In this document: piece after piece, positions 1-64,000 of the stretch
Numbering within the stretch: the stretch's first letter is position 1
How the letters are laid out: every line of letters starts with the position of its first letter
Origin: an uncultured Candidatus Saccharibacteria bacterium
GTDB lineage: Bacteria; Patescibacteriota; WWE3; CAZQFB01
DNA: 64,000 nucleotides
Reading direction: 5' to 3'
Assembly (NCBI GenBank): GCA_964592525.1
Contig: CAZQFB010000001.1
Coordinates: 147,454 to 211,453, forward strand
Notes under the pieces: generated by a model
The model's input: the letters and a program-made list of their open reading frames with translations, nothing else
Databases searched by the model: none
What the model was told of the DNA's origin: nothing
Made by a program: the position numbers and the translations under genes

Positions 1-714
1 TTATCTGATCAGACAGTTCAGACAGATTTATACGCTAGATATTATGGTGGTTATGGCGGAATTGGAATTTGGGTAAAAGATTACAGAAACTGGATTTTTG
101 TTAGAATCTATCCTGCAACCGGTCAACTATGGATTCATGAAGCATATGAGGGATTTGATAAGGGCGGTATACTCACATTTTACCCATTAAATGCTGCTTC
201 AAATACCTGGCATGAGATGAAAGTGGAAGCAAATAGCACAACAGGAGTGATAGATGTTTATGTTAATGGAGAATTCATCACGACCTACACAGCCACAACA
301 CCTAACCGTTCGGGATGGACAGGATATTTTAGTGGAAATTGTGGCGGATTCTATGACAACTTTTCGTTAACATGGCCAGATCCAGTACCCTCGCCCGCAG
401 AAAAAGAATTAGCTGTTAAGCTTGCTCCTACTACTTTACCCACCGCCAAAATCGGGCAACCTTACCGGGCAGAGCTCGTAGCCAAAGCTATCTCTCCCGA
501 TCTTGGCAAGCTCACTATGACGATTACAGGGTTGCCTAGAGGATTGAAAGTATATAAGTGTTCTAATACTTCAAAAGCAGTTTCATGCAACTTAGGCGGG
601 TCGGTCCTTGGGACAACACAGCTAGGAATTCATCAGGTTACGGTCAAGGTGAGCAACGATTCAGGCGCTTCAAGGTTCTTTACCACGCCTATTGAAGTGG
701 TAAAAGGTAAGTAA
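1..714 (+). CDS. C-terminal part of a secreted/cell-surface protein with putative Ig-like domain; 5' end upstream of window
   Basis: Frame 1 open from nt 1 to stop at 712-714 with no in-frame stop upstream in window; motif LPTAKIGQPYRAELVA resembles putative-Ig-domain consensus; beta-rich S/T/G composition. Confidence 0.55.
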   Translation, partial: LSDQTVQTDLYARYYGGYGGIGIWVKDYRNWIFVRIYPATGQLWIHEAYEGFDKGGILTFYPLNAASNTWHEMKVEANSTTGVIDVYVNGEFITTYTATTPNRSGWTGYFSGNCGGFYDNFSLTWPDPVPSPAEKELAVKLAPTTLPTAKIGQPYRAELVAKAISPDLGKLTMTITGLPRGLKVYKCSNTSKAVSCNLGGSVLGTTQLGIHQVTVKVSNDSGASRFFTTPIEVVKGK

Positions 715-751
715 TTAAAAATTGGTAAAAAAAGCAATAGGGTTCTATACC

Positions 752-1176
752 TTGCTGTAGTTAGTAGAAGCGGTTTTTGCAACGAGTTAAGCACAAAAGT
801 AAATTCCATTTTTTCTGTTTTTAGGTGGTGGAGTATTTTAAAAGTGTGCGCAACCACGATAAAGGGATTTAAAAACCGTTGCCTTAAGCAGGATAAACCT
901 CAAAGAGCCTCCTATAATTGACTAATAATCTAATATATTAATTTATTAATTGTTTATGTGCCATGTATATATGTATATATTTTTTAAAATCACGTGACCT
1001 TAATAATCACTATTTAATTTATTAGGAAAGGTGGTAGGTGGAGGGGTGGTTGGGCGCCATGAATCACGTTAGGTTTATGACTTCGCCCTTTAGAGTTAAG
1101 TCAGGAAACTTAAGTGCATCTTGCCAGTAAGAAAAAAGACCGCCCTTGTAAGGACGGTCCTTTGTTGCAGTCTTCC
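752..1176 (+). repeat. Copy A of ~400 bp direct repeat unit ending in palindromic hairpin; no long ORF
   Basis: Near-identical to 2782-3205 (ggtttttgcaacgagttaagcacaaaagtaaa...ggtggtggagtattttaaaag...ggtggtaggtggaggggtggttggg...cttgccagtaagaaaaaagaccgcccttg); AT-rich internal segment of differing length between copies. Confidence 0.8.
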
Positions 1177-1181
1177 TGATA

Positions 1182-1751
1182 TTACACTACGCAATTGTAT
1201 TCAGCTGTCAGACGCTCCCACTCCAACTCGGCTTCCTCATCCGTGAGATAGTCTTCGCGACTTGCCCGCCGGATGGGGGCCGGGAGCGGTTGATCGTCGA
1301 TCCGATAGAGGGCATACACAGGACCGTATACCCCCACCAGGTTAGATGTCCGCTCCTTGACGCACATGACAGCACCAAGCCGTCGGAGGAACTCTTTGGT
1401 GGTCTTCGACAGATCGCCATAAGCAGGGCCTGTGAAGCCCCACTTGCCCCACGGTGTCCATAGTACGCTCGGAGCACCGTAGTAGACCTCGAGGAAGAGC
1501 CCTTGCTTGGTCTGGTTGTAGAACGGATTAACGCTATCTCTCCTGCGGTCCTCAACCCAGGCGTCCTCCTCATTAGCTACAAGCTCGAAGAAAAGGTCGC
1601 CAATACGACGAACCACCGCATAGAGTTCGTCGTCGGTCATTTGGATGTCTAGGTGATCAGACACGCCCCACCTCCCATTGATTGTATAACGGATCGGTCT
1701 TCGCCTTCTCCAAAGTGCTAGTATAACTAGCACAGCGAAGTTACTAACCAC
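1182..1751 (-). CDS. hypothetical protein, compositionally GC-rich (foreign-looking), N-terminal hydrophobic segment
   Basis: 189 aa ORF (GTG start in ORF track); region roughly 57% GC versus ~42% flanks; sits between the two direct repeats next to the TA pair; sigma70-like promoter with AACCTATAGT spacer at 1892-1920 on minus strand. Confidence 0.5.
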   Translation of the reverse strand: MVSNFAVLVILALWRRRRPIRYTINGRWGVSDHLDIQMTDDELYAVVRRIGDLFFELVANEEDAWVEDRRRDSVNPFYNQTKQGLFLEVYYGAPSVLWTPWGKWGFTGPAYGDLSKTTKEFLRRLGAVMCVKERTSNLVGVYGPVYALYRIDDQPLPAPIRRASREDYLTDEEAELEWERLTAEYNCVV

Positions 1752-2008
1752 TTGAATGGAGTAAAAATAGCTAGTAACTTCGCCTGGAGAAAGCGATGTA
1801 ACAACTTAAATATCAAAGTTATCAAGGTGCAACAAGAGAACCTTGACGTAAGTAAGCTGTAATAGCGTACCGTTGCCAAAATTCATGAGCAAACATACTA
1901 TAATACTATAGGTTTGTCAAATAAGTTTATATAAAGCTAAGCTGGCTTTCATATCTTTCGCTATTGAGAGTGAAACTTTACGAGCAGGTAAAAGGGTTTT
2001 AAGAAAAA

Positions 2009-2040
2009 AGGACCGTCCTTGTAAGGACGGTCCTTTGTTG
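2009..2040. repeat. Perfect copy of recurring palindromic hairpin element (AGGACCGTCC-TTGTAA-GGACGGTCCT) flanked by A-run and T-rich tail
   Basis: 10 bp perfect stem, 6 nt loop; related degenerate copies at 1131-1166, 2757-2790 and half-copy 3187-3200; lies between divergent promoters so not acting as a simple terminator. Confidence 0.7.
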
Positions 2041-2147
2041 TAGTTAGTTAAAACGCACTGTCTTCGTCGTAAACCTTCTTCTCTTTTAATTGAGGTCAGT
2101 GACATGGGGTTGGTTCTTTTTACCCGGTTACATTTTCCGCTCAATCA

Positions 2148-2175
2148 TTGACTAAATATACCAGAGTAATATAAT
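2148..2175 (+). promoter_or_regulatory. sigma70-like promoter (TTGACT-16-TATAAT) for TA operon; ATG 9 nt downstream of -10 (leaderless-type)
   Basis: ttgact at 2148-2153, tataat at 2170-2175; short inverted repeat taatt-gcat-aatta over the start region could be an operator. Confidence 0.5.
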
Positions 2176-2184
2176 TGCATAATT

Positions 2185-2481
2185 ATGAGGACAACACTTC
2201 AAGTACCATTAACCAAATCCTTAAAAACCTCTTCCGAGAAGGTGGCTATTAAATATGGTTTTTCTTCGCTTCAGGAGGCTGTTCGGTTGTTTTTAACCCA
2301 GCTTTCTAAAGAACAAATTACCATTGGCTTTAATCCTGTGCAGACTGATATTTATTTAACTAAAGAACAGGAAAACACTCTTAATAAGAGATACGCGGAA
2401 GCGAAAAAGGAAACTAAAAATAGCAAAGCGCCCCCCGTAACTAGTGCTAAAGAAATGATGCATCAGCTGCGCATGGGATGA
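2185..2481 (+). CDS. type II antitoxin, RelB/DinJ family
   Basis: 98 aa; segment LQEAVRLFLTQLSKEQITIGF matches DinJ core (ISDLVRITLTKVAREKALPF); overlaps toxin gene by 4 nt (ATGA). Confidence 0.6.
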   Translation: MRTTLQVPLTKSLKTSSEKVAIKYGFSSLQEAVRLFLTQLSKEQITIGFNPVQTDIYLTKEQENTLNKRYAEAKKETKNSKAPPVTSAKEMMHQLRMG

Positions 2482-2747
2482 AGTTAATTATCTCCAGAAG
2501 ATTTAAGAAGAGTTACACCACCAGGATAAAGCCCTATCCAAAACTAGATAAAATATTTGCAGAGAGAATCACCCTATTCTTAACTAATCCACAAGACCCT
2601 CGTTTAAGAGATCATAAACTAATCGGTAAAAAACAATCATTCAGAGCCTTCTCAATCACAGGGGACGTTAGAGTAATTTATTCCCAAGAATCCAAAGACA
2701 CCATACTTCTGCTTGATATAGGCACACATAACCAGGTTTATGCGTAA
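2478..2747 (+). CDS. type II toxin, RelE/YafQ/ParE superfamily mRNA interferase
   Basis: 89 aa; PRLRDHKLIGKKQSFRAFSITGDVRVIYSQESKDTILLLDIGTHNQVY matches RelE/YafQ plasmid-stabilisation motif (LxGxxxxxRExRIxxDxRIIY...IGxHxxxY). Confidence 0.7.
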   Translation: MKLIISRRFKKSYTTRIKPYPKLDKIFAERITLFLTNPQDPRLRDHKLIGKKQSFRAFSITGDVRVIYSQESKDTILLLDIGTHNQVYA

Positions 2748-2781
2748 GCTAAAAAAAGACCGCCCTTGTAAGGACCGACCT

Positions 2782-3205
2782 TTGCTTTAGTTAGTTAAAA
2801 AGGTTTTTGCAACGAGTTAAGCACAAAAGTAAAACCCATTTTTCTGTTTAAGGTGGTGGAGTATTTTAAAAGCGTGCGTAACCACGATAAAGGAATTTAA
2901 AAACCGTTGCCCTAATAAGTAAAAAACTAAAGGGCCTCATATAATTAACGAACAAACTAATATATTAATATATTATTATATTAATTTAATAATATATTTA
3001 ATCATTGATTAATATATTTTTTATCTTCAACTATTTTTTAAAAACACTTGATCTAATAATAACTATTTAATTTATCTAGAAATGGTGGTAGGTGGGGGGG
3101 GGTGGTTGGGAGCCATGAAACACATTGGGTTTATGATTTCACCCTTTAGAGTGAAGGCAGGCACTTACGTGTATCTTGCCAGTAAGAAAAAGGACCGTCC
3201 TTGGT
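2782..3205 (+). repeat. Copy B of ~400 bp direct repeat unit (terminal hairpin truncated)
   Basis: Aligns with 752-1148; preceded by degenerate hairpin copy 2757-2790 and tagttagttaaaa spacer also seen after hairpin at 2041. Confidence 0.8.
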
Positions 3206-3447
3206 TGCATAAGGTATTGCATAGGTAAAGCACTTTATTGGTCTTTTGTTCAACCAGTCTTCAATCTCCAGGCAGACCGCTAGTAATGTTACTAATTAGT
3301 TTAATCTCGTTTGAATAAGCATTAACAGTAATACTATTCCGTAATTGGGTGTTTTGATGAAGATTTTATAAGAAAAATTACTTGGGGAAAATCTTTACTC
3401 AATGCTTAACAAGTTAAACACATCGATTGCATAAGAGCTTTGTGGGC

Positions 3448-3476
3448 TTGACAACCCACATACTATGGGTTATAAT
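3448..3476 (+). promoter_or_regulatory. Perfect consensus sigma70 promoter TTGACA-17-TATAAT
   Basis: ttgaca 3448-3453, 17 nt spacer, tataat 3471-3476; overlaps the ATG at 3465 listed in ORF track, so true CDS start is downstream. Confidence 0.7.
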
Positions 3477-3527
3477 CATCTCGTGCTAACGATTCTCACT
3501 AGCGTTGGCAATCCACGGGAGGGGAAG

Positions 3528-3836
3528 ATGTACCCTATACTGCCGATTGGTCCTTCTGTTGCTGAACTGCATGAGCTTGTGGGTTTGGTGGGAGCGCTTG
3601 TTTTGGGCTTAATTGGTCTTTTGAATGTCTCTTATGATTTGAATGAGTACCATCTTAGCCCCTACCGCGACCATTGGCGGAAGGTGCTGCAGCGGGATTA
3701 CATGATATTGGGTTTGGCAGTTTGTAGCTTGGTGGCAGGGTTGTACTTTTGGGCTCCGGTGCTTTTGGTGGTTGTTATCAGAATCGTCTTCGTCAGGCTG
3801 GTTGAGGGGTTGATGATCGTTCTGGGCAAGGACTAG
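3528..3836 (+). CDS. small integral membrane protein (hypothetical), 102 aa
   Basis: Start moved to ATG at 3528 preceded by GGGAGGGGAAG RBS, because ATG at 3465 lies inside the promoter; three hydrophobic helices. Confidence 0.5.
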   Translation: MYPILPIGPSVAELHELVGLVGALVLGLIGLLNVSYDLNEYHLSPYRDHWRKVLQRDYMILGLAVCSLVAGLYFWAPVLLVVVIRIVFVRLVEGLMIVLGKD

Positions 3837-3843
3837 ATGTGGT

Positions 3844-3884
3844 CTGCCGTAAGGTGAACTTCACCTTACGGCAGTTGTTTTTTT
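3844..3884 (+). terminator. Rho-independent terminator
   Basis: 15 bp stem ctgccgtaaggtgaa/ttcaccttacggcag with 2 nt loop followed by TTGTTTTTTT. Confidence 0.85.
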
Positions 3885-3957
3885 AAAATTTGTTTTTGGC
3901 AAGCGCCACCCTTTCGTTTTGTATTCTTATTGCTCCACTTTCGCTAGAATAAGGTTG

Positions 3958-4182
3958 ATGAAGGTTACTATTCGGGTTCACCCCAACGCAAAAGAGGTAA
4001 AAGTAGAAAAAGATTTGTTGGGTAGGTTACATGTTTATGTAATAGAACCCGCTTACGAAAACCGCGCTAATCATGCTGTGTTAAAGGCGCTAGCCAAATA
4101 TTACGGTTCGGCTAAAAGTCAGGTTACTATTATCTCCGGAGGTAATTCCCGAAACAAGATCATTGAGATAAAGACAAGTTAG
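3958..4182 (+). CDS. yggU: DUF167/YggU family protein
   Basis: MKVTIRVHPNAKEVKV...LHVYVIEPAYENRANHAVLKALAKYY...VTIISGGNSRNKIIEI matches the YggU/UPF0235 pattern; start taken at internal ATG 3958 (track ORF starts 3919). Confidence 0.6.
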   Translation: MKVTIRVHPNAKEVKVEKDLLGRLHVYVIEPAYENRANHAVLKALAKYYGSAKSQVTIISGGNSRNKIIEIKTS

Positions 4183-4331
4183 ATATCATTTAGTGAGGAG
4201 AAAAAAGCTTATCTTAAGCTTCAATCTTGGAAAACAGATAACCGCCAATGAGCCTTTTTGAGGTGAAGTGCTATTTGGTGAGGGGTATATTTATATTGGG
4301 GTGTTTTTAATCCCCACATCCAAATCAATAA

Positions 4332-4355
4332 GGGCGATTGGCAAGCCAATCGCCC
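4332..4355 (-). terminator. probable Rho-independent terminator for minus-strand rmuC operon
   Basis: perfect 10 bp stem gggcgattgg/ccaatcgccc, 4 nt loop, about 14 nt after stop of ORF 4370..4669, followed on minus strand by TTATTGATTT. Confidence 0.5.
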
Positions 4356-4369
4356 TCACTGGGCTGGTC

Positions 4370-4669
4370 TCATCTCCTCCACAACCAATACCATTTACGA
4401 CCTTGTCTTTGTTCAGCGCGCAGCCTTTTGGCTTCTGCCTTTGCCTCTTTTTTCTGTTCAGCCTGTTCTCTTTCAAGCCTTCTTTTCTTCTCCATCTCGA
4501 AACTTTTATTGCGCGCATGCTCTTCTCTTTCGTAAGGTGTGGCTGCCCGCAGGTGGCTCTCATCCTGGTCGCAAATCAGGTAGATATTAAATATATCTTC
4601 TACATATCTGACTTTGCCATCACAGCGCGGGCACTTCTGACCTACTCGATAGCCAAAATCGTAGTACAT
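4370..4669 (-). CDS. small zinc-ribbon protein (CPRC...C...C) with K/E-rich coiled-coil tail
   Basis: 99 aa; CxxC motif, charged repeat tail; terminator hairpin directly downstream; preferred over overlapping low-complexity plus-strand ORF 4268..4756. Confidence 0.45.
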   Translation of the reverse strand: MYYDFGYRVGQKCPRCDGKVRYVEDIFNIYLICDQDESHLRAATPYEREEHARNKSFEMEKKRRLEREQAEQKKEAKAEAKRLRAEQRQGRKWYWLWRR

Positions 4670-4777
4670 GCGCTTGGTCTCCTTGGGCGTTTGGATGGTG
4701 GCAATTATACTACTATTTTACTTAAACCGCAGCACACTATAAGACTTAACTATTAGGGTAATTGGCGAAATTAAATT

Positions 4778-5932
4778 TTAGTCTAGAGGTAACTTAGGAG
4801 GTTCTTCTGCGAGCATAGGTAAAGACTCTGGCTCCTCTAGTTTGATTTTATCAAAGGTTCTAGTTAAGACCTTGGTTCTGGTAGTATCCACCTTTTCATA
4901 TTGTTCCGTTAATGCTTTTATGCGTCCGCCGATTTTAATAAATTCTTCGCTGTATTTCTCAAATTCTTTCTCAAATTCTCTGATTAAAGCAACAATCTTA
5001 TGCACATTATTCTGAATTCTAAAGTTGGCGTATGATTGTCTGATTAATCGCAATGTAGCCGAGAAACTAAAGGGACCTACGAAAACCACTTTCTTATTCA
5101 TCGCCTCGGTCCAGACGGCGTTCATTTTTTCGTAGATAAAAGAGAAAATCATCTCGTTAGGGATAAACAAGACCACAAAATCAACGGTATTTTCTTCTGG
5201 GCAAATGTAGTTTCTTGTGGTTACCTGCTTAACCTTTTCTTTAATGTCCTGCTCAAAATTTTTCAGGTACGTTTTTTTCATAGCTACGTCTTCGGTTTCA
5301 ATGTATTTTTGCAGATTGGCATAAGGGAACTTGGCATCTACGTTGATCTTGACGCCATCGGGGAGTAAGACCGTAAAATCTGGTCGGTTAAGTGAACCGT
5401 CCTGGGCTTGGTTGTAATAATAATCAACTCCTTTCACAAACCCAGCCATTTTCAAAAGATCCTCCGCCACCTGCTCACCAAATTGACCGCGGAGTTGGTT
5501 GTTGGACAGTACCTTTTTCAGGTTATCGGTGGTGACGGTTAGCTGTTCGGAAAGGCGACGTTGGTTTTCTAGCTCGGTTTTAAGTTCGCTAAAAGAACCG
5601 ATGCGTGCTTTTTCTGCTCCCTCTAAGCGTTCTGCATTTTTTTTGAGGTCGTCTTTAATATTTTTGATCAACTCTTCAATAGCGGTTTTATTACTATTAA
5701 CATTGGTATCAATCACTTGCTTTTTGGCATCAAATTTTTGATCGGCCATCGTGATCAGCTGATCAGTGGCATTCTTTAAAGCTTGGGGAAAAATCTCATT
5801 TATCTTTTGCTCAAAGATATGCTGAACACTGTCTCCAACCGAGCCAAACAACCTATTCTTGAAGATAAAAATAAGTAGACTGGCGAGCACTGACCCAGCT
5901 AGTAGACCGAGCATAAAATAAATATTGTTCAT
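4778..5932 (-). CDS. rmuC: DNA recombination protein RmuC
   Basis: N-terminal TM helix, long coiled coil, C-terminal RmuC nuclease-like domain (PDFTVLLPDGVKINVDAKFPY...); start set to ATG at 5932 (M48 of track ORF, which begins with TTG at 6073). Confidence 0.75.
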   Translation of the reverse strand: MNNIYFMLGLLAGSVLASLLIFIFKNRLFGSVGDSVQHIFEQKINEIFPQALKNATDQLITMADQKFDAKKQVIDTNVNSNKTAIEELIKNIKDDLKKNAERLEGAEKARIGSFSELKTELENQRRLSEQLTVTTDNLKKVLSNNQLRGQFGEQVAEDLLKMAGFVKGVDYYYNQAQDGSLNRPDFTVLLPDGVKINVDAKFPYANLQKYIETEDVAMKKTYLKNFEQDIKEKVKQVTTRNYICPEENTVDFVVLFIPNEMIFSFIYEKMNAVWTEAMNKKVVFVGPFSFSATLRLIRQSYANFRIQNNVHKIVALIREFEKEFEKYSEEFIKIGGRIKALTEQYEKVDTTRTKVLTRTFDKIKLEEPESLPMLAEEPPKLPLD

Positions 5933-6185
5933 CTTGGTAGGTATTGTACCTCTTGGCGTTGCCGGTTGATACCCTGAAAAGAATGACTTGCTGGCTTTAG
6001 AAACCCCAGTGTGGTTGCTTAGCAGCAAGTAAACATTGTGTCTTAATGGGGAAGCATTAATTAATTTAGGCAAAAGGCACTAAGAATTTTTAAGCGCCAA
6101 AATTATACGCTTGGTTAACTCACTTGGTGTAAATGTGCCGTAGCATTACGTTTCTTATTAGTTGTAGGATAGTTTTAAGTGAGAG

Positions 6186-6668
6186 TTACTTAGACCCTTT
6201 GGGTAAGCTTTCGCAGGCTTCACCGTCTTTATCACCATCTAGTCGGTTGACATCATTACCTACCCCGCCGACTTTATCAAAGAAAGCTTGCGCTGCAGGT
6301 TGGCTGTCAAAATCATCACAGTTGTAATCGTCGGCTTTTTTGCCTTGCGTGGTATCGGTGGTGATGTTGCCAAAAGTATCATAGAGCACATTGCCTTCTT
6401 CATCCCGTTGTACCTTTGAGGCTTCAAAGGATTTGGTTTCCCAGAGCTTGTTCAAATCCCAATCTTGCTGGGTAACTTCCAAACCCAAAGCTGCAAGCAA
6501 GGCAATAAAAGCAATGGCTAAGCCCAAACGTGCCTTTTCCCAGACAAAGAATAACACTACCACAATAACTAGGAGTACCACGATCACAGCGAGTCGGACT
6601 TTGTGACTACCGCGCGCCTGCTTGAATTTGGATATAGTTTGTTTTGTTTCTTTAATTTCTTCAGCCAT
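6186..6668 (-). CDS. membrane-anchored protein with C-terminal Excalibur calcium-binding domain
   Basis: C-term DYNCDDFDSQPAAQAFFDKVGGVGNDVNRLDGDKDGEACESL matches Excalibur (DxDxDGxxCE) signature; one TM helix; start taken at ATG 6668 (M22), which has TATAAT 7 nt upstream. Confidence 0.6.
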   Translation of the reverse strand: MAEEIKETKQTISKFKQARGSHKVRLAVIVVLLVIVVVLFFVWEKARLGLAIAFIALLAALGLEVTQQDWDLNKLWETKSFEASKVQRDEEGNVLYDTFGNITTDTTQGKKADDYNCDDFDSQPAAQAFFDKVGGVGNDVNRLDGDKDGEACESLPKGSK

Positions 6669-6776
6669 AGGTTGATTATAATTCAGAGGGTAAATTAGAC
6701 CAACAACTAATTTAGGAAAAATAACAAACATTTAATTTTGTAGTGTGACCAGTGTAGTTCTGTTTCCATCTGGTTA

Positions 6777-7637
6777 TTGTTAGAATTAGTGGAAATGTTA
6801 TTAGCCATATTTTGTGTTTTTACCGCCTTTTTTATTTGGAGTTCACAGGGGTTGTTTATCAACCTTCTTGCCGTGGGTTCTGTGGGGTTGGCTTGGGCAA
6901 ACAGCGCATTAGCCCTTGGGGTGGCCATAATAATTCTTAAAAATAATGGAACCTTAAGAAAGACCTTTAAGAATTCTCGGAAATTTGTATGGGCGGTGGT
7001 ATTGTTTCAGGGATTGCATAATGTGCTGTGGTATGTAGCTTTAAAAATTACCCCCATTGGTCCCGCCAATTTTATTCATAGTATGTCGCCGCTACTCATA
7101 ATACTTTTAGCAGGTGTCCTAATAAAAGAGAAATACTCAATTTACTCCTACTTTTCGGTTCTTATTGGCGCAGTAGGTCTGCTATTTATCATTGGTAGTG
7201 ATTTAAATATGAACAAGGAATTTAACGTTGTTGGCATGGCTATCACGCTATTAACCGTGGCTCTGGTTGCTGTTTTTTCACTGGCTATTAAAAAACTAAG
7301 CGCAGAGCTTAGCTATACGCAACTAATTCTGCTTATGAGTTTAGGGCAATTCATCTTTAGTAGCCCTTGGGTATTAGCTAACCTGTCGGCGATGGCTACT
7401 AATATTCTTCCCATTACTATATTTGCTTTAATCTATGCACTACCTCCATATTATTTGATACTAAAAGGATATCGAAAATTGAAAACCGCCCATGTTTCTC
7501 TTATTGGTTATTCTGAACCTGTGTTTGCCAGCATCTGGGGGGCGCTCTTTTTGTCCCAAGCGATCACCCCACTGTTAATACTTGGTGGGTTGTTGATCTT
7601 GCTCTCTAATTACCTGGCGTTTAAGCTAGACCATTGA
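6777..7637 (+). CDS. EamA-family (DMT superfamily) transporter
   Basis: 286 aa, ~10 predicted TM helices, duplicated EamA-like halves. Confidence 0.7.
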   Translation: MLELVEMLLAIFCVFTAFFIWSSQGLFINLLAVGSVGLAWANSALALGVAIIILKNNGTLRKTFKNSRKFVWAVVLFQGLHNVLWYVALKITPIGPANFIHSMSPLLIILLAGVLIKEKYSIYSYFSVLIGAVGLLFIIGSDLNMNKEFNVVGMAITLLTVALVAVFSLAIKKLSAELSYTQLILLMSLGQFIFSSPWVLANLSAMATNILPITIFALIYALPPYYLILKGYRKLKTAHVSLIGYSEPVFASIWGALFLSQAITPLLILGGLLILLSNYLAFKLDH

Positions 7638-7790
7638 AGCACTTGTTTTAAAAAGTGACGGTACCTCGAACTAAGAGATGGGTTTGTTGACTTGGGAAAG
7701 CTTTTTCCTGCTTGTGAATACTCACCGGGTTATTTAAAAGTAATTTACAATTATGATGGTTGTTTCTGTTACCGAATCTAGCTAGTATTA

Positions 7791-8255
7791 GTGGCGATGA
7801 GGAAAAAAATACTCTTGCTGGGTTTATTGTTGGTAGTGGGGTTGGGATATTACTTGTTTGTTCGCGAGAGAAAAGCTCCTGATGTGGTATTGCCAGAAGC
7901 ACAGGTTGAGGTAGTTATCTCACCGGAAGAGGAAACTAACGTGGCGGTGGTGGGTGAGTCGGAAGTGCTTGCGGACAACTTGGTGTTGGTGGAAGTTAAA
8001 GCCACTAACTTTGCTTATGATGTTACTACCATTAATGCTACCTTGGGGGATACTGTTAAACTGACTTTAATTAATGAGGAAGGGGTTCATGATTTGGTGT
8101 TGCCTGAATTTGGGGTTGCAGTGGAACCTTTGGAAGAGGGTGAGCAAGCGAGCGTGGAGTGGGTGGCTGCTAAACCAGGTGAGTTTGAATATTATTGTAG
8201 TGTGGGCAACCACCGCGAGCTGGGAATGGTGGGGACTTTAGTGGTAAGCGAGTAG
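7791..8255 (+). CDS. cupredoxin-domain (blue copper) protein, membrane-anchored
   Basis: N-terminal TM/signal; C-term EYYCSVGNHRELGMVGTLVV with H..C..H..M copper ligand spacing typical of plastocyanin-like domains. Confidence 0.55.
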   Translation: MAMRKKILLLGLLLVVGLGYYLFVRERKAPDVVLPEAQVEVVISPEEETNVAVVGESEVLADNLVLVEVKATNFAYDVTTINATLGDTVKLTLINEEGVHDLVLPEFGVAVEPLEEGEQASVEWVAAKPGEFEYYCSVGNHRELGMVGTLVVSE

Positions 8256-8284
8256 GGCGGGGACTAGTTAAACGAGCAGATAAC

Positions 8285-8334
8285 AAAAAACCCGCTGCTG
8301 ATGGTTATTAAGTTCAAGCCAGACGGGTTTTTTG
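8285..8334. terminator. possible bidirectional terminator between convergent genes
   Basis: AAAAAACCCGCTG...CAGACGGGTTTTTT: imperfect stem with long loop, flanked by A6 and T6. Confidence 0.4.
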
Positions 8335-8348
8335 CCGGTCTTCTGGAT

Positions 8349-8810
8349 TTAGAACACCTCATAGAATTTCACGGTGTAAGTTACTCCTCTCTCACCATTC
8401 ATCAACACGCCCAGGATATTTTGACTGCGGTCCTTAATATTCACGGGAGTTCTCAACCAGATCACGCCACCAGAAGAAGGGGTACTACCACGGTGGATTA
8501 ACGAGGCTCCTCGGTAGAGATTAGCTGTCATCCGACCTTTGGTGGTAATACGAATGTATTGCGTACCACTTTTGAGGGGGTAATGATTAACCCAGTCCCG
8601 ATCAGTTTTACTGTGGAAATTACCACTTATGGAACTCACCCCATAACAGGAAGAAGCGGTGTTGGGTGTGTTGTTGAGATACTCATCCACAGCTACGTCA
8701 CAATTATTACGCGTGTAGTACTTACTAGCAGCGGCGTTGGTAATTGAAACAGTCGCGCTAAAGATTAAGCTGGTAAGAGCAAGAGCCTTAATTAAAAGCT
8801 TTTTGTTCAC
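8349..8810 (-). CDS. small secreted protein (signal peptide), unknown function
   Basis: 153 aa, N-terminal signal peptide MNKKLLIKALALTSLIFSATVSITNA; promoter with AACCTATAGT spacer upstream (8853-8881). Confidence 0.55.
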   Translation of the reverse strand: MNKKLLIKALALTSLIFSATVSITNAAASKYYTRNNCDVAVDEYLNNTPNTASSCYGVSSISGNFHSKTDRDWVNHYPLKSGTQYIRITTKGRMTANLYRGASLIHRGSTPSSGGVIWLRTPVNIKDRSQNILGVLMNGERGVTYTVKFYEVF

Positions 8811-8947
8811 GTATACTCACCTCCTTGATAGGTTTAATTTTAAGTAGCGGGGATTGTATCATATGACTATAGGTTTATCAAATAAGGAAAAGCCTCCTCT
8901 CGCTTGTGGCAAGAGGAGGCTAGGTCTAGCTACCACAGCGCGGGTAG

Positions 8948-10192
8948 CTAGTGTCGGTAGGAAATGGGCAGATAACTTGCGTAGCGGTTGGGGGGAGGGG
9001 TGTTGGTAGTAGGTAGGCAGTACTGGCTGGCGGGTTGACGCAAGTAGGCTGGCACTTCTGGGTCTTCGTAAATCTCAAAGGTCAGTAGTTGGTTCCACGC
9101 CATATTCCATGGGTTATAGAAGAGCCGGCCGCGCCAGCCTACAACTTCCAAGAACACTTCAACATCCAAGTCATGCCCCCAGTAAAGAAAGGAGCCATCT
9201 GCTTGGCTAACATCTCTCATTACTTCCACGCCATCTGCTAGTCGGACAAATACAACTTGCACTCCGCAGACTCCTCCACCGTTGTACCGATGGAAAACAT
9301 ACCCGAATTTAAGTTCGGGAGTACCGGTAGGGCTGGGAGTGAGGCTGGGGCTGTGGGTAGGGGCGCTGGTGTTACTAGGGGTAGTGGTAGTGCTGGGGCT
9401 AGCCGTCCAGGTCGGGGTACTGGTCAAGCTTGGTGTTGGGGTAGCAGAGGGTGTCACTGAACTGGTCACGCTGGCAGTGCTAGTAGGGGTCAGGGTGACG
9501 GTGACACTGGGCGTAGTGGTAGCGCTGGGGCTAGCCGTCCAGGTCGGGGTACTGGTCAGACTCGGTGTTACGGTAGCAGAGGGTGTCAGTGAACTGGTCA
9601 CGCTGGCGGTGCTAGTAGGGGTCAGGGTGACGGCGACACTGGGCGTAGTGCTAGCGCTAGGGCTAGCCGTCCAGGTCGGGGTACTGGTCAGACTCGGTGT
9701 TAGGGTAGCGGAGGGTGTCAGTGAACTAGTCACACTAGGAGTGCTGGTAGATGAGGGGCTGGCGCTAGGGGTGTTGGTTGGAAGTAGGGGTTCCTCTTCA
9801 CAAAGCAGCAACACTTGATCCTGGAAGCAAGTTTCCCGCACAATGGGAAGATGAGCTCGACAATAACTGGGAGCTACGACCCATAAAGCGGCTAATTGAC
9901 CTTCTACCACCGGTGGACCGTCGAACTTAAACGCACCTCTGTCCGAAGTCCAGGTGGTGGTAACGTAATTAGCGCCACCACTCGGGGGAAAGAGGTTAAA
10001 CTCAATCCCAAACAGGGCGACTTGGGTATGACTCAAGGGAAACAAGGGACAGGTGGGGCACCAAGTGCCATACACAGTACCCGTGACACAGCCTTCTACT
10101 TGGTTGGGCGTGGCTCTGGCCGTTGGCAAACACACGAAACCCATCACCAGTAGCACTGTCACAACTGTGGTTACCTGTAACCAGCGGTTCAT
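8948..10192 (-). CDS. secreted Ser/Thr/Pro-rich repeat surface protein with C-terminal beta-sandwich-like domain
   Basis: Signal peptide from ATG 10192 (AGGAAG RBS); three 44-aa tandem repeats (SLTPSATxTPSLTSTPTWTASPS...); GC-rich; track ORF extends to 10225. Confidence 0.65.
   Translation of the reverse strand: MNRWLQVTTVVTVLLVMGFVCLPTARATPNQVEGCVTGTVYGTWCPTCPLFPLSHTQVALFGIEFNLFPPSGGANYVTTTWTSDRGAFKFDGPPVVEGQLAALWVVAPSYCRAHLPIVRETCFQDQVLLLCEEEPLLPTNTPSASPSSTSTPSVTSSLTPSATLTPSLTSTPTWTASPSASTTPSVAVTLTPTSTASVTSSLTPSATVTPSLTSTPTWTASPSATTTPSVTVTLTPTSTASVTSSVTPSATPTPSLTSTPTWTASPSTTTTPSNTSAPTHSPSLTPSPTGTPELKFGYVFHRYNGGGVCGVQVVFVRLADGVEVMRDVSQADGSFLYWGHDLDVEVFLEVVGWRGRLFYNPWNMAWNQLLTFEIYEDPEVPAYLRQPASQYCLPTTNTPPPNRYASYLPISYRH
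9395..9790. repeat. 3 x 132 bp in-frame tandem repeat inside CDS 8948..10192
   Basis: ggggctagccgtccaggtcggggtactggtca... recurs at 9395, 9527 and about 9659. Confidence 0.85.
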
Positions 10193-10320
10193 GACAACTC
10201 TTCCTTTCGGGTTGTTAAGGTTCAATATTCGTACTCCGATTATGCTTATAACCGGGCGCTGTAGTACGAAGACACGCCATTATACCACAAGACTATAAGT
10301 TATTATGGGGCTGGTATAAT

Positions 10321-11205
10321 TTGAGTATGTTTGGTGATGATTTTAAGCAGCAGGTTTCAGGGCTGTGGGCTGATTTGAAGCTGACTTCCGACCAGCTTAG
10401 TACTAGTTTAGGGCGTTTAGCCTTAAATAATAGTGCTGATGTGATTGATTATGAGTATCAGCTCCCCAGTGGTGTTTACTTACGTAATCTTAATTCTTCT
10501 TATGATAATCCCTTTACGCATCGTCACTTAGCGATATCTGGGCGTTTGTTGCTCATACCCGACCAGGGTTTGGTGTTGCTGCCGACCGATAAGACACAGA
10601 GTTGGTGGTTAACTCATGTTTGGCAGCAGAGCTTTTGGGAGTGGGAGATTAGTTCTAAGTGCTTGTCGGTGTGGCAAGTCAAGAGACTGGCTTTGGGGGA
10701 GCAAAAACCTTTAGTGGTAATCCAAAAAGAGATCGTGGTTACTATGACGGGGATTACTTTTTCATTGCAAACGCTGGTTTTAGGGCAAGTGTGGGTGATC
10801 CAGAAATGGAATTATCAAGCTGACCAAACCACAGCGGTGGAGTATCTACAATCTGCACCTTATGTGGTTGGGGCAAAACTAGGGGTACTGAACGAGTATC
10901 CGGAGCAGACGCCCATTGAAATTTTAGAAATTCAAAAAGATAGCTCTTCTTTAGGAAGATTTGTGGTCAAAGGTTCAGGACCGCAAAAGTTATCCGAGTC
11001 TCATGTGTCTTTGTTTATTAATCGGGCTAAGTTACTGGAGATAGAGGCTCCGGTTTTATTTACAGCGCTCAATAAGTTACCAGAGTATTCTTTGGAGCAA
11101 GCTTGGGCTTATGTCCAGGCAGCTAAAAGCGAAGCGCTGAAATTTATCGCGCCTTACGTTGAGTCTGCTCCTCAAGAGCGCTATACTACAAGTACTAACT
11201 TATGA
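10321..11205 (+). CDS. hypothetical protein
   Basis: 294 aa ORF, no recognised domain; 4-nt overlap (ATGA) with next gene. Confidence 0.45.
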   Translation: MSMFGDDFKQQVSGLWADLKLTSDQLSTSLGRLALNNSADVIDYEYQLPSGVYLRNLNSSYDNPFTHRHLAISGRLLLIPDQGLVLLPTDKTQSWWLTHVWQQSFWEWEISSKCLSVWQVKRLALGEQKPLVVIQKEIVVTMTGITFSLQTLVLGQVWVIQKWNYQADQTTAVEYLQSAPYVVGAKLGVLNEYPEQTPIEILEIQKDSSSLGRFVVKGSGPQKLSESHVSLFINRAKLLEIEAPVLFTALNKLPEYSLEQAWAYVQAAKSEALKFIAPYVESAPQERYTTSTNL

Positions 11206-12332
11206 GTGATGATGCTATAGACCTAAATGGTCAATTACCAACCGAACCTTCTGCCAATGAGTATCAGGAGGTTCCCGAGATTCCTGCGACTGAAGCTGAT
11301 AATGCTAATTTGGCTGCGGATCCTACTCGTTTAGCTTCCTTGGTGGAAGCTGAAGATGGTATCGCGCCGGCTTTTGGTCAAACAACGGGTTATTCTGGGG
11401 TAGGTGCCACCATGGAGGAAGCAGTTGAGCCCACCGTCTCTTATGAGGCTGATGTGGAAGAGGATCCTTCTGGTGTAAATGTGGAGAGTACTAATCCTGT
11501 GGCTCCGGAAGATAAAGTTTTGCACAAAAGATCACGTTTGCTCCATCTGCTATTAAGTCTGGTGATTGTCTTGCTGGTGGTAGGTGGGGCTGCCGCGGCT
11601 GCTTATTGGTATTCCAAGAGTGATTCTACTTTTATTAAACTGCCTAAATTACCTTTTGTGAGTGAGCCAGAAGCGGAGGTAGAGAAGGTGGTGGAGGCGG
11701 AACCTTTAGTACCAGAAGAGCCAGCAGTGACACCACCAAAAGAAACACCGGTGCTGGATACTAAGTTGGATGGCCCTTTTGATGAAAGGGTAGAAGATGA
11801 GCAAACTAAAGGTGGGGTGGAAGTAACCCCCAAACAAGAAGAAGTGGTGGTGCCTCCTCCCGCTGGTAAGGCGGTTGAAGGTTGGAAAAAATATCTTAGT
11901 CAAAGCTGGGGATACAGCTTTTTTTACCCACCAGAGTGGTATCTTTATCCTCGTGATTCTGGGTTGTTAGGGGAATCTACCATGGTCGCTTCGTCGCCTT
12001 TAGCCTCTTTGGATAATAATATTGGAGCTCATACAGTACGCTCCGGTAATATCTTGGTGGCGGTGGGCGTATTGACGGAGGATTATTCAGCGGAACAATC
12101 TTTGCTGGATTATATTAAAAATAACGCTTCTTTATATGGCTTTTCTTCTTCGGTAATAAAGAAAATTGACGGGCGTAGTTTTGTACGGTCAGTGGCTGTG
12201 GGTGGGGTTACCCACTACCATATTAATTCTGGTCGAAGGATATATTTTGTTTCTATTAAACCCGAGGAGTTAAGTCCAACATTAGAAGAAACCGTGGAAA
12301 AACTACTGACCAGTGTGTCTTTTAACCAGTAG
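11202..12332 (+). CDS. hypothetical membrane-anchored protein (acidic N-terminus, single TM, extracytoplasmic domain)
   Basis: 376 aa; TM LLHLLLSLVIVLLVVGGAAAAAYWY; translationally coupled to upstream ORF. Confidence 0.5.
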   Translation: MSDDAIDLNGQLPTEPSANEYQEVPEIPATEADNANLAADPTRLASLVEAEDGIAPAFGQTTGYSGVGATMEEAVEPTVSYEADVEEDPSGVNVESTNPVAPEDKVLHKRSRLLHLLLSLVIVLLVVGGAAAAAYWYSKSDSTFIKLPKLPFVSEPEAEVEKVVEAEPLVPEEPAVTPPKETPVLDTKLDGPFDERVEDEQTKGGVEVTPKQEEVVVPPPAGKAVEGWKKYLSQSWGYSFFYPPEWYLYPRDSGLLGESTMVASSPLASLDNNIGAHTVRSGNILVAVGVLTEDYSAEQSLLDYIKNNASLYGFSSSVIKKIDGRSFVRSVAVGGVTHYHINSGRRIYFVSIKPEELSPTLEETVEKLLTSVSFNQ

Positions 12333-12350
12333 CAGAAAGATGGGGGGTAT

Positions 12351-12932
12351 ATGAATTCAGAAAAACACGTTGAACAACGAGTTGGGGTTTTTGTTGATGT
12401 TTCTAATATGTATTACAGTGCCAAAAACCTTCATGGTAGTAAGGTTGATTTTGGTAAGGTACTGAAAGAAGCCACCTCGGGCAGAAAATTAATCCGTGCT
12501 TTAGCTTATGTAATTAAAGCGGATATTGACCAAGAACAAGATTTTTTTAACGCGTTGAGCAAACAGGGTTACGAGGTAAAAGCTAAAGATCTGCAGATCT
12601 TTATTGGTGGTGCTAAAAAGGGTGATTGGGATGTGGGCATTTCAGTGGATGCTATTAAACTAGCTGATAAGCTTGATGTGATTGTGCTCGTTACCGGTGA
12701 TGGTGATTTTGTTCCTTTGGTTGAGTATCTACAACACAATAAAGGTTGTCGGGTGGAAGTAGTGGCCTTTGGTAAAACCACCTCCTCGCTATTACTGGGA
12801 GTAACCGATGATTTTGTTGATCTGGACCATGATCCCAAAAAGTATCTCATGCCGGTTAGGAAAACAGGGACCATGACTCGCAAAACCGCTCATCCGCGAG
12901 AATCGGTTGAAGGCTTCTCCCCCAGAGGATAG
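12351..12932 (+). CDS. NYN/LabA-like domain protein
   Basis: VGVFVDVSNMYYS...VIVLVTGDGDFVPLV matches the NYN (LabA) fold. Confidence 0.65.
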   Translation: MNSEKHVEQRVGVFVDVSNMYYSAKNLHGSKVDFGKVLKEATSGRKLIRALAYVIKADIDQEQDFFNALSKQGYEVKAKDLQIFIGGAKKGDWDVGISVDAIKLADKLDVIVLVTGDGDFVPLVEYLQHNKGCRVEVVAFGKTTSSLLLGVTDDFVDLDHDPKKYLMPVRKTGTMTRKTAHPRESVEGFSPRG

Positions 12933-12951
12933 ATGGTAAACTCAAGGCAAG

Positions 12952-14685
12952 ATGAGAAAATATTTGTTGTTAGGTTTTGCTGTGGTGGTTGTGCTTTTGT
13001 TATTAGCCAGTGCTGCAGTGGCAGCTTTTTATTTGGCTTATCGAGGCAAGATTTTACCGGGGGTGAGTCTTAACTCACTGCCTCTGGAGAATCGAACCGT
13101 AAGTATCACGGTGCCTTTGGTGGAAAAATACCTTTCCGTTTATCAGCACCAAAAACTACCCTTACAGCTTAATGAGCAAGTGGTGCTCTTGACTCCTAGT
13201 GAGGTTGGTTTTATTTATGATGCTCGTCAAACTTGTGAGCTGGCTTACCGGGTGGGTAGAACCGGTAGTTTGGCGAAAAGACTCCGTGAAGCTTACCTCG
13301 CCTATCGTTACGGGATAGATCTGTTACCCCCATACCAGCTTGAAGTTTCTCGTTTATCTTCTTATGTCCAAGCACTAGCATCTAGATACGACCAACCACC
13401 GCGAGATGCTGGTTTTATTTTGCAAAATGGTCGTCTGGAAGTAACTTCTTCCCAGAACGGTTTAATGGTGGAGCAAAGTTCTTTAAAATTAGCGATTACC
13501 TCAAGCTTGGCAAATTTAGAGTTTAGACCACTACCGGTTGAGATGGTACTAGTTGAACCAACGGTATCGTCAGTTGCCCTACTAAATTTTAAAGAAGGAG
13601 TGGCAGAACTGATGCGCACGCCTATCCAGTTTGCGTATCAGGAGCAGCTTTGGACACCTTCGCCCGAGGAGATTCTCTCTTTTTTGAAAGTGGGACCAAG
13701 TGAGCTGGGTGACAGTTTAAAGTTAGGTATTAACCAGCAGTCCGTTGAGGAGTATCTGCAGAAAATCAAACCAGCGATTGAAGTGACGGCGGATGCAGGT
13801 GTGTTTGAGTTGAACAATGATCGGGTGGTTAAGTTTGCTTTCCCTCGGGATGGGGTAACGGTGGATGTGGCAGCAACAAGCGCTCTTTTGCACCAAACCA
13901 TCAGCGGTGAAAGGGGGGCTTTAGTGATTGATATTGCCGTCATCATCACCAAAGCGCCAGGCTTGGCTAATGATTATGGCATTCGTGATTTATTAGGCGA
14001 GGGTGTTACTCAATACCGTGGTTCTATCGCTGGTCGGGTGCATAACATTGGCTTGGCTTCCCAGAGGGTGCGTGGGGTGTTAGTGCCACCCGGTGAGGTG
14101 TTTTCCTTTAACGCTAACGTGGGTGAAATTACGGCAGCGACTGGTTATGACCAAGCCTATATTATTTCGGAGCGGAAAACGGTGCTGGGTACGGGTGGGG
14201 GGGTATGTCAAGTTTCCACAACTTTGTATAAAGCTGCTTTGGCAGCGGGGCTGGAGATAGTGCAAAGATATCCTCATTCCTATCGGGTGTCTTATTATGA
14301 ACCAGCGGGTATGGATGCTACGGTTTACGCTCCTTCAGTTGATCTACAGTTCAAAAACAATAGTGCGCACCATCTGCTGATTGATTCCGAGTTCAAACCG
14401 GAAGCTTGGGAGTTAATCTTTAGGATTTATGGGACAGACGATGGTAGAGAGGTGCAGATTATTGGTCCCACGGTAACTGTGGGGGGAGCACCGCCAGAAC
14501 CTATTTATCAGGAAGATCCGTCTTTAGCACCGGGTCAAGTGAAACAGGTGGACTTTGCCGCGTGGGGAGCGAAGGCCTATTTTGAAAGGATTGTCACCAG
14601 AGGAGAGGAAGTGCTTATTGAGGAAACAGTGCATACCTCCTATTCCCCTTGGCAAGCGGTGTTTTTGGTGGGTCCTCAAGAATAA
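12952..14685 (+). CDS. VanW-family protein
   Basis: N-terminal TM; VanW domain motifs PGEVFSFNANVGEITAATGY, GGGVCQVSTTLYKAALAAGL. Confidence 0.7.
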   Translation: MRKYLLLGFAVVVVLLLLASAAVAAFYLAYRGKILPGVSLNSLPLENRTVSITVPLVEKYLSVYQHQKLPLQLNEQVVLLTPSEVGFIYDARQTCELAYRVGRTGSLAKRLREAYLAYRYGIDLLPPYQLEVSRLSSYVQALASRYDQPPRDAGFILQNGRLEVTSSQNGLMVEQSSLKLAITSSLANLEFRPLPVEMVLVEPTVSSVALLNFKEGVAELMRTPIQFAYQEQLWTPSPEEILSFLKVGPSELGDSLKLGINQQSVEEYLQKIKPAIEVTADAGVFELNNDRVVKFAFPRDGVTVDVAATSALLHQTISGERGALVIDIAVIITKAPGLANDYGIRDLLGEGVTQYRGSIAGRVHNIGLASQRVRGVLVPPGEVFSFNANVGEITAATGYDQAYIISERKTVLGTGGGVCQVSTTLYKAALAAGLEIVQRYPHSYRVSYYEPAGMDATVYAPSVDLQFKNNSAHHLLIDSEFKPEAWELIFRIYGTDDGREVQIIGPTVTVGGAPPEPIYQEDPSLAPGQVKQVDFAAWGAKAYFERIVTRGEEVLIEETVHTSYSPWQAVFLVGPQE

Positions 14686-14688
14686 AGC

Positions 14689-15015
14689 TTATTTTTTGGC
14701 TAGATATACCTGCAGGCAATAAGTAGCCCACGCCGACACTATAGCAAGGTAAATAATGATCACAAACCAGCTAGACAAGATAGAGATGCGACTAAAAGGA
14801 TCATAATAACCCATCCGGAGCAAACCCAGTTTCAGCCAGGAAACTCCGCCTAAGAAATGACCAGCGGTAAACATGAACATTAAGAAAAGGTTATAAGGTT
14901 CCTTTATTTTTTTCACTATCAAATACCAAAGAGAAAACCAGATTAGAGAGCCAAAAATAAAAGCCCAGGGGGAGAGGAGTAGAGCGTAGTAAGCGGGGCT
15001 AGCTTCGTTTACCAC
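14689..15015 (-). CDS. small integral membrane protein (hypothetical)
   Basis: 108 aa, 3 hydrophobic helices. Confidence 0.4.
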   Translation of the reverse strand: MVNEASPAYYALLLSPWAFIFGSLIWFSLWYLIVKKIKEPYNLFLMFMFTAGHFLGGVSWLKLGLLRMGYYDPFSRISILSSWFVIIIYLAIVSAWATYCLQVYLAKK

Positions 15016-15224
15016 CCTTGAGGTTGAGTTCCAGTATTCCTCTCCTTGGCCTAGTAAAGTAAGAGTGCTATCAACGATGGCGGGAAATATCAGGGCAAAA
15101 AATAGGGGTTTTTCTTGATTAGCTTCACAACCATATTATACCCATTATCTTGGGGGTTTATTTAGATGGTGTAAAAAACTACCCCGCGCTTTCGCTTGGG
15201 GTAGGCCAGGCGACAAGCGCGGGG

Positions 15225-16043
15225 TCACATCGTTTCAGGAGCCTTACCTACTCCCAGGTAAGAGCGTTCCTCATAGGAAAAGTCATCACCGATGATGACC
15301 AGAGTGCCTGGGGGAGTCCAGTTGAACAGACGCTCGGCGTCTTTGGGTATCAAATTGATACAGCCATTAGACACGGCTAGGGTACCGAACCGGTAGTGGG
15401 TGGACGTGCCGTGAATTTTGTACAGGTTACCTTGGTAGGTCATCTGGTAGGGAACATCGTTCAACCGATAGTTCCAACCAGTTGCGGCAACGGTACCAAT
15501 CATGTCTTGCCGCTTGATTTTCTTACCGATGGTAAAGGTACCTGCGGGTGTCTTCCAGTCACTAGCACCCCACGCTCCCGTTGAGGTGTAGGTGGCAAGG
15601 TAGAGTTCACTGCCGTTGAGGGCATAAAGCCTCTGCTTGGCTCTATCCACGACAATGCATTTGCCCCCATCTGGGCACGCAAAGTCCAGCTTAGGCGGAT
15701 CTGGTACTGGCAGAGTGTAGCCAGAGTAGATGTAGTTTCCTTCATCTACCTGGAACCAGAGACAGTTATCCTCCTGAAGGCATTCTCCCATCTCGTAGCC
15801 ATAGACCTTGACCCACTCACCCTCTAGGACTTTCTGACGGAAGGGATGAGCTGCGTCGTTACCAACGCGTCTGCCAGGATCCGCGAGTGGGCAGGTTGTG
15901 TCTGCACACTGGTGGATATTCAGGGCGTCTGTGTTGATGACCTCCACCCAAGTACCATGGTTGGCGTATCCTGTGTGTGCCAGAGCAAGACTGGCAACAA
16001 CAGCTAGACCCACACCCAGCAAAGCCACAACTAGTTGACGCAC
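15225..16043 (-). CDS. L,D-transpeptidase (YkuD domain), secreted
   Basis: Signal peptide; catalytic motif HGTSTHYRFGTLAVSNGCINL (HG..S/T...SxGCIRL-like); GC-rich; promoter with AACCTATAGT spacer at 16086-16114. Confidence 0.75.
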   Translation of the reverse strand: MRQLVVALLGVGLAVVASLALAHTGYANHGTWVEVINTDALNIHQCADTTCPLADPGRRVGNDAAHPFRQKVLEGEWVKVYGYEMGECLQEDNCLWFQVDEGNYIYSGYTLPVPDPPKLDFACPDGGKCIVVDRAKQRLYALNGSELYLATYTSTGAWGASDWKTPAGTFTIGKKIKRQDMIGTVAATGWNYRLNDVPYQMTYQGNLYKIHGTSTHYRFGTLAVSNGCINLIPKDAERLFNWTPPGTLVIIGDDFSYEERSYLGVGKAPETM

Positions 16044-16134
16044 TTTCTCTCCTCCTTGAGGATGGTTAGGTTAGACGATGAGCCCATCATAACACTATAG
16101 GTTTTTATGGTCAAGCGGTGGTGGGTGTGGTGAT

Positions 16135-17256
16135 TTAATTATGACTATGTTGTGGCGAGCGAATAACTTCGCTTAAAAATTCTTGTTTTAATTTATTGGC
16201 ATTAAGAATTCGACCCAAGCTTTCAATTTCTCCGGCGATACCAAAAGTGGGGATTCCAGCATAGCAACCAGAGTTAATTAAAAAAGCGCCACCGCCTGAA
16301 TTACCTTGTTCAATTTTGGCGGAGGTGTTGAAGTAGTAAGCGGCTTCAGTTATTTCCTCACTGATAATGCCTTCGGTAGCTGTAAGCACAGGTAAATAAT
16401 CGGTATCATCATCACCACTATAGGAGGGAAAACCCAAAACAAACAAAGCTTCACCGATGGTTAATTGTTCGGTCGTACAGGCTTGGGGAAAGGTGTTGAG
16501 GTCAAGGAAGGTGCTGGGGATGTCTTCCTCATCGCGGTCATCTTCCATGAGGTCAATGCGAGGTTCTGTTAATATTTTAAGCAGGGCAAAATCAATCTCT
16601 GCCATTTCTTCCTCCTCAATCTCTGGGGGGTAAAAAGGCTCAACATAATACCATTCTTTTTCGGTTTCCCCTTGTGCGCCCACAAGACATATGGTTTCCT
16701 CTTGGGCGGTGTCCGTTAAATCTGCCACAACATGATAGTTAGTTAATACAATAAGGTCATCCTTTTCGTTTTTACCAATAACCACTCCTGACCCAAAGCC
16801 ATTAGTAAAACCATCCTTAAAATTAATGCAAATAACTTGAACGACATATTTCTTTTGTTGTTGAATAATCTGCGGTAGTGAAGAGAGATTGGCGCTGCTT
16901 TGGTTAGTGTCGGTCTCAAGCAATTTTAAGAGATAGGCACTTTGGACTTGGAGTGAGTCTTCGGTAGCTTGCAGCTGACCTTCAAAGGATTTTATTTTGG
17001 CTTCAAAGGCGCTTATTTTTGCTTCATAGTTAGCGGCTGTTCCCAGTACTTGTGTGCTGGCTTCCTTTTGCACAGAGGTGGTTGGGGGTGGGGTAGTGCT
17101 TTGAGTGGTGGTTAGCGCTTGATATTTACTTTTGGCTTGATTGGGTTGGATGACCTTTTCATAAGTAATAATGAAGACACTAATCAACACTAAAGAAGTG
17201 ACTATGGCAGAGGCAAAGAGAGCGATCTTGGTTAGGATTGTCTGTTTCATTATCAT
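16135..17256 (-). CDS. trypsin-like (S1 family) serine protease, membrane-anchored
   Basis: N-terminal TM; LTNYHVV His region and GNSGGGAF Ser region in C-terminal half; coiled-coil linker. Confidence 0.65.
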   Translation of the reverse strand: MIMKQTILTKIALFASAIVTSLVLISVFIITYEKVIQPNQAKSKYQALTTTQSTTPPPTTSVQKEASTQVLGTAANYEAKISAFEAKIKSFEGQLQATEDSLQVQSAYLLKLLETDTNQSSANLSSLPQIIQQQKKYVVQVICINFKDGFTNGFGSGVVIGKNEKDDLIVLTNYHVVADLTDTAQEETICLVGAQGETEKEWYYVEPFYPPEIEEEEMAEIDFALLKILTEPRIDLMEDDRDEEDIPSTFLDLNTFPQACTTEQLTIGEALFVLGFPSYSGDDDTDYLPVLTATEGIISEEITEAAYYFNTSAKIEQGNSGGGAFLINSGCYAGIPTFGIAGEIESLGRILNANKLKQEFLSEVIRSPQHSHN

Positions 17257-17459
17257 CGTTAGTATAGCGCAAATAAGCGTAGGGTAAATTTAGCTTGAGG
17301 GTAAATGAGTAGGTGCTTGTTAATTAGAGTCTTTGGGGCTTAAGGCTTTAGTGATGATATTGTGCATGAGGTTTTAAGTCAGAGGTCAAGGGCAAAAGTA
17401 TTTGATAACTTGGGTACGTACAGAAGTCCCGCACCAGAAGTGAGGGACTTTCTGTCACT

Positions 17460-17909
17460 TTATGGTGCGGGTTTTGTTTTGATTTGGGCGTAGAGCCGGA
17501 CGGTGGCTACATGGTAGCCCGCCGCCAAGGCATCCTTTTCCCGTCTCATGTCATCTGCGGTTTCTGGTTGAGAGATGATTTCAAAAGCAACCACTCGCTC
17601 TACCAATACCGCTGGTATTTGTGAGAGCACCTCGGCGATACTTGACTTGAATAAGCCATAATAGCCAAAGGCATGATAGGTGGTAATGTCGGTTATTGGT
17701 ACCAAACCTTCGGCGAGTCGTTCGGCTTGAGGGGCCCAGAGGAAAGATACTTCAAACAAGTCTACTGGTTTGATGTAGTAGAGTTTGCCTCTTTTTGAGC
17801 GGATCAGAGCATCTTTGCCTTTGCGGAATCTGACCACAGGTTTGATTCTACGCGCTAGCTTTTGGATACTGGACTTTGGAGCCTTTGGAATCCAGACCCT
17901 GACTACCAC
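17460..17909 (-). CDS. hypothetical protein (basic N-terminus), GC-rich
   Basis: 149 aa; promoter TTGATA-17-TATAAC with ACCTCATAGT spacer at 17954-17982. Confidence 0.45.
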   Translation of the reverse strand: MVVRVWIPKAPKSSIQKLARRIKPVVRFRKGKDALIRSKRGKLYYIKPVDLFEVSFLWAPQAERLAEGLVPITDITTYHAFGYYGLFKSSIAEVLSQIPAVLVERVVAFEIISQPETADDMRREKDALAAGYHVATVRLYAQIKTKPAP

Positions 17910-18260
17910 GGATATGCCTCCTTGAGTTGGTGACTTGGCTAAGCAGCAGGATTGTTATACCAGACTATGAGGTTATTATCAATTATAGGTATCCTTGCCT
18001 TTTACTCTTTTTTTCTTACTTTTTGGCACGCTTCTGTTTTTATGTCTTGACATATCAGGAGCTGCTTGATAACATCCTCGCACAATTAAATAACAAAGCG
18101 TTTGAAGGGAGTCACGATCCCTAAAGGTTTGCAACCTACGTTGAGAGCCAAAATGCTCTACGGAAGCTTAACCGTAAAAAAAGCAGTCGATGTCACTTAA
18201 TTAAGCGGAGTCGGCCTGAGTGCTTAGGGGAGAAATACTTCTAAGAATTAGGATGGGACC

Positions 18261-18334
18261 GCGGGAGGTCTTTTTTTAACCTCTCGTTCCTTATACATCA
18301 GAGCATTGGTGTGTTGGGAACGGGAGGTTTTTTG
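18261..18334 (+). promoter_or_regulatory. alternative-hairpin element (hairpin vs terminator-like hairpin plus T6) upstream of tRNA-His
   Basis: cgggaggt/acctctcg hairpin (18262-18286) shares cctctcg with an 11-bp stem cctctcgttcc/ggaacgggagg (18280-18327) followed by TTTTTT. Confidence 0.3.
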
Positions 18335-18355
18335 TTTGTCTCATAAGAGCTTGAT

Positions 18356-18431
18356 GGTGGCTGTAGCTTAATGGTTAAAGCACTAGTCTGTGGAACTAGG
18401 GATTGTGGGTTCAAATCCCATCAGCCACCCA
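18356..18431 (+). tRNA. tRNA-His (anticodon GTG) with encoded G-1
   Basis: Cloverleaf fits: acceptor GTGGCTG/CAGCCAC, D-stem GCTT/AAGC, anticodon stem CTAGT/ACTAG with loop CTGTGGA, T-stem GTGGG/CCCAT, TTCAAAT loop; extra 5' G pairs with C73. Confidence 0.85.
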
Positions 18432-18472
18432 TGTTGAAACTAAAAAATAAACTTAAGAATGGAGGTGTAACG

Positions 18473-19282
18473 GTGACCCGTCAGCTAGTGGAAGGGGTGG
18501 TAGCTGTGTTGGAAAGCTTCGATCGTTTACCTGAAAATCCGGATCGGGGATACCTTAGGGAAATGGTCAAAATGCAGATTGAAACGCAAGGGTTTTTGAA
18601 CTTGGTTGTTTTTGTGTGTCCAGACACTAATCAATTTGCTTTAAGTACAGCTACTCCGGAGCGTTTCTTTCCAGAAAGAAGCAGCACGAGTGATTTGTTT
18701 CAGCCACGGATTCTTAAGATAAAAGAATTGAGAAGAATGCTCTTTGAAAAGGTTGGTGTTGTAACTTGGCTCAACTTTATTTTAGGAGACAACGGTGCAG
18801 ATCTCTATTTGCTTCCATTCCTTAAAAGGCTGGCTATGGATTGGGAGGAGTATGGTTACAGGCGAAAGAAATACTATCGAAGCTTTTGCACTCGCGTGGG
18901 GGTTGAGTTTGGAATTATGACAGAGGTTTGGAGCTTAGCCGATCTTAACATGCGCTTTTTTGAAGGAGAAGTAGAGTTTTCTCTGGAAGAGCTTGAGCAG
19001 GAAAGATTGAAAAGAGCGGGTGATTACCAAGAAACGTTTTCTGCCTTTGAGGTTAGCGCAGAGTCACAACGCCGCATGGTAAGACTCAAAAGATTAGCTT
19101 ATCTAGCGCAAGGTCAGTTCATTGAGGAGATGGGAGGAGTTTTTCTGCAAACTGAAATGCCCTGGCTCTTTAAAACTCTGATGTTGCGGTCATCAAATAG
19201 AGAACAACCAATACGAGCACTTCCTACTATCTATCCCTGGATACGACGAGAAGAGCTGAAAGAGATTAAGAAAGGGGGGTAG
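18473..19282 (+). CDS. hypothetical protein
   Basis: Track ORF 18371..19282 overlaps tRNA-His; likely start GTG 18473 after GGAGGT RBS (18461-18466); no recognised domain. Confidence 0.4.
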   Translation: MTRQLVEGVVAVLESFDRLPENPDRGYLREMVKMQIETQGFLNLVVFVCPDTNQFALSTATPERFFPERSSTSDLFQPRILKIKELRRMLFEKVGVVTWLNFILGDNGADLYLLPFLKRLAMDWEEYGYRRKKYYRSFCTRVGVEFGIMTEVWSLADLNMRFFEGEVEFSLEELEQERLKRAGDYQETFSAFEVSAESQRRMVRLKRLAYLAQGQFIEEMGGVFLQTEMPWLFKTLMLRSSNREQPIRALPTIYPWIRREELKEIKKGG

Positions 19283-19389
19283 TATGCATCCACACCACCG
19301 AAGTTTTGGTGGTATGGGTCCTCACGGAGAAGGTCGGGTGAGAGGGCTGGGGAGGGAAGCACTAGCTTCCCTCCCCAATATCTAGATAG

Positions 19390-19461
19390 TGACGCCTACG
19401 GGAATTGAACCCGTATTATCAGCATGAGAGGCTGATGTCCTAACCATTAGACGAAGGCGCC
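19390..19461 (-). tRNA. tRNA-Glu (anticodon CTC)
   Basis: Reverse complement folds as GGCGCCT-TC-GTCT-AATGGTTA-GGAC-A-TCAGC-CTCTCAT-GCTGA-TAAT-ACGGG-TTCAATT-CCCGT-AGGCGTC-A; no encoded CCA. Confidence 0.75.
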
Positions 19462-20081
19462 AAACGGTAGCAGCAAAGGGTGCTAGAGTCTCGTGCGGGT
19501 ATTTTATTGGTTTATATCTCTAGCCGCAAGTACTTGTATCGGTATGAGCAATCTTGTGCAAAAAGTTGAATATATTTAGTAGTTATTTGTCTTAATCAAC
19601 TTAATAAAGTACGGTATTTAATTAAGCCTTGGGATATAAGCCTCTTTGCTCATAGCTATGTTCTCTTGTATGTTTATAGCCACCAGGAGTGCTAAGAGAG
19701 CCCACAAATCTTAGCAAGGTAGGATTCTTTAATTTAAGCTCCAGCAAAAGCCAAGTTTTGATAATGTCAAAACACTAAGTTATGAAGTTGAGGAGCGACT
19801 AATGACCCATATTGATGGTTTTTTGCTCCGCAGTACCCTCAAAAGAAGAGGTGGCGATACTTGTTGTTGCTATGACCTCCTGAAAGCAAACCTGGAAGCA
19901 CCATTTAAAATAAAACTTAAGTAATTAATATTTAGCCCTTAGTCTTAAAGTTTAACTGAATTAGCTAAATGCTCCCCCCTCCCCCTTGCTGCGTTGTGCG
20001 TCATAAACAAATTAACTCCCAATTACGTTTGGACATCCTTTCACGGCAAAAGAATGAGCTTTTTAATAAGCTAACTATAGG

Positions 20082-20852
20082 TTAGTTAGTGGTATTGATA
20101 ATAAAAATTTTAATTGCCTGTGCAGTTTCTGCTGGATTGGTGATAGTGAGCAGGTGTGGCGCATTAGCCACTATTGCTAACTGGATTTTAGTTGATAAAG
20201 TGGTTAACCTTTGAGCTTCTTTAGTAGTTAAAATTTGGTCTTGTCCGCCAACCAGCAGTAACACTGGTTTGTTGATCTCTAGCAAAGATTTTTCTAGGTT
20301 AGTTGCGTAGAGTGAAAAAAGAATGTCGCGCATTGTTTCCGCTTCCATTAGCGTTAGATCATTAAGCACGCGTTGGTATCCTAAGACCTCAATTCCTCTA
20401 CCAGCTGATGGGAAAAAGCGAACTAAAGCTGCCAGCAACCTTTCTTGTGAAATAGCGGTTTTTGTAAACTGGGCGAGCTGGGGAGTGCTTAAAGACAATA
20501 AAACTAGCGGTTTAATAATTTTCAGGAGTAAGGAGCGCTTGGGGTTGATTGGTACTGCCAGCAAGGTTAAAGATTTTACTTTAGTTGGGAAATGCTGCGT
20601 GTACTTTAACGCGATTAAACCCCCCAAAGAAAAACCGACAAGGTGACACTCGTCAATTTCGTTGCCGGTTAAATAGTCATTTAACCAGTGACTGTAGTTG
20701 CTCATGGCGTAACCTTCGCTTAGGGTTTTACCTTCTCTGTGTCCCGGTAAAATGGGAGTGTAAACGTCATAATTACTACGGAAAAGAGCTAAAAACTCAT
20801 CAGCTAAAGTGGTAATACCAAAACCATGAAGAAAAACGATTTTTTCAGCCAT
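20082..20852 (-). CDS. alpha/beta-hydrolase fold protein
   Basis: IVFLHGFG...HLVGFSLGG nucleophile elbow (GxSxG). Confidence 0.7.
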   Translation of the reverse strand: MAEKIVFLHGFGITTLADEFLALFRSNYDVYTPILPGHREGKTLSEGYAMSNYSHWLNDYLTGNEIDECHLVGFSLGGLIALKYTQHFPTKVKSLTLLAVPINPKRSLLLKIIKPLVLLSLSTPQLAQFTKTAISQERLLAALVRFFPSAGRGIEVLGYQRVLNDLTLMEAETMRDILFSLYATNLEKSLLEINKPVLLLVGGQDQILTTKEAQRLTTLSTKIQLAIVANAPHLLTITNPAETAQAIKIFIINTTN

Positions 20853-20900
20853 ACTAATTTTAACAATACCTTAAGTTGTATTGTTTGTTAAACTGTAGTT

Positions 20901-21233
20901 ATGACCACTGAATATATTTCTTTCGCGGAATTTAAAAAATTGGAGATTCGAATTGGTACTATTATTGACGCACAAAAGGTTGTAGGTAAGGATAAATTGC
21001 TGCTTTTGAAAGTAGATTGTGGTGATGAGCTTAGAGAATTGGTGGCTGGGATCGCTGAATATTACTCACCGGAAGAGCTTAAGGATAAACAAATACCAGT
21101 CTTAATGAATCTTGAAGCTAAAGAGATCGCCGGTATAAAAAGCCAGGGCATGATCTTGGCGGTAGATGTGGCTGGTAAACCAATTCTTCTGCAACCTGAT
21201 ATTATTGTGCCCTCTGGCAGTGTGGTACGCTGA
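20901..21233 (+). CDS. tRNA-binding domain protein (CsaA/EMAP/Trbp111-like)
   Basis: 110 aa; LEIRIGTIIDAQKV...KLLLLKVDCGDE...IAGIKSQGMILA matches the OB-fold tRNA-binding domain. Confidence 0.6.
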   Translation: MTTEYISFAEFKKLEIRIGTIIDAQKVVGKDKLLLLKVDCGDELRELVAGIAEYYSPEELKDKQIPVLMNLEAKEIAGIKSQGMILAVDVAGKPILLQPDIIVPSGSVVR

Positions 21234-21315
21234 TCCCCCCACCCCCTTTAAGTCGTACAACAATGTTAAGGTTTTGTTTTTTGACTTTAGCTTTTAGCTT
21301 AGGTAGTTTTAAGAT

Positions 21316-21927
21316 ATGACGCACACCTTACCTCCCCTGCCCTATTCCTATAAAGCTCTGGAACCGTATTTAGATGGTCAGATGCTAAAAATACATCACC
21401 AGCAACACCATCAGGCTTATGTGGATAAACTTAATCAGACGCTCGCTGATTACGAAGATTTAGCAGCGAAACCATTAGCCGAACTACTCAATTCCTTGGA
21501 ACTTTTACCGGAAGCGGTGCAAAAGGCTATTGTGAATTTTGGTGGCGGTCATTATAACCATAGTTTTTTTTGGACGGTGCTGTGTGCTCCCAACAAGGGC
21601 AAACCCACTGGGTCTTTATTAGCGCAACTGGAAGAGGATTTTGGTAGTTTTGAGGGGTTTAAAGCTAAATTTAAGGAAGCAGCGCTTGCTCTCTTTGGCA
21701 GTGGGTGGGTCTGGCTAATCTCTGAACCACAACTTTTAACTATCTACTCCACACCCAATCAAGAATCGCCTATAATGGAGGGTAAGAAACCAATATTAGG
21801 GCTTGATTTATGGGAGCATGCTTATCATATTCAATACCAAAGCCATCGCGCAGAGTATCTAGAAGCTTGGTGGCAGATTGTTAACTGGGAGCAGGTTACT
21901 TCTTATTACGAAAAGGAGTCAAAATGA
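21316..21927 (+). CDS. sodA: Fe/Mn superoxide dismutase
   Basis: LPPLPYSYKALEPYLDGQMLKIHHQQHHQAYV, DLWEHAYH metal ligands. Confidence 0.9.
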   Translation: MTHTLPPLPYSYKALEPYLDGQMLKIHHQQHHQAYVDKLNQTLADYEDLAAKPLAELLNSLELLPEAVQKAIVNFGGGHYNHSFFWTVLCAPNKGKPTGSLLAQLEEDFGSFEGFKAKFKEAALALFGSGWVWLISEPQLLTIYSTPNQESPIMEGKKPILGLDLWEHAYHIQYQSHRAEYLEAWWQIVNWEQVTSYYEKESK

Positions 21928-22442
21928 ATAGTCGTCAATTATTAATTAGCAAAGTGATCTTGTTTTTATTAGTTTTATCTGGGGTGCTGTACATATTTAG
22001 AAATTACGCTCTGAAGAAGCAGCTTCCAGAAAAAGAGGTTACTCCCATAGTTAAGGAGCAAGAGTTCCCTAATTTAGCTAAGGAAAAATATATTATTGAG
22101 GTTGAGGAAGATCCCATGCTGGGGTATATCCTTATTGATGCAAATGGTAATACGCTTTATACCTATGCCCAAGATACAGCTGGGGTCAGTACTTGTCTTG
22201 GTAGTTGTTTAGAGCAGTGGCCTCCCTTTTTAGTTAGTAATGTGGAGCAATTAACAGCGCCAATTGGTATTGCACCTGATTTAGCTGTGCTAACTCGAGC
22301 TGATGGTACCATGCAGGTTAGCTATCAAGGTAAACCTCTTTACTACTACACTGGTGATTTAGAACCTGGGGATAATAAAGGTCACAATTACCAAGAGAGG
22401 TGGTTTACTGTCTCCGTTCAAGATCCTTACCTGCTTAATTAA
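21924..22442 (+). CDS. COG4315-type secreted protein with Y-x4-D repeat motifs
   Basis: N-terminal TM/signal; TLYTY..D....S.C.GSC...WPPF and GKPLYYYTGD..PGD motifs; 4-nt overlap with sod. Confidence 0.55.
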   Translation: MNSRQLLISKVILFLLVLSGVLYIFRNYALKKQLPEKEVTPIVKEQEFPNLAKEKYIIEVEEDPMLGYILIDANGNTLYTYAQDTAGVSTCLGSCLEQWPPFLVSNVEQLTAPIGIAPDLAVLTRADGTMQVSYQGKPLYYYTGDLEPGDNKGHNYQERWFTVSVQDPYLLN

Positions 22443-22451
22443 GCTCAAATT

Positions 22452-22964
22452 ATGCCAACAAGGTTAAAGCATCACATAGAGGGGTATAGTGGGGCACTTA
22501 TGTTGGGTATTAACGATGCTTTAGTGGAAATGCTTGGCGCCTTGACCGGCTTTACCTTTGCCCTGCAAGATAATGTTTTGATTGCTTCTGTGGGTCTGAT
22601 TATGGGTATTGCTGCTTCTCTATCCATGGCAGCAGCTGAATATTTAGCTGTGCAGGAAGACGGTTCTAGAATACCTCCTTTCCGAGCAGCTATTTATACT
22701 GGTTCTGCCTATGTTATTTCCGTACTGCTCCTGATACTCCCCTATTTGATTTTCAACACACCACTTTTAGCTTGGTTATTTTCTATTTCTATGGCTATTG
22801 GCATAATTGCTCTTTTTAATCTGGTGCTTGCTCGATTTAAACAGCGCTCTGTTTGGTCTTCTTTTTGGCGCATGTTAGTGATTATTTTTGGAGTAACCTT
22901 GATATCCTACTTGTTAGGTTTAATCCTGCACGATTATTGTGTAGCCTGTAGAGTCTTAACTTAA
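22452..22964 (+). CDS. VIT1/CCC1-family iron/manganese transporter domain protein
   Basis: GINDALVEMLGALTG resembles the VIT family GxNDGLVS..ALVxG motif; several TM helices. Confidence 0.5.
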   Translation: MPTRLKHHIEGYSGALMLGINDALVEMLGALTGFTFALQDNVLIASVGLIMGIAASLSMAAAEYLAVQEDGSRIPPFRAAIYTGSAYVISVLLLILPYLIFNTPLLAWLFSISMAIGIIALFNLVLARFKQRSVWSSFWRMLVIIFGVTLISYLLGLILHDYCVACRVLT

Positions 22965-22980
22965 AGAAGTACCTTGGGGT

Positions 22981-24222
22981 TTATTCAATCTCTCCCAGCT
23001 CAAGGGAGACTGTTTTCTCCTCACCTTTGCTTAGCAATTTGAGCGCAACGGTATCCCCCGTTTCTTTTTGTCCGATTAATCTGGCTAAGCTGGTTTCCGT
23101 GGTCACCTTTTGCCCAGCCACTTCAAGAATAATATCGTTTTCTTGTATGCCAGCTTTATCTGCCGGACTACCTGGCATGACTGCTGGTTCGGCCATTGTT
23201 TCTCCTCGTACCACTAACGCGCCATAATCAATCTCCAGGTTATTAGCCTGTTGTATTTCCTCATTGATCAGAATGTAGCGGACGCCAAGATAAGGACGCG
23301 TGATCTTACCTTTTTCCTGGACACTCTCTAAGGCTTGGCTGGCAACCTCCACGGGGATGGCAAAGCCAATGTTTTCAGCATTGCTGATGATGGCGGTGTT
23401 AATGCCAATCACCTGCCCCGCTAAATTAATTAAAGGTCCACCAGAATTACCGGGGTTGATAGCGGCATCCGTTTGGATGACGCCCTCCAAAAGTTCCGTG
23501 GACACGCCAAAACCACCCGCAGTCACCGAACGACTTAACCCCGAAATCACGCCGACACTTACACTATTGCTAAACTCACCCAGCGCATTACCAATGGCAA
23601 TCGCTAATTGTCCGGCTTTCAGTTCACTGCTTGTACCAAGCTCTACAAAGGGCAGTTCTCCCTCCGTTTCAACTTTGATAATCGCTAGATCAGTGGTTGG
23701 ATGACTGGCTAGGACCTCTGCTTCTAGCTTAAGCCCATTGTTTGTTAGTACCGTGTAATCAGCCGTTTCATCCTCAACCACATGCTTATTAGTCACAATC
23801 AAACCGTTGGCGGAGACAATAAAGCCACTACCCCCACCGATTTCTTGTTTTTGGGTTCCGCGTTCATACTCTTCAATCTGGGGACCAAAAAAATACTCAA
23901 AAGGATCGTCGGTAAAAGGATCAAAGTTTTTGTAGCGCCGTTCAATAATAGGTAGGTCTTTGCTAACGACAATGCTCACTACTGCTGGGGTAACTTTTTC
24001 AACCGCAGCAATAATAGCTGATTCTTCCGTGACGACCTCTTGGCGGGTTTGCTTTGCTTGCTCTGAAGTAAAAATATTTTTATTTTGTCCGGTTAAGTAT
24101 CCCGCTAGCCCACCAGCAATTGTCGCCACGAGAGTGCTCAAAACCATAACTGACAACAAAAACCTAATTCTGATGGCACTTCTGGGGGCTGGTTTTACAC
24201 TGGTGTCGCTAATATCGTTCAT
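22981..24222 (-). CDS. htrA: HtrA/DegP-family serine protease (trypsin domain + PDZ)
   Basis: N-terminal TM; TNKHVV, D..AIIK, GNSGGPLINLAGQVIGINTAI catalytic triad regions; C-terminal PDZ. Confidence 0.85.
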   Translation of the reverse strand: MNDISDTSVKPAPRSAIRIRFLLSVMVLSTLVATIAGGLAGYLTGQNKNIFTSEQAKQTRQEVVTEESAIIAAVEKVTPAVVSIVVSKDLPIIERRYKNFDPFTDDPFEYFFGPQIEEYERGTQKQEIGGGSGFIVSANGLIVTNKHVVEDETADYTVLTNNGLKLEAEVLASHPTTDLAIIKVETEGELPFVELGTSSELKAGQLAIAIGNALGEFSNSVSVGVISGLSRSVTAGGFGVSTELLEGVIQTDAAINPGNSGGPLINLAGQVIGINTAIISNAENIGFAIPVEVASQALESVQEKGKITRPYLGVRYILINEEIQQANNLEIDYGALVVRGETMAEPAVMPGSPADKAGIQENDIILEVAGQKVTTETSLARLIGQKETGDTVALKLLSKGEEKTVSLELGEIE

Positions 24223-24331
24223 CGGGTGATTATTTTAACATGGTTGGTTGAGCGAGAGAAGTAGCTTGGACAATTGTTTATTCGTGCTATAGTTTTCTTA
24301 AAGTTACCCCCTGCCACAAACAACAGATAGT

Positions 24332-26938
24332 ATGGTTGCTGATGCTCTCTTAACCCCAATGATGAAACAGTATCTTTCGCTTAAGAAAGAATACGATGAT
24401 TGTATCCTCTTTTTCCGGATGGGTGATTTTTACGAGATGTTTCTGGATGATGCCAAGATAGCCTCTCAAGTGCTGGATATTACCCTGACAGCTAGAGATA
24501 AAAAGAAACAAATTCCTATGGCGGGCGTGCCCTATCACGCAGTTGATTCGTATTTAGCTAAGATGGTGGGAGCTGGGTATAAAGTAGCGATTTGTGAGCA
24601 AGTGACAGAGCCTGGTTCGGGTCTGGTGGCTCGGGATGTTGTGCGCGTGGTCACTCCGGGTACTGTGCTGGACGAAAAATCTCTGGACAAAGGCAAGAAT
24701 AACTATGTCTTAAGCCTAAGCTTGAAGACAAAAAAAAATATCGGTTTTGCTTTAGCGGATGTTTCTACGGGTAAGTTTTTGGTGGCTGAATATCCTTTAA
24801 CTAATCTTGCCGGTCAGTTAGCAGATGAGCTGGTCAGATTCTCTCCCAGAGAATGCATTTTAAGTGAATCATCCTACGCTGATCCGGTTCTGCTTAGAGA
24901 ATTACGCCAGTTTCGTCATTTAAATATTTATTGTTTTCACTCTTGGGAGCAGTATGCTTCTTGTGCGCAGCAAGTGCTTAAAGAGCATTTTAAGGTCACT
25001 AGTTTACGTGGTTTGGGCATAACAGGTGCGGAAGAAATGGCAGCAGCAGCAACACTTTTGGGGTACCTGCAACAAACACAAAAAAGCCAACTGTCTCATC
25101 TCAAAACGATTTCTTCTGCCCGGAAAGAAAACCATTTAGTGATGGATCGTTCCACAATTTTAAATCTTGAGCTTTTTGCCACAATCCGGGAAGGGGACAA
25201 AAGGGGCTCGTTACTTGAGGTTTTGGATGATACTAAAACTGCCATGGGTAGTCGCTTACTTAGAGAATGGGTGTTAGCTCCGTTGATTGAGCTGGCAGAA
25301 ATTAACAAGCGCTTAGAGGCGACGCAATATTTGGTGACTAACCGTCAAGTGCGAGGTGAATTACGCGAGCTCTTAACGGGAATCCTTGATTTGGAAAGAT
25401 TGCTGGCGAGATTGTCTGCTGGTTTGGGTTCAGCTCGTGAGCTGATCACCCTTAAACGCTCTTTGCGTAATGGGCTACAGCTTAGAGAAATTCTGCCCGT
25501 GGCTAGTCAGGAAGTAGTTATTTTAGCGTCTCTGTTTCCCCAAACAGTGATCACTTCCGCGACCAAACTACTGGCTAAGTTACAGGATCAGCTTGTTGAA
25601 GAACCTCCTTTGGAGGTGCGGGTAGGGGGTATGTTTAAGCAAGGCGTTAATCCTGAATTGGATGGGTTGTTAACTCAATTAGAAGGTGGTACCTCTTTTT
25701 TAACTGCTTACGAAGAAACGGAAAGAAAAAGAACGGGTATTAATTCTCTTAAGGTTAGGTATAACCAGGTTTTTGGGTATTACCTTGAAGTGAGTAAAGC
25801 TAATCTGCCCCAGGTCCCAACAGATTATCTTCGCAAACAGACTTTAGTTAATGCCGAAAGATTTATCACGCCCCAACTAAAAGAGTACGAAGAGCAGATT
25901 TTAACGGCTAAAGAAAAAAGGAGTGCCTTAGAATACCAGCTTTGGTTAGAGCTGGTGAAGGAGGTCTTAGCGGAACTTGATAATTTGCAGTACTTGGCAC
26001 GGTCAATCGCGACCATTGATTGTTTTGCGGCTTTGGCGCAAGTAGCGGAAGTTAATAGGTATGTTCGTCCTGAACTGTTTCCATCAGGAGAGCTGATCAT
26101 TAGGCAAGGTCGCCACCCGGTAGTGGAAAAATTACTTAACGAAGAAACTTTTGTGCCCAACGATGTTCAGTTTATTCCTAAAGAACGTGACTTAATTTTG
26201 TTGACTGGTCCGAATATGGCGGGTAAATCTGTTTATATGCGCCAGGTGGCTTTGATTGTGTTGTTAGCGCAAATGGGTAGTTTTGTGCCGGCAAACGAAG
26301 CCCGCTTACCTTTGACGGATAAGTTATTTGTGCGCAGTGGTGCTAGTGATCTGATTACCGCTAATTTGTCTACTTTTATGGTGGAAATGCTGGAAACTGC
26401 TCATATTTTGCACCATGCCACCTCCCGAAGCCTGGTGCTACTTGATGAGATTGGTCGCGGTACTAGTACCTATGATGGTTTGAGTTTGGCTTGGGCAGTG
26501 GTGGAATATTTAGCGTCTCTTTCAGAAGGTTGCCCCCGCACTATTTTTGCTACTCATTACCATGAATTACAGGTTTTAGCCGAGCGCTTAAGTGGGGTGG
26601 TGAAAGCGCAAGTCTTGGTTGAGGAAGATACTGCCGGTTTACGCTTTTTGCATACTGTGGTTGCTGGAGGGGCTTCCCATAGTTACGGTTTAGCGGTGGC
26701 TTCCTTAGCTGGCATCCCTGAAGCAGTAATCCAAAGAGCATTAGCGGTCTTGGCGGTTTTGGAAGCGAAAGAACAGACTCGCCCGGGTGAGGTGGCGGTA
26801 GTGCCTTATGCCCAGCAATTAAGCCTAATTTCCGAACAACCGCATCCAGTGTTGGACTTATTAAGAGCCTTGGACCTGGACCAGCTTACACCTTTAGAGG
26901 CACTGCAGAAATTGCATGACTTGAAAAATCAGTTGTGA
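24332..26938 (+). CDS. mutS: DNA mismatch repair protein MutS
   Basis: [31 protein letters not shown]-term, Walker A GPNMAGKS, 868 aa. Confidence 0.95.
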
Positions 26939-28698
26939 GCGAGAGAGGTGCTATACTCCTGAATATGGAAGGTCAAATCAGGAAATTACCCGACGAAGTG
27001 ATCACTCAAATTGCCGCTGGAGAGGTGGTGGAAAGACCGGCTTCAATTGTCAAAGAATTGGTTGAAAACGCGCTGGATGCTGAAGCGACCGAGATTATGG
27101 TGAGCGTTGTTGAGGGTGGTATTAAAGGTATCAGAGTGCAAGATAACGGGGTGGGGATGAATGACCTGGATTTACAAAGGTGTGTTTTAGCTCATACGAC
27201 CAGTAAGATCAACGTTTTTGAGGATTTGGTTAACCTTAATTCTTTTGGTTTTAGAGGGGAAGCTTTGGCGGCGATTGCGGCGGTGAGTAAATTTACTATT
27301 GCTAGTCGGCAAAACCATAAGCCGATGGGATATGCCTTGGAAGTTGTTTATGGCACTTGCGGTAAAATCCAGTCCATGGGAATGTCCTGCGGTACTTTGG
27401 TTACGGTGGAAAATCTATTTAGCACCATTCCCGCGCGACAAAAATTTTTAAAATCAGCCGTGACCGAATTTAACCATATTCTTGAAGTAGTAGCCTCAAT
27501 GGCGATTTTATTTCCGGAAAAAAGTTTCACCTTAAAACATAATGGCAAGGTAGCTTTATCTTACCCTAAAAGTGCCCAGCTGTCGGAAAGATTAGCCTTA
27601 GTGCTTGGGCAAAACACGGCGGAGAAAATGATTACGGTGGGCAGCGAATCGCCGTATTTAACCGTGACTGGGGTAGTCTCTCGACCAGAGCTGTCTACCA
27701 GTAGAGCCGATAAACAATTTTTATACGTTAATGGGCGTAGAATCACCGATCATTACTTGAGTGCTGCCATTAAAAGAGCTTACGGTACTCTGTTAATGCC
27801 ACGTTCTTACCCGTTGTATGCTCTATTTATTAACCTGCCTTCGGAAATGGTAGATATTAACGTTCATCCGCGAAAAAGTGAGGTGGCTTTTGTTAACAAA
27901 GGCGCCGTATTTCAGTTTTTAAAACAAGCGGTAGCGAAGGGTTTAGTGCAGGTAGATTTAACTTACGGTCGGTACCCAAGCGAGCCAGTGGCTAGTAATT
28001 TTGTTAGGCAAACGGAGGTCTTCGCTTTGCGGAGGACACCAACTATTTCCCACCCCTCTTTAGCGGCGGTGGCTGAAGCGGTCAAATGGCAACAACCCCT
28101 AATATCTTCTGTGGTTAAGCAAACGATTGCGGAAGAAGTCTGGCAGCTTGAGTTATGTTATTTGGTGACGTTGTCGTCGCAAGGTTTGTTGATTGTTGAT
28201 CAGCATGCTGCGCATGAGCGAGTGTTATACGAAAAGTTGTGGCGTGAGTTTAACGAGCAAAAAAAGCAGGGTCGCTCACAAAAACTTTTAGTACCACTTG
28301 AATTGAAGTTGACGGTACCTCAAGAAGAAGCTTTAACAGAACAGCTAACCATTTTGGCAAAAATTGGGTTTCTCTTTTCCGAAACGAAACCTCTGCACGT
28401 AGTTGGTGTACCAGTGTTTTTGGTCGGACGTGATATTTATGCCATTATTCACGAAGTCCTGGACGATATCTTAAACGATTCGCCAGCCGAGATTGATAAC
28501 CAGAGTTTGAGGATACTAACTTATCTTTCTTGTCGGGGCGCGGTTAAGAAAGGGGATTACCTTTCGCCAGAGGAGAGGCAAGCGCTGTTGCGTGAGTTGT
28601 GGCAGTGTGAGAGTGCCTATACCTGTCCTCACGGTAGACCAGTGAGCATTGATCTAGCAATAAAAGATCTTGAAAAGATGTTCAAGAGAGTTATTTGA
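26935..28698 (+). CDS. mutL: DNA mismatch repair protein MutL
   Basis: [39 protein letters not shown] ATPase N-term; GTG start overlapping mutS stop (alternative ATG at 26965). Confidence 0.9.
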
Positions 28699-28775
28699 CT
28701 TAATTACCCCATAGTATTATACTCTGGTGGGCAAATGAAAACATCTGAGATTGATGGTGGTGCTCTGTTTCTAAG

Positions 28776-29678
28776 GTGTTAGGAGCAGTGTGTCGTCCTC
28801 AATTGATAGTTGAGGCCATCGCCTTGAAGTCGGTGGAATTCTACGACGCACTTGAAAAGGAGCAGAAGGTGACAAAGTCAGTGGTAGTAACGGAGGATCT
28901 AAGGAGAGCCTTTGCTCAGCTAAACGAGGTGCAAAAGAGGCTTCTCAATGGAGCGCTAAGACCACTTGATGTCCGAGATCCCCTGCAAGCAATCATCGAG
29001 GGTAGGATGATTGTGCTCGATCGCTTTGCTCTCTTTAGTGAGCTTCTGCTGAGCCCGGCTGATCAGCTGGAGCGTCTCCGAGCATATGACGAGAAATACT
29101 GGGGAGGTGCAATCTGCGAGGAGCTAAAGGGTTTTCAGTTACCCGATGTAGGTCTTCACCCGCAAAGGGTGAAGGATTTGCGGGTTCTTCATGTGGAATT
29201 TGGCTCTCCGGGAGAGACCCTGGAGAGGTGGTGGCAGGTGATCTCAGCTACCCAGCCCGGGTCTTGGCGATCGGGAGATCTCCAGAGTGATTCTGCTCAT
29301 CTGGGTCTCCACAGCCAGGCACGCCACTACCCTCCAGGAATCCATGTGGTTCGCCTAGACCTGGCGGCCCATTGGGAGCCGGAAGCGGGGAGAACCCTGG
29401 TGGATGTATACGCTAGGGTTAGGGAAGCTGGGGAGAAGCTTGCCCATGGTGAGATTCTCTCGGCCTGTGGGCTCCATCCTGATCTGGTAAGGGAGATGGA
29501 TGGAGAGAATCTGCCTTTCGTGGATCTGGCAGGGTATCAGGTATTAATGCCTGGTTTACCGACCTGTCGGGCTGTTCCGTGTCTTTACTGGGATAGCCTC
29601 AGAGGCAAGGTCGCCCTCGACGTCGACTCCATTGACTATTTCCTTCCCTCTTGGGCGGCTCCGGTGCTCAGGGAGTAA
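28776..29678 (+). CDS. DGR target (variable) protein; no recognised domain, GC-rich, VR encodes last ~43 aa
   Basis: 300 aa, GTG start; roughly 57% GC; 3' 127 nt form the VR; no obvious signal peptide or TM. Confidence 0.7.
   Translation: MLGAVCRPQLIVEAIALKSVEFYDALEKEQKVTKSVVVTEDLRRAFAQLNEVQKRLLNGALRPLDVRDPLQAIIEGRMIVLDRFALFSELLLSPADQLERLRAYDEKYWGGAICEELKGFQLPDVGLHPQRVKDLRVLHVEFGSPGETLERWWQVISATQPGSWRSGDLQSDSAHLGLHSQARHYPPGIHVVRLDLAAHWEPEAGRTLVDVYARVREAGEKLAHGEILSACGLHPDLVREMDGENLPFVDLAGYQVLMPGLPTCRAVPCLYWDSLRGKVALDVDSIDYFLPSWAAPVLRE
29548..29674 (+). repeat. DGR variable repeat (VR)
   Basis: 127 nt aligned to 30140-30266 with 18 mismatches, every one at a position that is A in the downstream copy; 3' 27 nt (ttgggcggctccggtgctcaggga) identical and GC-rich (IMH-like). 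Confidence 0.85.
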
Positions 29679-30139
29679 GTACTCCTACTTAGGGTCTTAG
29701 GGCTTTTGGTGATAAGTCCTTGGACCTTTGTTTGAGAGAAAGAGAAGGGGTGTCTTCTGAAATCTGCTTGCAGATTATGGAGGCACCCCTCTTTGTTTTA
29801 TCAATAGGCGAAATTATATATTTTGTTTCCCCTCGGCAGGTAATAAAATCTACGCTCTACGGTACATCGAGGATATGGGTGGTTTGTATAAATCATATTG
29901 AGATATAATTCCCTTCGGATGGTAGGTTAATGAACCCTGATTTAAGGATTGGGGAACACCGAGATCTCTCTTTTCGCAACAACTAGCGGAATCAAATTTA
30001 AGACATTAATTTTGAGTGTCTAGAGCGAATAACGAGCACTCCTTGCTGTCTACTGGGGATGGTCAATAGGTCCCGAATGAGATTCAGGAGTTGGATGCGT
30101 CTGGCTCCAGTGGTGTAGAAGGTAGATAGCATATACCGG

Positions 30140-30266
30140 TGCCTGGTTTACCGACCTGTCGGGCTGTTCCGTATCTTAACTGGAATAGAATCAAAAGCAA
30201 GGTCAACCTCAACGTCAACTCAATTGACAATTTCAATCACAATTGGGCGGCTCCGGTGCTCAGGGA
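30140..30266 (+). repeat. DGR template repeat (TR)
   Basis: Same orientation as VR; in the target reading frame the variable sites fall on first/second positions of AAC/AAT codons (N->Y,D,A,D,D,Y,L,S etc.). Confidence 0.85.
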
Positions 30267-30280
30267 CTGCTTGTTAATAA

Positions 30281-30311
30281 AAGAAGGACGATAAGTCCTT
30301 CTTTTGTTTGC
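30281..30311 (+). terminator. Rho-independent terminator immediately after TR
   Basis: stem aagaaggac/gtccttctt, loop gataa, followed by TTTTGTTTG. Confidence 0.6.
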
Positions 30312-30387
30312 TGTTAGTAGCAACATAATTTCAGTGCGATCGCTTAGCAGTAATGTTGTTAATGTAATGAAATAGCTGGTAGTCTCT

Positions 30388-30756
30388 TTAGCTGACCGAA
30401 CGCAACCATCCGCCTAACATCTTACCAATTGTAATAAGTTGTGCTTCCAGTTCTAGGTAATGCTTGTTTGATAAACACTGACAATCCTTACCCATGCGGA
30501 TGAGAAGTCGCAGGAGATCGAGTTCACTTGAGGCTTGTTGCAGATAAGTTTTTTTTAGCTTGCCATCTGAGGAGTTAGCTGTTCTTATTGTAAGCCTTAA
30601 TATTTCTAAAGTTTGGTTTTGGGCGGTTGCTCCCAGGGTATATCTTTGATGTTTGGGAAATTTAACTAACTGCACATGGAGATGTTTGTACAATTCATAA
30701 AGATTATGAACGATTGGTATATCGTGTGGTTTCGTAGGGTTAGATTTTGTAATCAT
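30388..30756 (-). CDS. avd: DGR accessory variability determinant (Avd)-like four-helix-bundle protein
   Basis: 122 aa; FPKHQRYTLGATAQNQ...LIRMGKDCQCLSNKHYLELEAQLITIGKMLGGWLRS resembles the four-helix-bundle/Avd family (BPP-1 Avd ...VLIAEVGRILGSWIARV). Confidence 0.75.
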   Translation of the reverse strand: MITKSNPTKPHDIPIVHNLYELYKHLHVQLVKFPKHQRYTLGATAQNQTLEILRLTIRTANSSDGKLKKTYLQQASSELDLLRLLIRMGKDCQCLSNKHYLELEAQLITIGKMLGGWLRSVS

Positions 30757-30762
30757 TAGGTG

Positions 30763-31749
30763 ATGAGTGTAGCAACTTTTTACAAAATATGCTCTCCTAA
30801 GTGGTTGTTTGAATCATGGGATACATTTAGAAAGGGAAAGAGGAAAAGACTTGAGGTGATGCTCTACGAGCGGAATTTGGAAAGGAACATCTTTTGCTTG
30901 AGTGGAAATCTTTTGTCTAAGAAATATAAGCATGGTGTCTACGAGCAATTTAAGGTCACTGATCCTAAATTGCGGAGAATAAGTAAAGCATGCGTACAGG
31001 ATCGTTTGGTTCATCAAGCTGTGGTTTCTGGTATTGAGTCCTCCTTCGAGAAGAGGTTTATTTATGACAGCTACTCCTGCAGGAGTGGCAAAGGCACTCA
31101 TGCGGCTGTTGCTAGGTTGCGAAGTTTTCTGGGGAAAGAAAGTCGGAATAATACTCGGACAACCTATGTTCTTAAATGTGACGTTAAAAGATTTTTCGAT
31201 TGCTTGGATCATGGTATTTTGATGGCTCTAATTAATAGGGTGGTTAAAGATAGTGATACCCTATGGCTGATAGAGGAAATTGTAGATAGTTTTTCTATCT
31301 TTCCTGGTAAAGGTGTTCCTCTTGGTAATCTCACAAGCCAGTTATTTGCCAATATTTATTTACATGAGCTGGATCGGTTCATAAAAAATGATTTGGGGAT
31401 TAAGTATTACGTTCGCTACTGTGACGATTTTGTAATTGTTGACAGTGATTCCAGGTATCTTCAGGGGTTGATCCCTATTCTAGAGGGTTTCTTAAGAAAT
31501 TATCTCAATCTCTGTCTGCATCCTAATAAGATTACCTTACGTACCTGGAATAGCGGGATGGATTTTCTGGGGTATATCCTAAAGCCTGATTGTACATTAC
31601 TCAGGACCAAGACAAAGAATCGTGCATTAAGACGGGTGAATAGCAATAATCTGCCTTCATATCTTGGTATTTGTTCTCACTGTGACTCGTTTGAGCTTCA
31701 ACAGATTCTCAAGTGTAAAGCTGGTAGTCTAGCACGAGAGGGGTCTTAG
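30763..31749 (+). CDS. DGR-type reverse transcriptase
   Basis: RT motifs 1-7 present: PKLRRISKACVQDRLVHQA, SYSCRSGKGTHAAV, YVLKCDVKRFFDCLDH, GVPLGNLTSQLFANIYLHELD (SQ variant of motif 4 typical of DGR RTs), YVRYCDDFVIV, LCLHPNKI, FLGY; no maturase/endonuclease domain. Confidence 0.85.
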   Translation: MSVATFYKICSPKWLFESWDTFRKGKRKRLEVMLYERNLERNIFCLSGNLLSKKYKHGVYEQFKVTDPKLRRISKACVQDRLVHQAVVSGIESSFEKRFIYDSYSCRSGKGTHAAVARLRSFLGKESRNNTRTTYVLKCDVKRFFDCLDHGILMALINRVVKDSDTLWLIEEIVDSFSIFPGKGVPLGNLTSQLFANIYLHELDRFIKNDLGIKYYVRYCDDFVIVDSDSRYLQGLIPILEGFLRNYLNLCLHPNKITLRTWNSGMDFLGYILKPDCTLLRTKTKNRALRRVNSNNLPSYLGICSHCDSFELQQILKCKAGSLAREGS

Positions 31750-31862
31750 CTAGTTAGGGAGACTTTTTAAGAGATAGACTATCGGGCATATAGCTAACTT
31801 TGCTACAATATACAGTAGCTAATCAGTTACTTATTATTAGTTACTGGTTAATAATTATTAAT

Positions 31863-32774
31863 ATGCCTGTCCAGCAATTATTCTTGCCTCATCAACAATC
31901 GGGTACCCGTGCCCATGCTATTTCCCCCTTAGCTTTTACTTTGTATATCGCTTTTGTGTTGGTGTCGATTATTTCCTTCCAAATATTGGCTAAAGAAGCG
32001 GGTTTGGTGCTTGGTTATGCGACAGACATCCACGAACAAGAAATTGTGTCGCTGACTAACCAACAAAGAAGGGCTGAAGGTTTAAACGAATTGACCTACA
32101 GTGAGGAGTTGGCTAAAGCGGCTCAATTAAAGGCAGAAAGCATGTTTACGCTTGATTATTGGGCTCATATCGCTCCAAATGGTACTACGCCTTGGGTGTT
32201 TATTGAACAAGCGGGTTATGATTTTTATGCGGCGGGAGAGAACTTGGCGAGGGATTTTAATGATTCAGAATCGGTAGTTAAGGCTTGGATGAAATCGCCC
32301 TCACATGCCGAAAACATTTTGGGATCACTTTATGCTGATATTGGGGTAGCAGTGGTTAATGGTGAGTTAGCTGGCAGCGAAACCACTTTAGTGGTACAGA
32401 TGTTTGGGATTACCAGAGGCAGTACGGTTGCGCCACCGTCTCCACAACCTCCGGTGCAGGTTAGTCCGGAAGCGGTGTCGGTCAATGTTGGTGAAAACCC
32501 AGCTGCGCTGGAAGCGGAAATACCAGCACCCGTGGAAATTACCGAACCAGCCTTGGCGGTTGAGCCAGTACAGACTGGTTATCAGCTTGGTGAAGCGACC
32601 AAAGCGATCTCACTGGGCTTTGCCTTCTTTTTACTGATTTTGTTTGTGCTCGATTTACTGTTAATCACCAAAAAGGGGATTGTGCGCGTTTCAGGTAATA
32701 CCTTGGCTCATGTGAGTATGCTCCTTTTTATTATCGGTGCTTTGTGGTGGATTAACGGGGGTTCTGTTTTATGA
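31863..32774 (+). CDS. CAP/SCP/PR1-like domain protein, membrane-anchored, with P/A/E-rich linker and C-terminal TM
   Basis: LTNQQRRAEGLNELTYSEELAKAAQLKAESMF...HIAPNG...GENLARDF...WMKSPSHAENIL matches the CAP domain; start at ATG 31863. Confidence 0.65.
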   Translation: MPVQQLFLPHQQSGTRAHAISPLAFTLYIAFVLVSIISFQILAKEAGLVLGYATDIHEQEIVSLTNQQRRAEGLNELTYSEELAKAAQLKAESMFTLDYWAHIAPNGTTPWVFIEQAGYDFYAAGENLARDFNDSESVVKAWMKSPSHAENILGSLYADIGVAVVNGELAGSETTLVVQMFGITRGSTVAPPSPQPPVQVSPEAVSVNVGENPAALEAEIPAPVEITEPALAVEPVQTGYQLGEATKAISLGFAFFLLILFVLDLLLITKKGIVRVSGNTLAHVSMLLFIIGALWWINGGSVL

Positions 32775-33034
32775 ACAAGATTAATCTGATTAGGTTATTG
32801 GCTTATTTAGTATTATTGGTCTTTTTGTCTTTGACGTTATATTTAATTTATCTTTTCCAGGGTCAGTTGGTGACGCAAATTACTTTGGTTAGTGTGGCGA
32901 TTGGTTTTTACGTGTTTTGGGGCGTGTGGTTGCACAAAATTGAAGATCGTTTACACCATTCGTTGGTAGTGGAATATATTCTGCTCGCGTTGTTAGCGGG
33001 CTTACTAGTTTATATCCAACTGCTATTTATATGA
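32771..33034 (+). CDS. small membrane protein (hypothetical)
   Basis: 87 aa, 3 TM helices, 4-nt overlaps with both neighbours. Confidence 0.45.
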   Translation: MNKINLIRLLAYLVLLVFLSLTLYLIYLFQGQLVTQITLVSVAIGFYVFWGVWLHKIEDRLHHSLVVEYILLALLAGLLVYIQLLFI

Positions 33035-33639
33035 CCAAATTATGGCTTAGTGTGTTAATTGGTTGGTTGCTAATTATTCCGCCGGTAGCTTTGGCTGACG
33101 AAGCGGTGCTAGAACCTGAAAAGTTGGCTAAGGTGGCTGCGCAAATAAGTGAATACTTACCGGCAGCGGGTCTAACGCCTGATAAACCTTTCTATTTTAC
33201 GAAAAGACTCAAAGAGGAAGTGGTGGGTTTATTAAAAAGAACAGCTCAAGAAAAATATGATTATCAAAAGGAATTAGCCTCCCGAAGATTAGCTGAAGCT
33301 TATGTTATGGCTCAAAAAAATAAATATGTCTTGGCTGACCGCTTGTTTACGGAATTTGAAATTAAAATTGAAGATTTAAAGTCTTTGGCTTTCCATGAAA
33401 CTTCTTCCGCCCTACAAAGGGATAATTGGCTCTACTACATTGAAAAAGAATTATACAAATACCAAGCGGTGTTAGATGAAATGGATGCTGAAAACATTGC
33501 CGATAGCCAGCGTAAAAAAGAAGCCCAAACAGTGAAAGCGAAAAGAGAAACCTCTGTCGTGCAAGGTTTAAAATCATTATTATCACCAGCGGTATCAAAT
33601 GATCATTATGAGTCTTCAGTTATCATACCGGTGCCTTGA
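33031..33639 (+). CDS. secreted hypothetical protein
   Basis: Signal peptide MTKLWLSVLIGWLLIIPPVALA, helical/charged. Confidence 0.5.
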   Translation: MTKLWLSVLIGWLLIIPPVALADEAVLEPEKLAKVAAQISEYLPAAGLTPDKPFYFTKRLKEEVVGLLKRTAQEKYDYQKELASRRLAEAYVMAQKNKYVLADRLFTEFEIKIEDLKSLAFHETSSALQRDNWLYYIEKELYKYQAVLDEMDAENIADSQRKKEAQTVKAKRETSVVQGLKSLLSPAVSNDHYESSVIIPVP

Positions 33640-33694
33640 GGTAATTGTCTTCTAGGGGCTAAATCAGGTACTATGCTTAAGTAATTAATTAGTC

Positions 33695-34849
33695 ATGGAA
33701 AAAGTAGTCATTGTTATTCCCACCTATAACGAGAAAGAGAATATTGAGCGAACCCTACGGGTTTCGTTGGAGGAGTTTTCCAAAATACAGGGAGCAAAGA
33801 TGCATATTTTGGTGGTGGATGGTAATTCGCCTGATGGTACGGCTGATCTAGTCAAGCCTTTTACTGAAAAGTATGAAAATGTTCACTTGTTGAGGAAAGA
33901 AAAGGGTGGTTTGGGAGGAGATTATATTGCGGGGATGAAATACGCCATGCACAAGCTGGGGGCTGATTTTGTGGGTGAAATGGACGCTGATTTGCAGCAT
34001 GATCCGGCTGATGTGGCGAGATTGGTAGAAGCCTTATTAAGTGGCGCTGATGTGGCGGTGGGGACGAGGTTTATAAAAGGGGGTTCTATTCCCTCCGGCT
34101 GGGGCATCCACCGCAAATTTTTAAGCTACTTTGGCAATCTTTATGCCCGTATGACCACCGGTTTATGGCAGTTACACGATATCACTTCGGGGTTTAGGAT
34201 CACTAGAGCGCGGGGGTTTCTGGATACAGTTGATTTGGACGCTCTCTTCTCCAAAAGATTCGCTTACAAGTTGGATATGATGTATCGCTTGCATCAGTTG
34301 GGGGCTAAGATTACTGAAGTACCGATCGCTTTTCACGAGAGGGATGTGGGTGAATCTAAGATCCAAGTTTTTGCATCCCTGAATAACAATGACTGGTTGG
34401 ATAGTTATATGGTGGTGACGATGGTGTTTTTGGAAAGATTGGGTCTTTTAAAGCATAAACGATTTATTAAGGTGGCTCTGATTGGGGTTTTTGGGGGAGG
34501 GGTTCAGTTTGTCACTTATACCTTGATCAGACTGTTATTAAAAGTGTCACCCCAGATAGCTACGGTGGTTTCCGCCGAGGTTGCCATCATCTCCAACTTT
34601 ATCTTTAACCATCGGTGGGCCTTTAAGGATAGAAAAGAGCACGGACATTGGTTGGCTAAATTACTTTCTTTTAATTTTTTATCAATTGGGTCTCCTATTA
34701 TTCAATTGGCGGTAGTGCACTTTTTTGTTAACTGGTTAGGTGAGGGGTTATTGCGGGAGTGGGCGTATCTAGCTACAGGTATTTGGTTGGGGCTTATCTG
34801 GAATTATCTTTCTTACTCAAGAGTAGTATGGAGAAAGTCTTCCCAGTAG
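33695..34849 (+). CDS. GT2 polyprenyl-phosphate sugar synthase (Dpm1/GtrB/CsbB-like) fused to GtrA-like membrane domain
   Basis: VVIVIPTYNEKENIERTL, VVDGNSPDGT, DADLQHDP (DxD); C-terminal 4-TM GtrA-like region. Confidence 0.8.
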   Translation: MEKVVIVIPTYNEKENIERTLRVSLEEFSKIQGAKMHILVVDGNSPDGTADLVKPFTEKYENVHLLRKEKGGLGGDYIAGMKYAMHKLGADFVGEMDADLQHDPADVARLVEALLSGADVAVGTRFIKGGSIPSGWGIHRKFLSYFGNLYARMTTGLWQLHDITSGFRITRARGFLDTVDLDALFSKRFAYKLDMMYRLHQLGAKITEVPIAFHERDVGESKIQVFASLNNNDWLDSYMVVTMVFLERLGLLKHKRFIKVALIGVFGGGVQFVTYTLIRLLLKVSPQIATVVSAEVAIISNFIFNHRWAFKDRKEHGHWLAKLLSFNFLSIGSPIIQLAVVHFFVNWLGEGLLREWAYLATGIWLGLIWNYLSYSRVVWRKSSQ

Positions 34850-34850
34850 T

Positions 34851-35600
34851 ATGTGGTTGTCGGTAGTCATTCCCACCTACAATGAGGAGAAAATAATTGC
34901 CGAGACTTTAAGAACGCTTGACGCTTTCCTCAAGAAATACAACAAGGAGTATGAGTTAATTGTCTGTGATGATGGCTCTAGTGACCACACGGTTTCCATT
35001 GCAGATGAGTTAAGTAAGGTTATTCCCCAAGCTAGGGTTATTAGAAATCAACACAAAGGCAAGGCGCATGCTGTTTTTCAGGGGGTTACCAGCTCAAGAG
35101 GCGCTTTAATCTTGTTAACTGATGCTGATCTTTCTACGCCGATAAAGGAGCTGGATACTCTTCTTCCTTACGTGGTGAGTGGCATGGATATTGTGATTGC
35201 TTCCAGGGAAGGTTTACAGGCTAAGAGGGTAAATGAGCCTTTTTACAGACACCTTATGGGGAGAGTGTTTAACTATCTTGTCCAAATACTTGCCTTGAGG
35301 GGTATTAATGATACCCAGTGCGGTTTTAAGTTACTTACCAGGGAAAGCGCTAAAAGTATCTTTGCCCAGATGAGGTTGTATGGCGCTAATGCTAAGGTTT
35401 TGAGTGCCCCGGCGGTGACGGCTTATGATGTGGAAATGCTTTTTTTGGCCAGAAAATTGGGATTTAAGATCGAGGAAGTGCCCGTGGAATGGTTGTATCG
35501 TGATGAGACCAGAGTCAATACGCTAAGAGATTCTTGGCGTAATCTTTTGGATGTGGTTAAAGTGCGCTGGTATGATCTGATGGGTTATTATTCTAAGTAG
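34851..35600 (+). CDS. GT2 family glycosyltransferase (dolichyl-phosphate hexose transferase-like)
   Basis: SVVIPTYNEEKIIAETL, CDDGSSDHT, DADLSTP. Confidence 0.8.
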   Translation: MWLSVVIPTYNEEKIIAETLRTLDAFLKKYNKEYELIVCDDGSSDHTVSIADELSKVIPQARVIRNQHKGKAHAVFQGVTSSRGALILLTDADLSTPIKELDTLLPYVVSGMDIVIASREGLQAKRVNEPFYRHLMGRVFNYLVQILALRGINDTQCGFKLLTRESAKSIFAQMRLYGANAKVLSAPAVTAYDVEMLFLARKLGFKIEEVPVEWLYRDETRVNTLRDSWRNLLDVVKVRWYDLMGYYSK

Positions 35601-35632
35601 GAAGTTGCTATTTATTTCCCTGGATAAATCTT

Positions 35633-36907
35633 ATGTCGTCTAAATTCAACCTGATTTCTAGTTTGAAGGGCAATACTCTAGTCAGGGGTAGTTTTTGGTT
35701 GTTTGTGTCCTCAACGGTAGTTAATCTGCTTAATTTTTTGTACACCATCTTTATGGGTCGATTATTAGGGCCGGTTGATTATGGGGTGCTAACGGCCTTG
35801 ATTTCCCTGTTGTATGTAGTGTCTGTTCCTTCTCAAACCCTGCAAACGGTAAGTGCTAAGTTTGTCTCTAAATTTTTTGCCCAAGATGAGAATCAAGCGA
35901 TCTGGTTGTTTTTCCTGAAGGTATCCAAGTACATTATCGCTGTTTCCATTTTAGGTGGCTTGTTGGTGTTACCTAATTTAAGCTGGCTCTCCAAACATTT
36001 AAACATACCTCGTGAGGATTATTTACTGGGTATTTTTTGCTTAACTGTGTTTGGGTTTTTAAACACCACTGGCTTGGGTTTACTGCAGGGGGTGCAGCGC
36101 TTTTTTGCGTTGGCGCTAAGCGGTTTTTTAGCTATGACCGTTAAACTAGTGGTTGGTGTTGGTTTGGTTTATTGGGGGTTTGGGGTGGGAGGAGCGTTGT
36201 GGGGGTTGGTTCTTAGTGGGTTGGTGCTATTTGTCTTTGTTCTTTTTTTTGCTGGAAAATATCGGGAAAAGGGTCGCCCAAGCCAAACTTTGGGGCTTAA
36301 AAAAGAGGTTTTTAATTTCACCCTGCCAACTTTAATCGCTTTTGTTGGTTTGGTGCTACTGGTTAACCAGGATGTGCTTTTGGTCAAGAAACTGTTTTCA
36401 GATTTAGACGCTGGTTATTATGCAGCGCTTTCCATGCTGGGCAAAGTGATTTTCTTTGCCTCTGGGTCAGTGGCCACGGTTTTTTTCCCCTTGGCTTCTG
36501 CTAGGTACGAGAAAGGGGAGCAATCCAGCAGACTGCTTCACTTGTCCTTGGGGCTGGTAGGGTCGGCGGGGTTTTTGGGGGTGCTGGGGTATTACTTGTT
36601 TCCTGATTTGGTGGTGAGTTTGTTTTATGGTGAAAAATATTTGGCTATCGCTCCTCTTTTGTGGTTGATTGGCTTGTTTAATCTTTTTTACAGTTTGCTC
36701 TATTTGCTGGTTCTGCACTTTTTGGCTAGGCAGAAAACTTATTATTCTTTGGTGCCTCTGCTAGGGGCTATGGGGCAATTCATCTTACTTTGGTTAGCCC
36801 ATGATAATTTAAGGCAGGTGTGTTTAATTTCTACTGTGGTGGTGGGCGTGTTGTCGGGGTATCTCTATTTGGTGTATAGTGTCAACGATGGCAAGAACTC
36901 GGCTTAA
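35633..36907 (+). CDS. MOP-superfamily polysaccharide flippase (Wzx/MurJ-like)
   Basis: 424 aa, ~12 TM helices, typical N-terminal region. Confidence 0.65.
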   Translation: MSSKFNLISSLKGNTLVRGSFWLFVSSTVVNLLNFLYTIFMGRLLGPVDYGVLTALISLLYVVSVPSQTLQTVSAKFVSKFFAQDENQAIWLFFLKVSKYIIAVSILGGLLVLPNLSWLSKHLNIPREDYLLGIFCLTVFGFLNTTGLGLLQGVQRFFALALSGFLAMTVKLVVGVGLVYWGFGVGGALWGLVLSGLVLFVFVLFFAGKYREKGRPSQTLGLKKEVFNFTLPTLIAFVGLVLLVNQDVLLVKKLFSDLDAGYYAALSMLGKVIFFASGSVATVFFPLASARYEKGEQSSRLLHLSLGLVGSAGFLGVLGYYLFPDLVVSLFYGEKYLAIAPLLWLIGLFNLFYSLLYLLVLHFLARQKTYYSLVPLLGAMGQFILLWLAHDNLRQVCLISTVVVGVLSGYLYLVYSVNDGKNSA

Positions 36908-37724
36908 AGTTAGTAAGCACCTCCCCCAATTATCCGTAGTGGTGCCTTCCTTTGGGGAGGAAAAAACCATTGAGCGAGATATTTTAAGGCTAGTTCAGGA
37001 GTTGGATGGTATTAGGTACTCTTACGAAATTATAGTGGTAATTGACGGGTTGCTTAATAAACAGGATCAATCGTTAGTTAAAGCGCAAAAGTTAGAGTCT
37101 AGCAAGGTTCATGTTTTTGGATACCCAGAAAACAAGGGTAAAGGCTATGCGGTGCGTTATGGGATGGCTAAGACTAAAGGAGCGGTGGTGGCGTTTATTG
37201 ATTCTGGGATGGAGATTAGTGCAAATAGCTTAAGTTTGGCGCTGGAGCATTTTTATTGGTACGAGGCGGATATTATTATTGGCAGTAAAAGACACCCCGC
37301 TTCACGGGTTTCTTATCCTCGTTCTCGCAGAATTCTTAGTGTGGGGTATCAAATTTTGGTGTGGTTCTTGTTTGGGCTTAAGGTAAGAGATACGCAAGTG
37401 GGGATGAAGATATTTAAAAGAGAGGTGTTGGAAAAAGTCCTCCCCCGGTTGGTGGTGAAAAGGTATGCTTTTGATATTGAGATGTTGGCGGTTTCTCACG
37501 CCTTGGGTTTTAAGAGGATCTTTGAAGCCCCAGTGGAGTTTAGTTATGACAGTAACTTTACAGTAAACTCTTCAAATATAATTACCATCCTAAGAATGCT
37601 CCAAGACACCATGGCTGTTTATTATCGCCTGGTTATTAGACGCTATTACTCAAGGAAAAATCGAAATAACTGGTGCTGTGAAGTTGATCTAGTAGTGATG
37701 AGAAATATTGCTAAAAGCGCTTAG
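36879..37724 (+). CDS. GT2 family glycosyltransferase
   Basis: LSVVVPSFGEEKTIERDI, VVIDGLLNKQD, KGKGYAVRYG, DSGMEIS. Confidence 0.75.
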   Translation: MSTMARTRLKVSKHLPQLSVVVPSFGEEKTIERDILRLVQELDGIRYSYEIIVVIDGLLNKQDQSLVKAQKLESSKVHVFGYPENKGKGYAVRYGMAKTKGAVVAFIDSGMEISANSLSLALEHFYWYEADIIIGSKRHPASRVSYPRSRRILSVGYQILVWFLFGLKVRDTQVGMKIFKREVLEKVLPRLVVKRYAFDIEMLAVSHALGFKRIFEAPVEFSYDSNFTVNSSNIITILRMLQDTMAVYYRLVIRRYYSRKNRNNWCCEVDLVVMRNIAKSA

Positions 37725-39348
37725 GTATTTGGTAAATTACGATGGAGTTGTTTTGAAATACCTTGCTTAAATAACTATTGTATAAAGTGGCGGTGGTCAG
37801 GTCTTTTTCCAGATAATGGGTTTGCGTAATAAGGTGGGTAGCTTCTAAGTTTAAAGCTTCCGCAATTCCTTCTGTGCTATTTAATCGTAGGGTAAAAGCT
37901 GTTTCATCAAATTTTGTGCCTTTTAAGTAAATGGGATTAACGTAAGGTATACCCTTCAAGGGTAACCAAAAGTTTAAGGCTATGTTGGTGTTGGGGTAAC
38001 TGACAATGATTGGTTTTTGGGGCAAGCTCTTTAGATAAAGGATATAGTCAGGTGGTTTGTTGCTGTCAATGATAGGAAGCTTAATGGCGAACTCACCAAA
38101 AGCTACAGTAGCCAGCAGAGCAAAAAGGGGAAACACTAATTTGGAAGGCATCCTTTTAAGTGTTGCTTCCAAATAAGACATTCCCCAACCAGCTGTGATT
38201 AATACAAGTAGATTAATCCAAACCGAGAATCTGACTAATACTCGAAAAGAAGGCATTAAATAATAAAAGAGATAAGAGGGTGAATAGAATTTATGACCAG
38301 CTATGGTAAAGAAGGGTGGTCCAGTGATGGAAAGTAAGAGAAAGATAGAGAGTATAAATGAAAGAACGCGCTGACCATTTAATGATTTCCAACGCCTCCT
38401 ATGAATAAGCAACGTAAACAGTAAAAAGAATAGAGTGGTATATCCAAGGTAAACGCCCCCAGCCTCTTGGGGGTCGTAGTTTTGTGCCAGAAAGTATTCA
38501 GTGTTTTTCAGTTGATTGTAGAGGTCTTGAGACAACTCTCCAAGAAATAAGCTGTCCGTTGGGGGAATGAAAAAGTACCAAGGTCTAAATGAGTACGAGA
38601 AGAAATCTTCCAAGGTTCTGTGAGGCACTACGCCTTCCAGATCAGCTTTTTCTAGATGCGCTTTTGAATATCTGTTGAACACATAGGAGCTATGGATGAA
38701 GGGAGTTAGGTTGGGTATGATTACTAGTGCAATAACGGGTATAGTTATCTTGAGCAAGCTAGCAATTGCTTTCGTTAATGTTTGTCGAAGGTAAGGTTGG
38801 TGGCGGACAGTGGCTAAAGTAATGATGGTTTCTGATATTGAAAGTAAAGATATTCCCACAAAACCTATATAGCCATAATAATTACTTAGATAAAATATTC
38901 CTGCTAGTAAAAATCCCAGCTTCCAAGTTTGTTTTGACAAATAGGACGATAGGATAAGTGGGAAAACAAAAGTGAAATAAAGCAGTTGTGAATTTGAGGC
39001 TACCCGATATAAAAAATAGGGAGAGAGGCTGTAAAGGGTGGAAAGAATAATTATGGTATACGTGGAGTATTTTAATTTGGTAAATAACTTGGAGCTGAAA
39101 TAGAATGTTAGAAGAACACTGACTAAAATGAGTAAATTATTAGCCAGGAAGGGATTAAAAATAGATTGAAACAACCGTATGATCAAATCGCCGATAAATT
39201 GAGGCGTGTATGAATAAGGTTCTACTGCGGAGGTGTGAGGATAACCTAGTAAATAAGTTTGTTTGGTTGCATTAAGCCAGCCTTTAAGTAGCTCTGGGGC
39301 TAAATCATTCATTTCACCAAATGTTTTTGTGGTAAGAAAATTAAACAC
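37711..39348 (-). CDS. polytopic membrane protein, putative GT-C-type glycosyltransferase/polymerase
   Basis: 545 aa, >10 TM helices, embedded in glycan locus. Confidence 0.45.
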   Translation of the reverse strand: MFNFLTTKTFGEMNDLAPELLKGWLNATKQTYLLGYPHTSAVEPYSYTPQFIGDLIIRLFQSIFNPFLANNLLILVSVLLTFYFSSKLFTKLKYSTYTIIILSTLYSLSPYFLYRVASNSQLLYFTFVFPLILSSYLSKQTWKLGFLLAGIFYLSNYYGYIGFVGISLLSISETIITLATVRHQPYLRQTLTKAIASLLKITIPVIALVIIPNLTPFIHSSYVFNRYSKAHLEKADLEGVVPHRTLEDFFSYSFRPWYFFIPPTDSLFLGELSQDLYNQLKNTEYFLAQNYDPQEAGGVYLGYTTLFFLLFTLLIHRRRWKSLNGQRVLSFILSIFLLLSITGPPFFTIAGHKFYSPSYLFYYLMPSFRVLVRFSVWINLLVLITAGWGMSYLEATLKRMPSKLVFPLFALLATVAFGEFAIKLPIIDSNKPPDYILYLKSLPQKPIIVSYPNTNIALNFWLPLKGIPYVNPIYLKGTKFDETAFTLRLNSTEGIAEALNLEATHLITQTHYLEKDLTTATLYNSYLSKVFQNNSIVIYQIPKRF

Positions 39349-39351
39349 TTA

Positions 39352-42300
39352 TTATTTTTTAGACGATAGCATGTATATTGTAATAAATATGAGTATGGCA
39401 GTATATGTAATTAGTGTTATAGGTAATAACTTTTCTGTAACATCTTGAGGAGCATAATAAATATCCATATCTAGGTTTCCTTTGTATAAACCTGGGTTCA
39501 CCCACCAACCATTTTCGAAGTTGTTAACTAAGTAATGTTGCACAGTTACCTCACTTGGAGGGGTTGTTCTCACTTTCCACCTAGGATCAAATTGTTGGTT
39601 AAGAATTAAGCCAAACTCACCAGCTACGTTTTGCAGTCTTATTTTGTATTCGTGTCGATTTGATTTTAGTACCGTCACCTCTGGAGGATTATTCCCTGAC
39701 AACTGTTCTTCGATTAGTGGAGCTATTTTTTGAGCTTCCCTGATGAAATTTATTTGTTTGAAAGCATGGTTTATATCGTCTGTTAGTAAATAGATGTTTA
39801 CCTTTTGAGGGTAGTAGGTTTTATCTATTTCTATATTGATGTTAGGTAAGGAACCTTCCTCAAAATCATCTGGTTTAAATTCTTCTAACCACTTTTCCTT
39901 AACTTCATAAAGCTTCCTGTTTTTCAACAAATCGTAACCTGAAACTTGCGTTTCTTCCCTAGTGATAAGAATGGCAGAAGGTGAGATAAGGGGGATGATT
40001 TGTAATCTCCAAGAGAACGAGTTGTCTGGTTCTAATTGATATTTATATACTGTAAATTCGGAGTATTCCTCATTGAGTAAATATTTCCGATGGTCTTTGT
40101 AGCTCTTTCTAAGGGGATTCTTCTCGTCCAGCAGTTTCATGCCAAGCTCCTGTTGGCTCAACCTAACAAAATCACGGCTTGAAATTGAGGTTGTTTCCGG
40201 GGGTGAAGAAAGTTGAACAGCCAATGCCTCCTCCCACAAAAATAGGTTGTAATTTTTGTCCTTTTTTTTAATAACGAGCATTTCTTGATATCTATTATTC
40301 TCTGCATCTTCCAGTTGTTGTAACCACTTGGTGTAATAGGAATATGTGTCTAGGTTTTGTAATTCGTGGGCTTTTCTTAGGTAGTTTCTACACTTTGTAA
40401 TCATGCCAAAAAGACTATCTGATGGTTTGGGATTCCATTCATAGGAGATTTCTTTTTGAAGTTGGGTATATAGACGGAGATGTTCTTCTTTAAGATAATC
40501 AGTTGCCCCATATTTTTCCATTTCAGACACACGTTTACTAGCGTTCCAGATTAGAAGATCAATCCTCTTGATGGGATCTTTCTCTTTATATAATTGATAC
40601 TTTTCCATAAGTACGGTTATTTTGTAAGCATTTGTGCCAGGTTGCCTGTTTACTTCAGGCCAACTCCAGCCACCATGCCACTTGTCAATGTTTGAGATTT
40701 CAATTTTTTCTAAATTGTGTTTAACCACCCTAAATTGATTAAAAGAGTTGATAGTGCTTGGATGAGTAAAGAGGGATATCTCCGGGTTGTGATTTTTAAG
40801 TGCAATTACTTCTGTTGCCGAAGCAGTGCCCTGCAAAGCCTTGTTTATGCCTGTAATTGGGGTATGGTCTTGTTCTACCTCAAAAAGGCTAATTACTCTA
40901 TTTTTATTGCTAAGCACCTGATCAGATATTTCTGCTATTTCCCCAGAGCCCCTTATCTTTTCCAGAAGAGCCCAATCTTCAGGTAACAGGGACTCGTGGT
41001 AAAACACCAAGTATTTAATATTAAGCATCTTAAGCGTCTGCTGTATCGCTTCTAAATCTTGCGTGTAGAGGCTTTCCATAAACACAGCTAAAAGTTCTTT
41101 ACTTGCTGAAGAATCTTTATCGCCAATAATAATTGGACCGGGTTTTTGGGAATAGATTGGAAATATGGCGGACGCTTCTTGAAAGGGACCTTTATAAATT
41201 TTCGTACTGAAAATGTTTACCCCTTGACCTTGTGGGAGATACAGTACCCGCCCCTCATTGTTCTGATGGGTAATAAAGGAATCAACTTTTTGGTATTGCT
41301 CATCAAACTGATATGTTCGTAAAGAGATATCTTCTACTATGGTCTGATCACCGACAAGCTTGAAGGTGATGAAAGGATATGTTGATAGAATAAGGAGGGC
41401 ACAAATAAACAACGTGACCAAATATTTCCCACGTTTCCAAAGATCATTTAATAGGATAATTGAGAGTGTTACCATTGAAAATGATATTAAAACTTCCATT
41501 CTGGCAACATCTCGAATGATATTTGCGAAGGGCAAAAATGTTAATCTTTGGGGTCCTAAGAGGTACAGTATGAAGGGTAATCCGTACAGGCAAATAAATA
41601 AATTTTTATCTATTCTTGTGTTTTTTACGTACTTAATTCCTGTGATAAATAGTAAAGTGAGCGTATATGAGAGAGGTTTGAGCATATTTGGGTAACTACT
41701 TTCGTATGAGTAGTTAAATAAGGAACCCCACCCTTTAGCAAGGTTAAGGATAGAAAGCTTCTGCCAGGTTCCAAGGCTGATACTAGATAGAACATTTTCC
41801 CCTCCATACAAAACTGGGTCTGGATAGAGAAAAAGATTGATGATCCAGTGTATGTTTGCTAGGAATAGGATAAAACCAACCACAAAACTAACTTTGAATA
41901 CCGGCAATATGTTCTTTTTGTCCTTAAAGATATAAAGCAGTCCTAGGCTTAAGGTCGCAAACGAGTACCAGATGATTGTTGTTGACTGGATCATTGCGAG
42001 TGACCACAACAATCCAGCAAGAATCGTGTGGAACAAATTATGCCTTTTAATTGTTTTATCCAGAAGGACAATATAGAAGGGAAATAGACCCATACTTATT
42101 AGAATATTGATCCATCCCATTACAGCAAAGTTAAAATAGAATGGTGAGGTTATATACAAAAATCCTCCAAAAAATGAAAACCTTTTTCTAAGGCCAAGGT
42201 ATCTTAGCAGTGTGTACATACCAATGCCTCCTAAGGTAAAAGAAAAAAGAAGCAGGGATTTTGACAGAGCTTCCCCAGTCAAATTTAAAGAGGAAAATAT

Positions 42301-42597
42301 TTTATAAATTGGAACAAAGGGAACATCTGTCAGATAAGAGCGATACCCACCTAAGAATGTTGATATCGTTAACCAGGAAGAGGTGGCTGCTTCGGCAGCT
42401 CTGTCCATCTGTTCCGGGGTATAAGGCAAAGACCAATCACCACCCAGAAACATCCCCTTACTAGCTAGTGGTTTCACTAGTAACAAAACAGAGATTATAA
42501 AAAAGAGAAGAGTAACAGTATAGAAATCTATTTTAAAACTATTTAGAAAATGCTTCCAAAGCTTGAAGTTCAATTTCAAAAACTTTATTCCAGTCAT
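39352..42597 (-). CDS. YfhO-family (GT-C) membrane glycosyltransferase-like protein with large extracytoplasmic C-terminal domain
   Basis: 1081 aa; N-terminal multi-TM block; C-terminus DPRWKVRTTPPSEVTVQHYLVNNFENGWWVNPG resembles YfhO C-terminal motif, with terminal TM. Confidence 0.55.
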   Translation of the reverse strand: MTGIKFLKLNFKLWKHFLNSFKIDFYTVTLLFFIISVLLLVKPLASKGMFLGGDWSLPYTPEQMDRAAEAATSSWLTISTFLGGYRSYLTDVPFVPIYKIFSSLNLTGEALSKSLLLFSFTLGGIGMYTLLRYLGLRKRFSFFGGFLYITSPFYFNFAVMGWINILISMGLFPFYIVLLDKTIKRHNLFHTILAGLLWSLAMIQSTTIIWYSFATLSLGLLYIFKDKKNILPVFKVSFVVGFILFLANIHWIINLFLYPDPVLYGGENVLSSISLGTWQKLSILNLAKGWGSLFNYSYESSYPNMLKPLSYTLTLLFITGIKYVKNTRIDKNLFICLYGLPFILYLLGPQRLTFLPFANIIRDVARMEVLISFSMVTLSIILLNDLWKRGKYLVTLFICALLILSTYPFITFKLVGDQTIVEDISLRTYQFDEQYQKVDSFITHQNNEGRVLYLPQGQGVNIFSTKIYKGPFQEASAIFPIYSQKPGPIIIGDKDSSASKELLAVFMESLYTQDLEAIQQTLKMLNIKYLVFYHESLLPEDWALLEKIRGSGEIAEISDQVLSNKNRVISLFEVEQDHTPITGINKALQGTASATEVIALKNHNPEISLFTHPSTINSFNQFRVVKHNLEKIEISNIDKWHGGWSWPEVNRQPGTNAYKITVLMEKYQLYKEKDPIKRIDLLIWNASKRVSEMEKYGATDYLKEEHLRLYTQLQKEISYEWNPKPSDSLFGMITKCRNYLRKAHELQNLDTYSYYTKWLQQLEDAENNRYQEMLVIKKKDKNYNLFLWEEALAVQLSSPPETTSISSRDFVRLSQQELGMKLLDEKNPLRKSYKDHRKYLLNEEYSEFTVYKYQLEPDNSFSWRLQIIPLISPSAILITREETQVSGYDLLKNRKLYEVKEKWLEEFKPDDFEEGSLPNINIEIDKTYYPQKVNIYLLTDDINHAFKQINFIREAQKIAPLIEEQLSGNNPPEVTVLKSNRHEYKIRLQNVAGEFGLILNQQFDPRWKVRTTPPSEVTVQHYLVNNFENGWWVNPGLYKGNLDMDIYYAPQDVTEKLLPITLITYTAILIFITIYMLSSKK

Positions 42598-43708
42598 ATC
42601 TTAAGGCTACTTGCTGTAATTTATTAGCCAGGGCAAAATAATTGTTACAGGATAGCTGGAGGATTTTAATGACTTCCTGGGAGAAGTTATTTTTATTTCC
42701 GAGTGGGGCTGTGGGAAGTAAATCTCCAAATATTTCTCTGTAAACAGGAAGATCATACACTACAGGTATGCATTTGCATAGAATTGCTTCGAATAACACT
42801 ATACTCCAGCCTTCCTCGTAAGAAGGTTGCATAAACACTTTAGCTACTTTTAAAGCCTCATAAATCTCTTGTTTTTGTTGCACATAACCATGAATATTGG
42901 AATTATTAGAACAAGAGTATTTTTTAAAATCTTGTGAGAGTATTTTTTTTGTTTGGGGATCTATTGAACCAAATATATCAAGCCGTAATTTTGGGAAAAC
43001 AAGCTTAACTTGGTTAGTAATAAAAGCAAGATCACCAATACCCTTGGTTGGATTGACCCGATTAAAAAAAACTAAGTTAGAACCAACTTTTTTTTGAGGA
43101 AGAACACCAATAACTTTTTGTGTTTGGTTTAGATTCAATCCGGCATAAGAAACAACAATCGTTTGTGAGAATCCTTTTGCTTCTAACTGCTCTTTTATAC
43201 CTTGATTAAGCACAAAGATTAATGCCGCTCTCTTTTTTATCAGGTACAGACTTATATTTTGTAGCACATAAGATAGCACTCCTCGGAACCAATAATTTTT
43301 TCTTTTCCAGGGGGGTTCATTTAGATGATAAATACAGGCAGCCCACATCCCTTTTCTTTTAAATAAAAATACTGGCACTACGTTACAAAAGAAATCTCCT
43401 GTGGTGTAGTAAATATTAAATCTTTTAGTAAGTAGAATTGAACAAGCTTCAATGGTGCGTAGTATATACGTGGGTAAAAAAGAAGCCACTCGATTTTGGT
43501 TGAAGAGAAGTTTCTCCAACTTTGTTTTACCAGTGCTCAAAAAAGAGTGATTAGAAAATGATTTTTGAGAAAAATATGGTGCTATAACACTTATCTTGAA
43601 ACGACCAGACCCATGAGCCCTGTTAATAATTTCAAGTGATTTAATATCACCGCCACTGCTGATTGTGGGGGATATTATTTGGTTAAAAAGAAACAAAATA
43701 GACTTCAT
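42539..43708 (-). CDS. GT4 family glycosyltransferase
   Basis: PSYEEGWSIVLFEAILCKCIPVV (E..EG...ExxxxGxPVV). Confidence 0.75.
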   Translation of the reverse strand: MKSILFLFNQIISPTISSGGDIKSLEIINRAHGSGRFKISVIAPYFSQKSFSNHSFLSTGKTKLEKLLFNQNRVASFLPTYILRTIEACSILLTKRFNIYYTTGDFFCNVVPVFLFKRKGMWAACIYHLNEPPWKRKNYWFRGVLSYVLQNISLYLIKKRAALIFVLNQGIKEQLEAKGFSQTIVVSYAGLNLNQTQKVIGVLPQKKVGSNLVFFNRVNPTKGIGDLAFITNQVKLVFPKLRLDIFGSIDPQTKKILSQDFKKYSCSNNSNIHGYVQQKQEIYEALKVAKVFMQPSYEEGWSIVLFEAILCKCIPVVYDLPVYREIFGDLLPTAPLGNKNNFSQEVIKILQLSCNNYFALANKLQQVALRYDWNKVFEIELQALEAFSK

Positions 43709-44457
43709 TCCGACTTTTTAGGTATTGCCAAAAAATATAGCTCCCGGACAAACCATTTAAACCCAAGCATCCTGTTTAGGAATAAAACCATACGATGCAT
43801 AATTGGTAGAGACTCCAATTGTTCGCCCACCTTCCCAAAATCATTTGGGTGCTTACCTTCATAGATTATTTTTCTGCCAATTACTGAAAAATCTTTTATG
43901 GCCAATCTCTCCAGAGATTTCATAGTATATGTGTGGGGGTGTCCTACGTTTCGTAATACTGTTCTCTCCGCTACTATTCTTGTTGCGGCAATAAACGGGT
44001 TGTAAACATAACATGCAAAAATAAAATAACCTTCGTCCTTTATTACCCTTCTAATCTCTTTTAGAACAGTTTGTGGGGAGTAGGTATGATCTATAACGTT
44101 TCTGCAAATCACTAAATCGAAATATGTGTTGGGGTAGGGGAGCTCTTCTGCCATTCCAGACACTATTTCCACTTCTTTGATCTGTTCTTTAAGCTTTAGT
44201 TTATCGGCTAAAGGTTCAATCCCGTAGTGCTTTCCAGATTTAAAAAGTCTCGATACACATGTGGCTCCGCAACCCACATCTAATATTTTAGAAGAGTTGT
44301 TGAGGTTGAGCTTCTTTTCAAGGCTTCTAAACAACGCCTTGTACTTCTTATTAGCTTCTTCCCATTCCGCTCCCACAACGGCGTCTCCCACCTCCCATTC
44401 AGCTAGTTCAAATTCTTGTGCATCACGCCACCTTTTATCACTTATCTTCATTACCAT
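43705..44457 (-). CDS. class I SAM-dependent methyltransferase
   Basis: ILDVGCGATCVS motif I, 250 aa. Confidence 0.75.
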   Translation of the reverse strand: MVMKISDKRWRDAQEFELAEWEVGDAVVGAEWEEANKKYKALFRSLEKKLNLNNSSKILDVGCGATCVSRLFKSGKHYGIEPLADKLKLKEQIKEVEIVSGMAEELPYPNTYFDLVICRNVIDHTYSPQTVLKEIRRVIKDEGYFIFACYVYNPFIAATRIVAERTVLRNVGHPHTYTMKSLERLAIKDFSVIGRKIIYEGKHPNDFGKVGEQLESLPIMHRMVLFLNRMLGFKWFVRELYFLAIPKKSE

Positions 44458-45346
44458 AATCCTTAACAGCTAATGCGGCTACTGCCATTGAAGAAGTACT
44501 CAGACGAAACTCCTTATTATTGAAAGAATCAACCCAAGTCAGAAAAGCCAAACCTCGTTGCAGAATTTTACTCATTATTCCTTTGGTATGGTCGTAGTTG
44601 TCTTCTGTATTCCACTCGAATTTCTCCATCGCTTTCCTCACTTCTTCACCGACAGGTAGTGTGGTATAAAACTGTTTACCTGTGTATAAAACGAGATGGT
44701 TAAAGGGAACACCATAATGAGTGAGGACCTTCAAATTTTTAACTGAAAATCCAGTTTTAGTTAGTAACAAATACAGTTCTTTGGGGGTGTATAACCTTTT
44801 ATGGTCATATGCCCAGATACCTCCCCAGAAACCACTTTTGGGATTGAAATGACCCAACCCCATCGCCCCTCTAATTTTATTTAAGGGGTCCCATAACAAG
44901 GGATAGTTGCTGTTAGGAACTGTAACCGCTAATTTGCCTCCGGGCTTGAGAACCCTAAAAAGCTCTTCGGTAGCTTTATCATCTTCAACGATATGTTCCA
45001 GTACTTCCGAGCAAATAATTTTATCAAAGTAATTATCTGGAAAATTTAGAGTAGTGAGGTTTTGTTTTTGTATGGTTACATTTTTATACTTAGCAACCCA
45101 CCTTTCAGCCATTTTGAGTAGATCATTATCGTTGTCAATTCCCACAACCCGACAATTGTATAATTCGCTTAAGACCATTAGATAGAACCCTTCTCCACAA
45201 CCAGCGTCCAGAACCAAATCTTCCTCTTGTAGCTCTAGATATTCAAGAAGCGTAAGTATGCGCCTTTTGAAATTTAAATCTCCCACCTTGGATAATATTT
45301 TTTCAAGTTTGTTAGTCATAATTTTTTTGCCAATACTGCTAGGCAT
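44438..45346 (-). CDS. class I SAM-dependent methyltransferase
   Basis: VLDAGCGEGFYL motif I, LKPGGKLAVTVPN. Confidence 0.75.
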   Translation of the reverse strand: MPSSIGKKIMTNKLEKILSKVGDLNFKRRILTLLEYLELQEEDLVLDAGCGEGFYLMVLSELYNCRVVGIDNDNDLLKMAERWVAKYKNVTIQKQNLTTLNFPDNYFDKIICSEVLEHIVEDDKATEELFRVLKPGGKLAVTVPNSNYPLLWDPLNKIRGAMGLGHFNPKSGFWGGIWAYDHKRLYTPKELYLLLTKTGFSVKNLKVLTHYGVPFNHLVLYTGKQFYTTLPVGEEVRKAMEKFEWNTEDNYDHTKGIMSKILQRGLAFLTWVDSFNNKEFRLSTSSMAVAALAVKDYGNEDK

Positions 45347-46305
45347 GGGTTAAAAAATTCGCTATTACGGCAAAGATACAATACGCCTCTTTTTATTAAG
45401 TGGTGGTGGATTTTATCAAGTTGTACTGGTGTATAGAATCTTTTTACCCACACCATATTTTTATTAAAACCGCTTTTTATGTGATATTTTCGCAGCTGTG
45501 CTTTGGTGAATTGTAGCTCATACCCGAAAATCATATGCCTACCTTTAAATATTCTTACATGTATAAATTCTAATAGTTGCCTTAAAATCGGTAGGTTTGG
45601 GAGCCCTCCCCAGAGAGACCTATACACTAGGTTTCCAGGATTAAGGTGGGGAACTGTATTAATGCAATAACCATTTTTTTTTGTAATTCTATAGAGTTCA
45701 CTTACAACCGCTTGTGTTTTTTTAAAATGTTCTATAACTCCACCCCCGAAGGAAAAATCAACCGATTCTGCTTTCAGGGGCATGTTTTGTATGTCACCAT
45801 GGACAAGCAAGAAGTTATCAAAGCCTCTCTCTTTAAGCCTTTTATTAAGGTAGATAAGAGAATTAGGTGAGACGTCTATGCCAATAAAGAACCAACCTTG
45901 CTTTGCATAATGTTCTCCTATGAAACCACTACCACTGCCCAATTCTAAAAACACACGCTTATTCCCTCTGATTTTCTCTGAGATGGGAGTAAGCTGATTA
46001 ATTGTCGGTTCAAAGAATGTTTTTTGGTAATCTTTTTCAAGTTTGTTAAGATATTCTTCATTTGCGTATATTTTATTCCATTTGGAAATAGATAGCATTG
46101 TATCTTCGTTGTCAACAAAAATAAGACTTGGTATTTTTCCTTCTAATAATTCAAAAGGAGTATGGCAAGCGGAGCATTTTATCAATTTTTCTTTAACAAC
46201 CAAGTTACTGCGACACTTGGGACAGCAACAAAAGTTACGGATGGTTTGTAGATGTGCTTCTTTATCACTCATTATTTCTTTCGTGCTACACCCCAATAAG
46301 CCCAA
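45316..46305 (-). CDS. SAM-dependent methyltransferase with N-terminal zinc ribbon
   Basis: CCCPKC...CSAC ribbon; FLELGSGSGFIG motif I; paralog of 55739..56680. Confidence 0.7.
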   Translation of the reverse strand: MGLLGCSTKEIMSDKEAHLQTIRNFCCCPKCRSNLVVKEKLIKCSACHTPFELLEGKIPSLIFVDNEDTMLSISKWNKIYANEEYLNKLEKDYQKTFFEPTINQLTPISEKIRGNKRVFLELGSGSGFIGEHYAKQGWFFIGIDVSPNSLIYLNKRLKERGFDNFLLVHGDIQNMPLKAESVDFSFGGGVIEHFKKTQAVVSELYRITKKNGYCINTVPHLNPGNLVYRSLWGGLPNLPILRQLLEFIHVRIFKGRHMIFGYELQFTKAQLRKYHIKSGFNKNMVWVKRFYTPVQLDKIHHHLIKRGVLYLCRNSEFFNPCLAVLAKKL

Positions 46306-46889
46306 GCTGCTTTAAGTTGTAGGCTGTTAGGTAAAAACCTTAGCCAAGCCAGGAAGGGGTTAAGACCAATCTTGTGGGTAAGGTTAGTGTAAAAATCCAG
46401 TTCAAGATGTAACGGCTGAAAGTTAGTATACAACATCAACTCAATTAAGTTAGAAGGGGAAAAACTATATAAATGATTTCCATTTCTGGTGAAATATGGG
46501 TACTTAAGGTGGATAAGACTTGCTTCGTTTGGCAGGGAGACAATAAGCAGCCCGTCCTTTTCTAGTTGTTCCCAGCTATACCTTAACATTGAAATGGGGT
46601 TTTCTAGATGTTCAAGAATATGAGAAAGGAAAACAGCCTCAAACTTTTCAGGTAACGGTTGGGGGTTATTAAAATTCATCTTTTTAACCCGCAAACCCTT
46701 TCCCCTTGCCTTCTCTAGGTTTTTATCTGCTAAATCTAATCCAAAGGATCCTTGACCAAAGTGTTTAAGATACCCACCTTCCCCGCAACCAACATCAAGC
46801 ACCTTTTTACCGCGAACGAAGGGAAAAATGGCTTTCATGAAAGTGGGGGATACTTCAGTAGTGAACTGATATTCTTTATCGTATTTCAT
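46272..46889 (-). CDS. class I SAM-dependent methyltransferase
   Basis: VLDVGCGEGGYL motif I. Confidence 0.75.
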   Translation of the reverse strand: MKYDKEYQFTTEVSPTFMKAIFPFVRGKKVLDVGCGEGGYLKHFGQGSFGLDLADKNLEKARGKGLRVKKMNFNNPQPLPEKFEAVFLSHILEHLENPISMLRYSWEQLEKDGLLIVSLPNEASLIHLKYPYFTRNGNHLYSFSPSNLIELMLYTNFQPLHLELDFYTNLTHKIGLNPFLAWLRFLPNSLQLKAAWAYWGVARKK

Positions 46890-48061
46890 TTAGTCTTCTC
46901 GTAGTAATCCAATATAATCTGGGCATTACTTTCTCCATAGTGCTTGAGAGCATACTCCCTTGCCTTGATTGCTTTTTGTTTTAATTCCTCGTTTTTATTG
47001 AGAATTTCTCTAAGGGTGTTGCTAAGCTCTGTTGCTGTTGGTGCTGGAGATAAATAATAGGTAAAGGAATCATCTAGAAACTTTGGAGGTGATCCACGAC
47101 GAGTTACTAAAAGAGGTGTGCCACAGGCGGCGGCTTCAATTAAAGTAGCTGAAAATCCTTCCTCATACAAATAAGGAGATACCACCAGCTCGCAAAGGCT
47201 GTAAAGACAGATCAATTTTTCTCTTTCCTGTTGGTCTTGTTGCCTAAGGGTACCGTAAAAATGAAGATTGTGATGTTTTTTGGCTACGGCGTTAATAGAA
47301 TCTTCTAAGGGACCCTGCCCCACAATATGAAAACCAATGTGAGGTAGTTGCTTGACTGTCTCTAAAAATAATAAAACACCTTTTTTTTCAATCAATCTTC
47401 CCACACCAAAAAGGACATTAAGTGGTTCTGTCACTTTGAGAGCCTGCTGACATTCAGATTTATCTTTGGGTTTAAAAATATTGGTTTCCACCCAGTTGGG
47501 ATGTATACCTACCTTTGAAGGTTTCAAGCCGATTTTAAGTAGCTCTGCTCTAGCTATTTCTGAAACAGCTAGCACCCACATATCCTCTAATATATTTTTA
47601 ACAATAAGCGACAACAGTTTTCTGTGACTGAAGTTATACACCGCATGGGTACTAACAACTATATGAATGGGGTGTATCTTTTGGAGAACTTTGGCAATGG
47701 CAGCTGCCACAAGACCATGAGCATGAAGGCAGTGAATATCTTTATGGTATCTAACATAGTAACTTAAGCTTTTATAAAAAAGACCGGGGAAAAGATACAA
47801 AAACTGCAGGGGGAAGTAATTTTCTAGCTTGTTAAATAATCCCCAACCAAACCACTGTTGTCTGTAAATTTCGAATTTTTGTCCTTGCTCATGCTTTGCG
47901 CCTCTTGTTTTTACCGTGAGCGGTTGGTATGTAATGACAGTAGCCTCATAGTTATTACTAGTGATAAATGAGAGCAGCTTGTCAATATGACTTTCCACAC
48001 CACCCAAATTGGGTCTGACAAAAGGGCAGATGATGAGTATCTTTTTGTAGTTAGTGGGCAT
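46886..48061 (-). CDS. GT4 family glycosyltransferase
   Basis: SPYLYEEGFSATLIEAAACGTPLLVT. Confidence 0.75.
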   Translation of the reverse strand: MPTNYKKILIICPFVRPNLGGVESHIDKLLSFITSNNYEATVITYQPLTVKTRGAKHEQGQKFEIYRQQWFGWGLFNKLENYFPLQFLYLFPGLFYKSLSYYVRYHKDIHCLHAHGLVAAAIAKVLQKIHPIHIVVSTHAVYNFSHRKLLSLIVKNILEDMWVLAVSEIARAELLKIGLKPSKVGIHPNWVETNIFKPKDKSECQQALKVTEPLNVLFGVGRLIEKKGVLLFLETVKQLPHIGFHIVGQGPLEDSINAVAKKHHNLHFYGTLRQQDQQEREKLICLYSLCELVVSPYLYEEGFSATLIEAAACGTPLLVTRRGSPPKFLDDSFTYYLSPAPTATELSNTLREILNKNEELKQKAIKAREYALKHYGESNAQIILDYYEKTK

Positions 48062-48623
48062 CGGTTTTGAGGAACTCTGTAAGCATGTGGTCTATAATCA
48101 TATGCATATCCTCCACAATCCCATAACTTGAGCTGTTAATGAGGATGTGATGATCCGCAAGATGTATTGCTTTTCCGCCAGCAAAACCTAAGAGAGCAAA
48201 ACTTTTTATCTGCTTTTGTTTAGCTACTTTTAGTAGCTTGATGATGTTTTTAGAGTTACCACTTCCCGTGATGACAATAAGAAGATCTTGGGGGTCCGAC
48301 ATCACCCGAAAGGGTTCTGCGAAGATATCATCATAAGATGAATCATTAGCCCACGCCGTGAGAAGAGCGGAGTTGTCAGTTAAGCTTATTGCCCTGATGG
48401 CCCTGTCTTTATTGACCTTGGGGTTTGGTTCTAGAGTAGTTTTTTGAAGATCAGTAACCATATGGGAAGCTGTGGCAGCACTTCCCCCATTGCCTGCAAT
48501 AAACACTGTTCCCCCAGCATTTCGGCAAGCAATTATTAGTGATGCCAAGTGTTTTAGTTTCTTGATTTCTAGATAGTCAATTTCTTTCTTGAGCTCTTGT
48601 TTGTATTTAGCTAACTGTTTCAT
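48051..48623 (-). CDS. gmhA: SIS-domain phosphoheptose isomerase (GmhA)
   Basis: VFIAGNGGSAATASHMVTDL, 190 aa. Confidence 0.7.
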   Translation of the reverse strand: MKQLAKYKQELKKEIDYLEIKKLKHLASLIIACRNAGGTVFIAGNGGSAATASHMVTDLQKTTLEPNPKVNKDRAIRAISLTDNSALLTAWANDSSYDDIFAEPFRVMSDPQDLLIVITGSGNSKNIIKLLKVAKQKQIKSFALLGFAGGKAIHLADHHILINSSSYGIVEDMHMIIDHMLTEFLKTDAH

Positions 48624-49609
48624 AGACGTTCTTCAATAAAGATAATCTTACTGCCATCAGACTCAAAGTTATATTTGATCGGTGTTAATTCCTTGAGTTC
48701 TTCTTCAATCTGCTTATGCTTGTACCGTGGTGCATAAAGCATTAGGAAACCACCACCACCGGCTCCTAAAATTTTACCACCTAAAGCGCCTTTCTTTTTA
48801 GCCCTTTCGTACCAATCATCAATCTGGGGATTACTAATACCTCCGGCCAATTGTTTTTTCAATTGCCAATTAATATCCAATAATTGACCAAAGGTTTTCA
48901 ATGTTCCTTCTTCTAATACTAGGCGCATTTCTTCAGCTAACTGAACCATCTGTCGCAAAATTATTTTTTTGGCTCTGTCTTGTAGTGTGTTGTTTTTTTG
49001 CTCTTTTAATATTGAAGCAGAATTACGAGTGATACCTGTATAAAGGAGCAACAAATTTTCCTGCAGTCGGTTGATAGTGGGACCGGTACAAATTATGGGT
49101 TCAACAGTAACTGAATCGTCTGGATTGAAACGGATATAATTGAGGCCTCCATAAGCGGCGGCATACTGATCTTGTTTACCAATCGGTTTTTTACATAACT
49201 CTATCTCTATGTTTGAAGCTTCTTTAGCAAGGTATTCAGGCGTGGATATTTTACCCTGGTAGGCACGGAGAGCATTAAGCAGACCTACAGTATAGGTGCT
49301 TGAAGAGCCTAAGCCAGTGCCAGTTGAGGGTATATCTGAAATAGAGGTTATTTCTATGCTTTTGCTAAGATCAAGTTTGTTTAAGGCTTCTCTAATGAGT
49401 TCGTGTTTTAGATTTTTAAGTGATGCTACTATTTCCGTAATTGAATAGGAAGCTCTAATTTGATCATCAAACTTTTTATTTACAGCAATGTAAATATATT
49501 TATTGATGGTAGTTGAAACCACAGCCCCATAACTATCTTTGTAGAATGCTTTCAGGTCACTCCCCCCGCCCACAAAACTTAATCTTAGAGGTGTTTTTGA
49601 GATTACCAC
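48620..49609 (-). CDS. GHMP-family sugar kinase, probable D-glycero-D-manno-heptose 7-phosphate kinase (HddA-like)
   Basis: SKTPLRLSFVGGGSDL N-term, PSTGTGLGSSS GHMP motif; 4-nt overlap with gmhA. Confidence 0.6.
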   Translation of the reverse strand: MVISKTPLRLSFVGGGSDLKAFYKDSYGAVVSTTINKYIYIAVNKKFDDQIRASYSITEIVASLKNLKHELIREALNKLDLSKSIEITSISDIPSTGTGLGSSSTYTVGLLNALRAYQGKISTPEYLAKEASNIEIELCKKPIGKQDQYAAAYGGLNYIRFNPDDSVTVEPIICTGPTINRLQENLLLLYTGITRNSASILKEQKNNTLQDRAKKIILRQMVQLAEEMRLVLEEGTLKTFGQLLDINWQLKKQLAGGISNPQIDDWYERAKKKGALGGKILGAGGGGFLMLYAPRYKHKQIEEELKELTPIKYNFESDGSKIIFIEERL

Positions 49610-49688
49610 GTCATATTGTGCGTCTTAATGTGTTGTATCATACCCTGATAATTAGTTGTTTTCTAGTCTTTGTATTTTTAATGATTAG

Positions 49689-50465
49689 TTGTATAGTGAC
49701 TTTGATACCAAGATGCTAAATGGAAAATATAACCGTGCGTGTGTAATTATTCCCACGTATAACGAAGTAGATAATATTGAACAACTTATTCATGATATTG
49801 CTGCTGTTGCTGTGGGTATTAATATAATTGTGGTTGATGACAATTCTCCCGATGGCACCAGTGCGGTTGTTTCATCACTTCAAAAGTGTTATCCCCATTT
49901 ATATTTAATCAGCCGGAGTGGAAAAGCTGGACGTGGCGGGGCGGTAATAGAAGGCATCAGAAGGGCAATGAATTTAAAGGCGGACTATATATTAGAGATG
50001 GATGCTGACTTTTCGCATGATCCAAAAGATATCATTAGATTTTTGGATATTATCCAAGATGGCTATGATGTGGTTGTAGGATCTAAACACCTTAGAAATA
50101 GTAAGATTGTTGGTTGGGACTGGAAAAGAAAATATTTGAGTCTGTGCGGCAACTTATTTGCCAGACTGATGCTTGGGGTTCCTCTTTGTGATTACACTAA
50201 TGGTTTTCGCTGTTATACCCGTAAGTCTTTAGAAGCAATTAATTTTGAGCAGGTTCATGCTACTGGTTATGTTGTTCTTTCGGAAATGATTTATCAATTA
50301 CATCATCTGGGTTATAGAATAAAAGAAGTCCCTATTGTCTTTGTTAATCGAAGACGCGGTTTGTCCAATCTGACTTTGGCTGAAGTGACTGGCGCTTTTA
50401 AAACCATTGTGGCTATAAAAAAGAAAGAGATTCTTACTCGATTTCATGAGATTTTTAAACATTAA
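49689..50465 (+). CDS. GT2 polyprenyl-phosphate mannosyltransferase-like (Dpm1-like)
   Basis: ACVIIPTYNEVDNIEQLI, VVDDNSPDGTS, DADFSHDP. Confidence 0.8.
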   Translation: MYSDFDTKMLNGKYNRACVIIPTYNEVDNIEQLIHDIAAVAVGINIIVVDDNSPDGTSAVVSSLQKCYPHLYLISRSGKAGRGGAVIEGIRRAMNLKADYILEMDADFSHDPKDIIRFLDIIQDGYDVVVGSKHLRNSKIVGWDWKRKYLSLCGNLFARLMLGVPLCDYTNGFRCYTRKSLEAINFEQVHATGYVVLSEMIYQLHHLGYRIKEVPIVFVNRRRGLSNLTLAEVTGAFKTIVAIKKKEILTRFHEIFKH

Positions 50466-53400
50466 GATACTTTCTAAATACCTTGCCCCAGCTAAGGCTT
50501 TGGCAACTAAGTTTGTTCATTCAAGGTGGTTTATTTTTCTCACACTTTTTTTTCTAATCCTCATTTTTTATTGGTCTTTCACAGCGGGGGTAATGTATCC
50601 AGCCCAAGATGGTGCTTTGCCAATTAGTTATTATGCCCATTTATACACCGGTTATTTAAATTATGGGGAATATTTCCTAACCAACACCTTTTCGTATACA
50701 GAAGATTTAATCACTAGCTATGTTTTTATGGGTGCTTCTCCCTTTGACCCAGTTTTGAGAGTGTGGTTCTTTATCAGTCAGTTACTTAATCTGTCCGTAT
50801 TAACCTCCTTTTGGTGGTATCTCATTATTTACATTACGTTCGGTACTATTGCCGTATATATTCTAGGGGAGACGCTTCTTTTTAAAAATAAAAGTTCTTC
50901 TTTTTATTTAGCTGTTGTTTTCTCTATGTCAGGATATTTTGTCTCCAGCACTTCTATTCCCAGCTTTATTATTCCTTTTGCTTGGCTACCAGTAATTCTT
51001 TTATTATCCTTGTCTTGTTTTAAGTACCAGCGCTTGGGAGATTATTATTTGTTGTCTTTGGGGCTATCCATACTAATTACCACCTATATTACTTTGGGAA
51101 TTGGTATTAGCCTCTATTGTTTTCTTTTTATTCTTCCCTTTTTGTTAAATTACTGGCTTAACTACAAAAATAGAAGAGCGCTACTTTTTAAAAGGCTTGT
51201 GTTTTTTGGAGGGCTTTCGCTGTTTTTTAACTCGGTGATATTCCTGGTTTATATTAGATATCTAAATGGAAGTATTCGTTGGTTGCAGGATTTAAAATGT
51301 TTCTATGTGGGTATTCCCCCTCAAATATTAAGTTCCAATCGGTTTATTGATTGGCAATGGCTGTTTAATATTTTTATGCCCAGTGATTTGTTAGCTACTT
51401 GGAATGGGTATGGAAATGGTAGTCTGTGGATCAATAGTTTTTACTATCTAGGAATAGCCTCTTTTATTTTGGCCTGTTTGGGAATTGTGGTGTTAGGTAA
51501 CAGAAAAAGGTATCGTTTGTTTGCTACAGGTTTATTGATAGCAACAATGTTCGCCTTTTTCTACGCCCAAGGACATCCCTTACCGAGAATGATTCCTTTT
51601 TTTAATACCCTCACAAAGTATCCCCATTTTTCTAGACCACTTATTATTTTTAGTGCTCTATTGCTATCCGCTTTTGGGTTTAATGAGCTTTTTGTAGCCA
51701 AGAATAAAGTGATCAAAGACTTGAAAGTATTATCGCTAAAATATTTTCCAGCGTTGCTTATTTTGGCCGCACTGTTTCTACTCCTGGTTCATTTATCCGT
51801 TGGTGCTAAATCCAAACCAGACGAAATTGTGTACTCTCTTTCTTATATCTTTATTTTGGGTATCTTATACGTGGTAGCTATGGTATCTAAGCGTAAGAAG
51901 TTATTTTTATCTTTACTGCTTTTTGATTTATTCTTTTTTCTCTCATCCAGTATTCCTCTGGTTGATTACCCACATAAGAGAACACTTGCCAGTATTACGG
52001 CCGTGTTTCTAAATAGTGATCGGTCGTTTAAGATTCCTCAGCTTCAAGAATATTCTGTAACAAAACCATTTCCTGGTATGCATTTTGGAGCTAGTGCTGT
52101 CTATAGTAGGCAAAGTCATCTTCCCTCACCCGAAACTGGTTTTATGTTGCTTAGGCGAACGGCTTTAAGTAACAAAGAGATTAATGATACTTTTATAAGT
52201 GGTAAACAGCGTTTCAACGCCTTGTCTATGCTGGGGGTTTCTAAGACAAGGTATTTTGTTGCACCTGCTGCTCTTATGGTAGATCAATACGAGGATCTTT
52301 ATCCAAAACTTAGTCTTCTTTATGAAGAATTAGACCGCGAAAAGCCTTGGCAAGGGGCGGAACCAGTTGTTGTTGTGGGTAATGACCATCCTTTGCTGGC
52401 AAAGGTGTCGGGTGAGTATGGGCTAAGCGATACAAAGGTAACAATTCATACTGATTATGAGGAATATTTATCTTCATTTTCTAGAGATAACCAGCGCACT
52501 CAAGTTACTTTAGAAAAAGAATACTTGGTGGATGTGGGTCGGGGTGTTTATAAGTTTACAGGGGAACTTCCTGTGGCGCAGGAAATTGTGACTGAAGGTA
52601 TTTCCGCTGAGCGCTTATGCCTTTTAGTTGAGGATGCTGGTGGTAATTACTATTATCCCTTAAGTGGGGATATCTTTAATTTTGATGAGTCGCCTCCAGA
52701 GGGGGAGCCCGCCAATAAAAAGTATATGGTACCTAATAATTATTTTTACGCTTCTTACTTAGAGACTGACGGAGAAGCATCTTTTTTTATCAGAAGACCA
52801 ACCAACCAACCTGGTCTGGATTTAGAAGACTTAATCTTGTTTATCAAAGATCCCTGTTATAGTCCATTTACTGGTAGTGACGACTTAAGAGAGGAAAAAG
52901 TGGTTATTCCTTCAAGTGATTTTGTTTTTGAAAAAGATTTTAAGAACACTGTACTCGCCTATTATACTGGGGTATTGACGAATACAGAGTTACCTTCTTA
53001 TTTTGGCAAAAGTTTTAATAGGGTAACAGTAACTGATTTAGAGGGAAGAAAAATTGATTGGTTTGAAGAGCATAGTAATCAGGAAGCCAGTTTTGAACTA
53101 GAAGACCAGGTTTTGAGAATCCTCTTAGATTATTACGCAAATCCGGTTATTGCGAGTCCTATTCAGGTAAATTTTAGTGTTATTGACAAAAAACCCTATC
53201 CACCGGAAATAGAAATTGTTAATGAAACGCCGGATCAAGTATTACTCAAAGTACGTTCTGAAGAACCATCAATAGTTGTTGCCCGTCGGGTGTTTGAACC
53301 TGATTGGAAAGTTTTTGTTGATGGTGAAAAAGAGAAGGTCTTTTCTGTAAATGGGTTGTATCTTGGTGTAGAAATGCCTGCGGGTGATCATGAAATCAAG

Positions 53401-53520
53401 TTTGAGTATAAGCCTTTTTGGTTGGGGTTTATGAAAGAGTTAGTGCCAGTGTACGCTATTGTGATTCCCGTGTTAATTCTTATACTTCGCGGTAGAAGCC
53501 ACCGCGAGCAGGATTCTTGA
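50446..53520 (+). CDS. YfhO-family (GT-C) membrane glycosyltransferase-like protein
   Basis: 1024 aa; multi-TM N-terminal half; C-terminus VARRVFEPDWKVFVDGEKEKVFSVNGLYLGVEMPAGDHEIKFEYKP plus final TM matches YfhO C-terminal signature. Confidence 0.6.
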   Translation: MRFLNIKILSKYLAPAKALATKFVHSRWFIFLTLFFLILIFYWSFTAGVMYPAQDGALPISYYAHLYTGYLNYGEYFLTNTFSYTEDLITSYVFMGASPFDPVLRVWFFISQLLNLSVLTSFWWYLIIYITFGTIAVYILGETLLFKNKSSSFYLAVVFSMSGYFVSSTSIPSFIIPFAWLPVILLLSLSCFKYQRLGDYYLLSLGLSILITTYITLGIGISLYCFLFILPFLLNYWLNYKNRRALLFKRLVFFGGLSLFFNSVIFLVYIRYLNGSIRWLQDLKCFYVGIPPQILSSNRFIDWQWLFNIFMPSDLLATWNGYGNGSLWINSFYYLGIASFILACLGIVVLGNRKRYRLFATGLLIATMFAFFYAQGHPLPRMIPFFNTLTKYPHFSRPLIIFSALLLSAFGFNELFVAKNKVIKDLKVLSLKYFPALLILAALFLLLVHLSVGAKSKPDEIVYSLSYIFILGILYVVAMVSKRKKLFLSLLLFDLFFFLSSSIPLVDYPHKRTLASITAVFLNSDRSFKIPQLQEYSVTKPFPGMHFGASAVYSRQSHLPSPETGFMLLRRTALSNKEINDTFISGKQRFNALSMLGVSKTRYFVAPAALMVDQYEDLYPKLSLLYEELDREKPWQGAEPVVVVGNDHPLLAKVSGEYGLSDTKVTIHTDYEEYLSSFSRDNQRTQVTLEKEYLVDVGRGVYKFTGELPVAQEIVTEGISAERLCLLVEDAGGNYYYPLSGDIFNFDESPPEGEPANKKYMVPNNYFYASYLETDGEASFFIRRPTNQPGLDLEDLILFIKDPCYSPFTGSDDLREEKVVIPSSDFVFEKDFKNTVLAYYTGVLTNTELPSYFGKSFNRVTVTDLEGRKIDWFEEHSNQEASFELEDQVLRILLDYYANPVIASPIQVNFSVIDKKPYPPEIEIVNETPDQVLLKVRSEEPSIVVARRVFEPDWKVFVDGEKEKVFSVNGLYLGVEMPAGDHEIKFEYKPFWLGFMKELVPVYAIVIPVLILILRGRSHREQDS

Positions 53521-53576
53521 TTCAACTCTCCTCATCTGTAATAGGATGGATACAAAGTAATCACCACTAATAATAT

Positions 53577-55742
53577 TTATGCCTTTGGTAGAATTTGGTT
53601 GCTCCTCTCAAGTTTAAGAACGCTCATTATTATAAGGGTAAACAAACTAAGGGCTAATAAAAAGCAGAGCCACACAATGTCTGATTTATGATTAAATTCA
53701 ATGAATATTCCCGAGAGAAAATAAAGCTCCAAGGACATGAAAAAAAAGTAACTAAATAATAGAAATAACTTAACTTTTGTTGACTTTGCGGTCATCTCTC
53801 TAACGATTATTCCTAGTATTAAAGGGATGATAAGGGGATAAATAGCAGAAAAGATGCCATAAGAAGTACCTGAATATACAAGTAAAAACAAGGCAAGGGG
53901 TGTGAGTATAAACCATAGTGCTTGTCTGTATTTAACATTGCTAATTACGTTTTTGGTTTTAAGAATGAAGAATATGGCTAATACGGGAGTAATTGCAAAG
54001 ACTAGTGATCTACTTAGTAAATTTCTAAAGTAAGCAAGGGATGTAAAATTTTCATGATAAGTGAGAGTGTAATCGGGAAGGAAAAGGTTTATCAAATTGA
54101 ATATTTTATCTGCAATAAATTGTTTTGGAATATTACTAAGACTTTGGGCATAGATATTGCTTGATAAGGATCCGCTAACTAAGTAATTGTTAGAGAAGGT
54201 AGTCCAAAGAATAAAGGTAATAATAGAAGGTGAGAAACTTATTATATACCCATAAATTATATTATTGATTCCCTTTAATCTAGATAAGTAGTAAATGCCC
54301 ACAGAAGCAATAATTATCATTGCCAAGGGGTGAATGAATAGAGACATAGCAAGGAGTAACCCGATAATGTAAAACGGAATATGTGGTCTCTTTAGAATAG
54401 CTAACGCTAGGATTGCTGGATAAAAAGCTATATATTTTAAGTGGACTTCAGTTGAAAAAGCCATAAATAGAAAAGGTACATTCATAAGCATTAATAGGCT
54501 CACTTTTTTGGCGGTGTTTGTATTAAGGTACCTTTTAATCAAAATGTAAACGGAACAAAAATATAATGATACCAATACATTAGTGAAACGTTGGTAAATA
54601 AAATGACTTTCACCAAACATTTTAAGTATAGGTGCGGTAATCAGGGCTAACATTGGTGTGCGGTCAAAAATTGAAGCTTTTTCGTGACCCAAAAGGTAAT
54701 ATTCAGTTTCTTCAGAATCTAATTCAACCCGATTTAAAATGATTCTCGCAATGCCCCAACTGCGTGTATTATCAATATGGTAACCGTAGTAACCACCACC
54801 CCTACAATCCGGTGGATATTTTTGCTCAACTAAATACTGTTCAATATATGGTAAATTGACAAGAAAATCTCGTTGAGCTTGTACCACTGTTGATACCAAG
54901 GTGGCTATAATAGTGATGAATAAAATAAACTTTAACTCCCCCAGATTTTTATAAAGCCTATCTTTTAAGAAAGCATATCCTGCTAATATGAACAGTAAGA
55001 AAGGGATATAGAGCGCCAACTCAATACCTAGAAAATAATAGACCATCGCTGAAACGGCAAGGATAGATAAGAATATTACCGGACCGAAAGCCAACTTATT
55101 CTCTGGACTGATGTTTCTTCTTCTATATTGTTGCATGAGTTGTGCTAGACCGTAACCCGAGACATAGACTAAAATGTAGAATATTGCGGAGTAAATGATG
55201 TAAAAAGGGAAAGACTCATTATGTCTGCTCACATAGTCTTTCATCGCAAAGAGGAAGTTTACTTGTTTTCTCTCTAGTAAGTTAAAGTTTTTGATCGCTA
55301 CGGCATTATCAAAAGCAGCTTTATGTAAGATAATTTCTATTTTTTTTGTTTCAAGTTCTTCCTGTAAGGTTTTACGGAATGATGATTTTCGATTACCTCT
55401 AACTACTTCTATGTAAGATGACCCAAACTCGGTTTCTGCTATAACATCAAAATCTTCAGCTAAATATGAAGAGGTATTATGAAAGTTGCCTGGGAAGTAA
55501 AACTCTACCCCAGAAATATTAAGTGGTTTGCTCAAAAGTATTTCTATTTTTTGGGGGGTGCTTCTCGTTATGTTTGTTACGACTAAAGCATTTGGTTCTG
55601 TAAGATTGCTAAATATTTCTTTAGGTTCGGAAAAGAGTTTAGTTGCTTCACTAGATAGCTGGTAGATGGTTGTTTGACCAAATAATAATGTCAAAAAAAT
55701 AAGTGTAGCTAAGATAAGGGCGAAGTAATATTTTCTAATCAT
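53577..55742 (-). CDS. large polytopic membrane protein (extracytoplasmic N-domain + >12 TM), putative glycan polymerase/GT-C
   Basis: 721 aa; hydropathy only. Confidence 0.4.
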   Translation of the reverse strand: MIRKYYFALILATLIFLTLLFGQTTIYQLSSEATKLFSEPKEIFSNLTEPNALVVTNITRSTPQKIEILLSKPLNISGVEFYFPGNFHNTSSYLAEDFDVIAETEFGSSYIEVVRGNRKSSFRKTLQEELETKKIEIILHKAAFDNAVAIKNFNLLERKQVNFLFAMKDYVSRHNESFPFYIIYSAIFYILVYVSGYGLAQLMQQYRRRNISPENKLAFGPVIFLSILAVSAMVYYFLGIELALYIPFLLFILAGYAFLKDRLYKNLGELKFILFITIIATLVSTVVQAQRDFLVNLPYIEQYLVEQKYPPDCRGGGYYGYHIDNTRSWGIARIILNRVELDSEETEYYLLGHEKASIFDRTPMLALITAPILKMFGESHFIYQRFTNVLVSLYFCSVYILIKRYLNTNTAKKVSLLMLMNVPFLFMAFSTEVHLKYIAFYPAILALAILKRPHIPFYIIGLLLAMSLFIHPLAMIIIASVGIYYLSRLKGINNIIYGYIISFSPSIITFILWTTFSNNYLVSGSLSSNIYAQSLSNIPKQFIADKIFNLINLFLPDYTLTYHENFTSLAYFRNLLSRSLVFAITPVLAIFFILKTKNVISNVKYRQALWFILTPLALFLLVYSGTSYGIFSAIYPLIIPLILGIIVREMTAKSTKVKLFLLFSYFFFMSLELYFLSGIFIEFNHKSDIVWLCFLLALSLFTLIIMSVLKLERSNQILPKA

Positions 55743-56680
55743 AATTTTATCCCAATTACCTTGTGCATCGGATTTAGAAAACCCACCTCATTGATTATGC
55801 GAGAGAATAGTGGTTTCAATTTTTTTGGTATATATTCCAGAACTAGTGGTACTTCGTATTTGTCTACTATTACTTTTCTGAACCCTGCTTGGCTATGAAT
55901 ATTCGCTATTGTGCTTGCAAGGAAAGACATTTCGTAACCATAGCGCATATGCTTAGCCTTGAGTACTTTGATATGAATAAATTCAAAGATCTCCTTTATT
56001 ATACTTACATTTGGCACATTCCCCCACAATTGTCTATAGGTGAGACTGCCAAGATTTAGAGCTGGCACAGTATTAAAAGAGATTCCACCTGGTCGCAATA
56101 ATCTATAAATTTCATTGACACTTTCTCTTGTGTTTTTAAAGTGTTCAATTACCCCTCCACCGAAAATGATATCTACAGAGTTATTTTTGAGAGGAATATG
56201 TCGTATATCCTCCAAAATCAAAATGTAATTCTTGATCTTTTTTTCATTAAGCAACTGCTCTGCTGTTTTTATGGCTTCTAAAGAATAATCTACACCAATA
56301 ACCAGTTGACATTCAGGTGCTATTTTTTGCCCAAAGAACATCTCGCCACACCCTAGTTCTAAGAAAATACTGTCTTTAACCTCTCTTGCTTGTTCGATTT
56401 GTTTTCTTAAAAGAACATACTCGTTTGCATAATAATTATTCTTGGATAGGGAAAGGCTTTTTGAATTTTTTTTGTAGTAGTTATCCCATGATTTTCTGTT
56501 TATTAAGTCCTGGTTTGGTAGGTTGAGCTTTTTATTAATCAGACAATTTCCCTCAATCAAATACTCGTTATGGCAGCTTGGGCAATAATAGTTGTCTTTT
56601 CCCAGAACTAATGCTTTGGCGCAAATTGAGCAAAATAAATTGTTTATTAAAAAATTTTGTACTAACCGAGAAGTGCTCAT
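55739..56680 (-). CDS. SAM-dependent methyltransferase with N-terminal zinc ribbon
   Basis: CSIC...CPSC ribbon; FLELGCGEMFFG; strongly similar to 45316..46305 product. Confidence 0.7.
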   Translation of the reverse strand: MSTSRLVQNFLINNLFCSICAKALVLGKDNYYCPSCHNEYLIEGNCLINKKLNLPNQDLINRKSWDNYYKKNSKSLSLSKNNYYANEYVLLRKQIEQAREVKDSIFLELGCGEMFFGQKIAPECQLVIGVDYSLEAIKTAEQLLNEKKIKNYILILEDIRHIPLKNNSVDIIFGGGVIEHFKNTRESVNEIYRLLRPGGISFNTVPALNLGSLTYRQLWGNVPNVSIIKEIFEFIHIKVLKAKHMRYGYEMSFLASTIANIHSQAGFRKVIVDKYEVPLVLEYIPKKLKPLFSRIINEVGFLNPMHKVIGIKL

Positions 56681-57837
56681 AGGTAATGAAATGTTTCTAT
56701 AAGCGCCTTATTAAATACCTTTTCCCAACTATATTCAGAAATCATCATAACCGCATTCTTTGAATATTCCTTAGTTAAATATATATCTTTTAAGAGGTTT
56801 TCAATTGCTTCAGCGAATTCAGCAACTTTGTATTTAGCTACAATACCTGCTTTATTTATTTTAATTTCTTCTGCAATTGAAGGTACGGGAGTAATTATTA
56901 CTGGTAAGCCACAAGCTAAATAGACCTTAACCTTACCCACATCGGAGTAATTACTATAACTATCTGGATCTGGTACGTAGGGTGCTACGGCAATAAAGCT
57001 ACGTGAAATCCTATTTTCAAGCTCGCTGTGTTTGTTAATGAAACCCGTGAATTCAACCCGATCCTCTATTGATAGGCTTTTCGCCAGGCTTATTAACTGC
57101 TCTTTGAGTTCTCCTCGTCCAATTATTATTAACTTACTTTGCGGAAAGTGTTTGTTGACCTGTGAAAAAGCTTTAATGAGTAGGGGGATTCCTTTACCTT
57201 TAACTAAATTTCCCATAAACACGATCTCCCATCTGTTTCTTTCTTCCACCGGAAGCCTTTTTATTTGATTGAAATGACAGCCATCCGGTACTGTTATCTG
57301 TTTAGCTGTTTTTTGGGGATCAACACCTCTTATTGAGCGCATTTTAGCCATTATAGAGGCACTGTTCCAGATTAGATTGCAATGATAACAGCAAAATTTG
57401 TCTAGTTGGTGATAGATATAGTTTAACAGCCTATTGTTAAATCTGTTTGGTGTATAGTCTACAGTCATGTAAATAACCTGTTTTACATAACCCAGGCGTT
57501 TAAGTAATAGTGCACTAAAAGTATTCAAATTATCCGCTGATATACAGTAATCATACTTTAAGCCTAATTTGATAACTAAATATACGGTAGCTAAAACATC
57601 TTTTAGGTAATAGATTAAGTCTGGTCCCTTAATGGTTATTATTGATTTCTTTGTTTTCAGTACCCCTTTTTCGTAGTGATGCAAGGTAGTATTTTTCTCT
57701 TCGGCATATGAGAAGGGGTGATTAATAAACACAGTGTGATAGGTTTTATCCTTTAGGAAATTAACTAGTTCATAGGCAGGTCCTGCGGGTATTGGCGCAT
57801 GATTTATAACCAGAAAATTTTTATTGGTTAGATTCAT
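56677..57837 (-). CDS. GT4 family glycosyltransferase
   Basis: IVFMGNLVKGKGIPLLI..., VYLACGLPVIITP. Confidence 0.7.
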   Translation of the reverse strand: MNLTNKNFLVINHAPIPAGPAYELVNFLKDKTYHTVFINHPFSYAEEKNTTLHHYEKGVLKTKKSIITIKGPDLIYYLKDVLATVYLVIKLGLKYDYCISADNLNTFSALLLKRLGYVKQVIYMTVDYTPNRFNNRLLNYIYHQLDKFCCYHCNLIWNSASIMAKMRSIRGVDPQKTAKQITVPDGCHFNQIKRLPVEERNRWEIVFMGNLVKGKGIPLLIKAFSQVNKHFPQSKLIIIGRGELKEQLISLAKSLSIEDRVEFTGFINKHSELENRISRSFIAVAPYVPDPDSYSNYSDVGKVKVYLACGLPVIITPVPSIAEEIKINKAGIVAKYKVAEFAEAIENLLKDIYLTKEYSKNAVMMISEYSWEKVFNKALIETFHYL

Positions 57838-57840
57838 TAA

Positions 57841-58413
57841 CTAATTAAGTATTTTAACTATTTTAGCGGGATTACCTGCAGCAATGGTGTTAGATGGTAC
57901 ATGGTGTGTGACTACGGCTCCTCCGGCAATAATTGAACCATTACCGATAGAAACACCCTTAAATATCATTGCGCGCCGCCCAATCCACACATCATTGCCA
58001 ATAGTTATTTTTTTACTCAAGAGCTCTAATTGTATAGATTCTTTAAGTTCTCTTCTACGCTTTTTATAGTTTAGGGAGTGGTTATTATGATCCTCAATGT
58101 AAACGTCAGAAGCAATATTACAATAATCTCCGATTTTGATTTTATCAGCAGCTCTTATAATTGTTCTAGGATGAATGATTGTGTTCTGACCGACATCAAT
58201 TTTACCTTTTCCATGAGTTATTAGCCATCCTTTGATTTGAGTGTTTTTGCCAATAGTAATGCGACTTTTTTCCCCCGTTTCGTTTATCACCCCACCCCCC
58301 AGAAAGAACCTTACACCCTCACCATACCTGCATTTATTTCTTGCCAGCGTGTATTTAACTAAAGTACCGCCAATATTAAAACAGAGAAAATGAAATATTT
58401 TATAAGGATTCAT
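57841..58413 (-). CDS. hexapeptide-repeat (LbH) acetyltransferase
   Basis: IGNDVWIGRRAMIFKGVSIGNGSIIAGGAVVTHHVPSNTIAAGNPAKIV. Confidence 0.75.
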   Translation of the reverse strand: MNPYKIFHFLCFNIGGTLVKYTLARNKCRYGEGVRFFLGGGVINETGEKSRITIGKNTQIKGWLITHGKGKIDVGQNTIIHPRTIIRAADKIKIGDYCNIASDVYIEDHNNHSLNYKKRRRELKESIQLELLSKKITIGNDVWIGRRAMIFKGVSIGNGSIIAGGAVVTHHVPSNTIAAGNPAKIVKILN

Positions 58414-59366
58414 GATGAATATTTATAGATAATATTATCTTTATACCAAGATACGGTTTCCTTGATTCCCGCGCTCAATTTATACTTTGGTTGGAAATTA
58501 AGCTCTTTTTTTGCTCTGCTGATATCTAATATTCTTATATCCTGACCACCTTTATTTTGTTTTTCATAAACCACTTTTCCTGTGTACGCCGTTTCTTGGA
58601 CGATGATTTCAACTAATTTTTTGATGCTAGTCCTTTCTCCTGAGGCTAAATTAAAAAGATTTGAGTTTGTTTCGGTTTCTGCTGCTAACGTTATGCCCTT
58701 AATTAAGTCTGCGATGTATATAAAATCTCTTATTTCTTTTCCGTCTCCCCACACTTTTAGCTCATTATGGTGGAAGCATTTTGATATTAATGAGGGGATT
58801 ACATGAGCATTTTCTAATGCGAAGTTATCTCGTGGACCGTAAGTATTATTGCATATTAGTGTGGTTATGTTCATTTTATACTGCATGCGGTAACATTCGG
58901 CTATCACCACTAAAGATCTTTTTGCCCAGCCCAAGCCTAAATGACTCTTGTCTATCTCCCCATCAAATAGACTACTTTCTTTGTAGGGTGGTTGGATGGA
59001 ACTAGAGAAAGCTGGGGAGCAACTTATGAGTATAATTTTGGACACATTGTTAATTCTTGAGCTCTCAACGATATTCAAATCCATTATTGAGCAATTGTAT
59101 AACTGTTGGGCTGGGTGCTCTCGACTATAGCCTAATCCGCCAATGTCACCAGCAAAGTGTATTACTAGATCCACGTTTTTCGTTACTTGCAGGCAATCTT
59201 CAAGTCGCATTAGATTTATTTTATCTTTGTCTGGGGCTAAGAGATTCTTTTGCAGTACTTTTTTGTTATTGATTAGATGACTGACAAAATTTGAGCCGAT
59301 AAAACCGGAGCCACCGGTGATTAATATTTTCTTTCTTTGCCAATAATTGTTTTTTTTCATTTCCAA
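58410..59366 (-). CDS. NAD-dependent epimerase/reductase, GDP-L-fucose synthase (Fcl)-like
   Basis: ILITGGSGFIGSNF Rossmann; YGPRDNF, HVIPSLISK, KVWGDGKEIRDFIYIADL resemble Fcl/GMER motifs. Confidence 0.55.
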   Translation of the reverse strand: MEMKKNNYWQRKKILITGGSGFIGSNFVSHLINNKKVLQKNLLAPDKDKINLMRLEDCLQVTKNVDLVIHFAGDIGGLGYSREHPAQQLYNCSIMDLNIVESSRINNVSKIILISCSPAFSSSIQPPYKESSLFDGEIDKSHLGLGWAKRSLVVIAECYRMQYKMNITTLICNNTYGPRDNFALENAHVIPSLISKCFHHNELKVWGDGKEIRDFIYIADLIKGITLAAETETNSNLFNLASGERTSIKKLVEIIVQETAYTGKVVYEKQNKGGQDIRILDISRAKKELNFQPKYKLSAGIKETVSWYKDNIIYKYSS

Positions 59367-60451
59367 TCAACCCTGTCTATCCAGGCTTCTCTGTTATCGG
59401 CATACCACTTAATTGTATGAGATATACCCTCATTCCACGAGTAACTTGGTTCCCATCCTGTTAGCCTATTTAGTTTTGAGAAATCTACTCTTAGTTCTTC
59501 AACTTCACTTTTACCAAGCCTTCCTCTCCAGCTTCCTGCATTACTTATTACTTTTTTATCTTGCCAATATCCAAGCTGTTTTCCGATGTTAAGTATCAGT
59601 TTCAACCATTTTTTCATAGATATAGTTTCACCGAAGCCAAAGCAGTAGACATTACCAGGTTTTCCGAAGAGGGCGACATGGATATGACCTAAAGCTCCGT
59701 CTTTTACAAAAGTGAAATCTCTTTTTGCACCTAAATATCCTAAAGAAATATGGTTTCTCTCTAGAGCTTGGGTAATAATGGTTCCAGTAATATATCTAGG
59801 ATTTTGTCTGGGACCATAGTTGTTAAATTTTCGAGCAACGACTGTGGGTAAATTATAGGCTCTATGATAATTCCGGAAAAGAAAGTCGCCAGTTAACTTT
59901 GAGGTAGCATAAATACTTTGTGGGTTTAATGGCGAGCGCTCGTCAAGTATTAAACCCCCATGATCGTCAAATCGGTATAGGTCTTTTAAATTTTCATCTA
60001 CATTCCCATATTCTTCAGAGCTTCCTGCATAACTAATTTTATAAGGATTAAGCTTTGTGTCTATTATTGTCTGCAGAAGATTGTGCGTTCCCAGATAGTT
60101 GGAATTGAACGTTTCAAAAGCTCTCTTCCAAGATTCTCCCACATGTGCTTGAGCAGCCAGATGAAATATTATAGGTCTCGGTTTTTGTTTAGAGCTTTTC
60201 TTTATTTCCATCAAACATTGCCGTAAAGATTCTTTATCTATTAGATCTGCTTTGTGAATGGTAATTTTTTTTCTTAGATGAGCTAGGTTTGATGTTGTTC
60301 CTGAAGAAACAGGTCTTAATATTACATGAACTTCAGCGCCATAATTTAAAAGCTCTTCTGTTAAGTGAGATCCTACGAAGCCACCAGCTCCGGTAACAAT
60401 TACTGGTCGCCCGGATAATACTTTTTTAATCCTCTCATTAGTATTTTTCAT
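59357..60451 (-). CDS. NDP-sugar 4,6-dehydratase (GDP-mannose 4,6-dehydratase-like)
   Basis: VIVTGAGGFVGSHL; YATSKL (YxxxK); FNNYGPRQ; extended short-chain dehydratase architecture. Confidence 0.55.
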   Translation of the reverse strand: MKNTNERIKKVLSGRPVIVTGAGGFVGSHLTEELLNYGAEVHVILRPVSSGTTSNLAHLRKKITIHKADLIDKESLRQCLMEIKKSSKQKPRPIIFHLAAQAHVGESWKRAFETFNSNYLGTHNLLQTIIDTKLNPYKISYAGSSEEYGNVDENLKDLYRFDDHGGLILDERSPLNPQSIYATSKLTGDFLFRNYHRAYNLPTVVARKFNNYGPRQNPRYITGTIITQALERNHISLGYLGAKRDFTFVKDGALGHIHVALFGKPGNVYCFGFGETISMKKWLKLILNIGKQLGYWQDKKVISNAGSWRGRLGKSEVEELRVDFSKLNRLTGWEPSYSWNEGISHTIKWYADNREAWIDRVDWK

Positions 60452-61542
60452 TTTTTATTACCTCCGTTACGAAGAAAATATTTAATTTCTCGACAGATTC
60501 TATTAATATCCGAGTTGGTGAGAAAAGAAGATGATGGCAACCAGAGACCATGCTTAGATGCCCAGGTAGCATTGGTAAATGTTTCGTGTGATTGATGAAC
60601 TTTTAAAGTATGAAGCGGAGGATATAGCTCAAGGGTTCCTATACCCACGCTATTTAAATAATTTTTCAAGTCTTGCGGTTTTTTTACATATATATCTGCA
60701 AACCAAGGTGTAGTCTGATTCAGATCTGTTTCCAGCATTTCCAGACCTGTTAGTCCAGTCAAATTATTTTCGTAAATTTGATAGATTTCTTTTTTTCTAT
60801 CAATTCTAGCAGGTAGTTTCTTAAGTTGTGCAAGACCTATGGCAGCTTGCAGATCAGTGAATTTAAAGTTCCAACCAATTTGGTTATGATCTTTTGAGGT
60901 TCTATTTTTTCGCCCAAAATCTTTGAGTCTATAGAGCTTATTTTTGAGTTGTATGCTGTTTGTTACTACCATCCCGCCCTGACCGGTAGTGATAATTTTT
61001 GGTGTGGAGAATGAAAAGCTACCGCAATCACCAAAGGTACCAAGATGTTTGTTCTTATGGTACGAGCCAAGCGCTTGAGCTGCATCTTCAACTATTTTTA
61101 ACTTGTGTTTCTTCGCTAAATCAAGAAGCTCTTTCATTTCTGGTGCTCGAGCATTCATAGCTACTGGGATAATTGCCTTTGTTTTGTAGGTTATCTTTTT
61201 TTCAACGAGCTTGGCATCAATTGTCAAATCTTCTCTTCTAACATCAGTTAGAACAGGTACTGCTCCCGCTAGAAGGACGGCATTTGCAGTAGCCACCATT
61301 GTCATATCGGGTACTATTACCTCATCATTAGGTTTTATTCCCAGGGCTAGTAATGAAAGTGTCAGGCTGATAGTACCATTGTTGACTGCAATCGCATGGG
61401 AGGCTCCTACAAATTCGGCAACGCGTTTTTCAAATTCCTCTGTTCTTTTTGCTTCAGTAATCCAACCTGATCTTAGACAGGCTAGTATCTCTTTCTCCTC
61501 CTCTTTGTCTGTTCTTGGTTCCATTTGATTTATTCTTTTCAC
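60448..61542 (-). CDS. DegT/DnrJ/EryC1/StrS-family PLP-dependent sugar aminotransferase
   Basis: typical length and motifs (SFSTPKIITTGQGGMVVTN with PLP lysine region). Confidence 0.8.
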   Translation of the reverse strand: MKRINQMEPRTDKEEEKEILACLRSGWITEAKRTEEFEKRVAEFVGASHAIAVNNGTISLTLSLLALGIKPNDEVIVPDMTMVATANAVLLAGAVPVLTDVRREDLTIDAKLVEKKITYKTKAIIPVAMNARAPEMKELLDLAKKHKLKIVEDAAQALGSYHKNKHLGTFGDCGSFSFSTPKIITTGQGGMVVTNSIQLKNKLYRLKDFGRKNRTSKDHNQIGWNFKFTDLQAAIGLAQLKKLPARIDRKKEIYQIYENNLTGLTGLEMLETDLNQTTPWFADIYVKKPQDLKNYLNSVGIGTLELYPPLHTLKVHQSHETFTNATWASKHGLWLPSSSFLTNSDINRICREIKYFLRNGGNKK

Positions 61543-62531
61543 GACAGAGCTTTCTCCTCATACCATGAGTCATATTTTTTATCCCTGGGGTTAGTGAACA
61601 TCCCTTTTTCTATCGCTTCTTTTACCTCAACAAAGCCTTCCTCCACAGATTTATGGGGTTTAAACCCGAGATCTCTTCTTATTTTTTTGGTAGATACTCT
61701 GTAGGAGCGGGGATCTTTTTTTGTCTCTATTACTTCTATCTCAACTTCTGGCATATGTTTCTTGACCAATTCCATTAACTGCTGTTTCTGCATATTTTCC
61801 GAACTTGCGTTGTATATCTGTCCGCCGATCAGCTCTTTTGGAGCTTCTAAGCAACTCAAGTAAATATGAGCGGCGTCTCTTATATGCGTGAAAGCTCTCC
61901 AGGAGCTGGGGGAGTAAATTGTGATTTTTTTATCCAATACAGCCTCTCTTGCCAAATCATTTATTATTAAGTTGAATCTAAACTTAGGGGATAATCCAAA
62001 TACCATTGCGAAGCGCAGGATACATGGATGTATTGGGGTAAATTTGTCTGAAAGGAGAAGATCTTCAGCTTTCTTTTTAGTGATAGTATAAAGCGTAGTT
62101 AAATCTAGAGGCGCTTCCTCGTCTACTTCAATATTATTCTCTACTGCTCCGTAGTTACTACAAGTTGAGGCAAAGATAAATTTTTCTAAGCCATTTTTTA
62201 ATGCGGCATGGGCTAGGGCATTTGTTATCCCGTAATTTATCTGCTCTGTTACAACCGGATTATACTGGCAGGCTTCTTCTCCCACTAAAGCAGCCAAGTG
62301 TATCACTGAATCTGTATCTTTTATTACTTGGTCAAGGAAGCGCTTGTCTCTCAAATCACCTTTCATTAATTCAAAGTTGGGGTGTCCCACATTACCTATA
62401 AGACCCTCACCTCCGAACATCAAAAAATCTGCTACTCTAACTAAATAGCCTTTATCTAAGAGCATTGGAATTAGGGTTGAGCCAACGTAACCAGCCCCGC
62501 CAGTAATTAATATTTTTTTTCCCGTAGGCAT
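61539..62531 (-). CDS. NAD-dependent epimerase/dehydratase (UDP-hexose 4-epimerase-like)
   Basis: KKILITGGAGYVGS; YTITKK (YxxxK). Confidence 0.75.
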   Translation of the reverse strand: MPTGKKILITGGAGYVGSTLIPMLLDKGYLVRVADFLMFGGEGLIGNVGHPNFELMKGDLRDKRFLDQVIKDTDSVIHLAALVGEEACQYNPVVTEQINYGITNALAHAALKNGLEKFIFASTCSNYGAVENNIEVDEEAPLDLTTLYTITKKKAEDLLLSDKFTPIHPCILRFAMVFGLSPKFRFNLIINDLAREAVLDKKITIYSPSSWRAFTHIRDAAHIYLSCLEAPKELIGGQIYNASSENMQKQQLMELVKKHMPEVEIEVIETKKDPRSYRVSTKKIRRDLGFKPHKSVEEGFVEVKEAIEKGMFTNPRDKKYDSWYEEKALS

Positions 62532-62533
62532 TA

Positions 62534-63352
62534 TTACAATATCTTCCTAACTTTAGTAAATAACCAGAGTTTTCTTTTTGCAGATATTATTGGAAATGAA
62601 ACCATAAGCTGTAAAAGGTTTGTATAAAGTTTATCCACCATAGTGGCTTTATAAGACTGATAGTACATTCTTCTAGCTTTGATGGTTTGAGATTCCATTT
62701 CTTTAATTTGCTTAGATGTCATTGAATTGTCCAAAATCCTATACTTTATGAGTTTGTCTGGCAAGTTAGCAAATTTAGCATGTTTTCCTATTCTAAAATA
62801 TAACTCATAATCTTCTGCGGGGTTAAAATCGGGGTTGTATAATCCAGACTTACGTAAAACGCTCCGCCTAATAATGATGGCTGGATGACAGAAAGGGCTA
62901 TACCGAAAGATTTTACTTCTAATTTTCTTATCAGTAAGGTGATATTCTCTCTTGCCTATAGTGCGGCCAGAAGAGTTTATGATTACCATTGTCCCGCCTG
63001 AAATACCGACATCATCTTTTGTTTCCATCAATTTAACTTGTTTTTCTATTCTGGTCGGGTAAGAAATATCATCAGCATCAAAGCGAATAATATACTTGCC
63101 TTGAGCGATGTTTAAGCCTTTATTTAAAGTTCGGCTTAATTTAAGGTTTTCCTTGTTAAATATTAATTTAATTCTTGAATCTCTTTGTTTGTACTCTTTA
63201 ATTATTTTGGATGTATTATCGGTTGATTTATCATCAATTATGATGAATTCAAAGTTGCTGTATGATTGTTTTAAAATACTTTCAATTGCTTCGCTGATGT
63301 ATTTTTCAACATTGTAAGCAGGGGTTAATACTGTTACTAAAGGTTTTGTCAT
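62534..63352 (-). CDS. GT2 family glycosyltransferase
   Basis: LVTVLTPAYNVEKYISEAIESILKQSY, IIDDKSTDNT, FDADDIS. Confidence 0.75.
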   Translation of the reverse strand: MTKPLVTVLTPAYNVEKYISEAIESILKQSYSNFEFIIIDDKSTDNTSKIIKEYKQRDSRIKLIFNKENLKLSRTLNKGLNIAQGKYIIRFDADDISYPTRIEKQVKLMETKDDVGISGGTMVIINSSGRTIGKREYHLTDKKIRSKIFRYSPFCHPAIIIRRSVLRKSGLYNPDFNPAEDYELYFRIGKHAKFANLPDKLIKYRILDNSMTSKQIKEMESQTIKARRMYYQSYKATMVDKLYTNLLQLMVSFPIISAKRKLWLFTKVRKIL

Positions 63353-63353
63353 C

Positions 63354-63962
63354 TTATTGGCGCCAAGCGGATCTTGGCAGTTCTTTTGTTGATAAGAGAC
63401 CTTTTAAAGTGCCTAGTGAGTATTCCCAGAGAGTAATGAGGCAAGCTAGGGGGTGAAAACACCAGGCTTTATCTTTAATCTTCCCATATCCTCTAGCGCT
63501 ATCTAATAAGGGGGGGATTAATAAAGCGCTATAAATTGTAAACTTGATAATGGCTACCTTGCCTCTTTTATCACTGGACCATGAGATATTTCTATGATTC
63601 TGGCTTTGGTGATAAAGATAATCCGAGACTCTTCTTTTTTGTTTTCGTTTAAATTTGATAATACTAGCTTCGCAGAAGGTGTGGATAATGCCAATCTTTA
63701 CCTTAGCTATTTTGAGGTAGTTTCTTTTTCGGACCTCGCTTGCGATGATGTCTATGTCAAAAAGATACTCCTGGTTAATAAGGGAGTTTTTTAAAAAAGG
63801 TGTTTTAAAGATAGTGCCATTGGCGCCAATGGTTGGGACAGGTTTATGGTTAGCAAGGGTTACTTTCAGCCACTCACCTTTATCCTCTTCTTCAAGAGTT
63901 ATACCAGTCCATTTTCCAGTTAGATGGTTAAGGCGGTCATAATTGCCAAAAAATAGTACCAT
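63354..63962 (-). CDS. hypothetical protein, possibly C-terminal part of a glycosyltransferase; true start may lie beyond window end
   Basis: 202 aa ORF ending at 63354; contains PTIGANGTIFK-like segment; window ends 38 nt upstream of listed start. Confidence 0.35.
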   Translation of the reverse strand: MVLFFGNYDRLNHLTGKWTGITLEEEDKGEWLKVTLANHKPVPTIGANGTIFKTPFLKNSLINQEYLFDIDIIASEVRKRNYLKIAKVKIGIIHTFCEASIIKFKRKQKRRVSDYLYHQSQNHRNISWSSDKRGKVAIIKFTIYSALLIPPLLDSARGYGKIKDKAWCFHPLACLITLWEYSLGTLKGLLSTKELPRSAWRQ

Positions 63963-64000
63963 GGGATCATTGACACCAATTAACGCGGAATACCTCTCAA

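Follow-up and report, generated by a model that had tools for sequence, protein, structure and literature searches.

The 64-kb window, which is the whole stretch of DNA that was analysed and the part of the genome visible to us, opens with the 3′ end of an ORF (1-714, plus strand) whose stop codon at 712-714, taken from the ORF list, lies 12 nt before the first of five hairpin copies (H0′). This upstream ORF encodes a putative secreted or surface protein; its Pfam hint is weak (Laminin_G_3, E 0.021, below the cutoff), and we infer the label "surface protein" from the sequence. Behind it lie a non-coding unit (unit A), a GC-rich gene on the minus strand (ORF160), a perfect hairpin (H2), a toxin-antitoxin (TA) gene pair on the plus strand and a second non-coding unit (unit B). 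GC content is uneven across these elements, with 56% in ORF160, 31-35% in the interior of the units and 41% in the window. The inner junctions were reproduced in independent Logan assemblies of SRR11845624 and SRR11845625 (L001, L002), and the arrangement is thus not an assembly artefact.

Two direct, non-coding repeats around a 1.6-kb segment had been proposed in the original prediction, and we confirm them with slightly wider limits: unit A spans 727-1169 and unit B 2751-3208, each about 450 nt long. Both have the layout hairpin, X, hairpin, where X denotes the interior of the unit between its hairpins. X_A (766-1130, plus strand) has an AT-rich middle and, at 1030-1054, a G-rich tract between its 5′ and 3′ parts, and X_B (2801-3183, plus strand; 31% GC) carries 27 extra nucleotides in the AT-rich middle. 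By BLASTN the two units are 79.4% identical over 427 columns including gaps (E 3e-98), with 64 mismatches in 392 ungapped columns (16.3%, Jukes-Cantor 0.18) and 35 indel columns, 27 of which fall in the AT-rich middle. This middle part of X is prone to slippage. Both units terminate in GTTGCA. Directly upstream of H2, the 3′ end of X occurs a third time in part (1957-2003, plus strand), with TTTCGCTATTGAGAGTGAA where X has TTTCACCCTTTAGAGTGAA; a search with an nhmmer profile of the unit matched it at 1957-2059 (E 1e-7). The differences between units A and B are spread evenly: once the AT-rich middle is set aside, mismatches occur at a uniform density of 13% (chi-square p 0.90), and the longest stretch of identical nucleotides, at 32 nt, is not out of the ordinary (permutation P 0.16). 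The substitution spectrum is unbiased, with mismatches between X_A and X_B involving all bases. The earlier argument, which took a conserved G-rich core and conserved ends as signs of an ncRNA or of a recombination site, does not stand up to these figures.

The hairpin AAAGGACCGTCCT-TGTA-AGGACGGTCCTTT is a palindrome with 13-bp arms and a 4-nt loop. Its five copies stand one at each module boundary, including the boundary between the two inner gene modules, as had been predicted, and no copy of the palindrome was found elsewhere in the 64 kb. When the 13-mer was searched with up to two mismatches, 12 matches (both strands counted) fell inside 1135-3202 and one outside, at 52381, where about 1.1 would be expected by chance. 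The copies differ in their state of preservation. H0′ (727-765, plus strand), which opens unit A, has retained the A-run and the TTGCTGTAGTTAGT tail and its stem has decayed (DNA fold z -0.66). H1 (1131-1169), which closes unit A, lies 18 nt past the stop codon of ORF160; its two plus-strand mismatches become G.U pairs on the ORF160 strand, so that the 13-bp stem is fully paired there and is followed by TTTTTTCTT (terminator scan, 1163-1134), with a fold z of -4.2 there, against -1.6 for the plus strand. H2 (2004-2053; 13-bp stem at 2007-2036), between the ORF160 and TA modules, is perfect and gives DNA fold z values of -7.0 and -6.6; its tail, TAGTTAGTTAAAA, is the sequence with which the X units begin as well. 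H3 (2751-2800), which opens unit B 3 nt past the stop codon of the toxin gene, has four plus-strand stem mismatches and fold z values of -0.95 and -0.03. H4′ (3184-3208), at the end of unit B, consists of the left arm and GTTGCA, a 15-nt deletion having taken the loop and the right arm. The arms are mosaic, in that the left-arm variant GACCGCCC is common to H1 and H3 and GGACCGTCC to H2 and H4′. All five copies have the same flanks, with the 3′ end of X to the left and TAGTTAGTTAAAA to the right, and hence go back to one sequence that was duplicated locally, not to convergence.

A stem-loop followed by a U-tract, the pattern of an intrinsic terminator, is present on both strands of H2 and on the minus strand of H1, and is missing from H0′, H3 and H4′. 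Hairpins lie 3-18 nt past the stop codons of the upstream ORF, of ORF160 and of the toxin gene. Two other terminators in the window, at 3844-3874 and 8921-8891, have stems of 13-14 bp and are each unique in sequence.

ORF160 (P0001; 1182-1664, minus strand) encodes 160 aa and starts with GTG preceded by GGGAGGTGGGG; it is an exact gene call in both NCBI and Logan. The description of this gene as a GC-rich orphan ORF on the minus strand holds as far as its reality and its composition are concerned, but it is not an orphan, since its family has 381 cluster representatives in a library of 1.84 billion proteins. The family is uncharacterised. Matches to ORF160 were found neither in Pfam, NCBIfam, PADLOC and PHROG nor, at the level of the fold, in the PDB, and its AF2 model has a pLDDT of 96. 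The region upstream of the gene (1665-1956, minus strand) contains a promoter-like site, TTGACA-17-TATGTT (1920-1892, minus strand; 10/12 consensus match), a 19-bp inverted repeat (1735-1783) and an 8-bp palindrome (1715-1733).

By profile and gene order the two plus-strand genes are a genuine type II TA pair, consisting of a RelB/DinJ-like antitoxin and a YafQ/RelE-type toxin. The antitoxin (2185-2481, plus strand; 98 aa), encoded directly upstream of the toxin, resembles RelB/DinJ weakly (TIGR02384, E 1e-4, 22.5 bits, below the cutoff of 45.65) and matched no antitoxin family in Pfam. The toxin (2478-2747, plus strand; 89 aa) is a YafQ-like member of the RelE/ParE superfamily that was recognised by Pfam, NCBIfam and PHROG (RelE-like), with scores above the cutoffs of two families (PF15738 YafQ_toxin, 41.6 bits against a cutoff of 30, 1.6e-10; TIGR02385 RelE_StbE, 43.9 bits against a cutoff of 27.9, 2.5e-11). 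The two genes overlap by 4 nt (ATGA). As in RelBE and DinJ-YafQ type II operons, the antitoxin gene comes first, the genes share the ATGA overlap, the toxin scores above the cutoffs and the pair has a promoter of its own; it differs from them in that the antitoxin matches RelB/DinJ below the cutoff. The prediction of a dinJ/yafQ-like operon is thus upheld. A single promoter-like site was found upstream of the pair (TTGACT-16-TATAAT, 2148-2175, plus strand; 11/12), in keeping with co-transcription of the two genes, and since it ends 9 nt before the antitoxin ATG and there is no Shine-Dalgarno sequence, it is reasonable to infer that the mRNA is leaderless or nearly so, as had also been proposed. 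No relatives of the pair at 90% identity or more were found in a collection of 15 billion proteins.

Copies of the unit were looked for inside and outside the window. The other 61 kb of the window yielded none, and there was no further occurrence in any of the sequence collections searched. Searching genome_contigs and metagenome_contigs for the exact 20-mer TTTTGCAACGAGTTAAGCAC, taken from the most conserved block, gave four matches, all of them bare 20-22-nt chance matches; the source genome itself was not recovered by this search, which therefore says little about close relatives. Patterns of the unit block, the hairpin and the G-rich core had zero matches in viral_contigs, and a "distant" BLASTN search of 720-3260 against plasmid and phage collections had none. 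It had further been suggested that an empty site, with the surface-protein gene followed directly by the ORF at 3528-3836, might be seen in relatives. We did not find one next to the rmuC genes of related contigs: the closest RmuC relatives are 69-80% identical and have different neighbour genes, the 102-aa product of the 3528-3836 ORF has no homologue but itself, and the relatives are distant. Neither X nor the hairpin nor any of the left-hand genes is present in 72 kb of DNA from the RmuC relatives, and the region left of about 4.3 kb has no counterpart beside RmuC in four related contigs. The lineage is sampled very poorly, and its nearest relatives are distant ones. A literature search on the SRA run and on TA islands of Patescibacteria found nothing specific. 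As far as our tools see, within the 64 kb visible and without close relatives, the unit occurs only here, as a simple local duplication with no conservation elsewhere, which is the outcome that the original prediction had named as speaking against it.

The structure is real, and nothing that we found shows more than a locally duplicated intergenic unit around an islet of accessory genes. The explanation that we favour, at about even confidence, is that a duplicated, terminator-bearing intergenic unit brackets a small accessory islet, specific to its lineage, in the chromosome of a member of the Patescibacteria (CPR). The islet would consist of two unrelated gene modules, perhaps of foreign origin, namely the GC-rich minus-strand gene and the plus-strand TA pair, each with its promoter-like site (10/12 and 11/12, respectively), and these modules would sit between two old, diverged paralogous copies of the ~450-nt intergenic unit. 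The 30-nt palindrome, flanked by an A-tract and, at its opposite end, by a T-tract, would serve as a bidirectional intrinsic terminator that ends and insulates each module. It shares with bidirectional intrinsic (Rho-independent) terminators a GC-containing 13-bp stem, a 4-nt loop, an A-tract upstream and a T-tract downstream, as well as its placement just past stop codons and between convergent genes, and its form is that of the unique terminators of the window. Unlike such terminators, here one sequence with its flanks occurs five times in 2.5 kb and three of the copies have decayed, and this repetition points to copying together with the adjacent DNA. One observation that sits uneasily with termination is that H2 has no obvious gene to terminate.

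Two routes could have led to the duplication. The intergenic unit may have been duplicated in tandem and the genes gained afterwards, or a circular DNA of about 2.03 kb carrying its own copy of the unit may have integrated by a single crossover (Campbell-type integration). After the duplication the copies would have drifted apart evenly, by ~13-16%, and the outermost hairpins and H3 would have decayed. Known islets flanked by repeats, formed by Campbell-type integration or segmental duplication, are similar in that a segment of mixed composition with an addiction module lies between direct repeats of a few hundred bp and could be lost or amplified by homologous recombination. They differ from the present locus in that the repeats here are 16% diverged, with a longest identical run of 32 nt, and in that neither a circular form nor an empty site was observed. 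The flanking repeats would permit loss or amplification of the segment here as well; given their divergence and the short identical run, recombination between them would be inefficient. Three features speak against the duplication reading. A co-oriented hairpin stands at each boundary, with the intact ones between unrelated modules, which is more orderly than random duplication predicts; the mosaic arms are not explained by a single duplication without gene conversion or parallel change; and the differences between the two copies of a 15-codon mini-ORF in X, described below, are all synonymous. If the favoured explanation is correct, the locus is an example of a streamlined CPR genome that holds an accessory islet insulated by copied terminators, which would be useful for annotation and unsurprising.

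Among the alternatives, we examined whether X is a functional RNA, either a small RNA, an element in the 3′ UTR of the gene upstream, or a leader that contains a micro-ORF of 15 codons, which would be made from the plus strand, end at the downstream hairpin and be retained in copies because the RNA acts on something. We regard this as unlikely. It is consistent with the position of a hairpin directly 3′ of X in copy A, with the degenerate state of H0′ and H3 upstream of X, which makes read-through from the upstream genes into X plausible, with the unusual G-rich tract kept in both copies of X and with the third, partial occurrence of its 3′ end just before H2. The mini-ORF (MVEYFKSVRNHDKGI; 825-872 and 2853-2900, plus strand) encodes an identical peptide in both copies, and all three differing bases (845, 851 and 866) are synonymous third positions, a weak hint, as there is no Shine-Dalgarno sequence and many frames were examined. 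Against this stands a larger body of results. A scan of 600-3500 with Rfam reported no relevant family even at E up to 10, the sub-threshold matches being chance ones that lie mostly on the hairpins, and the proposal that the unit gives rise to a discrete ncRNA gains nothing from it; in the whole window two tRNAs are the sole matches at the gathering threshold. X folds no better than its shuffles (MFE z -1.6 and -0.85), and RNAalifold on both strands of the two copies found four compensatory pairs on the plus strand and three on the minus strand, favouring neither. The copies of X have no promoter-like site in common and no strong promoter, whereas three neighbouring genes score 10-12/12. The even divergence leaves no unusually conserved block, copy B lacks its 3′ hairpin, the mini-ORF is the sole ORF conserved between the copies, the longer small ORFs being frameshifted or differing mostly non-synonymously, and homologues of X were not found in the collections searched. 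Were X a transcribed regulatory RNA, the locus would matter more, but the present evidence does not favour this. To our knowledge, sRNAs and cassette-capture systems are almost undescribed in Patescibacteria.

It is improbable, in our judgement, that the palindrome serves site-specific recombination and that mobile cassettes (X, ORF160, TA, X) are arrayed here, comparable to attC arrays, CALINs or Xer-dependent pdif modules, for which the recombinase would be encoded elsewhere. In favour of this, one site of ~45-50 nt recurs five times in the same orientation, exactly where modules begin or end and at no other place in the 64 kb, with mosaic arms and with the degenerate copies outermost, and the modules are unlike in origin, GC content and orientation, each with its own promoter. 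Integron arrays and pdif modules typically carry TA cassettes, and we counted the TA pair in favour of this reading. In chromosomal integron arrays and CALINs, such as the Vibrio VCR arrays with TA cassettes, the short modules likewise comprise a TA pair that has a promoter of its own, as well as modules that are non-coding or duplicated, and similar, co-oriented, hairpin-forming repeats likewise separate them. The locus differs from these in having no IntI, no R″/R′ core sites, a short perfect palindrome and four modules only, and the analysis brought up no integron from this phylum. Among the 55 window ORFs scanned across the 64 kb, none encodes a recombinase, integrase or transposase, be it of the IntI, Xer, serine or HUH type. 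A reading of the sequence showed no RYYYAAC/GTTRRRY cores, the right flank being GTTGCAG or GTTGTAG and the left one lacking RYYYAAC. An attC site measures 57-141 nt and is imperfect, with extrahelical bases, and a CALIN is a cluster of attC sites without an integrase; the site here is a 13-4-13 palindrome of 30 nt, perfect in H2, with A and T tracts in the form of a terminator. A dif-like site has an 11-6-11 architecture (28 bp, with 11-bp XerC and XerD arms around a 6-bp spacer). An integron array was rejected for want of an IntI-type tyrosine recombinase in the window and of attC architecture, and a pdif/dif module because the 13-4-13 site with GGACCGTCC arms does not follow the 11-6-11 plan of the dif consensus. 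The site was also not found in viral contigs, in plasmid and phage collections or in the 72 kb of related DNA. By analogy with integrons and pdif modules, the 30-nt palindrome and its ~20-nt flanks might be the crossover site of an undescribed cassette-exchange system of Patescibacteria, with a recombinase elsewhere, that assembles promoter-bearing modules (the TA pair, a gene of the ORF160 family, the X units) downstream of a surface-protein gene; this we consider very improbable. A recombination site would make the locus matter more, but the evidence at hand does not favour one.

We give a similarly low probability to a non-autonomous element of the MITE or PATE type, derived for example from an IS200/IS605-like element with subterminal hairpins, which would have landed twice nearby and left H2 as an internally deleted copy. 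The unit is ~450 nt long and non-coding, and the palindrome at both ends of each unit supplies the terminal inverted repeats of such elements; there are two copies and a "solo" junction that retains the 3′ end of X and the 5′ tail of X. However, the target-site duplication is absent, the flanks sharing nothing (TTGGT|unit|GTCTT for A and AAGCT|unit|TAAGG for B), the two copies are no more than 2 kb apart with none in the other 61 kb, the window contains no transposase, the exact 20-mer and other core patterns are absent from genome, metagenome and viral collections apart from chance matches, and the 16% divergence argues against recent transposition. The locus shows the hallmarks of neither an IS nor an integron, in agreement with the original prediction that it is not a known structure of either kind. 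X_A and X_B were also rejected as a DGR template/variable pair, as their mismatches are not confined to template adenines; the adenine pattern is present in the real DGR pair of the window, 27 kb away.

The two units that bracket the segment were delimited with a repeat finder, pairwise alignment and self-BLAST, which placed direct, non-coding copies at 727-1169 (unit A) and 2751-3208 (unit B), in accord with the original prediction but with slightly wider limits. Self-BLAST aligned them at 79.4% identity over 427 columns (E 3e-98), with 64 substitutions in 392 ungapped columns (16.3%; Jukes-Cantor 0.18); the AT-rich middle contains 27 of the 35 indel columns. Both units have a palindrome copy at the start and another at the end and share the terminal sequence GTTGCA; in unit B the terminal hairpin has lost its loop and right arm to a 15-nt deletion. 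There was no further copy of the unit or hairpin in the remaining 61 kb of the window. The inner junctions were reproduced in independent Logan assemblies, which rules out an assembly artefact as the source of the arrangement.

The palindrome, AAAGGACCGTCCT-TGTA-AGGACGGTCCTTT, is present in five copies, from left to right H0' (727-765, degenerate), H1 (1131-1169, intact on the minus strand), H2 (2004-2053, with a perfect stem at 2007-2036), H3 (2751-2800, with four mismatches in the stem) and H4' (3184-3208, left arm only). With up to two mismatches allowed, the 13-mer had 12 matches within 1135-3202 and one outside it; chance alone would give ~1.1. Because non-palindromic flanks are common to the copies, their sequences indicate that they are related by descent. 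By nhmmer (E 1e-7) the ~45 nt upstream of H2 (1957-2003) resemble the unit's 3′ end, and the 15-18 nt downstream are the unit's first bases, so that H2 looks like a junction at which the end of X (the unit interior between hairpins), a hairpin and the start of X meet.

Judged by their sequence, the hairpins have the architecture of a bidirectional terminator. H2 passes the intrinsic-terminator pattern on both strands and H1 on the minus strand, where the two plus-strand mismatches become G.U pairs and the hairpin is followed by TTTTTTCTT. Their spacing from stop codons points the same way, with H0' 12 nt past that of the upstream ORF, H1 18 nt past that of the minus-strand gene ORF160 and H3 3 nt past that of the toxin gene, as do other terminators of like build, each unique, with a 14-bp stem at 3844-3874 and a 13-bp stem at 8921-8891. 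The modular layout first proposed, with hairpin copies at the ends of the units and gene modules between them, was correct.

One of these modules is a genuine plus-strand toxin-antitoxin pair, as had been predicted: the toxin (2478-2747) scores above the curated cutoffs of YafQ_toxin and RelE_StbE, and the antitoxin (2185-2481), which resembles RelB/DinJ only below cutoff, overlaps it in ATGA. The antitoxin ATG comes 9 nt after the end of a TTGACT-16-TATAAT site, and no Shine-Dalgarno sequence precedes that codon, from which it is fair to infer a leaderless or near-leaderless mRNA. The other gene, ORF160, is indeed GC-rich and on the minus strand, and is best read as 160 aa (1182-1664) with a GTG start after GGGAGGTGGGG, in agreement with the public gene call. 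It is uncharacterised but not the orphan it had been called: a word-index homology search gave a single homologue (42% identity), whereas phmmer run in full against 1.84 billion representatives gave 381, of which 205 had E ≤ 1e-10. These define a domain of ~150 aa with the motif NPxYxQTxxGLFLExYYGxPxxLWTPWGxW, which stands alone or carries fused extensions, N- or C-terminal, with no Pfam domain of their own either. The domain had no match in Pfam, NCBIfam, PADLOC or PHROG, and the very confident AlphaFold (AF2) model (pLDDT 96, pTM 0.89) had none in the PDB by Foldseek (best E 0.2, TM 0.14). The putative ~220-nt leader of ORF160 contains two strong inverted repeats, one with 8-bp arms (1715-1733) and the other with 19-bp arms (1735-1783), which might serve as an operator or attenuator. 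Elsewhere, a 425-aa ORF without a Pfam match (8948-10225, minus strand) lies over a second GC-rich stretch, with 56% GC at 9001-10000, so GC-rich genes of unknown function are not confined to the repeat-flanked segment.

We favour, at roughly even chances, reading the region as a small accessory islet, whose gene modules would each be closed by a copy of one bidirectional terminator. On either side of it would lie one of two paralogous copies, both old, of an intergenic unit that carries the terminator. The unit might have been duplicated in tandem and the genes gained afterwards, or a ~2.03-kb circle with its own unit copy could have integrated by a single crossover. The islet reading does not comfortably accommodate the strict order of one hairpin per boundary, the mosaic arms (the left arm of H1 equals that of H3, and that of H2 equals that of H4'), a perfect H2 without an obvious gene to terminate, or a 15-codon mini-ORF, and these features keep three rivals alive.

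The foremost of these, that the unit is a functional RNA, we consider unlikely. The ends and G-rich core, being conserved while the AT-rich middle varies in length, had been taken to point to an ncRNA or a recombination site, a reading that has no positive evidence: outside 940-1000 the mismatch rate between the copies is a homogeneous 13% (chi-square p 0.90), their longest identical run (32 nt) was reached in 16% of permutations, and the substitution spectrum is unbiased. Slippage occurs readily in AT-rich low-complexity DNA, and the indel in the AT-rich middle therefore needs no selective explanation. The Rfam scan that had been proposed gave no match, not even with E relaxed to 10; minimum free energies did not differ significantly from those of shuffles (z -1.64 and -0.85), and RNAalifold on the two copies gave no strand signal, with four compensatory pairs for the plus strand and three for the minus. 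There was no promoter-like site common to both X copies, while those of three neighbouring genes match 10-12 of 12 consensus positions. The longer small ORFs in X are frameshifted between copies. The sole positive hint of function in X would be the 15-codon ORF (MVEYFKSVRNHDKGI; 825-872 and 2853-2900), whose peptide is identical in both copies and whose three nucleotide differences are all synonymous third positions; the hint is weak, since it concerns three sites, many frames were examined and there is no ribosome-binding site.

A hairpin-directed cassette system seems to us quite improbable. An attC site was rejected, as the palindrome lacks RYYYAAC / GTTRRRY cores and is 30 nt long and perfect, whereas attC sites span 57-141 nt and are imperfect, with extrahelical bases; a dif-like site was rejected because the palindrome does not match the 11-6-11 layout. 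Among 55 window ORFs scanned with Pfam, none was an integrase, transposase or resolvase, and the sole mobile-type system in the window is a diversity-generating retroelement (DGR), unrelated and 27 kb away.

We give just as little credence to a MITE/PATE-like element. The copies sought outside the islet did not appear: an exact 20-mer from the best-conserved block matched only by chance, over 20-22 nt, in 185,579 species-representative genomes and JGI metagenomes, three patterns had zero matches in IMG/VR, and BLASTN against plasmids and phages returned nothing. These negatives are weak, as the genome scan missed the source genome itself and sampling of the lineage is poor. The best named RmuC matches place the organism in Patescibacteria. 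The closest RmuC shares 80% identity, and proteins in and just downstream of the region, where in the collection, fall in 90%-identity clusters of 1-2 members, all from one genome. Synteny breaks beside RmuC (3900-6100). In four related contigs, whose RmuC is 69-76% identical to that of the window, this gene precedes one of ~100-120 aa, then genes for a class I (MetRS-like) aminoacyl-tRNA synthetase and a 5′-3′ exonuclease. In the window the genes after RmuC are a 99-aa ORF, a DUF167 (YggU-type) gene and the 102-aa ORF at 3528, and no similarity was detectable between the 99-aa ORF and the ~100-120-aa gene. A total of 72 kb of DNA from these relatives contained no X, no hairpin and no left-hand gene. 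Relative to these contigs, the leftmost ~4.3 kb of the window can be said to be lineage-specific. The 102-aa ORF (3528-3836) encodes a predicted membrane protein that matched only itself among 5.8 billion protein clusters; it has a perfect TTGACA-17-TATAAT promoter match at 3448-3476 and is followed by the 14-bp-stem terminator.

The DGR is complete (28776-31749), with a bAvd-like gene (30388-30756, minus strand), a reverse transcriptase (30760-31749, plus strand), a template repeat (30140-30266) and a candidate variable repeat (29548-29674) at the 3′ end of a 300-aa ORF without a Pfam match. The two repeats are 86% identical, with within-repeat mismatches at template adenines. Further downstream, a long low-GC (33-40%) cluster at 33695-63962 encodes glycosyltransferases, SAM-methyltransferases, sugar-modifying enzymes and large ORFs without a Pfam match, and is probably a cell-surface glycan locus.

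Follow-up and report, generated by a model that had tools for sequence, protein, structure and literature searches.

Among the CPR bacteria, 90% of the diversity-generating retroelements (DGRs) have the architecture B3, TR-(avd)-RT (Wu et al. 2018; PMC5758913), and the targets of the CPR-restricted DGR clade 2 are without recognisable domains (Roux et al. 2021; PMC8144416). For the BPP-1 DGR, the structure of the RNP was obtained by cryo-EM (PDB 8ub7 series), and all of the protein-binding and priming RNA elements lie 3' of the template repeat (TR) (bioRxiv 10.1101/2023.10.23.563531). BPP-1 also has a target-recognition hairpin/cruciform 3' of its variable repeat (VR), and in phage DGRs this hairpin is a G+C-rich stem with a GRNA loop (PMC3240598). 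Stem-loops just 3' of the TR, together with upstream-downstream pairing around it, were described by Handa et al. for many DGRs including those of CPR bacteria, and the Rfam family RF03022 (Phage_DGR RNA) is the RT-10 motif of Weinberg et al. 2017 (PMC5737381).

The DNA analysed here (the window) is a stretch of 64,000 nt from an uncultured Candidatus Saccharibacteria bacterium, in which positions 28788-31749 very probably represent a complete chromosomal CPR/Patescibacteria DGR of architecture B3 (Table 1), for which an RNA mechanism is proposed below. DGRs of this kind are common in ultra-small CPR bacteria, and the window DGR is one further intact case beside the thousands already catalogued. 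The element itself is ordinary; it is the arrangement of its RNA that is of interest.

Table 1. Features of the DGR locus in window coordinates, with the basis or main property of each
Feature	Position	Strand	Basis or property
Target (variable-protein) gene, 296 aa	28788-29678	+	VR at extreme C-terminus
Variable repeat (VR)	29548-29674	+	Final 43 codons of target gene; 18 mismatches, all at TR adenines
Shared VR/TR tail, 24 nt, 71% G+C, TTGGGCGGCTCCGGTGCTCAGGGA	29651-29674	+	VR/TR comparison
Post-VR hairpins rich in CTTNGG/CTYGG	29676-29726	+	Motif counts and folds across 9 loci
Terminator-like hairpin and T-run closing the target-gene transcript	29742-29799	+	Sequence; inner part from terminator scan
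Predicted -10 box TATAAT for TR RNA	29904-29909	+	Aligned TATAAT/TATGAT/TATACT in 8/9 loci
Structured leader of TR RNA, ~225 nt	29917-30139	+	Alignments A3-A6 and RNAalifold
Leader P1	29935-29954	+	Conserved UACG tetraloop
Leader P2	29983-30023	+	RNAalifold
Leader strand a	30030-30042	+	Pairs with a' at TR 3' edge
Leader strand b	30043-30054	+	Pairs with b'
Leader P4	30056-30074	+	RNAalifold
Leader conserved single strand	30075-30086	+	12 nt, A-rich
Leader P5	30087-30108	+	UGCG tetraloop
Leader strand b'	30121-30132	+	Ends 7 nt before TR
Template repeat (TR)	30140-30266	+	Repeat finder and base-by-base comparison
Strand a', GGACUGCUUGUUA	30264-30276	+	Straddles TR 3' boundary; partner is strand a, ~220 nt upstream
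Post-TR hairpin, 14-bp arms, 5-nt loop, between A-run and U-run	30276-30312	+	Inverted repeat I3
avd accessory gene, 122 aa	30388-30756	-	Pfam PF22296 bAvd, 67.2 bits (cut-off 40)
DGR reverse transcriptase (RT), 328 aa	30763-31749	+	ATG start; alternative GTG start 30760; RVT_1 77.6 bits

The primary evidence for a DGR was the repeat pair. An earlier note on this DNA had reported two same-orientation 127-nt repeats, and the repeat finder confirmed them as a direct repeat of 86% identity. Its count of 18 mismatches, with A always in the downstream copy, proved exact on base-by-base comparison: all 18 positions were A in the TR and G, C or T in the VR, and neither the reverse nor any non-adenine mismatch was observed. 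The TR contains 34 adenines in its 127 nt, 18 of which were altered in the VR and 16 kept, and for all 18 random mismatch positions to land on TR adenines P is 6.8e-13. The note had further placed these adenines on positions 1 and 2 of AAC/AAT codons, which was true by position for 16/18, the remaining two being at position 3, while AAC/AAT codons accounted for 11/18 and the others were found in TAT, AGA, ATC, AAA, AGC, TCA and CAC. Every in-frame AAY codon of the TR (8/8) was altered in the VR. The identical tail had been given as 27 nt and likened to an IMH; it is G+C-rich and ends the homology as described, but it measures 24 nt after the last mismatch and by itself is not an IMH/IMH* pair. 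The homology closes with an invariant GGGA that is the same in nine related loci.

Within the window the TR matched the VR only, and there were no extra VRs. The TR sequence was identical in an independent Logan assembly contig, and SRR11845623 carries a TR-avd segment identical to that of the window. The Logan contig with the identical avd spans 30140-31079 only and stops exactly at the TR 5' boundary; since this end is a repeat-induced assembly break, the contig says nothing on the VR. The genome and metagenome scans yielded no near-identical contig in which the VR of this element could be compared.

The class of the RT was assigned by best-match scores and by motif 4, (I/L/V)GxxxSQ. The DGR-specific GNLTSQ claimed for this ORF was found at residues 188-193, with YCDD at residues 219-222. 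The best solved relative was BPP-1 Brt (8ub7; E 7e-38, 134 bits), in which IGSLTSQLFAN aligns to LGNLTSQLFAN of the window RT, compared with 72 bits for the best group II match (GsI-IIC). The names attached to similar proteins could suggest a retron, group II or defence-type RT beside a chance or duplicated repeat, as the top NCBIfam model is called group_II_RT_mat and relatives are annotated as "retron-type" or "maturase family". Yet the group II score of 133 is far under the cut-off of 300, the retron RT model was likewise missed (42, cut-off 235), Brt is the best structural relative by ~60 bits, an Avd is adjacent, and the mismatch spectrum has P ~7e-13. Judged from the sequences, a non-DGR reading is effectively refuted, and the DGR-type assignment made in the note stands. 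More than 7000 relatives of the RT were found at E<1e-40, the nearest being 52-60% identical. Among the best 120, nearly all named ones were Saccharimonadales, Saccharibacteria, Uhrbacteria or Patescibacteria, and by these names the RT appears to group with the CPR-restricted clade 2 of Roux et al. 2021.

The ORF proposed to be Avd-like passed the Pfam bAvd threshold and fell short of NCBIfam DivGenRetAVD by 1 bit (79.0 bits, cut-off 80); a sequence search of the PDB gave no match. The gene is read from the minus strand and points away from the RT, and the resulting layout of target (+), TR (+), avd (-) and RT (+) is that of architecture B3. The avd is inverted likewise in the related loci L001, L002, L006, L011, L013, L015 and L020, and these loci, together with L017, have their parts in the same order as the window. 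The earlier note had been silent on the strand of avd and had missed both the inversion and the large structured RNA upstream of the TR. The mutS-mutL neighbourhood was considered as a functional link and rejected, as related DGRs lie beside rnc/rpsP, parB/clpP or hsdM.

The target protein, for which an alternative GTG start at 28776 would give 300 aa, consists of a helical N-terminal part and a C-terminal alpha/beta domain that carries the VR at its tip. From a confident structural model, this domain is a candidate divergent C-type-lectin-like domain. The protein had no Pfam match, FGE-sulfatase and DUF families included, its model gave nothing significant against the PDB by Foldseek, and no sequence similarity was detectable to the C-type-lectin-fold variable proteins Mtd (1yu0), TvpA (2y3c) and TaqVP (5vf4) or to FGE-like domains. 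The family comprises 388 representatives at 50% identity, its relatives in GTDB genomes are all from Saccharibacteria MAGs, and it was not described in the literature searched on CPR DGRs. It is a sizeable family outside Pfam and a candidate surface or ligand-binding protein of these episymbiotic bacteria.

Two hairpins follow the VR. The first (29676-29691) begins 1 nt past the VR and has a 6-bp stem and a 4-nt loop; in the window it is A+T-rich with the loop CTCC. The second (29692-29726) is longer and nested and is kept across loci with some compensatory changes. Across nine loci each VR flank contained 3-9 CTTNGG/CTYGG motifs, 4-8 of them in the first 60 nt, compared with ~0.2-0.6 per 100 nt in the background, and none were found 3' of the TR. 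By analogy with BPP-1, the hairpins are a candidate recipient-site recognition hairpin/cruciform, and a CTYGG-rich array behind every VR would be a candidate recipient-site signal unlike the phage cruciform. The terminator-like hairpin beyond them has similar counterparts of the form GAAGAAGGGG...CCCCTTCTT plus T in related loci. A 62-aa ORF at 29720-29908 was rejected as an accessory gene, as it matched no family, was unconserved and overlapped the hairpins and the promoter.

The most extensive conservation was found in the leader 5' of the TR. Its structure comprises 60 pairs, and 91.9% of the cells were paired compared to 36-50% in slid controls, with compensatory changes in 42 pairs compared to 10-18; none of 500 shuffles matched the observed pairing values. 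The window's own MFE fold recovered the leader helices with a z of -2.8. Helix a/a', which links the leader to the TR 3' edge, has 12 pairs, 6 of them with compensatory changes, and is 92.6% paired, and the held-out locus L004 keeps the pairing. The covariance model R1, built for this leader, scored 107.6 bits in the window. No match to the RNA family was found in Rfam, the search of the intergenic region giving only a sub-threshold chance match (Srn266, E 0.47); the family was not described in the literature searched, and the motif was not found in the scan of viral contigs.

The -10 box has a fixed spacing to the conserved RNA, with TG one base upstream in most loci, and we infer that the TR RNA starts near 29917. 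Its promoter and terminator are predictions from sequence. This promoter-like box would also suit an sRNA or cis-regulatory element that is independent of the DGR and only its neighbour, and the link of the leader to reverse transcription rests on sequence comparison. Such independence is highly improbable, given that R1 hits occurred once per DGR locus, with 15/15 directly adjoining the TR and on its strand (held-out loci included) and none away from a TR in the 210 kb searched, and that one leader strand pairs with covariation to the TR 3' boundary. In L015, moreover, the leader remains joined to the TR although the target gene sits on the opposite side and strand.

The post-TR hairpin and U-run have an equivalent in 8/9 loci. 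This hairpin is probably a bidirectional terminator, for the TR RNA in one direction and, in the other, for the avd mRNA that runs towards it. Instead of this role, or beside it, the hairpin could be a stem-loop that binds Avd, but this assignment was downgraded because its sequence and loop are unconserved, it has terminator features, and P1 carries a conserved UACG.

The related loci were compared for adenine bias and VR variation. The adenine-specific mismatches among those sharing the layout were 11/11, 10/10, 15/16, 18/20, 14/14, 16/16 and 21/21. L017 and L018, which represent one locus in two samples, showed 21 differences in the 129-nt VR, 20 of them at TR-A sites, and a single difference in ~5760 nt outside the VR (up to position 5890). 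The RT of this sister element is 56% identical to the window RT. Given this variation, the intact ORFs and the lack of non-adenine mismatches in the window, the label "active-looking" used in the earlier note appears reasonable from the sequence.

A recently inactivated DGR, with parts intact by sequence in which VR diversification has ended, could be suspected from the paralogue P0002, which lies on the same contig of 344 kb. The C-terminal ~220 aa of P0002 are identical to the target, VR included, which implies either that the copies have not diverged after a recent duplication or gene conversion, or that the assembly collapsed them. The relatives also form a decay series, in which L011 is 15/20 adenine-specific, L004/L009 have a VR/TR identity of 63% and an Avd remnant only, and L005 is without avd or RT. 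We consider such inactivation improbable for the window element, where the three ORFs are full length, 18/18 mismatches are adenine-specific and the 127 nt show zero background substitution, an independent assembly has the identical TR, and the leader has an R1 score as good as those of elements with demonstrated VR variation.

In the proposed mechanism for an active element, the TATAAT box would drive an RNA of ~395 nt, consisting of the ~225-nt leader, the 127-nt TR and the terminator hairpin (to ~30312). RT and Avd would bind this RNA, copy the TR to cDNA and misincorporate opposite adenines, and the cDNA would replace the VR at the 3' end of the target gene, the recipient site probably being marked by the hairpins directly 3' of it. 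Each replacement would recode as many as 8 AAY codons, along with several of other types, in the candidate C-type-lectin-like C-terminal domain.

From the comparison with BPP-1, we infer that the leader may be the RT/Avd-binding, priming and stop module, a counterpart of BPP-1 Sp. The wider proposal, that this DGR and its CPR relatives carry the entire RNP-forming RNA module 5' of the template and not 3' of it, is put forward tentatively, at a little under even likelihood. The putative parts are a candidate stem-loop for Avd binding, the strands for primer and Stop, a short stem-loop, a single-stranded "thumb ring" and a stem-loop that would bind the RT. With the module in this position, the DGR RNA would be a rearranged, effectively circularly permuted, BPP-1 RNA. 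Cis-priming would then start within the leader, at a nucleotide near 30042 that lies ~220 nt 5' of the initiation site G30263, and b/b', as the stop duplex, would form a local helix finishing 7 nt before the TR. The ~395-nt RNA and two small proteins would be testable in vitro and might offer an alternative scaffold for DGR-based targeted mutagenesis.

Alternatively, in a real DGR the leader could be only a scaffold or closing stem, with the cis-primer and the RT-binding RNA elsewhere, for example in avd-antisense read-through 3' of the TR. This is where BPP-1 has all of its protein-binding and priming elements and where Handa et al. placed stem-loops, with flank pairing, in CPR DGRs as well. 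In L006/L017 the post-TR hairpin, with a 9-bp stem and UUCG loop, resembles an Avd-binding stem-loop, and since no more than 3-6 nt lie between the start codons of RT and avd, the RT may need read-through from the TR promoter. Against this reading, the TR of related loci lies just 5-52 nt from the avd stop codon and the interval is occupied by a hairpin and U-run. It is the leader that supplies, with covariation in each case, the strand pairing to the 3' edge of the TR and the strand pairing to the segment just 5' of it, and an RF03022-like RNA was not detected 3' of the TR. A scaffold-only role is regarded as rather unlikely.

Compared with known systems, the window element differs in nothing essential from the CPR/Patescibacteria DGRs (B3; clade 2), being alike in gene order, strands, chromosomal seat, adenine-specific mismatches and a target without recognisable domains. 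With RF03022 it shares a structured non-coding RNA beside the TR and a proposed role in priming. No RF03022 match was found at E<=1 in 28500-32000 or in L001, L013, L017 and L020, whereas the BPP-1 control gave 104.7 bits for a match 3' of its TR; the CPR leader instead precedes the TR, and R1 had no match to BPP-1.

The likeness to BPP-1 extends from the proteins to the RNA. The RTs are homologous and share (I/L)GxLTSQLFAN and YxDD, an Avd is present, AAY codons are targeted, TR and VR are similar in length (127 nt here, 134 nt in BPP-1), and the VR lies at the C-terminus of a CLec-like domain (a candidate one in the window). The correspondence of RNA helices was drawn from topology and sizes alone and would include two adjoining duplexes, one formed with the 3' edge of the TR and the other directly before the TR. 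A primer-like strand is followed at once by a 12-nt strand that pairs 7 nt short of the TR, compared with 8 nt in BPP-1. Next come a short stem-loop and a conserved, A-rich single strand of 12 nt (a 13-nt Thumb Ring in BPP-1), and the last element is a stem-loop, which in the window leader has a UNCG tetraloop. The differences are that BPP-1 has the order mtd-avd-TR-Sp-brt whereas the window avd is inverted and 3' of the TR, that the putative RNA module of the window element is 5' of the TR whereas the BPP-1 primer/Stop duplex elements are 3' of it, and that C rather than A occupies the primer-equivalent position. The window leader also has the additional hairpins P1 and P2, and its TR is directly followed by the probable terminator. 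The element is cellular rather than phage-borne, and its post-VR hairpins are CTYGG-rich instead of a single G+C-rich stem with a GRNA loop. If the leader is indeed the priming, stop and RT-binding module, the logic of the Bordetella phage RNP would be conserved but rearranged in these bacteria.

The two repeats were recovered by the repeat finder as a direct repeat of 127 nt with 86% identity, the variable repeat (VR) being at the 3' end of the target gene and the template repeat (TR) downstream of it. The earlier note had counted 18 mismatches, all with A in TR, and a base-by-base comparison gave the same result, with A in the downstream copy and G, C, or T in the gene copy at 18/18 positions. 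Adenine accounts for 34 of the 127 nt of TR, and the probability of 18 random mismatch positions all falling on adenines was 6.8e-13. The further claim that these adenines occupy codon positions 1 and 2 was true for 16 of the 18 but not for the other 2, which are at position 3, while the claim that they belong to AAC/AAT codons applied, when read in frame with the upstream ORF, to 11 of the 18 and not to the remainder. All eight in-frame AAY codons of the template were changed in the gene copy. The GC-rich tail at the 3' end is indeed identical (71% G+C), although its length is 24 nt (29651-29674) rather than 27 nt.

The ORF assigned to the reverse transcriptase (RT) contained an RVT_1 domain, and its closest solved structure was chain 8ub7_A (E 7e-38, 134 bits), a chain whose aligned sequence shows 100% identity with brt from Bordetella phage BPP-1; among group II intron RTs, the top score was 72 bits. 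The GNLTSQ motif reported for this RT was confirmed, as LGNLTSQLFAN aligned with IGSLTSQLFAN of Brt, and YCDD aligned with YMDD. The score against the NCBIfam group II RT/maturase family was 133, far under the cutoff of 300, and the RT was also far below the cutoffs of the NCBIfam retron and DRT families. The Avd-like ORF, for which no strand had been stated, is on the minus strand and matched Pfam bAvd with 67 bits (cutoff, 40); the NCBIfam score for Avd was 79.0 (cutoff, 80). The start codons of avd (minus strand) and the RT gene (plus strand) are divergent with 3 to 6 nt between them (30756-30763), so that either the promoter of each gene is located within its neighbor or RT translation depends on TR-RNA read-through across antisense avd.

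The adenine-only mismatches, the Brt-like RT, and the bAvd match show that the identification of a diversity-generating retroelement (DGR) was correct and support its interpretation. The element is a complete DGR, of the B3 type known from CPR, and is probably functional. The TR-(avd)-RT layout corresponds to architecture B3 as defined by Wu et al., which accounted for 90% of their CPR set (PMC5758913), and a CPR-restricted DGR clade with targets lacking recognizable domains was described by Roux et al. (PMC8144416). The same layout and the CPR-restricted clade thus place the element in an already known kind. The DGR is not new as a system; of the results, the leader, a structured RNA located 5' of TR, is of most interest.

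The flanks are chromosomal, with mutS, mutL, a CAP-domain protein, and glycosyltransferases, and one 344,256-bp NCBI contig carries all four element proteins. Within GTDB genomes, relatives of the target occurred exclusively in Candidatus Saccharibacteria MAGs. More than 7,000 relatives of the RT were found at E < 1e-40, the nearest being 52 to 60% identical, and among the best 120 of these, the named relatives were nearly all Saccharimonadales, Saccharibacteria, Uhrbacteria, or Patescibacteria. The parts, their order, and their strands were identical in eight distinct related loci (L001, L002, L006, L011, L013, L015, L017, and L020). Adenine-specific VR/TR mismatches were observed for both VRs of L001 (11/11 and 10/10) and for other loci (15/16, 18/20, 14/14, 16/16, and 21/21). 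In L015, the target gene follows the RT and is encoded on the other strand (repeats at 3041-3167 and 4708-4834) with the leader-TR-(avd)-RT core unaltered, from which the RNA/enzyme core and the target were deduced to be separable modules. The mutS and mutL genes (24332-28698) are directly upstream of the DGR target gene. In a reconstitution study, mutS was deleted, which was expected to preserve DGR-introduced substitutions (PMC12875486). The adjacency is probably coincidental, since related DGRs sit in unrelated contexts.

No near-identical contigs of the window DGR were found in genome and metagenome scans. The sole independent contig (Logan, SRR11845623) contains only TR, avd, and the RT 5' end, matches the window exactly, and breaks precisely at the repeat boundary. 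Three samples yielded a sister element with 56% RT identity. For L017 and L018, which represent this element in two of the samples, 21 differences were observed within VR (129 nt), 20 of them on TR-adenine positions, compared to 1 difference in ~5760 nt outside VR, up to position 5890. It was deduced from this variation at TR adenines that the family is active in nature. Past ~5897, downstream of the DGR, is the region of a gene with a transglycosylase domain, where the identity of the two contigs drops abruptly to ~74%; it represents a second variable region with no relation to TR.

For the copy in the window, the intact ORFs and the lack of any non-adenine mismatch are in favor of recent activity. 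Against rapid ongoing divergence is the identical VR of P0002, a second target-family protein of 298 aa located outside the window on the same contig. Its C-terminal ~220 residues, including the entire VR, are identical to those of the window target, while the N-terminal ~75 residues are different. An active DGR would not be expected to have identical VRs, the alternative explanation being recent gene conversion or assembly collapse. P0002 probably either serves as a second, distant target for the window TR or arose through recent gene conversion or duplication. Within the target gene, the conserved C-terminal two-thirds (29000-29600) has a G+C content of 55 to 60%, compared to 36 to 42% for Avd and RT (30400-31750) and ~42 to 47% for the flanks, and this GC-rich part coincides with the segment identical in P0002.

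In aligned intergenic DNA of the related loci, the ~250 nt located 5' of TR was conserved far better than the proteins. RNAalifold was applied to MAFFT alignments of five and then nine loci, and both gave one structure.

Features of the DGR and its leader RNA (window positions)
Feature	Position	Strand	Remarks
VR	29548-29674	+	3' end of target gene
Post-VR hairpins	29676-29691 and 29692-29726	+
Terminator-like hairpin	29742-29799	+	Separate; 3' of post-VR hairpins
TATAAT box	29904-29909	+	Aligned across loci; opens the conserved block
P1 hairpin	29935-29954	+	RNAalifold; UACG tetraloop conserved in 7/9 loci
P2 hairpin	29983-30023	+	RNAalifold
Strand a	30030-30042	+	Pairs with a' (30264-30276), which straddles TR 3' boundary
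Strand b	30043-30054	+	Directly after a; pairs with b' (30121-30132), ending 7 nt before TR
P4 short hairpin	30056-30074	+	Between b and b'
A-rich conserved single strand	30075-30086	+	Between b and b'
P5	30087-30108	+	Between b and b'; UGCG tetraloop cap
TR	30140-30266	+
avd	30388-30756	-	Accessory gene
RT	30763-31749	+

In an unfitted alignment, standard pairs were present in 91.9% of cells (60 pairs), compared to 36 to 50% with partners slid, and both sides had changed in 42 pairs, compared to 10 to 18 with partners slid; 0 of 500 shuffles matched the observed pairing values. Compensatory changes were found in 6 of the 12 pairs of helix a/a', and the window's own minimum-energy fold recovered the helices (z -2.8). 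Searching with a covariance model built from the a-to-b' core gave one match per locus, always on the TR strand and directly 5' of TR, including loci outside model building (L004/L009, 101 bits; L005, 96 bits; L008, 105 bits). The model gave no other match in 210 kb and none in BPP-1. Two strongly conserved, apparently single-stranded blocks with consensus sequences GGAGAGUAGGUUAAUGA and CCGAAAUCUCU are on either side of P1 at the leader 5' end (29917-29934 and 29955-29982). No pairing partner for them was identified by RNAalifold in the nine-locus alignment, and the blocks may be involved in tertiary or protein contacts. The region 3' of TR contains only a' and one hairpin between A- and U-runs, with the convergent avd stop codon 5 to 120 nt away, and this hairpin is read as a bidirectional terminator shared with avd.

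Some related loci were aberrant. In L006, a metagenome contig, the "TR" is identical to its own VR at 129/129 positions (6759-6887 and 7994-8122) and is without the adenines found in the otherwise near-identical L017 TR; either VR sequence was assembled into the TR position or TR was overwritten. In L005 (5987-6221), the leader abuts a TR-like copy followed by a VR-type CTYGG flank in place of the a' strand, and both avd and RT are missing, which looks like a TR-by-VR recombination that removed the cassette. The leader and the a/a' pairing are kept in the held-out L004 (3297-3541; identical with L009), where the VR/TR-like repeats are just 63% identical with mixed mismatches and Avd is a remnant of 23 aa. 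Either this DGR is in decay or its RT is supplied in trans.

In all loci, four to eight CTYGG/CTTNGG motifs were present in the ~60 nt right after each VR, compared to a background of ~0.2 to 0.6 per 100 nt. The stretch folds into small hairpins plus a nested one, which is conserved and carries some compensatory changes, and none of these motifs or hairpins was found in the TR flank. Homing in BPP-1 needs a hairpin/cruciform 4 to 34 bp past VR (PMC3240598). The CPR hairpins differ from it in sequence and form and may have a similar role at the recipient site.

In BPP-1, the functional RNA elements, save one strand, are 3' of TR in the spacer Sp, beginning with an Avd-binding stem-loop (Sp3-33) and then a primer strand (Sp47-56) paired with TR117-129. 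Two nucleotides past the primer strand is the Stop strand (Sp59-70), which pairs with avd369-379 just 5' of TR and is followed by a short stem-loop, two adenosines, a 13-nt single-stranded Thumb Ring, and a long RT-binding stem-loop (bioRxiv 10.1101/2023.10.23.563531). The BPP-1 coordinates used here reproduce Sp A56 and G57. RF03022, the DGR RNA of Rfam, is the RT-10 motif of Weinberg et al. (PMC5737381); it matched BPP-1 3' of its TR with 105 bits and had no match in the window or the CPR loci searched. No description of a leader-before-TR arrangement was found in the searchable literature, which for the cryo-EM work means the bioRxiv version.

The CPR leader has connectivity identical to that of Sp and similar sizes, with strand a on the TR 3' edge. 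The Stop-like strand b (12 nt) pairs 7 nt upstream of TR, compared to 8 nt in BPP-1, and is followed by a short stem-loop, a conserved single strand of 12 nt rather than 13 nt, and a stem-loop. P1 is a candidate for the Avd-binding stem-loop, and reverse transcription would be primed near C30042, with G30263 (G117 in BPP-1) as the first templated base. We infer this mapping, the priming site included, from topology. The CPR module is entirely 5' of TR. The structure of the leader has good support, and it is plausible, if not demonstrable, that the leader corresponds to the BPP-1 spacer in a displaced position.

Follow-up and report, generated by a model that had tools for sequence, protein, structure and literature searches.

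The 64-kb window, by which we mean the whole stretch of DNA that was analyzed, contains a complete DGR, and the target gene, VR, TR, avd and reverse transcriptase (RT) were all found in it. The features of the locus, including the two domains predicted for the target protein, are the following:

28695-28723, + strand: promoter-like site (TTGACT-17-TATACT) in the gap between mutL and the target; a consensus match only, 10/12
28776-29678, + strand: ORF of the DGR target (variable protein), 300 aa counted from the first GTG
28869-29135, + strand: N-terminal all-helical domain of the target (ORF residues ~32-120), from the secondary structure of the model; matches no known family
29136-29675, + strand: C-terminal domain of the target (residues 121-300), predicted to adopt a divergent C-type-lectin fold
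29548-29674, + strand: VR, the last 42 codons of the target
29672-29685, + strand: candidate hairpin over the target stop codon, 3' of the GC-rich end of VR; weak (z -0.53)
29779-29792, + strand: terminator-like hairpin with a T-run behind it, in the spacer that separates target and TR
30140-30266, + strand: TR, with 34 adenines and 8 AAY codons
30276-30308, + strand: strong 14-bp hairpin directly 3' of TR (z -3.7; 0/200 shuffles fold as well)
30388-30756, - strand: avd (accessory variability determinant); Pfam bAvd, 2e-18; NCBIfam DivGenRetAVD, 2.8e-22
30760-31749, + strand: DGR reverse transcriptase; RVT_1, 1.4e-21

VR and TR measure 127 nt each and are 86% identical, and a spacer of 460 nt separates the target from TR. 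All 18 mismatches between the two repeats fall at TR adenines (A->G 7, A->C 7, A->T 4) and none at any other base; with 34 adenines in the TR core, we calculate the chance of such a distribution as ~(34/127)^18, or roughly 5e-11. Over its 3' ~30 nt, VR is rich in GC and does not differ from TR until the last few bases. A preliminary description of this DNA had identified the ORF at 28776-29678 as the DGR target and quoted its VR-encoded C-terminal peptide; the ORF exists and ends in exactly that peptide, and the adenine-specific mismatches confirm its assignment. Its estimate of about 15 variable codons was likewise accurate, as 15 of the 21 adenine-containing codons of TR differ in VR, giving 14 amino-acid changes. 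With all 21 codons open to rewriting, 8 of them AAY, the repertoire of the target amounts to ~3e17 protein variants.

The Avd protein passes the Pfam bAvd cutoff (67 bits against a cutoff of 40) and, at 79 bits, falls just below the 80-bit cutoff of NCBIfam DivGenRetAVD. The reverse transcriptase carries YCDD at residue 220 and, at residues 188-194, LGNLTSQ, an instance of the DGR-typical [I/L]GxxxSQ motif, and every match of this protein to the NCBIfam models of other RT classes was far below cutoff. The DGR is complete and canonical, of the CPR/Saccharibacteria type, and ORF 28776-29678 encodes its variable protein. Following established DGR biology, the RT-Avd complex would copy TR RNA into cDNA, misincorporating opposite adenines, and this cDNA would then take the place of VR at the 3' end of the target gene. 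The hairpin directly downstream of TR may serve as a terminator and/or form part of a structured spacer RNA. The hairpin over the stop codon folds no better than shuffled sequence, and we list it as a candidate only for a target-recognition element.

The neighbors of the DGR are housekeeping genes, with htrA, mutS and mutL upstream and genes for a CAP-domain membrane protein and glycosyltransferases downstream. No phage structural genes were found among these neighbors in the window. The mutS and mutL genes (24332-28698, + strand) lie directly upstream of the target on the same strand, with mutL ending 78 nt before the ORF. We note this adjacency since mismatch repair could interact with cDNA integration; it is probably a coincidence, because other loci of the family have different neighbors.

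The true start of the target gene is probably the GTG at 28869, which would give a protein of 269 aa, since an AAGGAG sequence (28857-28862) lies 6 nt upstream and the N-termini of homologues, which begin MTVxV[DE]xD[ML]xRAF, agree with this point. Residues 1-40 of the 300-aa ORF are modeled with low confidence, and the NCBI-derived product of this gene (P0001) starts at 28788. Searches with the target protein against Pfam, NCBIfam, PHROG, PADLOC and PDB sequences returned no match. At E <= 1, the only Pfam match was a spurious one to VMAP-M15 (0.11), and neither FGE-sulfatase (PF03781) nor DUF1566 (PF07603) was matched. The preliminary description had reported no recognizable signature of either type, and this holds for the family as a whole, with 0/98 relatives matching any Pfam model at E <= 0.01. 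A profile built from these 98 sequences also found nothing among PDB sequences.

AlphaFold2 prediction of the full protein from a 28-sequence alignment (pLDDT 88.2, pTM 0.74) yielded a model that is helical at the N-terminus (residues 8-119) and alpha/beta in its C-terminal domain, and prediction of the 121-300 domain alone reached a pLDDT of 91.8 and a pTM of 0.87. Nothing clearly non-CLec was present among the 60 matches listed for the domain model (TvpA 4.9, Mtd 4.6), and a Foldseek search against the PDB gave no significant E-value, its top matches being likewise C-type lectins. The target is hence modeled as a two-domain protein, with a helical N-terminal domain of ~90 residues and a C-terminal domain of ~175 residues that is predicted to be a sequence-divergent C-type-lectin fold, not a new scaffold.

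In the model, VR encodes the last two long beta-strands (residues 266-273 and 278-285), the loop behind them and an invariant closing segment, WAAPV. The TR-adenine codons fall at residues 269, 271, 273-278, 280, 282, 284-288 and 290-292, and they interleave with the conserved residues P268, L270, W272, V279, L281 and V283 in an i/i+2 pattern along the C-terminal beta-hairpin. Across 98 homologues, mean entropy is 3.39 bits in the adenine-codon columns, compared to 2.38 bits in the non-adenine columns of VR. Because variable and conserved residues alternate along the strands, we infer that the diversified surface that binds the ligand is one face of the hairpin, as is the case in Mtd and TvpA.

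The preliminary description had offered a novel variable-protein scaffold as one of its explanations, and had named a predicted standard CLec fold with the variable residues in the binding site as the outcome that would speak against it. The first part of that outcome is what the models predict, and the second is suggested by strand periodicity. A new non-lectin scaffold for DGR variation, although compatible with the lack of Pfam, NCBIfam and PDB sequence similarity in the target and its 98 relatives and with the non-significant Foldseek E-values, is highly improbable in view of the predicted CLec fold and the placement of the variable codons in its C-terminal hairpin. The models make the target a new sequence-orphan member of the CLec-fold class of variable proteins.

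A word-indexed search for homologues recovered 5 and then 28 relatives and was followed by an exhaustive HMMER profile search, in which the family comprised at least 396 clusters (50% identity) at E <= 1e-3 and 213 at E <= 1e-10. All of the 150 matches listed are 120-393 aa long, most of them 200-310 aa. The family has no Pfam model and no name, and no relatives were found in IMG/VR viral contigs. Its GTDB-representative loci belong to Candidatus Saccharibacteria MAGs and to one unclassified bacterium. Wherever the flanking sequence suffices (L001, L003, L006, L011, L019 and L022), in Saccharibacteria MAGs and metagenome contigs alike, the layout is the one seen in the window, with a target (+) bearing a C-terminal VR, TR (+), avd (-) and RT (+), and the RTs of these cassettes are 50-55% identical to that of the window. 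The closest cassettes to the window DGR are those of Saccharibacteria MAGs.

Several loci depart from, or add to, this arrangement. The L001 cassette contains two tandem targets with one TR common to both; the same 55-nt promoter-like repeat (TTGACA ... TACAAT type) precedes each of them (7786-7840 and 8953-9007), and each target thus seems to have its own promoter. Family members at L008, L017 and L021 have no DGR nearby. The L017 gene (8001-8924), which is GC-rich (59% vs 46%), lies between pgk and tpi on a 690-kb, CPR-sized contig; no TR, avd or RT was found within 8 kb, and its product is either the remote target of a DGR elsewhere in its genome or an orphan. In L011, from the same species as L002, the repeat at the TR position beside avd is 100% identical to VR over 129 nt (6771-6899 and 8006-8134) and is not AAY-rich. 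It looks as if TR had been overwritten by VR sequence in this element, which would freeze most of its diversifying capacity.

The L003 cassette, of ~4.7 kb (target, TR, avd, RT, a PLDc_2 protein and small ORFs), lies between 257-nt direct repeats (425-681 and 5134-5389) that are 97.7% identical and begin at the 3' end of a tRNA-Ala gene behind a tRNA-Ile gene, which suggests an integrated mobile unit. L019 had been considered as a 4.7-kb circular DGR element, and this was discarded on finding that its two ends overlap by the 257-nt direct repeat seen on either side of this cassette in L003. Insertion of the L003/L019 cassette into a 23S rRNA gene was also rejected, as Rfam detects no rRNA there.

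A paralogue of the window target, P0002, lies outside the window on the same 344,256-bp NCBI contig as P0001. Its last ~225 residues, including the whole VR, are 100% identical to those of the window target, and its first ~75 are unrelated, having been replaced. Such a pattern speaks for a duplication or a gene conversion of recent date, the junction lying close to residue 77. The two VRs have therefore not diversified independently since that event, and their identity argues against very recent independent diversification.

Among known systems, the window DGR shows no essential difference from the CPR (Patescibacteria) clade 2 DGRs (Roux et al. 2021, PMC8144416). Like it, these are cellular, with avd, RT and TR beside a small target, and their targets, like that of the window, have a C-terminal VR and lack TM segments, signal peptides and recognizable N-terminal domains. 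The same study predicted that VR domains still uncharacterized would turn out to be novel variants of CLec. AvpA, from a nanoarchaeal DGR, is a variable protein whose CLec fold cannot be recognized from sequence and is related to the FGE subclass only at a distance (Handa et al. 2016, PMC5006420). AvpA thus resembles the window target as a sequence-unrecognizable CLec fold from 'microbial dark matter'; it is, however, a single globular domain, whereas the window target adds a helical domain and, in contrast with AvpA, best matches FGE-type folds and not animal CTLDs.

TvpA of Treponema denticola (PDB 2Y3C) shares 5% sequence identity with the window target. Mtd of Bordetella phage BPP-1 (PDB 1YU0) forms the trimeric tip of a phage tail fiber; the window target, in contrast, is chromosomal and without phage context, and has no relatives in PHROG or viral contigs. 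The C-terminal domain of Bd2740, a fiber tip of Bdellovibrio bacteriovorus (PDB 8OKS), is 7-8% identical to the target, is not diversified by a DGR and belongs to a long secreted fiber. TvpA, for its part, is a lipoprotein that matches the FGE-sulfatase family. The window target, unlike TvpA, lacks both a Pfam match and an export signal, and it has a helical domain added at the N-terminus.

The absence of an export signal was assessed with a crude hydropathy test. The maximum Kyte-Doolittle mean over 19 residues is 1.19 in the target protein, and by this test no signal peptide, lipobox or TM helix is present in it, in agreement with what had been described before. Stop codons close the frame upstream of the ORF, so that an in-frame extension cannot add a signal peptide; such an extension, which the preliminary description had named as evidence that would count against its view, is thereby discarded. 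When applied to the 98 relatives, the same test found a single protein (1/98) above a 19-residue mean of 1.6, with the segment internal, and no N-terminal hydrophobic runs of the signal-peptide type.

With signal peptides and TM helices absent from the whole family by this test, the target would either act in the cytoplasm or be carried to the cell surface by a partner to which its helical domain binds; we consider the two about equally likely. The suggestion that it may be intracellular is not new. CPR clade 2 targets typically lack TM segments or other domains, and whether they are genuine non-membrane-bound targets 'remains to be established' (Roux et al. 2021, PMC8144416). An adhesin that attaches to a host bacterium, present at the surface or secreted, and exported without a classical signal, for instance by docking of the helical N-terminal domain to a pilus, S-layer or secreted partner, has in our estimate somewhat less than an even chance of being correct. 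Against it stand the hydropathy results for all 98 members, the absence of any export, pilus or partner gene conserved beside the family loci, and the lack of relatives in viral contigs or PHROGs.

The preliminary description had also singled out the target as a GC outlier, at ~57%, and in this it was right. The ORF has a GC content of 54.8%, rising to 56.2% over residues 77-257 and up to 60.7% in 300-nt windows, compared to 39.7% for RT, 39.0% for avd, 44.9% for mutS, 44.6% for mutL and 40.9% for the whole window, and its GC3 is 0.56 vs ~0.42. Among 800-nt stretches of the window, the target ranks second in GC content (z ~3). The only stretch that is more GC-rich (57.8% over 800 nt) lies at 8948-10225 on the - strand and encodes a protein of 425 aa in which a hydrophobic N-terminal segment is combined with long tandem repeats rich in Ser, Thr and Pro; its GC richness appears to be due to amino-acid composition.

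This excess is shared by most of the family. Of 20 family genes with DNA available, 18 exceed their flanks by 7-28 GC points, with z values of 3-11 relative to windows of the same size on the same contig, and for the avd and RT genes of these cassettes GC3 is 0.36-0.48 and GC content stays at that of the genome. The window gene shows the mildest excess of the main clade, as can be seen from other representatives:

L012: target GC3 0.92, flank GC 41%
L006: target GC3 0.83, flank GC 36.5%
L001a / L001b: target GC3 0.82 / 0.84, flank GC 46%
L010: target GC3 0.85, flank GC 48%
L011: target GC3 0.76, flank GC 40%
L003: target GC3 0.71, flank GC 41%

This does not hold for L008, whose GC equals that of its genome and which has no DGR nearby, and it holds only weakly for the L005/L014/L015 subclade (+6 to +12 points). 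In all 20 genes, the 3' half is GC-richer than the 5' half and A3 is below T3.

Comparison of related cassettes indicates that the excess is long-lived. L001 and L006 diverge by 0.20 at 4-fold sites in the target and in RT alike, and both genes were therefore inherited together, with GC3 values of 0.82-0.83 in the targets and 0.46-0.48 in the RTs. In L003 and L022, whose RTs are 69% identical at the amino-acid level, synonymous sites are saturated and target GC3 is still 0.68-0.71, and in L012 and L020, 59% of 4-fold sites differ, mostly by G<->C exchange (18/32 differences). From these sequence comparisons, high target GC appears to be a trait of the whole gene family and not the mark of a recent capture in the window genome. 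Because the excess is family-wide and persists through saturating synonymous divergence, and because the target is co-inherited with RT, a single recent capture in that genome is unlikely.

Taken together, we favor with a probability of about 0.8 an explanation in which the locus is a CPR-type DGR, its target carries a divergent CLec-fold domain and the GC excess is a trait of the target family. The trait would be upheld either by repeated exchange with bacteria of high GC or by some active force holding GC3 high, and we judge neither to be more probable than the other.

Two family members bear directly on exchange. The L018 member (204-896, P0021), which has an internal deletion, lies beside GAF-SpoIIE, STAS and anti-sigma kinase genes, and the L023/L024 member (556-1344 in L023, 1009-1797 in L024) lies between genes for a LivK-like binding protein and an ABC ATPase. 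Both occur in contigs of 65-67% GC and match the GC of their own flanks; neither has a DGR nearby, and their neighboring genes are atypical of CPR. Their products are 45% (L018) and 44% (L023/L024) identical to the window target over the conserved domain and are nested inside the Saccharibacterial clade, where L018 has 63% identity to L001a and L006. Genes thus seem to have passed between Saccharibacteria and bacteria of high GC, in one direction or the other.

The preliminary description had proposed a horizontally captured target. In a broader form, the gene or family would have been captured from high-GC bacteria, plausibly actinobacterial hosts, and its foreign composition, not yet ameliorated, would be renewed by recurrent transfer. 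The contrast between main-clade GC3 (0.68-0.92) and flanking GC (36-53%) and the two members in high-GC contigs are in keeping with this, as are the graded GC3 values, which resemble stages of amelioration (0.56 in the window, 0.46-0.49 in the L005 group and 0.42, equal to its genome, in L008). GC content, however, cannot tell the direction of transfer for the high-GC copies, and RT and avd are at genome GC in the same 3-kb cassettes, within which the target has co-diverged with RT. Moreover, GC3 stays at ~0.7-0.9 in the synonymously saturated pairs (L003/L022 and L012/L020), and swapping the target alone with VR/TR homology kept would need repeated, precise recombination. Capture in this recurrent form is accordingly a reading that we hold to be doubtful; of the original claim, contact with high-GC bacteria finds some support in the members on high-GC contigs, and an acquisition peculiar to this genome is made unlikely by the family-wide distribution of the trait.

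The other explanation, to which we give no better odds than to recurrent capture, is that some active force at the locus holds the GC content of the target high against an AT-rich genome. This could be GC-biased gene conversion or repair, at a locus prone to recombination through paralogue conversion or cDNA integration, or else selection on codon usage or mRNA. Such a force would account for a GC3 excess that outlasts saturating synonymous divergence while the co-inherited RT remains AT-rich, for the preponderance of G<->C changes between L012 and L020, and for the GC-richer 3' halves and the low A3 relative to T3 of all 20 genes. Signs of recombination or conversion are present in P0002, with its swapped N-terminus, and in the TR of L011, and L008, the sole DGR-distant member in a low-GC genome at genome GC, also fits. 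No DGR step, however, is known to act on sequence upstream of VR, and the effects of GC-biased gene conversion reported in bacteria are far smaller than +40 GC3 points. The L005/L014/L015 genes, furthermore, are linked to a TR and yet show only their small excess, and the L017 gene is GC-rich with no DGR within 8 kb. The terminator-like site between target and TR also speaks against long read-through templates.

Two specific DGR-based mechanisms were considered and rejected. Whole-gene depletion of adenine by the RT is at odds with the depletion of T3 as well, and with the terminator-like site that separates the target from TR; the third-position pattern of the target genes resembles ordinary high-GC codon usage. 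A read-through target-TR transcript as template was dismissed on account of the same terminator-like site.

Whatever its origin, the family-wide GC anomaly is real, and of all the features of the locus it alone would come as a surprise to a specialist. Across many independent Saccharibacteria contigs that are AT-rich, strong GC richness is limited to the target gene, and there are close homologues in high-GC bacteria, which was unexpected. Neither this excess nor the fold assignment of the target family was found in the literature searched. Tentatively, and against the odds as we judge them, the long-lived, gene-confined GC3 excess, with values of up to 0.92 in genomes of ~40% GC, could be actively maintained rather than leftover foreign composition. 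Possible routes of maintenance are GC-biased conversion or repair at the DGR target, and continual exchange or codon matching with high-GC hosts of actinobacterial type.

The family described here adds one more sequence-orphan group of targets, with at least 396 clusters and no Pfam model, to those built on the C-type-lectin fold, and it supports the view that DGR variation is displayed nearly always on this scaffold. Being well populated and free of signal peptides, it also offers a test ground for non-membrane-bound targets in CPR bacteria. If the GC excess reflects gene flow between host and epibiont, or biased conversion, it would bear on how reduced genomes gain and keep host-interaction genes, and if active maintenance were borne out, DGR targets would by either of its routes become a compositional marker for a process not yet described in CPR bacteria.

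Follow-up and report, generated by a model that had tools for sequence, protein, structure and literature searches.

A conserved, covarying leader upstream of TR in a CPR-type diversity-generating retroelement, and a possible permuted template RNA

In Bordetella phage BPP-1, the RNA of the diversity-generating retroelement (DGR) consists of the 3' end of avd, TR and a 140-nt spacer, Sp (Handa et al., NAR 2018; bioRxiv 10.1101/2023.10.23.563531). Cryo-EM of the Bordetella phage DGR RNA showed the template:primer duplex to abut a second duplex, 'cPRT Stop', with a small hairpin, an unpaired A-rich stretch and an RT-binding hairpin coming after them (bioRxiv 10.1101/2023.10.23.563531). The template RNAs of CPR (Patescibacteria) DGRs have so far been read by analogy with this one structure-solved phage system, in which the scaffold lies 3' of TR. 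Handa et al. also reported that many DGRs, those of CPR among them, have putative stop duplexes formed between a sequence 40 nt upstream of TR and one 100 nt downstream of it (bioRxiv 10.1101/2023.10.23.563531). Conserved structured RNAs beside RT genes are known as 'RT' motifs, among which RT-10 corresponds to the BPP-1 TR-RT spacer (Weinberg et al. 2017, PMC5737381).

The gene order of CPR DGRs has been described by Wu et al. 2018 (NAR 46:11; PMC5758913), whose group B3, with the arrangement TR-(avd)-RT, comprises 90% of their CPR DGRs; CPR elements make up 126 of the 372 DGRs catalogued in that survey, about one third. Promoters are unmentioned in its main text, and RNA structure around TR is not discussed there. 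B3 is probably the same group as DGR clade 2 of Roux et al. 2021, which is restricted to Patescibacteria.

We analysed a locus within a 64-kb window (64,000 nucleotides of contig CAZQFB010000001.1), whose features are listed in Table 1. The locus is a genuine DGR. TR and VR, each 126 nt long and offset by 592 nt, differ at 18 positions, and all 18 are adenines in TR. These represent 18 of the 34 TR adenines, and 16 of them fall in codon position 1 or 2. The differences between the repeats are thus confined to TR adenines, as expected for a DGR. The 3'-most 24 nt, TTGGGCGGCTCCGGTGCTCAGGGA, are identical in TR and VR and form an IMH-like segment, and VR ends 1 nt ahead of the target stop codon; an identical, GC-rich 3' segment of the IMH/IMH* type, with VR at the 3' end of a coding target, is therefore present. 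The spacer between VR and TR is 466 nt long. DGR-type RTs carry the hallmark motifs (I/L)GxxxSQ and YxDD, and the translated RT contains LGNLTSQ and YCDD. It has 6632 homologous proteins in the database at E <= 1e-40.

Table 1. Features of the DGR locus, in window coordinates.
Feature	Position	Strand	Remarks
Target gene	28776..29678	+	300 aa from GTG 28776; VR forms its last 42 codons
VR	29549..29674	+	differs from TR at 18 positions, each a TR adenine
Nested inverted repeats	29732-29755/29781-29804 around 29761-29767/29770-29776	+	followed by CTTTGTTTT; probable target-gene terminator
Candidate -10 box (TATAAT) of TR-RNA promoter	29904..29909	+	conserved in alignment of 9 close relatives
Leader, first half	29917..30029	+	opens with conserved GGAGAGUAGG-like sequence; covarying hairpin 29935-29954
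Structured RNA element directly 5' of TR	30030..30139	+	covariance model R1 and covariation
P0, 5' strand	30030-30042	+	predicted to pair with 30264-30276
P1, 5' and 3' strands	30043-30054 and 30121-30132	+	covariation
Hairpin A	30056-30074	+	
Hairpin C	30087-30108	+	covariation
TR	30141..30266	+	repeat comparison with VR
P0, 3' strand	30264..30276	+	last 3 nt of TR, a C/C mismatch and 9 nt
Post-TR stem-loop	30276..30311	both	14 bp, 5-nt loop; A-tract 5', T-tract 3'
avd	30756->30388	-	122 aa; Pfam bAvd PF22296, E = 2e-18
RT	30760..31749 (GTG 30760 or ATG 30763)	+	Pfam RVT_1, E = 1e-21

The core of the locus has the order TR(+), avd(-), RT(+), which is that of B3. A reading made from the sequence alone (hereafter the sequence-only reading) had presented this architecture as non-canonical. 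It is correct that avd is inverted relative to TR and RT, as shown by its coordinates and its bAvd match, and the same orientation is found in every one of the 23 relatives retrieved with an RT identity of 41% or more. The arrangement is nevertheless not new: order, orientation and upstream target are those of B3 as published, and the locus is a further member of that group. An inverted avd is the published norm for CPR DGRs, and so matters little in itself. The position of the target gene varies among the relatives. It is mostly upstream on the same strand, with exceptions in which it is upstream and inverted (L019, L020 and L023) or downstream of RT and inverted (L021 and L098). Six of the eight genome relatives are named Patescibacteria, Parcubacteria, Saccharibacteria or Yanofskybacteria.

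The avd start codon (ATG, 30754-30756) is the first one past an in-frame stop, which makes a longer N-terminus impossible, and an N-terminal motif common to all RT relatives places the RT start at one or other of the two codons given in Table 1. The start codons of avd and RT are therefore only 3–6 nt apart, and the claim that there is essentially no intergenic room between the genes holds here and elsewhere: the extrapolated gap between the two N-termini ranges from -36 to +41 nt across the 23 loci. In this arrangement, avd would converge on the post-TR hairpin from the opposite side while RT would diverge from avd without a spacer. It follows that the promoters should lie inside each other's coding sequence, or that read-through of the hairpin supplies part of RT expression; we infer this mode of avd and RT expression from the layout. 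We note that a -10-like hexamer occurs 70–84 nt upstream of the RT start in 9 of the 23 loci, but it overlaps the antisense of conserved avd codons (E-L-Y), and so is inseparable from coding constraint.

Comparison with relatives supports the view that TR forms a small transcription unit of its own. Conserved upstream elements include an extended -10 box at about -236 from TR and, downstream of the box, a leader of about 225 nt. In the relatives the box has the form TG-n-TATAAT; 13 of 23 loci have a -10-like hexamer, mostly preceded by TG, between positions -233 and -249 relative to the TR start. At the other end, the arms of the post-TR hairpin (30276-30289/30295-30308) are 93% complementary and are followed by a T-rich tail to 30311. 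Its predicted RNA is far more stable than shuffled sequences on the plus strand (-19.8 kcal/mol, z = -7.5) and also on the minus strand (-14.1 kcal/mol, z = -6.2), making it terminator-like in both directions; the stable, GC-containing stem and the U-tract behind it are the sequence signature of a rho-independent terminator. A stem-loop of 7–15 bp starting 2–21 nt past TR occurs in 22 of 23 loci. The strong hairpin and T-tract already noted directly 3' of TR are well founded. A generic promoter and terminator scan found sites no more often than in shuffled sequences. Neither the conserved -10 box nor the post-TR hairpin was among them, the hairpin probably because its stem runs through A/U tracts; comparative alignment was needed to recognise them. 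The independent TR transcript beginning in the spacer, as the sequence-only reading had proposed, is thus probable on the strength of the conserved box, leader and hairpin with its U-rich tail. TR would be the central part of its own non-coding RNA, approximately 395 nt long, with a 5' end predicted about 8–10 nt past the -10 box (29904-29909) and a 3' end at the hairpin and U-tract (30276-30311). This placement of promoter, terminator and RNA ends is predicted from sequence comparison.

The leader at 29917-30139 is, on covariation evidence, a true conserved structured element, and had been overlooked in the sequence-only reading. In its first half, RNAalifold analysis (alignment A6) gave compensatory changes in 10 of 19 predicted pairs. 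The second half is described by covariance model R1, which scores 87.4 bits (E = 1e-18) at this locus as its sole match in the 64-kb window. R1 finds one match per B3 locus, always ending 0–8 nt ahead of TR, and recovers seven loci outside its training set. Hairpins A and C are separated by an A-rich joiner, and a conserved AGUGG..UAGAAGG segment lies between hairpin C and the 3' strand of P1. For P1 and hairpin C together, 91.4% of alignment cells are paired compared to 63.6% in shuffles (0 of 500 shuffles being as good) and to 37–51% when the partners are slid, and compensatory changes occur in 16 of 18 pairs. G-U pairs are frequent, which fixes the strand of the structure. The case for the element rests on covariation rather than energy, since the single-sequence fold of 30030-30140 is no stabler than shuffles (z = -0.35).

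P0 is shorter and less regular than P1, and its register relative to the chosen TR end is variable. It is predicted in the fold of the whole RNA, whereas RNAalifold on a composite alignment recovered P1 and hairpin C and not P0, because MAFFT leaves the covarying post-TR strand unaligned. P0 was therefore tested by means of a named structure and cross-locus permutations. Cognate duplexes have a mean energy of -11.45 kcal/mol, compared to -7.76 kcal/mol for cross-locus duplexes, and none of 5000 permutations was as good. On a MAFFT alignment that had not been fitted to the pairing, 74% of cells pair and compensatory changes occur in 9 of 12 pairs. The suggestion that the spacer is structured is thus borne out in relatives at 29917-30139 (P0, P1 and hairpin C), but not at the nested repeats that had been singled out. 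Rfam 15 gave no match at E <= 10 within 28500-32000, and no relevant match at E <= 0.1 in nine related loci. The upstream scaffold is likewise not described in Rfam or in the literature that we searched on the RNA structure, promoters and terminators of CPR DGRs; an earlier description may exist elsewhere.

The leader is predicted to fold such that two adjacent helices, P0 and P1, bracket TR and would leave it as a looped-out bulge of about 135 nt. This resembles the Bordetella BPP-1 RNA in several respects. There too TR is looped out between a duplex at its 3' end and an adjoining duplex that includes the sequence immediately 5' of it; the scaffold strand goes on to a hairpin, an unpaired A-rich stretch and another hairpin; a G is the first template base beside the duplex; and a stem-loop stands directly 3' of TR, as here (30276-30308, with a counterpart in 22 of 23 loci). 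By position, this hairpin fits the published Avd-binding stem-loop (bioRxiv 10.1101/2023.10.23.563531), and may putatively be its equivalent, a role that the sequence-only reading did not consider. The differences are that the strand forming both duplexes is 5' of TR here and 3' of it in Bordetella, that the RNA here probably ends directly past the stem-loop, and that avd is not in sense orientation within it. The scaffold therefore looks like a circular permutation of the Bordetella layout. The equivalence is topological only, there being no sequence similarity and no Rfam match. The proposed pairing of P0 and P1 also differs from the stop-duplex pairing of Handa et al., and the element is distinct from the RT-10 and other 'RT' motifs (RT-1 to RT-19), which have no Rfam match at the locus; the element here is upstream of TR.

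A scaffold of Bordetella type, antisense to avd and 3' of TR, was also considered and rejected because RNAduplex gave no signal relative to shuffles: the 130 nt past the hairpin have no complementarity to the TR 3' end or to the 60 nt upstream of TR (z from -2.4 to +1.5). In the relatives, the avd stop codon is inside or adjoining the post-TR hairpin. There is therefore neither room for nor sign of a Bordetella-type 3' scaffold, and the primer strand, stop strand and RT-binding hairpin were not found 3' of TR. The two adjacent duplexes with TR looped out, which are the other Bordetella characteristic, are present, formed by a strand 5' of TR. The same layout 5' of TR is found in phage relatives with the canonical order avd(+)-TR-RT (L031-L040), where TR is only 25–63 nt ahead of RT.

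On the basis of the Bordetella-like topology, we therefore propose that the leader would act as the RT-binding scaffold, with cDNA synthesis beginning at the TR 3' end beside P0 and halting at P1. The 3' stem-loop might serve at once as intrinsic terminator and as a grip for Avd. Since nothing essential would lie 3' of the stem-loop, the interval between TR and RT would be free for an inverted avd. The protein binding and the priming site are suggested by the likeness of the two layouts. More broadly, a large lineage of DGRs, made up of the CPR B3 elements together with related phage DGRs of canonical order, may use a circularly permuted template RNA, with the scaffold, primer and stop strands 5' of TR and with coaxial P0 and P1 bracketing TR, in an autonomous RNA of about 400 nt that has its own promoter and a terminator doubling as the Avd-binding stem-loop. 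We regard this reading, taken whole, as evenly poised between right and wrong.

A comparable order of elements is known from retrons. In retron msr-msd RNA, such as that of Ec86, a 5' strand forms the a1/a2 duplex with the sequence immediately 3' of the template and carries the priming nucleotide at its end; next come the RT-recognition hairpins and lastly the template, whose copying begins at the 3' end. This is the chain order proposed here, with P0 in place of the a1/a2 duplex. The locus differs from retrons in that its RT is of DGR type with an Avd partner and in that its template is homologous to the target gene and A-mutagenised; a branched msDNA is not implied.

If the template RNA is indeed permuted and is a short autonomous unit, this would explain why an inverted avd can stand between TR and RT, and the DGR RNA would be compact and self-contained, with its elements in a retron-like order. 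The same arrangement would provide a mechanistic reason for the flexible placement of avd in DGR cassettes, and an explicit and testable minimal set for transplantation, namely promoter, 225-nt leader, TR, hairpin, avd and RT. Searches for DGR RNAs that look only downstream of TR would miss a 5' scaffold.

The explanation that we favour, a chromosomal DGR of the CPR type with separate transcription units, is on balance probable when taken as a whole. The main challenge to separate units is that TR and RT are co-transcribed as in Bordetella, with the post-TR stem-loop binding Avd and not working as a terminator. An RNA running from the TR promoter via antisense avd into RT would explain why RT, which has no intergenic DNA in front of it, lacks a promoter region. 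Putative Avd-binding stem-loops just 3' of TR have been reported in 207 of 278 Avd-containing DGRs, CPR included (Handa et al., bioRxiv 10.1101/2023.10.23.563531), the consensus terminator scan passed over the post-TR hairpin, and the plus-strand U-tail is poor in 3 of 23 loci (L008, L023 and L101, the last of which also lacks a strong hairpin). Against this, the 3' side of the stem contains, over the 23 loci, about twice as much U as composition predicts (6.0 U per 12 nt compared to 3.2), about 10 of the 23 have a UUUU or UUUUU run directly after a GC-rich stem, and a long antisense RNA over the whole of avd would clash with avd expression. We therefore consider co-transcription unlikely, although partial read-through is compatible with separate units, so that the two differ mostly in degree. 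It is less likely still that the leader regulates in cis, for example as a stability element or as an attenuator responding to a ligand or protein, and sets TR-RNA levels while priming and stopping depend on elements still unrecognised. A regulatory role is the usual one for structured 5' leaders that follow a promoter, and the copy in the window does not fold with unusual stability. However, the leader helices do not form a terminator/antiterminator pair; they pair with both TR flanks, P1 ending about 8 nt before TR and P0 including the last TR bases, which is what a template-positioning device needs. The leader also strictly co-occurs with TR, one per locus whatever the target position, and keeps its layout in phage DGRs of canonical gene order.

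A further possibility concerns the VR end of the spacer, where the nested repeats (29747-29800) and a hairpin at the target stop codon might be functional parts of the DGR, as leader structure of the TR RNA or as a target-site cruciform. The nested repeats are real, as the sequence-only reading had seen, folding far better than shuffles (-33.7 kcal/mol, z = -4.6). However, the conserved promoter box is some 100 nt downstream of them, and they are probably not part of the TR RNA. The relatives have a hairpin and T-run in the analogous position, 3' of the target gene and just upstream of the -10 box. Because of this location, the CTTTGTTTT that follows and the analogous hairpins, the repeats (29732-29804) are best read as probably the intrinsic terminator of the target gene; their inner part was also picked up by the generic terminator scan. 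A hairpin after VR is required in the Bordetella and Legionella DGRs (Wu et al., PMC5758913), yet such hairpins are present in only 34% of DGRs and are not defining (Wu et al. 2018, PMC5758913), and no GC-rich hairpin was found just past VR at this locus. The AT hairpin reported there, first placed at 29676-29691 and at 29671-29686 in the minimum-energy fold, is at chance level: for 29665-29700, z = 0.18 and 104 of 200 shuffles fold equally well. It has no consistent counterpart in 21 relatives, and a conserved post-VR cruciform is ruled out on these grounds. We consider it very improbable that the two structures are parts of the DGR. An array of CTTGG-type motifs that follows VR is a candidate for the target-site signal.

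The target protein, which is 296 aa long in the database gene call, has only five homologues among 5.8 billion proteins, and a Pfam search with it found no domain. Its AlphaFold2 model has a pLDDT of 38.7 and is therefore unusable. Upstream of the DGR, the window also contains mutS and mutL, and the locus is chromosomal.

The window contains a complete diversity-generating retroelement (DGR), the features of which are collected in the table below. A 126-nt repeat occurs in two plus-strand copies that differ at 18 positions, at all of which (18/18) the downstream copy has an A (18 of its 34 adenines). Most of the mismatches affect the first or second codon position in the upstream ORF, and both copies end in the same 24 nt. 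On the basis of the A-specific differences, the codon-position bias and the identical 3' end, we therefore take the upstream copy to be the variable repeat (VR) and the downstream copy to be the template repeat (TR). VR forms the final 42 codons of a 300-residue target ORF, in which a Pfam search found no domain. The minus-strand ORF encodes a bAvd protein (PF22296, E = 2e-18), and the following plus-strand ORF encodes a reverse transcriptase (RT; RVT_1, E = 1e-21) with LGNLTSQ and YCDD motifs. No avd start codon is possible upstream of the ATG at 30754-30756, and RT translation must begin at 30760 or 30763 to include its conserved N-terminus, so that the starts of avd and RT face each other at a distance of 3-6 nt.

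Features of the DGR in the window
Feature	Position	Strand	Remarks
Target gene	28776-29678	plus	VR = 29549-29674
Motif array	29688-29724		CTTAGG 29688, CTTAGG 29696, TTTTGG 29704, CTTGG 29719
Putative target-gene terminator	29732-29804
Putative -10 box of TR promoter	29904-29909		TATAAT
Structured leader	29917-30139
TR	30141-30266	plus
P0 3' strand	30264-30276
Stem-loop with U-tract	30276-30311
avd	30756->30388	minus
RT	30760/63-31749	plus

The target protein has only five homologues, and its predicted model has a pLDDT of 38.7. The G+C content of the target gene is 0.51-0.60, compared to 0.36-0.42 for avd and RT and about 0.42-0.49 for flanking genes (28850-29750 versus 30350-31850), and this excess spans the entire gene, beyond VR. 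There is only one copy of the target gene within the window. A second protein, of 298 residues (P0122), is recorded in the protein database for the same contig (344,256 nt), beyond the limits of the window; its C-terminal ~225 residues, including the VR-encoded part, are identical to those of the target protein, but the N-terminal ~75 are different. This protein may be either a second target that arose by recent duplication or an artefact of the assembly. The setting of the DGR is chromosomal rather than that of a prophage. It is flanked on one side by putative mutS-like and mutL-like genes, recognized by eye (ORFs of 868 and 587 residues, within 24332-28698), and on the other by a gene for a CAP/SCP-domain membrane protein (PF00188, E = 7e-17; 31800-32774).

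Relatives of the RT were fetched from genomes, metagenomes and viral contigs and through protein look-ups. The family is very large (6632 proteins with E <= 1e-40), and the named relatives are Patescibacteria (CPR) genomes. All 23 loci with an RT at least 41% identical to that in the window have TR on the RT strand, followed by inverted avd and then RT. The sequence-only reading had presented this architecture as non-canonical; it is a rediscovery, since DGRs with the order TR-(avd)-RT were already known as architecture B3, which makes up 90% of the CPR DGRs surveyed (Wu et al. 2018, PMC5758913). A cell-encoded DGR clade restricted to Patescibacteria has also been described (Roux et al. 2021). 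The locus is thus one more member of a known and common class. That reading's observation that avd and RT are opposed with back-to-back starts holds well beyond the window: the homologous N-termini adjoin or overlap in all 23 loci, with extrapolated gaps of -36 to +41 nt. In most of the loci the target lies upstream, on the same strand. It is inverted in L019, L020 and L023, where it is also upstream, and in L021 and L098, where it is found downstream of RT. Because its position varies, the conserved unit is TR-(avd)-RT together with whatever flanks TR.

With only 3-6 nt between the starts, the promoters of avd and RT would lie inside the coding sequence of the partner gene, or the mRNAs would be leaderless, or RT would be expressed by read-through of the hairpin that follows TR. 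A -10-like hexamer is found 70-84 nt before RT in 9 of the 23 loci; it coincides with conserved avd codons, and as a promoter it proves nothing.

Upstream of TR, the alignment shows conserved blocks in all loci, and every single-sequence fold gives the same long-range helix, which joins the stretch immediately 5' of TR to one some 100 nt farther upstream. A covariance model of this element (R1; 13 sequences, 113 positions, 18 pairs) matches every B3 locus once, on the TR strand only, ending 0-8 nt before TR, and recovered seven loci outside its training set (L027, L103, L015, L021, L014, L020 and L008). Its sole match in the 64-kb window is at 30030-30139 (87 bits, E = 1e-18). In the resulting alignment of 20 sequences, 91.4% of cells pair, compared to 63.6% when shuffled and 37-51% with slid partners; 16 of the 18 pairs show compensatory changes, and none of 500 shuffles was as good. 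G-U pairs are frequent, and the structure therefore belongs to the plus-strand RNA.

The fold of the whole putative RNA suggested a third helix, P0, in which a conserved motif just 5' of helix P1 (30030-30042; UUCGAGUA-C-UCC in relatives) pairs with the last bases of TR and the following 9 nt. The two strands covary: they are UAACGAGCA/UGCUUGUUA in the window, UUCGAGUA/UACUCGAA in L098, UGAUGGG/CCCAUCA in L001 and GAUUUUAGA/UCUAAAAUC in L021. Cognate strands give -11.45 kcal/mol versus -7.76 for cross-locus combinations (0/5000 permutations as good). On a MAFFT alignment not fitted to the pairing, P0 has 74% of its cells paired and compensatory changes at 9 of its 12 pairs; for P0, P1 and hairpin C jointly, 83% of cells pair versus 61% shuffled (0/500 as good). 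In the predicted RNA the 5' strand of P0 is followed by that of P1, then by hairpin A, a single strand rich in A (CGCAUAAAAUACAG in relatives), hairpin C, a further, conserved single strand and the 3' strand of P1; some 8 nt later comes TR, and after it the 3' strand of P0, the stem-loop and the U-tract. The 5' strands of P0 and P1 adjoin one another, and TR forms a bulge of about 135 nt between the two helices on the 3' side. This predicted chain order resembles that of retron msr-msd RNA.

Conservation continues upstream of the leader to a TG-n-TATAAT box, which supports the suggestion that a TR transcript starts in the spacer. In 13 of the 23 loci a -10-like hexamer is found 233-249 nt before TR, and in most loci of a subclade with shorter leaders it is nearer to TR (the exception being L020, at -269). 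Within ~10 nt downstream of it come a conserved sequence resembling GGAGAGUAGG and a further covarying hairpin. In most relatives the box is directly preceded by a hairpin with a T-run at the end of the target gene. The nested inverted repeats near 29747-29800, which the sequence-only reading had treated as part of a structured VR-TR spacer, are real (z = -4.6); followed by CTTTGTTTT, they are best read as the counterpart of this target-gene terminator rather than as a structure of the TR RNA. The weak AT hairpin proposed at the target stop codon is at chance level (z = 0.18).

The stem-loop and T-tract reported directly after TR stood up well. Its arms (30276-30289 and 30295-30308) are preceded by an A-tract, and it is far more stable than shuffles on both strands (z = -7.5 plus, -6.2 minus). 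In 22 of the 23 loci a stem-loop begins 2-21 nt after TR, with a stem of 7-15 bp, a 3-7-nt loop and a folding energy of -11 to -23 kcal/mol; the hairpin thus belongs to the conserved unit. It is rich in U on its 3' side (mean 6.0 U per 12 nt versus 3.2 expected, 23 loci), and many copies have a 5' A-tract, as in bidirectional terminators. The avd stop codon of relatives is within or adjoins the hairpin, 12-43 nt after the end of TR (one ORF overlaps that end), and the hairpin sits where the convergent TR RNA and avd mRNA must end. The corresponding distance in the window is 121 nt; 79 nt between hairpin and avd stop (30312-30387), with a second predicted hairpin, are absent from relatives.

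In the Bordetella phage BPP-1 DGR RNA, the 140-nt Sp that follows TR starts with an Avd-binding stem-loop (Sp 3-33). Next come a primer strand, base-paired with the 3' end of TR, and a stop strand, base-paired with the sequence immediately before TR; a small hairpin, a pair of adenosines, the single-stranded 'thumb ring' and the hairpin that binds RT complete it. Putative Avd-binding stem-loops of this kind are reported in 207 of 278 Avd-containing DGRs, CPR ones included (Handa et al., bioRxiv 10.1101/2023.10.23.563531). The post-TR stem-loop occupies the same position, and the roles of terminator and Avd-binding site are compatible, since a terminator hairpin remains on the RNA it terminates. 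In B3 loci the space matching the rest of Sp is avd coding sequence read backwards. In ten loci, the 130-nt stretch that follows the hairpin was no more complementary than shuffles to either the 3' end of TR or the 60 nt that precede TR (z -2.4 to +1.5), and there was no evidence of a Bordetella-type 3' scaffold.

The arrangement of the helices is that described by Handa et al. for Bordetella, where a template:primer duplex directly adjoins the stop duplex with TR looped out between them, and the scaffold strand runs on into a hairpin, adenosines, a single strand and the RT-binding hairpin. The difference is that the scaffold strand here precedes TR, so that the arrangement is a circular permutation, broken between the Avd stem-loop and the primer strand. 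From the observed helices, covariation and positions we infer that RT-Avd would bind the leader and the 3' stem-loop, that cDNA would start at the TR 3' end beside P0, where the next template base is G30263 (like G117 in Bordetella), and that synthesis would halt at P1. We judge the chances to be evenly balanced that the template RNA is permuted in this way, with its scaffold 5' of TR.

The same layout 5' of TR is present in more distant phage DGRs of canonical avd(+)-TR-RT order (L031-L040, on viral contigs), whose RTs are only 29-33% identical to that in the window. These have a structured RNA between avd and TR, 110-125 nt upstream of TR, consisting of an ACUGAGU motif, a closing helix, two hairpins and a conserved CAAnCCAUGACGAAG segment; compensatory changes occur at 13 of the 24 predicted pairs, and TR is just 25-63 nt before RT. 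The proposed 5' scaffold is thus a trait of the lineage rather than a consequence of avd inversion, and would explain how the TR-RT interval could accept an inverted gene.

Neither Rfam 15 nor Weinberg's RT motifs nor a full-text literature search whose scope did not extend to Paul et al. 2017 yielded any description, for these elements, of a scaffold on the 5' side of TR, of P0/P1, or of a promoter and terminator dedicated to TR. The post-TR stem-loop was already noted generically by Handa et al., whose survey was confined to the 40 nt before TR and the 100 nt after it, a limit that would miss the P0 5' strand, about 100 nt (98-111 nt) upstream.

We note finally an array of CTTGG/CTCGG/CTTAGG motifs just downstream of VR, with 3-7 copies spaced by ~8-10 nt. 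It occurs in the 70 nt after VR in most related loci, including those with remote or inverted VRs (L020, L021, L023 and L098), and is absent after TR; it could therefore be a target-site signal, replacing the GC hairpin of Bordetella-type DGRs, or else a binding array in the 3' UTR of the target mRNA. CTTGG is enriched 12.8-fold in the 70-nt flanks after VR, and the array in the window is the densest spot for the motif on either strand of the 64 kb.
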